From Leptolyngbyaceae cyanobacterium (GTDB taxonomy: Bacteria; Cyanobacteriota; Cyanobacteriia; Phormidesmidales; Phormidesmidaceae): 15,427 bases of DNA. The position numbers and the translations under genes were made by a program. The stretch lies in the NCBI GenBank assembly GCA_965263355.1, contig CBDHHL010000001.1, positions 1-15,427 of the forward strand, given 5' to 3'. The stretch's first letter is position 1. Every line of letters begins with the position of its first letter. A model generated the notes under the pieces. The model had not been told where the DNA came from. It ran no database searches and saw nothing but the letters and a program-made list of their open reading frames with translations. Positions 1 through 15,427 of the stretch are shown piece by piece.

Positions 1-802
1 CCGGTGACCCGAAGTCGTGGTGTGAGGGACTGGAACGCTGCTGCATGGACTTGATGGCCGCGGCCGTGGCCGCGTGGTGGCCGTAGAGGCCACCGGGTGG
101 GGTGGAGGAGGAATACTGCTGACCAGGGGAAGGGGAGGGCGACCCTCCGCTGCCGTTGCCGCCACTATTGCCCGTAGTATTACTGGAACCATAGGAACTG
201 CCACCTCCCCCACCACCCGTGCTGTCTAAATATGCACTGAAGGGCGTAGAGAGTGTTCCAGAGCCACCGTTACTGTCTCCCATAGGATCGGCCCCGCCAT
301 AGTGTCCATAATGAGGGTGCTGGCCGTGGTGCTGTTGATGATGCTGCTGCTGTTGGGAGGGGTGTAATACTGAAGTCTGATGGTGGTGAGGGTGGAGTCC
401 GCCGTGGGAATGATATGTGGGGTAGTGTGCATGGCCAGCAGCGGCAGCGGCCGCCGCTGCGGCGGCTGCCGCGGCCCCGTCTAGGTTGGCGTACTGCAGA
501 CCGTTGTCCGAGATGATGCCGCCGCCGCCCGGGGACGTGGAGGGCGAGTTGACGAGGTTATTGGAGGACCCCGTTGAGCTCCTGCCCTCGTGGCCTCCGT
601 GGTGCTGCTGGTGTTGGCTGTAGGAGCCGTTGTTCTCGGTACTGTTGGCCCCGTTGTTGGAGCAAAAGTCGGTGGTTCCGGTGTTTATGGACCCAGGACC
701 TCCGGCCCCAGGAAAGTGCTGCTGCTGGGAGTAAGCCTCAGGACTGCACATGCCGAACATGGCGCCGGGGCTGGCGGCCAATAGAGCTGGGTTGGAGTTC
801 AT
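1..802 (-). CDS. lab: 5' coding exon of a Hox1/labial-like homeobox transcription factor (partial; continues past the window start, homeodomain not visible)
   Basis: My translation from the ATG at 802 is open for 267 codons to the window edge; it is absent from the ORF track, probably because it has no stop in the window. It reads MNSNPALLAASPGAMFGMCSPEAYSQQQHFP...GGGGIISDNGLQYANLDGAAAAAAAAAAAAAGHAHYPTYHSHGGLHPHHHQ... The region is GC-rich with His/Gln/Gly/Ser/Ala runs typical of Hox N-termini. IISDNGLQYANLD (479-517) resembles the N-terminal (I)xxxxGLSYTNLD motif I recall from arthropod Labial proteins. The gene name rests on this motif only. Confidence 0.75.
   Translation of the reverse strand, partial: MNSNPALLAASPGAMFGMCSPEAYSQQQHFPGAGGPGSINTGTTDFCSNNGANSTENNGSYSQHQQHHGGHEGRSSTGSSNNLVNSPSTSPGGGGIISDNGLQYANLDGAAAAAAAAAAAAAGHAHYPTYHSHGGLHPHHHQTSVLHPSQQQQHHQQHHGQHPHYGHYGGADPMGDSNGGSGTLSTPFSAYLDSTGGGGGGSSYGSSNTTGNSGGNGSGGSPSPSPGQQYSSSTPPGGLYGHHAATAAAIKSMQQRSSPSHHDFGSP
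437..475 (-). repeat. Polyalanine tract (13 Ala, mixed GCN codons) in the labial-like CDS
   Basis: Minus strand reads GCC GCG GCA GCC GCC GCA GCG GCG GCC GCT GCC GCT GCT. Confidence 0.9.
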
Positions 803-3800
803 GATGATGTTTAATTGATGATGGTACACGCGTCTTGTTAGATATCACAGAACGTTCCGGGGGAACTATTGGTTTCTTGCAGTCAGTTTTTTTTCTCAAA
901 TGATTGCTTGCTGAGACGGCCGAGTTATCTTGCTTATCTGAGAGTCAAATTAGCTGGAGACTCTTTCGCTTATGTATGGCTTTCACCTCCTTTACAGGCA
1001 CTTTGCTCATTCACATCTTGAGCGATAGCAAGCTCAGAAGATTGCAAGAAAAACTTCGTGACAGCCTTCTTGCTGCCTCTATCACACCGAAAGCACTGCT
1101 CATTCACTTATAAGTAGGAATATTAACCAAAGCTCTCACTGTTTGCATCAAATCGAGATATTTATTCAAAGTGTGACCCTCTCAAATGGCCTGGGCTTTT
1201 CAGACCACGGGGGGACGTCGATCAGTCACTGAGTTTCCGATGACAAGGAGATGCAGATGGCTGATGATGATATCATGCACTCATTGTATGCAGTTTAAAG
1301 TGGACTAAAAACCCCTTGCTCTCTATCTATCTCGGGAAGGAGGGAGTTGGGAAGGAGGGGACGTGCGGTCGAGGGGGGCTTAGTGTCTCTGCTCATCGGT
1401 CCGCAGTGCGGCGTCCTCCGGTTACACAGTGTTATACTGAGCAAAGGCTAGAAGGGGGGCGCTCGCAGGTCATATAAGCCCTTATAGCTTGCCTGCTGAG
1501 AGCTCACAGTGTTCTTTCTTGTAGTCTGGTGGTGTGGCATTGTTGGTAGGTTTGTGAGCGGCATTCTCTTCTCTCTCTGTTTCCCCCAGAGTGCCAGCAG
1601 AGTATGTATGAAGGTGATCCGTCTTCTGGCGAAGGCTTTTTTCGATCTCTTTTTTTTTCCCTGACGACCAGCTAGCAAGCCAAGCCCAAGAGGAACGTGT
1701 GCTTGTGGAGAGGAGGGGGGATCCTATATAACATAAGAATAGCATACAAGTTATATAGTAAGTGCACATGTACAAGGGAAGAGTATGTGCATGTTCGCAA
1801 GGCATCGCTCTGAAGGCATTGTGTGTCTTAAAAAAGTTCTACTTGTGTCAAAATATAAATTCCTTGGGCACATTTTCAAAATTTTGCACGTACCAAATTG
1901 CTTTTTGCTCTGAACACGTGAAAGCAATGTTACTAAACCAACAAAAAAATACATGCTTACTAGTAGTGCATTTAATAGTGCCTTTCTTAAGCAAAAACAG
2001 CACTTGAATTAGATCAGGTTGCGCACTAGGCTATATCCTGGCTTTTCAATGCAATTTTACTGGTCTCTTAACTCTCATTGTTCTTATAATCCTGTCTTCC
2101 TCTGCCATTGCACTTCTATATACTGTACACCAGGGATAGTGTACACTCACATGTATTCAGTGCGTGTGTATGTGCGACATGAGATATGTTATGTGTACAA
2201 GAGTTTGTCTGCTCCAGGCTTCGATTTTTTGGGGGGCTTCTCTGCTGGGGGGATCTCCCAAAAATGAATTTGCGACCTTTAAGATCGGAGATTGGCTGGC
2301 ATTCTTATTTGATGTTTTTGCCAATGAAATATCAGATGAGTTAGGGCTTTACCTGATGCATGCCTTCGTTTGAAAGGTGCGCCAATATCTGCCTATGAAA
2401 GGTTCTCTAGCCCGACCTACGTTCTTTCATGGCTTATAACAAAATCTGTCTACAGAGCTCTCAGCCAGAGATAAAGGCTTCGGTTATTATGAATTCATGC
2501 AAAGGCAACATTTCTTTCTTTCTCATTGTTGCTGGCTTTGCTAAGAAGTTGGCATCTGAAAAACTCGGAAAACGCGAAAAGCTTTTTGTTTTCGAATTGT
2601 TTTCATTTCGCGAAACTTGGAAAAATATTCTGAAGTGAAACAAAACGTGCGTGCACATAGATTTCAGATTGTAGATTAGATTTGTGATTCCACACATTAC
2701 AAATATCCAATGTGAAGTCATCCAGACATGTGGTTTAAAGCCTTCATAAGCCGTTATAAGTTAAATAAGTCATATTTGTAGTTGTTGATCTTATAAATGA
2801 ATTATATTTTACTTTTTAGAGTGTCCATGTGAAGTGAAAACATTGACTTGTCACCATCAATTAAGTTTGATATCCTCAAACTCAAATTCTAGACTTGAAT
2901 CTCACTCATCTTCGTCTACATTCGTCCATCGGTCATATTGCAACCTAATGAGTTTTATGTCCATTTGGGTCAATTTTCAAGAGGTGCATTAAAAAGTAAA
3001 AAAAAATGTTTGGTCTCTTATGCCAAATCAAACAATAGGCCAAACACAAAACTATGGTTTTCCCTGAGAAATAATTATCAGGATGAAAATCTGATTGCAC
3101 TGTAATTTGGTAAAATTTGTATGTGTAATATTTGGTGGCAATTTCAAATTTGATATTAGGATTTTTTTCCTGTGTGTGTCTTTTCTTTGTTTCCCATGCT
3201 ATAAGCCAAATAAGCCAATAGGGGGCCACTGTAGTATAATACAAGTATAAGGGGGCAAGGCTTGGGTAATAACAATATTTTGTCCAAGACGAAAAACCGT
3301 TGAGTCTCTTCTTTTTAGTTCTTTGTTTTCTCGAATATAGTTATTACGGCATTTTCCAAGGGGCCAACCGAGAAAACTTTGCCGCCGTCCGATATTTTGT
3401 AGCTGCTTTTCCTTTAATAAAGGCCCGGTTATATCAAGATTTTAACCAAAGTTAAATGGCAACACTGCTAATTAGTTACTGAGCAGTGTCCGCACTTTAT
3501 GAACAAACTGTCGTGTCAGGGGTGTCGATGTGTCAATTGAAGTAATAGGTTTTGTATGACGGAGCCTTTATATCTTGTAGGGTAATTGTTGTCCGCCGTT
3601 CTGATCGATTCGTGATGAAGCCCTTGCTCTCCTTGCTTTTTCCCAGAGGCGTAGCAAAGAAGAACTTTTCTCAATAAACGGATATTGTATCTCTCTCTCT
3701 CCTTCTTCTCCTACAGTATTGCGTCTTGGGAGGAGCATGTACACGTTATTATAACCTAAGAGCCCCCTACTCCTCCCTGAGAGATAGCACAGTGAGAGAG

Positions 3801-4272
3801 GAGAGGGGGGCTAATATCAAAGTTGGAGGAATATAATAATAGTGTAGGCTTCCCCTTCTCCTCCCTTTCCCCCTTGGGCTTTACATTGTGAGGTTCATTT
3901 TTCCCTGCTAGCCAAGAAATGAGAAAAGAATGCCGAACGCGGCAGCCAAAAAAGCGAATGTTACACACATGCATAGTTGTAACCCAACAACACGAGCCTC
4001 TGGTCCCTTACATATAAAAGCACTCTATTCTATACTTCAGCTGCAGACTTTGCTATATATATATCTATAATATTGTAGCATAGAATTTTGGTGGATCTAT
4101 AGTTGGGGCCAGAGCAACTGTACGGCTCGAAAAACTTTGGATCGACCGACAGAATGACGGATCGGTTTTTCCTTGCCTCTTTCTTTCCTTGCTTTGCCCG
4201 CGGGAGAGAGGGGAACACTAGAGTTATTATATGCTAACACTGACTGCAAAGCCCTTATAAACCTATTTACTA

Positions 4273-4287
4273 CAGCGCCATCTATTG
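4273..4287 (-). promoter_or_regulatory. Candidate CTCF-type insulator motif
   Basis: CAATAGATGGCGCTG on the minus strand resembles the CTCF core (TAGATGGCGC). It is a single motif match with no functional data. Confidence 0.35.
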
Positions 4288-7200
4288 CAAGACTTACTTT
4301 ACATTGCCAAATGCCATGATGGGCCTATATTACGAATCTGAAATAGGTTCAAGTTGATTAATTGGTTTATATGAGTGTCTTTGGTTACTATAAGTAATCC
4401 TGAGAGTAACACAGCAGAAGGCAAAACTTTGGCTTGAGTGCAACGTAGAGAAGGTTTTCACAGCAACGTCTACTCCGTGTACACACACACCACCATCTCA
4501 TCCCCCTCCTGCTTTATAATACGTACCCTGGCCCTCTCTACTCTGCAATTGTGTTCTGTCCGAAAGAGCTTCTTCTTTAGTACTATGCTCTTATACTTGT
4601 ATAATGTCTGTGTACTCTGAAAAAAGTGTGGCGTCTGTTTGCCCGTCGGCCGGAAGGAGGAGTCACGTGATGACAGACGACCAATCACGTAGAAAGGAAG
4701 GGAAGAGGAGATAGAAAGTATGTGCAAAAGAATATGTAAGATTATATGTGAACAATGTGAATTGCCCACAAACATGATCAATCTTCCCGGCCGACTGTCA
4801 ATAGTCAGTTATTTAACATTTGCATTATTTCTGAGTCATACTATACAGAATTCGAATGTTATGCCGTTATCCCTTACAATATTTAAAGCATAACACAACT
4901 ATTACTATGTTGCGCAAATATGTAAAGTAGCCATATTAGTTATGAAATGTTACTCAGATTAGGACACCTATATGTATACATAAAAAGCTGGCTGTGTACG
5001 CAATTTCGTTCTGCTCCAAGTGTTGTGTCTCCTACTTTCTGCTGACTCACGGTGACACTCACATATTTTTGGCCTATCAAAAAAAGAAGCCCAGTTATGT
5101 CACAGATAAAGCCAATAAAGGCAACAAATGCCGCCACCAGCTTGTGCTCTGCTTTCACAGTAGTGTGACCAATCTCATTACACGACGTGTGTACTGATTA
5201 AAGCGCCAGATTTCTCCTGTCTGTATAGAATGTAAGAAGATTCCCAAACCTTTACACTTTTTTTCCTTTAAAAGTCATGGGGGTCAAAAGGGCAGATTCT
5301 TAGTTTCCTTGCATTTTCCAAAGGGTTTTTTTCTTATGAAAATAATTGATTGCACTCTTTGACTTCATCTTGCAATATTGCAGTAAATAGACTTTGGTCT
5401 CGCCTTTCGGCGGAAAGAGAACTACACAAACCAACTCATTAAGGAAGATGGAGCACTTTTGGCAAATGTCAACTCTTCCTGTGACCACATTTAGCATTTA
5501 GCTCTGAATAAATTTCTCTCAGTGCACTTGAACTTAACAGCCAAAGATGGATGCATTCAATAAAACAAGTGCTACTCATTTATCTCATTCGATCTTGCCC
5601 AACGTCAAAAGTTGCGCGTTCGCCTTTCAATACGAACGCATACGAAAGCTCCACAAATGTTCCGTATCTTTTCTATGTCAAAGTGTCCTTTACTATTGTT
5701 TCTATTAGTGTATCAAGTGCCCTTTAGTTTCTTTTCTTGTGATGTTTTGCTCAATGTTGGTGGAAAGGGTGAATGATGAATCGGTGATGGCGATCATCTT
5801 GACGATAGCTCTAGAGAGGAGAATATAGAATTTTTACTCCTGTCTTATCAATAATAGACATAATTTTTTTGGTTTATTTTCAATTTGAAATTAGCTAAAT
5901 CGGTCACCTTCCTAAACTAATTTTGTTTGTGCATCTAAAGTGGTATATTGCATATTTAATATTGTATATTTTCTTAATGAAAATTTGCTTATAAAATTTA
6001 AGTTAAATGGCTCCCTATCTGTCTCTTAGAACTTTGGTGACAAATGCTGTCCACATAATTTGACATCAATGGCCCCTCTTCACCAGAAAATTAATTGTGT
6101 TCAGGGAGGCCACACGCGACGCACCATAACACTCTGGAGATCCGGGGGACTGATACGAAAAATGCCAAGGCTCCCACTCTTAGAGTAGGTTAGCATACTA
6201 GCTCAGACACTGCTGTGCGTCAACAAGCAATTATGGAAAAGGCAAAATTGGCTTATCGACAAAACAGCATGTCTGCTTGATTGCTTTTTCGATATATGCA
6301 TATAATTATGGGATTTGTTTCTTGCCACACTTTCTTTGTCATAACAGGCCTATATTACGGACAGTGTTGTGAAAATTTTCGCTCTGAAAAGCGTTCAGTG
6401 TTGCCATTAATCGAATCACTTTGTGGCCGCACCCTCAAAAACCGTGTGCGGCTTATTTGTCCCCGCTTTTCAGACCAGTAAACAATCTCGATGAAAAATT
6501 GATTTCCAGGTTGGAGAAAAGATCATTAATTACATGAAAAGTCGAGAGTTTTTGTTGCTTTTTGGGGTTTGAGTCCATAAATTTCTCGATCGTCGGTGTT
6601 GATGGCACTCCATATTGTCACCTCTGGAATGCGAGTCATTTGATGCATGATCATGTTACATTTGGGATGGAAATTCAAGCAAAGCATATGAATGATAACT
6701 AAGTAGTTACAGTTTTGGGAAAGATGGACACTACTAACCTGGTACAAATCATTTTTTGATGGTGCCTATGGCAATTTATTAGCTTTAATTGGATTTTTAT
6801 TGTAAATAAAATAAAAATTAAAATAAAATAAGACACTTCTTTGCTCTTGAATGAGTTCGTGTTATTGCTAGCGGCACGCGCTGACTGTCAAGCATCTTAT
6901 CCTCTGTCGCTACCTGTGGCAATAAATTTCTCCTGTCACCAAATTATGTTAATCCCATTGCGCATCATCGATACCTCAGACTTGTGATCCTGCTAATTGC
7001 CGAATTTTCGTGGAGAAAAGCTCACTTTTGAATCTTTGAATGACTTCGCTACCCCTGTCAAAGTTGTTCGGCAAGTGTCTCTCGTCAAAGAGCAGTAATG
7101 TCTATGAGACATTGGGTTATGCGTGGTGGTATTGGATAATATGCCACATAGCCGGCGGTTGGCACACAGAGAGGCTTCAAAGTGAAAATTCTGAAAATCT

Positions 7201-7450
7201 TCTGGTTTTTCTGAGAGAAATGAGACATTAATGAGTGGAAAACCAGCCCTCACCCTCCAGCAGACTTCCTCCATGCATGAAATGCAATACTATGTAGTAC
7301 TCTTCTTACTTATTCATTTGCTGCACAGACACACCAAAACTTACTCAGTGTCGTCACTTTCTCGGTTACTCTTATTACATTTACAACAACTGGCTCATAC
7401 AAAAACAGACTTCAGCTCCAGGATAGTTTGTTACCTCATCATGTGTATTT

Positions 7451-7558
7451 TAAGGGTGAACGTAGACACACTGAATAAAACTGAATAAAACGAGATATTT
7501 CATGTTCACCTTACTAAAAATAATTTTAAATTATTTAGCGTGTCTGAATTCACCCTTA
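7451..7558. mobile_element. MITE-like 108-bp element with imperfect terminal inverted repeats
   Basis: Left end TAAGGGTGAACGTAGACACACTGAATAA versus reverse complement of the right end TAAGGGTGAATTCAGACACGCTAAATAA: 23/28 identical. TA lies at both extremes, the interior is AT-rich, and there is an internal CTGAATAAAA tandem duplication. Confidence 0.5.
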
Positions 7559-8514
7559 CTCACAAATGTATGTTTGTTATGCTAACTTAGTCAAGAGTGT
7601 TTTTTTATTCTGAACTTGGCTGTTGTTGTGCTAACCCTCTATAGAGTTTTAGACTGTGTGCACTGGTATTCTACTATGCTGCTGTAATTCGTGTTATTGT
7701 GTTTTGTGGCCAAGATAGATCTCTCTCTGGGTCTCCCTTCTTGCTCTCAGCAAGTGCTCCATCATGCCCTGACAGCAAGCGCTCTTTGGCCGCCAGATTG
7801 CCGCCATCTCATCTTTTGTTAGGAAGCTTGCAACTTAGACAAAAATTTAAAAAATATAAAAATATTATTTTAGGATTGGTAAAAATAAGTTGAATTTATT
7901 ATGTACATTATATTGAAATGATGAATACTCATAGGAATTCAAAGATTATAACATAACAACCGTATATGGAGACCCGTTTCAAATTTAAACTTGATAAAAT
8001 GATATCAAGTTTTAAAAAGGTAAAAAAAAATCAAGTTGAAGCATTTATATGTATGCTTAAAAGAATGATTGTAATCTTGTAAGCAAAGCAGAATTAAGAT
8101 TATGCGTACTTTCATTTCATTTATGAACATCATTTTGCAAATTTGAATGCAATTCAAAAACTTGCTTATTTCATACAGCTGGTTCCATTCTAAATACTCT
8201 CTCCAGGAATAAATGTAAAAAGAGAAAGAAATGTTGGTATTATTCTTATTTACAGAGAGAGAGAGAACCGGCAAAGTGAGGACGGGAAAATGGATGAGTT
8301 TCACCGAGATGTCGTCTGATGCACCAAACTAAAGTTATTGAACTCACTCGATCAAACGAGGAGAATGCTGAACTGTGTATAAGCGTTTATGTAGTTTTAG
8401 CGTCCATGACTAATTCCGACTTTAAAGTTGGAATATTTCCGACCAGTCCTAGATTGCACTTATTCTGACCCTTTTCTGAAGTTTGATTAATTCCGACCAA
8501 AACATGAAATCTTG

Positions 8515-8601
8515 GCAGTAAAGGTAGACTAGCTCTTATCTGTATCGCGTTCAGAGAGCAACTGATTGCTCGTTTATTACAGAGAAGGCGCACACGCACC
8601 A
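8515..8601 (-). repeat. 3' LTR (starts TG directly after the PPT; lacks the last 10 nt present in the 5' LTR)
   Basis: Minus strand: PPT AGGGGGGAGA, then TGGTGCGTG, then the 78-bp core TGCGCCTTC...TTTACTGC, which is identical to 14496-14573. Confidence 0.9.
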
Positions 8602-8611
8602 TCTCCCCCCT
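8602..8611 (-). other. Polypurine tract (plus-strand primer)
   Basis: AGGGGGGAGA immediately 5' of the TG that opens the 3' LTR. Confidence 0.9.
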
Positions 8612-8792
8612 GTTAATAAGACATGAAAAATACAATTTTGAAACAGGGTTACAAAAAATTGTTACATATTTATATTGTCTTATTGACACAACTTCATTCT
8701 TCATAGACTTGTCTACGTTTACTGAGTAATGCACTAGGAGTGGCAAGTCCAACTCCTGTAAAGAAAAAACACCAAAGAGTTTCACAAGATCT

Positions 8793-11700
8793 TTACTCTT
8801 CTCGATCACTTTCATTGTTTCTGCTAACAAGCTGTCCAATTGAAACATTGCGAAATCCGTTTTTAGTTCTAGTCACTGTGAACCATCCTGCTGGATCAAC
8901 CGCAGGTGGTTTTCTGGCCGCAGGTGGCTTTCTAGCCGCAGGTGGCTTCTGGAAACGAGGTGGAATGGACTCACAGTAAGAGCCTTTCCTTGGGACCCTC
9001 ATCCTCGTTGTCGCTTGGGCCCGCTGGGAAGTACCCAAGGAAGTGGTGCCTTGGGGTAGGCGAGGCCAAGTTCTGGGTGAAAGTGGTCTCCTCGACTGGG
9101 TCCAAGACGACGCTTCCCTCACGTGGGGTGGAGGTGAACTTTGGGCCGGACTTGGGGTAGACTTTGGCACGAAGCTCATGGAGCTCCTTGAGAATCTCCT
9201 GCATTGAGAGGGATTCAGCGGCTGCGGGCGTGACTGGTCGAATCGGGGCTGGCTCAAGTGGGGCACTGAACTGTCCTGGCTGGGGATGTTGAATGTGACC
9301 CTCGCTGGTGACGTCTTCAAAGCGGTCGTTGTCCCACTGTCTGGCGCGCTGATGTCTGAAGAAGTAGGAGTCAATGGGGTTACCAATGGCGACGTGGCCC
9401 GACTCCCTTGCTGCGCGCTGGTGTTGTTTTGCCCTCCAGTATGAGTGGGGGTACCTGTGCTGGGTTTTAACCTTATCGTTGAACAGGTACCTGCGGAACC
9501 ACAGTGCCAGGAAGAAGAAGATCGCTCCGAGGACCAGGTACGCCGAGCCGCCTCGGAAGTCAAAGAGTTCATAGTCTGACTTGTTCTGGGATCGGTCCTG
9601 GAAGCGCTGGTTCCTGGTGGAGTAGTCGTTTGTTGAGTCAATGAAGCCCATGTTGAAGTCTCAGATGCTTGTCTATGTCTGTAAGTAGGAGATACACGTA
9701 AGTGGTCAACACTACGAATTGAGTATTTCCCAGTACTGCTATCACAAATGAGATAAGACTTGGCAGAGTCTCTCACTTCTACTACTGCAGCTTCAGAGTC
9801 CCACAAGAGAGTATGAGGATCTTGTACGAAGACCGACTGTCCAATGTGGAATGGCTCTCTTGGGACCTGTGACCCGTTCTTATACTCAACACCGCGTTGC
9901 CTTTCCTTTGTCCTGGCCTCGAGGCCGGCCTTTTGCGTGCCCTCGGAAATGCAGAGGGCCTGAGGAGCAACAGGTAAAAATTGCTCTTTGTGCCTTCTGC
10001 CAAACATCAGCATATTTGGGCTATATCCATCGGCACGAGGTGTATTAAGCAAGGCAGCGAGTTCCTGGTGATATTGCTGACCAAAGGAACCGACCTTTTT
10101 CAACAAATGTTTCGCCTGTTTGACGGTGGATTCTGCCAATGAATTGCTAGTAGGGTTATAGGCAGAGGAAAGCTCGTGTTTAATGTTGCGTTCCTGGCAA
10201 AAATTGCTGAATTGAGAACGGAATTGTGGGCCCCCATCTGATCTGATTACTAAGGGGAAACCGAAGGTGAGGAACCACTTGCATAATTTGGATATTACGG
10301 CCTTTGTTGTTAAGCTGCGTAATTGGTCGACAAAGAAATAGCCGGAAAATCGACATGCGCACACCAAATATGTGCTTCCTTTTTCTGAAAATAAATCTAC
10401 TCCCACGTGTGACATAGGAGAAAGGGCTGACTCAGAAGACATGTGATGTTTGGGTTTTGACGCCTTGAGTAAATTGCATTCGTTGCAACTTTTTACTTTT
10501 GCTTCAATGTCTCTGATCATGTCTGGCCAAAAATACAGTTCACTGCCTCGTTTTTGCATACGTACTAAACCTGGGTGTCCCTCGTGCAATAAATCAATAA
10601 TTGACGAGCGAGCCGCAATAGGTACCAAAATGCGGAGACCATCGACAACTGCAATTTTTGTCTCACCGGAAAGTAAAATAGACATCCTGTCCCATTGTTT
10701 CTTGAATTCAAATGCGGGGTGACTGTGATCTTCGCAAATGTCGAAGGCAGGGTCTTGCAGAGCGTCAGTGATGAGTTTGTATTTTCGATCTGCTGTGATG
10801 GTGTCAATCAATGTAGAGCAGGGTGTGAAGACCTGGATTTTCCTACAAATATATGTATGGGCATTTTCAATGTCGTCATCACTAGCTTCCGGATTGAAGA
10901 CGGGGTATCTGCTTAGAGCGTCTGCAATAAAGTGAGTTTTGCCTTCACGCCATTCGATACGAAAGTTGAAACCCAAAGTTTTCATTCGTATACGCTGTAG
11001 TCGGGGATTCGTGATATCGCCTAAATCCTTGTCCCATATGCCTAGTAGTGGTTTGTGATCGCTGACGACGACAAACTCGGGCGCCCCCTTGAGGTAAAAC
11101 TGGCATTTCTTGAGTGCATATGCGATTCCCAAGGCCTCCAATTCTATTACGGCATATCGGCTTTGTGTGTCGGTTAAGGAACAGCTGCCGCAATGAATTA
11201 AGCGTAATTTCCCGGTTTGTTCATATTGTATCAATGCAAAACCGAGGCCATACAATTTGCTTGCATCGGTCAGCAGCTCAGTGCGTAGCCCTATATCAAA
11301 CGGCTGAACAAGCAAATCCGAAGTCAATAATTGCTTTGTTTTTATGAATTCCTTTTCCTGAACCTCTGACCAAACAAAGGCATTCTTTTTCTTTAATAGG
11401 CCTTTGATGTGATGCGTATTCTGGGCAAGGTCGGGAAGGAAGGCGCCTAATTGATTACATAGCCCTAAAAATGACTTAATGTCGGTTGTATTTTTAGGGG
11501 TTGGGAAGTCTGTGATTGAAGCGAGTCGCTTTGGATCTGGTTTTATCCCTTTACCAGAAATTTCGTATCCGACGAAGTTGATCTTGGGCCCAATGTCAAA
11601 TTTCTTTTTCGAGATTGTGATCCCAATTTCGCGACATTTGAGTAAAATGCGACGTGCTGACTCGACTGTTTCGGCAAGGGACGGACCTTGTGTCATGACA

Positions 11701-14375
11701 TCATCGACCATTTTTATCGCCTGGGGCTCATGAAATGTAATTGGGTCTGAGCTAATGCCCCAATAATCGCCGGCGCAATTCATGCCCTGAGGGTTGCGAT
11801 TATATCTGAATTTTCCCTGAGGCAAAAGAAACGTCGATTTGTCCCTGTCTTCCTCGGCTAATTCCATTTGATAGTAACCGTGTACTGCATCCATTTTGAT
11901 AAAAAATAAAGAATCGGGTCGTACTCTGTCAGCGACCTCTTGAGCTGATGGAAATGGATGAACAGGCCTTTTGATAAAGCCATTGATGTAGGAGAAGTCT
12001 GTTACTAAGCGCACCCCCCCGTTTGGTTTTTCAACGAAAAATGCAGGACTAATCCAATCAGTGCAGTGGTTGACTGGGCTGATTATTTTTCGGCTAATTA
12101 AATCATCGAGTAATTGTTTTGCTGCTTTTTCCTGGTGTACTGGTACCCGTCTAGCTACCGAGCATTTTCTGGGTTTTAATTTAATATCATCGCGAAATTC
12201 AATTTTCATAGGCCCACCTTTGATTGGGGTTTCGCTGATCTCGTCGCTGATTACATCAGCAAATTCTTCGAAAAGACGCAATTTTGCTTGGAGGCACTGC
12301 TCCTCAATGCTAGTTGAATCGCATGCAGGCTCTGTGATTGACCTTGCAATGTAAGCTCTGTCAAATTTTAAGGCCTGAAAATCGCTGACGTCGCTGTTTG
12401 GCCAGTTGAATGGCAAAACTCCTAGCCTTTTCAAGTCGGGGTATGAAACGATAATTTCGTCGTGTGTGTCAGCGCATACCGTAAATTCCACAATCTTTTT
12501 GCCGGTTTTCTGCTTCAAAGTCAATTCGCAACGTACTATTCCCGTGCAACGCATTCTTTCGCCTGTTACACTAAACATAGGCCTAGGCCTTTTGTGCTGT
12601 ACAAACACAAATCCCCATGAAATTGCAAGGTTTTCGGAAATTACTGATCCAGTTGCACCGGTGTCCAAAATACAAAGCCAATTTACGGTTTTCTTTCCCT
12701 CAATTACGAAAGACCCATACAAAGTCGGCGTCCTCTCGTCGGGCTGGTGATAAATGCGAATTCTGTGAGCGTTACCTGATGCCAAAATCTGTGCATAAGT
12801 CCAATCATCAATGTCAACTTCACCCTCATTTCCGCTTTCGTTCTCGACCTCCTGGGCCCAGTCTGTCTCTTCAAACTCCTGGCCCTCATAGGTGTAGCGA
12901 CGGATTCTTCCTGTCCTGTCGTTTTGCTCATGTCGGGGAGGTTCTTGCTCCTCTTCTTGACGTTCTGTCCTTCTGGTCTTGTTGACCTTCCTCTTGCATA
13001 CAGGGTGCTTTGAGCCGTGACCCTGCTGCCCACAACCGTGACAAGTCCAGTCTTTAAATGGACATTCACGTTTGATGTGGTTGTCGAGACCGCATCCATG
13101 GCATTTAACCATCTTTTGTCTTTCCCGGCCTGGGCTTTTCGACTTTTGCCTTTGGAATTCTCTTCTCTCACGGCCGTCGCGGTCTCCCCCACGGTCCCTG
13201 CCGTGGCTAGTGCGCATTGTGCGCTCTTGTCTGGGTTGTGACCCTCGCATATTTTCAAAATATGCATCGATGAGGGTGTCGATATCCTTCAAGGGCTTTC
13301 CCATAATGGTGAGCAAGTGCTGCTTCAGCGCATTATCGTTTATGCAGGTGTGGTATTTGTACACATAGCATTCTTCCTCAGTTAGCTTGTGTAACTCACA
13401 CATATCCCCCACCTCCTTCAATCTGAGGCGGAAGTCTCGGAAATCCTCGCCCTTGTCTGGCCGCATGCTGAAGAATTCCTTCCTCCTGGCAAACAAGGGA
13501 TATAACCTCTTGAATTCAAGGTCAAGGAAGGCCATGCAGCCTCCGGCGCCATATACTCCAATGTCGCCCCTGACGTTTTTGTTTAACAGTTTCTTCAAAT
13601 GGTCATCGAGGCATTTGTTTAGGTTGGCCCTCTGCTCAGGGACCTCTCTCTTGTCCATTTGGTTGACCTGGAAGTATGTCTCAAAATCCCTTTTCCAGGT
13701 GTCAAACTCGGCGGGAGTGTGGTCAGCTGACAGCTTGTCAGGCCTGATGCTGTCATCCACTTTTGATCTCCCAGCTTCCTTTGGGGCGGTGGCGATGGCT
13801 CCTGCCTCGTTCACGGCCTTCATCTTGACGGCGGCGAGATACCTGTTCACCGCGGTCTCCGTCCTGTTGATGTCTGGCTGCGCCTCCTGGAATATGTTAT
13901 CCTTTTGCGCCTCGACATCCTCTCTGACGATTGGGTATGTGGCACCCAACTCGTCCAGTTGACTTTGTACCTTGTCAACTTTCTCCCCCAGTTTCTTGAG
14001 TATCTCCCTGGCCTTGTCCACATCGAACTGGCTGCCTCCACCGCTCTCCAGGCGGGTGCGCACATCCTTGAGTGCGTCCAGCCAGCGGGTGACATGCCCT
14101 TTGTTGGACCTGATGGAGTATCTCAATCTGTCGAAGTTCTTGTAGCTCGTCGAGCCGTCGTCCTTGACCGACTCGATTTTCGACATGTTTGCTGTGGGGT
14201 TTTTACCGTTCTGTGGCTGTGTAGTGCTAGCAGGCGGGATCACCACTGTATCCTGAAGAAGTGCTCTTTCCTCATCTTCATCCACGCTGTGGACTGAGAC
14301 CATAGACGCATCTTCTTCATCCTCCTCTAACGCACGTAACAACGACTGGTTCCACGGTTCATCTTTCTTAGCCAT
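8793..14375 (-). CDS. gag-pol: Gag-Pol polyprotein (1860 aa, single frame)
   Basis: Helical Gag; two zinc knuckles CHGCGLDNHIKREC...CHGCGQQGHGSKHPVC (12996-13103); aspartic protease ILDTGA (DTG at 12657-12665). RT motifs KPNGGVRLVTDF, MDAVHGYYQ, PQG and MVDD (11700-11711). RNase H motifs TDAS (11259-11270), ELEALGI, SDHKPL and ADALSR. Integrase HEGH...CNEC (10476-10586) with the DDE triad in VDLF / SDGGPQF / AESTVK. Ends in a ~290-aa S/T/P/R-rich tail. Confidence 0.97.
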   Translation of the reverse strand: MAKKDEPWNQSLLRALEEDEEDASMVSVHSVDEDEERALLQDTVVIPPASTTQPQNGKNPTANMSKIESVKDDGSTSYKNFDRLRYSIRSNKGHVTRWLDALKDVRTRLESGGGSQFDVDKAREILKKLGEKVDKVQSQLDELGATYPIVREDVEAQKDNIFQEAQPDINRTETAVNRYLAAVKMKAVNEAGAIATAPKEAGRSKVDDSIRPDKLSADHTPAEFDTWKRDFETYFQVNQMDKREVPEQRANLNKCLDDHLKKLLNKNVRGDIGVYGAGGCMAFLDLEFKRLYPLFARRKEFFSMRPDKGEDFRDFRLRLKEVGDMCELHKLTEEECYVYKYHTCINDNALKQHLLTIMGKPLKDIDTLIDAYFENMRGSQPRQERTMRTSHGRDRGGDRDGRERREFQRQKSKSPGRERQKMVKCHGCGLDNHIKRECPFKDWTCHGCGQQGHGSKHPVCKRKVNKTRRTERQEEEQEPPRHEQNDRTGRIRRYTYEGQEFEETDWAQEVENESGNEGEVDIDDWTYAQILASGNAHRIRIYHQPDERTPTLYGSFVIEGKKTVNWLCILDTGATGSVISENLAISWGFVFVQHKRPRPMFSVTGERMRCTGIVRCELTLKQKTGKKIVEFTVCADTHDEIIVSYPDLKRLGVLPFNWPNSDVSDFQALKFDRAYIARSITEPACDSTSIEEQCLQAKLRLFEEFADVISDEISETPIKGGPMKIEFRDDIKLKPRKCSVARRVPVHQEKAAKQLLDDLISRKIISPVNHCTDWISPAFFVEKPNGGVRLVTDFSYINGFIKRPVHPFPSAQEVADRVRPDSLFFIKMDAVHGYYQMELAEEDRDKSTFLLPQGKFRYNRNPQGMNCAGDYWGISSDPITFHEPQAIKMVDDVMTQGPSLAETVESARRILLKCREIGITISKKKFDIGPKINFVGYEISGKGIKPDPKRLASITDFPTPKNTTDIKSFLGLCNQLGAFLPDLAQNTHHIKGLLKKKNAFVWSEVQEKEFIKTKQLLTSDLLVQPFDIGLRTELLTDASKLYGLGFALIQYEQTGKLRLIHCGSCSLTDTQSRYAVIELEALGIAYALKKCQFYLKGAPEFVVVSDHKPLLGIWDKDLGDITNPRLQRIRMKTLGFNFRIEWREGKTHFIADALSRYPVFNPEASDDDIENAHTYICRKIQVFTPCSTLIDTITADRKYKLITDALQDPAFDICEDHSHPAFEFKKQWDRMSILLSGETKIAVVDGLRILVPIAARSSIIDLLHEGHPGLVRMQKRGSELYFWPDMIRDIEAKVKSCNECNLLKASKPKHHMSSESALSPMSHVGVDLFSEKGSTYLVCACRFSGYFFVDQLRSLTTKAVISKLCKWFLTFGFPLVIRSDGGPQFRSQFSNFCQERNIKHELSSAYNPTSNSLAESTVKQAKHLLKKVGSFGQQYHQELAALLNTPRADGYSPNMLMFGRRHKEQFLPVAPQALCISEGTQKAGLEARTKERQRGVEYKNGSQVPREPFHIGQSVFVQDPHTLLWDSEAAVVEVRDSAKSYLICDSSTGKYSIRSVDHLRVSPTYRHRQASETSTWASLTQQTTTPPGTSASRTDPRTSQTMNSLTSEAARRTWSSERSSSSWHCGSAGTCSTIRLKPSTGTPTHTGGQNNTSAQQGSRATSPLVTPLTPTSSDISAPDSGTTTALKTSPARVTFNIPSQDSSVPHLSQPRFDQSRPQPLNPSQCRRFSRSSMSFVPKSTPSPAQSSPPPHVREASSWTQSRRPLSPRTWPRLPQGTTSLGTSQRAQATTRMRVPRKGSYCESIPPRFQKPPAARKPPAARKPPAVDPAGWFTVTRTKNGFRNVSIGQLVSRNNESDREE
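8900..8952. repeat. Three ~18-bp tandem units encoding KPPAAR-KPPAAR-KPPA at the Pol C-terminus
   Basis: CCGCAGGTGGTTTTCTGG / CCGCAGGTGGCTTTCTAG / CCGCAGGTGGCTTCTGG. Confidence 0.9.
8971..9651 (-). CDS. Nested ORF2: 226-aa single-pass membrane protein with FAST-like architecture, in the env position
   Basis: Start context CAACATGG. 48 of the first 60 codons end in G/C. It has an MGFIDS myristoylation consensus, an NKS sequon at 23-25, a hydrophobic helix AYLVLGAIFFFLALWF (aa 37-52, nt 9496-9543), 9 K/R in aa 53-82, a Pro-rich stretch and an amphipathic helix SMQEILKELHELRAK. The function is inferred. Confidence 0.75.
   Translation of the reverse strand: MGFIDSTNDYSTRNQRFQDRSQNKSDYELFDFRGGSAYLVLGAIFFFLALWFRRYLFNDKVKTQHRYPHSYWRAKQHQRAARESGHVAIGNPIDSYFFRHQRARQWDNDRFEDVTSEGHIQHPQPGQFSAPLEPAPIRPVTPAAAESLSMQEILKELHELRAKVYPKSGPKFTSTPREGSVVLDPVEETTFTQNLASPTPRHHFLGYFPAGPSDNEDEGPKERLLL
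9679..9694 (-). promoter_or_regulatory. Candidate 3' splice acceptor for a subgenomic ORF2 mRNA
   Basis: TATCTCCTACTTACAG| (pyrimidine tract plus CAG), with branch-like TTGAC/CTTAC upstream. It ends 27 nt before the ORF2 ATG and there is no intervening ATG. Confidence 0.5.
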
Positions 14376-14400
14376 AGTAGGCGCCTAATGGGGCCTCCAT
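14368..14400 (-). other. uORF (MEAPLGAYYG*) overlapping the first gag ATG out of frame
   Basis: CCACC ATG GAG GCC CCA TTA GGC GCC TAC TAT GGC TAA. The Kozak context is optimal and the stop falls just past the ATG at 14375. Confidence 0.5.
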
Positions 14401-14474
14401 GGTGGAACTTTAAAAGTTTTCACACTTCACTAATGCTCAAAAATTTTCACAAGTTTTGCGTATTAGTTCACTTT

Positions 14475-14485
14475 CGACTGCGCCA
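14475..14485 (-). other. Primer binding site, tRNA-Ser type
   Basis: TGGCGCAGTCG is complementary to the ...CGACTGCG-CCA 3' end of arthropod tRNA-Ser. As I recall, Drosophila 17.6/297 use the same PBS type. Confidence 0.85.
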
Positions 14486-14573
14486 TCGTACATACGCAGT
14501 AAAGGTAGACTAGCTCTTATCTGTATCGCGTTCAGAGAGCAACTGATTGCTCGTTTATTACAGAGAAGGCGCA
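14486..14573 (-). repeat. 5' LTR (lacks the first 9 nt present in the 3' LTR)
   Basis: 78-bp core identical to 8515-8592, followed by GTATGTACGA and then the PBS. Confidence 0.9.
14512..14559 (-). promoter_or_regulatory. LTR core signals: AATAAA followed by an Inr (TCAGTT) in a small hairpin
   Basis: Minus strand AATAAAC-GAGCAA-TCAG-TTGCTC. The Inr A(+1) is at 14544, with G at +24 and AGAGC at +28 to +32 (an imperfect DPE match). Confidence 0.5.
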
Positions 14574-15427
14574 GCCAGTTTTGTGTGATAGAAAAATGTG
14601 TCTCTTTTTACTGCACCGCCGGATATTTGTAAAGGGAAAACAAGTGTCCCTAAAATGTTATCTTCATTAAATTTAATTGAAAGAGTCTTGTCTTTTATGG
14701 CTCTTAGTATTCAAAACAAGACACGCACTTGTTCTCTTAAACTGCATTCAAATTAGGTTACTTTCTTGAAGTTGCAACTATTTTTTATTTGCTTGGATTA
14801 CGCAGAAAATAATTCAATTTGTTTGTTTACTTAAAGGAAAAATATTTCCAGAAATGTTCTAGATAGTAGTGTGTTTGTTTGGGACCGTCCTCTCAGATAA
14901 AAAGATTGACAAGTCATTTCATGAATTTGTCACTTTTTGACAAGGGAGGGATTTAAACAGTACTAACACGAAAGTGAAATTTGTTTGCATTGGGGGTGAT
15001 TAACACTTCACTTCGTGAAAATCTAATTTGACTTTTTATTTGAATTTCAAGAATGGTCCAGTCAAAAATAGTAATTAACTTCCAAATTTGCAACCCTTCT
15101 GTACCCCTTGTCAGAATGAAAATTGACATGATAACTGGTTCAAACTCTATGCGTAGAGAAATGTTTATTACTTTTCTATCATAAATGTGATTATATGATT
15201 TCATTTGTTAGGCATCAAAATGAAGTTAGCCTTCTCATTTCCTTTACTGCTGGTGATTTTCAATTGTTAATACTGGAGCAGCCAGTTATTACAATGTTGA
15301 TGACTTGGAAGAGATGAGTCATCGCATCAGCTGATCGTCAGGTGCTCTGCTGAGCTAGTTGAAGAAAAAAGAGGTCAGTGTTGTCTGCAGGTATAAATGT
15401 TTGGCCTCTAATTCAACCACTTGTAGG

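Follow-up and report, generated by a model that had tools for sequence, protein, structure and literature searches.

Reovirus FAST proteins cause cell-cell fusion and are bitopic N-out/C-in membrane proteins with a single TM and no signal peptide, with an N-myristoyl group or a juxtamembrane palmitoyl-Cys, with a basic cluster and with a Pro-rich and amphipathic cytoplasmic tail. To our knowledge, it was not until 2025 that small FAST-like proteins were recognised in retrotransposons, those of insects being the only known cases, and they were found by means of layout filters because usable sequence similarity is absent. The initial annotation of the locus described here stated that Drosophila elements of the mdg1/412 lineage encode such a protein, sORF2, upstream of gag and use it for env-independent spread from cell to cell, and this agrees with Voichek et al. 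2025 (PMC11952523). There, sORF2/FAST-like genes are assigned to the Drosophila MDG1 group (412, mdg1, Stalker, Blood and Tabor), 7 of 22 consensus sequences from Lepidoptera are reported to have sORF2-like genes behind pol, the features of the FAST layout are described, and sizes of 63–107 aa and 80–200 aa are given for sORF2 and FAST proteins, respectively. Another precedent is provided by ORF3s in LTR retrotransposons of bdelloid rotifers, i.e. proteins of 210–230 aa encoded after pol, which possess TM segments and were proposed as env stand-ins (Rodriguez et al. 2017, PMC5408684). According to the same source, expression of an ORF3 in LTR retrotransposons typically relies on spliced messages, and the Mag lineage is characterised by the absence of a gag-pol frameshift, by two adjacent Zn knuckles and by the absence of GPY/F after the integrase.

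An open frame nested in a Mag-like element

The window, i.e. the whole analysed stretch of 15,427 nucleotides, contains on its minus strand an intact Ty3/Gypsy element (8515–14573) composed of the following parts:

14496..14573, minus strand: 5′ LTR, 78 bp, an identical 78-nt direct repeat with AATAAA at 14554–14559 and without ATG
8793..14375, minus strand: gag-pol, one reading frame of 1860 codons without a frameshift
12996..13106, minus strand: gag nucleocapsid with two adjacent Zn knuckles, residues 424–460, read from the translation
9687..9716, minus strand: integrase C-terminal end RSVDHLRVSP, residues 1554–1563, where the alignment with relatives stops
8599..8611, minus strand: polypurine tract AGGGGGGAGATGG, immediately before the 3′ LTR
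8515..8592, minus strand: 3′ LTR, 78 bp, 100% identical to the 5′ LTR

Matches to Pfam families were registered in gag-pol for RVT_1 (residues 820–939), RNase H (1002–1132), the integrase Zn domain (1251–1305) and rve (1334–1408). These three traits of the Mag lineage are found here: the frame is single, the knuckles lie at residues 424–460, and neither GPY nor GPF occurs in gag-pol residues 1400–1575. The only named relatives of pol, searched with its residues 1380–1860, are barnacle ‘K02A2.6-like’ proteins with 33–34% identity. Since the LTRs are identical and 167 of 525 contigs from sequencing run X1 are at least 99% alike, the element family can be considered young and active. By its sequence features, the element is a Mag-like Ty3/Gypsy retrotransposon, env-less, young and multicopy. 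Scanning the window for Rfam families and tRNAs gave no matches, and the ORFs flanking the element belong to no Pfam family.

The slot where retroviruses keep env is occupied in this element by ORF2:

8971..9651, minus strand: ORF2, probable accessory membrane-protein gene, 226 codons plus stop, in the −1 frame of pol

Nesting of this 226-codon frame in the pol tail, from position 9651 down to 8971, was confirmed as initially annotated. ORF2 is the longest alternative-frame ORF of the whole element and lies entirely within the gag-pol frame, its codon position 1 coinciding with pol position 3. The context of its start is CAACATGG, and an in-frame TGA is located four codons upstream. Being placed inside the pol frame, it is invisible to ordinary gene callers. 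Very probably ORF2 is a real translated gene. Our main reading, which we credit with a rough probability of 0.6 weighted to its demonstrated parts, is that it represents a genuine accessory membrane gene with the sORF2/FAST layout in a stretch of DNA that codes twice. As such it would be new as a longer form of this layout, nested in pol.

Layout of the ORF2 protein and search for its relatives

The product of ORF2 would be a 226-aa single-pass protein with an external segment of ~35 aa, a basic juxtamembrane stretch and a cytoplasmic tail of ~170 aa. Its segments are as follows:

9553..9651, minus strand: residues 1–33, N-terminal segment, predicted external, with MGFIDS, NKS at residue 23 and YELFDF at 27–32
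9496..9552, minus strand: residues 34–52, predicted single transmembrane helix, Kyte-Doolittle windows up to 1.91
9400..9495, minus strand: residues 53–84, RRY followed by a polybasic juxtamembrane stretch, 9 K/R and 3 H, net charge +7
9214..9297, minus strand: residues 119–146, Pro-rich, 7 Pro of 28
9160..9204, minus strand: residues 150–164, short amphipathic helix, predicted by AlphaFold2 with block pLDDT 89

Thus, everything enumerated in the initial annotation (MGxxxS, the NKS sequon, YELFDF, one TM, the polybasic segment, the Pro-rich region and the amphipathic helix) is indeed present, and the succession of N-terminal segment, TM, polybasic stretch, Pro-rich region and amphipathic helix corresponds to the sORF2/FAST class, as had been suggested. 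The segment ahead of the TM has a net charge of −1, and the 32 residues that follow the TM have one of +7. N-out/C-in orientation is predicted from this distribution by the positive-inside rule, and ORF2 is probably a membrane protein of that topology. The AlphaFold2 model of ORF2 alone has a mean pLDDT of 58.8 and offers little beyond the TM helix, which extends over residues 35–63 (block pLDDT 96 and 86). The top hydrophobic moment in 11-residue windows is 0.65 (residues 150–160), with weaker values of 0.44 and 0.30 in windows of 15 and 18 residues.

The PROSITE-type pattern for N-myristoylation is G-{EDRKHPFYW}-x(2)-[STAGCN]-{P}. ORF2 conforms to the simpler rule MGxxxS, but Phe after Gly (F3) departs from this stricter pattern, and of the myristoylation expected initially an ambiguous signal is left. 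ORF2 contains neither Cys for palmitoylation nor the late-domain motifs PPxY, P(T/S)AP and YPxL.

Operationally, sORF2 is a short ORF on the sense strand of a Metaviridae element, in which MGxxxS/T occurs and a TM is predicted, and all this is found in ORF2. The insect proteins have in common with it a sense gene in an env-less Ty3/Gypsy element, MGxxxS, an external segment of ~30 aa (33–36 aa precede the TM of ORF2), one TM, Tyr just behind it (Y55, three residues after F52), a polybasic stretch and an amphipathic motif in the tail. Unlike sORF2, which is located upstream of gag, ORF2 is fully nested in the other frame of the pol tail; its element is Mag-like, not MDG1, Phe follows Gly2, and sequence similarity is absent, as is expected for this class. 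With 226 aa it is also outside the size ranges of both sORF2 and FAST proteins and about twice as long as the reported sORF2. Reovirus FAST proteins (p14, p15, p13 and p10) resemble ORF2 in the tiny external segment of about 20–40 aa with a hydrophobic patch and in the juxtamembrane polybasic cluster, and its predicted form also in the bitopic N-out/C-in arrangement with a Pro-rich and amphipathic cytoplasmic tail. In contrast to them, ORF2 is slightly oversize, is carried by a retrotransposon rather than a dsRNA virus, is of uncertain acylation and has no sequence or fold match. The ORF3s of bdelloids are likewise small and TM-bearing and follow pol, but they come from elements of the Vesta/Juno lineages, have a weak similarity to gp41 and form ORFs of their own, not overprinted ones.

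No relative of the ORF2 protein was found in large protein searches, including one of 1.84 billion representative proteins, nor in Pfam, the ESM Atlas, viral contigs or genome contigs; the best hit among PDB sequences (E = 0.17) was irrelevant, and tblastn against the 80 related loci described below gave a best E of 2.3. Foldseek comparison of the ORF2 model with viral models yielded 0 matches at E ≤ 0.001. The pol alignment searched in viral contigs also revealed no relative.

Membrane proteins in the same slot and a possible role

Related loci were collected from metagenomes (80 in total), and 51 of them have at least 600 nt after the integrase. A strict filter for single-TM ORFs was passed in this region by 15 of the 51 loci on the plus strand and by 3 on the reverse strand, and inside pol by 2 of 29. 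The HMM of a conserved family matched 27 of the 51 loci (31 of all 80), every time on the plus strand. Its signature is MG..S-(N/S)SSGFHxxExHxP(S/T)xG-TM-RR(Y/C), and we refer to it as MG-SSGFH-TM. The family is under purifying selection: in four of six informative pairs dN/dS in the frame of the TM-ORF is 0.17, 0.21, 0.09 and 0.28, with 0.95–2.2 in the other frames; the remaining two are weaker, with 0.56 (L052/L021) and 0.55 (L002/L013). Some half of the related elements in the metagenome sample thus have a gene for a small membrane protein in the same slot, which is new, as is the existence of a family with a conserved motif that makes sequence searches possible.

The family is comparable with ORF2 in its place after or over the end of pol, in strand, in the MG start, in the 33–45 aa before the TM, in RRY or RK-C-Y after it and in the Pro-rich tail. 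The frame of nesting differs, being +1 in nested relatives of the family and −1 in ORF2. The initial annotation had considered ORF2 as possibly acquired independently. This is unlikely, because 27 of 51 loci carry an MG-TM gene in the same place and on the same strand, and because the pol-frame tails of the two closest relatives, P0003 and P0004, are collinear with the tail of our element (0/500 and 1/500 shuffles). For these reasons a small membrane gene in this slot looks old in the lineage, as far as one can judge from sequence comparison. Of 28 judged loci, 5 have the small TM gene inside a long pol tail, and in 21 it stands apart from pol, with gaps of 3–912 nt; the nested state is therefore derived.

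Direct membership of ORF2 in MG-SSGFH-TM was considered and is not supported: its score with the family HMM is 0.4 (E = 6.5 within the window), which is below a profile match, and 648 of 4000 shuffles of its ectodomain score as well. The profile comparison by hhalign gave a probability of 7.7% and P = 0.0045 over 16 columns (ORF2 residues 23–38), and this weak match pairs NKSDYELFDF of ORF2 with NSSGFHLIEI of the family at equal distance from the start. The family itself corresponds to no Pfam family, and one of its members matches Pfam WBP-1, a WW-domain-binding membrane protein (E = 3.2e-5). AlphaFold2 on the family alignment (mean pLDDT 68.6) added little beyond the TM helix, and an Atlas search with a family member returned generic small membrane proteins only.

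As has been proposed for sORF2, ORF2 might move capsids of the element between cells via local membrane fusion or protrusion. Judged by analogy of layout, such a role in cell-to-cell transmission or fusion is possible but on the doubtful side. If it is true that proteins of this kind move capsids between cells, then animal retrotransposons in general would have a strategy of infecting the germline from the soma without an envelope. At odds somewhat below even, ORF2 may instead be a real membrane protein other than a fusogen, for instance a budding or trafficking adaptor, a viroporin/Vpu-like protein or an antagonist of a restriction factor, with the long tail as the working part. About 170 of its 226 residues are predicted to be cytoplasmic, with three further helices besides the Pro-rich stretch, and this part exceeds any described sORF2 (63–107 aa); the match to WBP-1 in the relatives' family and the ambiguous myristoylation signal point in the same direction. 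However, listed hallmarks of sORF2/FAST proteins include the short N-terminal segment whose hydrophobic patch directly abuts the TM, as well as RRY and the polybasic stretch, and ORF2 has none of the late-domain motifs named above.

Under the main reading, ORF2 would be expressed from a spliced subgenomic mRNA, with a donor after the 5′ LTR and an acceptor 27 nt before the ATG (the slash marks the splice point):

14490..14500, minus strand: candidate 5′ splice site ACTGC/GTATGT, inferred, directly after the 5′ LTR
9675..9692, minus strand: candidate 3′ splice site TCTCCTACTTACAG/ACAT, separated from the start of ORF2 by 27 nt free of ATG

In related loci, 5% of positions taken at random satisfy the acceptor rule, and a site of this kind precedes 3 of 20 ATGs of the relatives. 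None of 7 listed contig joints corresponds to a splice from ~14495 to ~9679, and contigs cannot show splicing either way. The splice model is, thus, unsupported.

Selection and openness in the two frames

Variants between copies of the element were taken from runs X1–X3 of one study, and 40 of 482 of them were listed. Upstream of ORF2, 26 of 27 listed variants in gag-pol are pol-synonymous, and selection for the pol frame persists up to the end of the integrase, where the variant at 9705 is still pol-synonymous. Inside ORF2, 6 of 8 listed variants are ORF2-synonymous yet non-synonymous in pol (P = 0.0023 against the neutral expectation of 0.224). The change of the constrained frame between the two regions is significant for the listed variants (Fisher P = 0.0001); the sample is thin, as 7 of the 8 variants in ORF2 belong to one diverged copy lineage. 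Among the listed variants there are no indels between 8637 and 9985.

Base composition follows the same pattern. GC3 of ORF2 is 0.80 in codons 1–60, a recomputed value that reproduces the 80% given initially, and 0.71 overall, with 0.68 in gag and 0.45 in pol. Up to about pol codon 1560 the GC-rich codon position is pol position 3; beyond that point it is pol position 2, which is position 3 of ORF2. Thus, purifying selection and coding composition follow the ORF2 frame over the overlap, and pol-tail sequence is unconstrained there. Both frames are open and the new one is under purifying selection, as is typical of an overprinted pair, within the small sample of variants. The codon-position shift and the ORF2-silent variants therefore bear out the suggestion that an env-less Gypsy element carries a real overprinted gene.

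The pol frame continues through this region as follows:

8796..9653, minus strand: pol-frame tail, codons 1575–1860 (286 codons), S/T/P/R-rich, without a stop
8901..8945, minus strand: three tandem PPAARK units in the pol frame
8850..8888, minus strand: pol-frame end motif GWFTVTRTKNGFR, residues 1830–1842, downstream of the ORF2 stop

GC3 of the tail is 0.53, whereas its GC-rich position is pol position 2. Continuing through ORF2, gag-pol would provide the integrase with a low-complexity tail, the sequence of which drifts freely but the frame of which stays open. Over the ORF2 stretch the pol frame has 0 stops and the third frame 13. Such openness of the pol frame has P = 0.0008 under gag codon usage, and with the codon usage of ORF2 itself 19.6% of synonymous permutations leave this frame free of stops. 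Based on these estimates, the pol frame may be open over ORF2 on purpose, or its openness may be an accident of ORF2 codon usage. The overlap would be a clean natural example of dual coding, in which constraint acts on the sequence of one frame and, in the other, perhaps on nothing but its openness.

P0004 has the end motif at its C-terminus, too (local score 75, reached by 0 of 2000 shuffles), and P0003 does not share it; GW(F/Y)T as an end motif was not found in the 80 related loci. A hidden frame in the pol tails of relatives was searched for by shifted-frame degenerate alignment, which gave z = 1.9 for P0003 and z = 0.4 for P0004 with z = 97 in the positive control, and by a degenerate motif test, which is powerless with its null mean of 8.7 of 10. 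It is rather improbable as a whole that FAST-like env-independent transmission is no peculiarity of insects but old and widespread in the Mag-like lineage of marine and other animals, exploiting a fast-evolving small myristoylated membrane protein in the env position, of which MG-SSGFH-TM would be the sequence-searchable branch, and that ORF2 shares its DNA with a functional pol linker delivering a conserved C-terminal peptide.

One can also assume that ORF2 is a relic, i.e. a once-separate downstream gene which was swallowed by pol read-through and is untranslated now, so that the signal of selection is ancestral. The derived character of nesting, indicated by the 21 of 28 relatives with a separate TM gene, agrees with this scenario. 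However, the family is young and active (identical LTRs; 167 of 525 X1 contigs at least 99% alike), the ATG is intact in a good context with 226 codons open behind it, and the excess of silent changes is seen between copies existing at present, which makes a relic highly improbable.

There is hardly any chance that ORF2 is open by accident and that the pol tail, GC-rich and of low complexity, is the sole product: GC-rich sequence has few stops, the open pol frame must be translated with pol and its end motif is common to P0004, but codon-position composition and silent-site excess track ORF2 rather than pol, 13 stops interrupt the third frame here, richness in S/T/P/R is what a shadow frame would give the pol tail, and in relatives this place holds a gene under selection.

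Host element of ORF2

ORF2, the small frame considered here, is hosted by an LTR retrotransposon of the Ty3/Gypsy type, the parts of which all lie on the minus strand.

Features of the element
8515-14573, minus strand: LTR retrotransposon hosting ORF2, bounded by two identical 78-bp direct repeats
8515-8592 and 14496-14573, minus strand: identical LTR direct repeats, 78 bp each
8599-8611, minus strand: polypurine tract, directly ahead of the 3' LTR
14375 to 8793, minus strand: gag-pol, one frame of 1860 codons
Gag-pol residues 424-460, minus strand: two adjacent zinc knuckles
9651 to 8971, minus strand: ORF2, 226 codons, pol -1 frame

Pfam models arrange gag-pol as reverse transcriptase, RNase H, integrase zinc domain and integrase core, and there is no env gene in the element. 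Each LTR contains AATAAA, and ATG is absent from both. According to Rodriguez et al. 2017 (PMC5408684), the Mag lineage is distinguished by a single frame without gag-pol frameshift, a double knuckle and lack of the GPY/F tripeptide; the element has all three traits, and the name “Mag-like”, given from these shared features rather than from tree-based placement, seems reasonable. In X1, one of three sequencing runs (X1-X3) of one study, 525 contigs were aligned to the element and 167 of them were at least 99% alike. The family has many copies in its host and is young there. The LTRs end in TG...GC rather than TG...CA, and their flanks (8510-8514 and 14574-14578; minus-strand CAAGA and CTGGC) form no obvious target-site duplication. 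The GC-rich nucleocapsid part of gag holds another long alternative-frame ORF, of 187 aa (+1 frame, 12704-13267, minus strand) with no Pfam match.

Coding frame at the end of pol

As the initial annotation had it, a frame of 226 codons is entirely nested in the -1 frame of the pol tail. It starts in the context CAACATGG, with an in-frame TGA 4 codons upstream, and the high GC3 ascribed to its first 60 codons was reproduced (0.80; 0.71 for the whole ORF2, 0.68 for gag and 0.45 for the enzymatic part of pol). The protein features listed there were recovered as well: the N-terminus MGFIDS conforming to MGxxxS, an NKS sequon at residue 23, the hydrophobic patch YELFDF at 27-32, a single hydrophobic segment at approximately 34-52 (Kyte-Doolittle up to 1.91), for which AlphaFold2 gave a helix at 35-63 with core pLDDT above 90, then RRY and a polybasic stretch (9 of the following 32 residues being K or R), a Pro-rich region (7 Pro in residues 119-146) and an amphipathic helix at 150-160, where the highest 11-residue hydrophobic moment coincides with a confident AlphaFold2 helix. 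The myristoylation signal is doubtful: Phe follows Gly, which deviates from the stricter PROSITE-type pattern of such signals.

Three independent lines, namely composition, copy variants and low complexity of the pol-frame product, say that the coding frame here is that of ORF2. Along gag-pol the GC-rich codon position is pol position 3, and from about pol codon 1560 it shifts to pol position 2, the third position of ORF2 codons (values 0.70-0.77); the last residue of the conserved C-terminal domain of integrase is ~1563, 12 codons ahead of the ORF2 start. The frame-by-frame check of selection, made on the 35 coding variants among the 40 listed of 482 variant places, came out in favor of ORF2. 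Upstream of it 26 of 27 listed gag-pol variants were pol-synonymous, and inside it six of eight listed variants changed the pol product and left that of ORF2 unaltered; the two others were pol-synonymous and changed ORF2 (A>T, I>V). Among the listed variants the ORF2 silent share exceeds the neutral share of 0.224 with P = 0.0023 and the pol-synonymous share shifts at ORF2 with Fisher P = 0.0001, seven of the eight ORF2 variants being linked on one diverged copy lineage and all runs belonging to one study. No indels between 8637 and 9985 were among the variants listed. Translation of the pol frame over ORF2 gives an S/T/P/R-rich low-complexity product, as expected of a shadow frame, and the third frame has 13 stops in this stretch. 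One X3 contig, from a copy variant, joins 9460 to 9963 and is devoid of the 502 bp (9461-9962) that hold the start of ORF2 and the C-terminus of integrase; the skipped stretch is not bounded by GT-AG.

The pol frame itself has no stop past integrase, so that ribosomes on gag-pol must read 286 further codons and the overlap is physically dual-coding. Whether this openness is maintained by selection is about an even bet. When the ORF2 protein was fixed, the pol frame was stop-free in 0.08% of trials with gag codon usage and in 0.02% with uniform synonymous usage. Of the 9 Val codons of ORF2 8 are GTC, and of its 7 Ile codons 6 are ATT, a usage that avoids xTA and xTG codons, the source of pol-frame stops. 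P0003, with 45% pol identity and a tail of 368 aa, and P0004, with 39% and 296 aa, are the two closest relatives found, and their pol-frame tails are collinear with that of the element (real score reached by 0/500 and 1/500 shuffles, respectively). The C-terminus of P0004, EGWYTMVKGKNGWK, resembles AGWFTVTRTKNGFR of the element, a motif located past the ORF2 stop (0/2000 shuffles).

8850-8888, minus strand: pol-frame end motif GWFTVTRTKNGFR, common to the P0004 C-terminus

While the stop-avoiding codon choice and collinear tails favor selected openness, other data point the other way. With permuted own codons of ORF2 the pol frame was still open in 19.6% of trials, the end motif is not common to P0003 (1788/2000 shuffles score as well), and in more distant relatives the long tails seem to come from accidental read-through of RRSxRL, the usual end motif. 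Between integrase and the end motif the ~290-aa tails of the element and P0004 are barely alignable. Just past the ORF2 stop there are three tandem 18-nt units (8901-8945, minus strand), read as PPAARK x3 in the pol frame.

Small membrane proteins in related elements

Relatives of the ORF2 sequence were not found by tblastn among 80 related loci, and none were detectable in Pfam, PDB, ESM Atlas, large protein sets or viral and genome contigs. These loci (28-48% pol identity) came from a metagenome contig scan with pol alignment, and 51 of them, having the integrase end and at least 600 nt downstream, were eligible for a strict screen for ATG-initiated ORFs of 60 aa or more with one TM and no other, its start lying at residue 20-80. 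On the pol strand the screen was passed in 15/51 loci, in 9 of them by ORFs starting with MGxxx[STAGCN]; the reverse strand gave 3 matches, none with MG, and a control stretch inside pol 2/29. The post-pol ORFs are homologous and make up a single family: MG(G)xxS, some 20 variable residues and (N/S)SSGFH(L/V)(I/F)E(I/L)HxP(S/T)xG flush against the TM, followed by RR(Y/C) and often by Cys clusters and a Pro-rich tail.

Examples of the MG-SSGFH-TM family, after or over the pol end (locus:coordinates)
L039:6117-6440
L001:2972-3364
L024:3591-4097
L071:1502-1921

The family HMM matched 31/80 loci (27/51 eligible), always on the pol strand. In four of six informative locus pairs, near-identical pairs being uninformative, the TM-ORF frame had dN/dS values of 0.17, 0.21, 0.09 and 0.28 and the other two frames 0.95-2.2; one of the four is the nested pair L016/L026, with 2.2 in the overlapped pol-tail frame. 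Two weaker pairs gave 0.56 (L052/L021) and 0.55 (L002/L013). Pfam has no model for the family and its motif, searched in six variants, is absent from the sORF2/FAST-like tables of Voichek et al. (PMC11952523, supplementary file 1); these proteins are apparently an undescribed family of Mag-like elements.

In 28 judged loci the small gene is separated from the pol stop in 21 (gap 3-912 nt), partly overlaps it in 2 and is nested in 5. All five nested genes occupy the +1 frame, whereas ORF2 is in the -1 frame, and overprinting of the post-pol slot thus arose more than once. Other single-TM ORFs of 160-280 aa in this slot (L008/L009, L023/L025/L047, L058/L062/L063, L036, L043, L077) do not match the family HMM, and several kinds of small membrane protein are therefore seemingly used there.

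ORF2 resembles the family in its MG start, start-to-TM distance and RRY past the TM; L001, L002 and L004 have precisely this RRY. In the top hhalign alignment its NKSDYELFDFRGGSAY and NSSGFHLIEIHAPSMG of the family are in register, with P = 0.0045 and a probability of 7.7%. By layout it fits, and by statistics it fails: the HMM score is 0.4 bits and shuffled residues 3-36 scored equally or better in 648/4000 trials, for which reason ORF2 was left outside the family. Two readings are left for it: a homologue that has diverged very far, or an analogue that occupies this slot.

Env-less LTR retrotransposons are already known to carry FAST-like small membrane proteins, in some cases downstream of pol. 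New are the long form wholly overprinted on a pol extension, its presence in a Mag-like lineage, beyond the insect sets searched so far, and a conserved sequence-searchable family in the same slot of about half of related metagenome elements. The mainly open-access literature searched yielded no account of such proteins in elements of the Mag type; PDF supplements of Voichek et al. may hold relevant clade assignments.

Proposed function and expression

Net charge of -1 ahead of the TM and +7 just past it predicts that the short N-terminal segment of ORF2 would be outside and the long tail cytoplasmic. With this predicted topology, the FAST-like layout proposed initially agrees with that described by Voichek et al. 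2025 (PMC11952523) for sORF2, small single-TM proteins of insect retrotransposons, and reovirus FAST fusogens: a hydrophobic patch by the membrane, Tyr after the TM, a basic cluster and an amphipathic helix. The same paper connects sORF2 with the passage of capsids from follicle cells into the oocyte, and a later survey (PMC13486581) describes stable retention of sORF2 in drosophilid mdg1-group elements. Because of this shared layout, envelope-independent cell-to-cell transfer may be the likeliest single function of ORF2, tentatively, with a probability of only about 0.3, since ORF2 is twice as long as any reported sORF2, its myristoylation signal is questionable and the functional side rests on layout.

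The simplest account of expression would be a spliced subgenomic mRNA, as suggested by two candidate sites and the ATG-free LTR.

Directly after the 5' LTR, minus strand: candidate GTATGT splice donor
27 nt ahead of the ORF2 ATG, the interval being free of ATG, minus strand: candidate pyrimidine-rich CAG acceptor

The acceptor rule is satisfied at 5% of random positions and ahead of 3/20 start codons of the relatives. Translation of gag-pol may be regulated by a 10-codon upstream ORF (14370-14402, minus strand), which has a strong start context, CCACCATGG, and a TAA overlapping the gag start codon. An open-ended 267-aa ORF (2-802, minus strand; 63% GC), rich in Q/H/G/S with poly-Ala, belongs to no Pfam family and resembles the low-complexity stretch of a host gene of the transcription-factor type.
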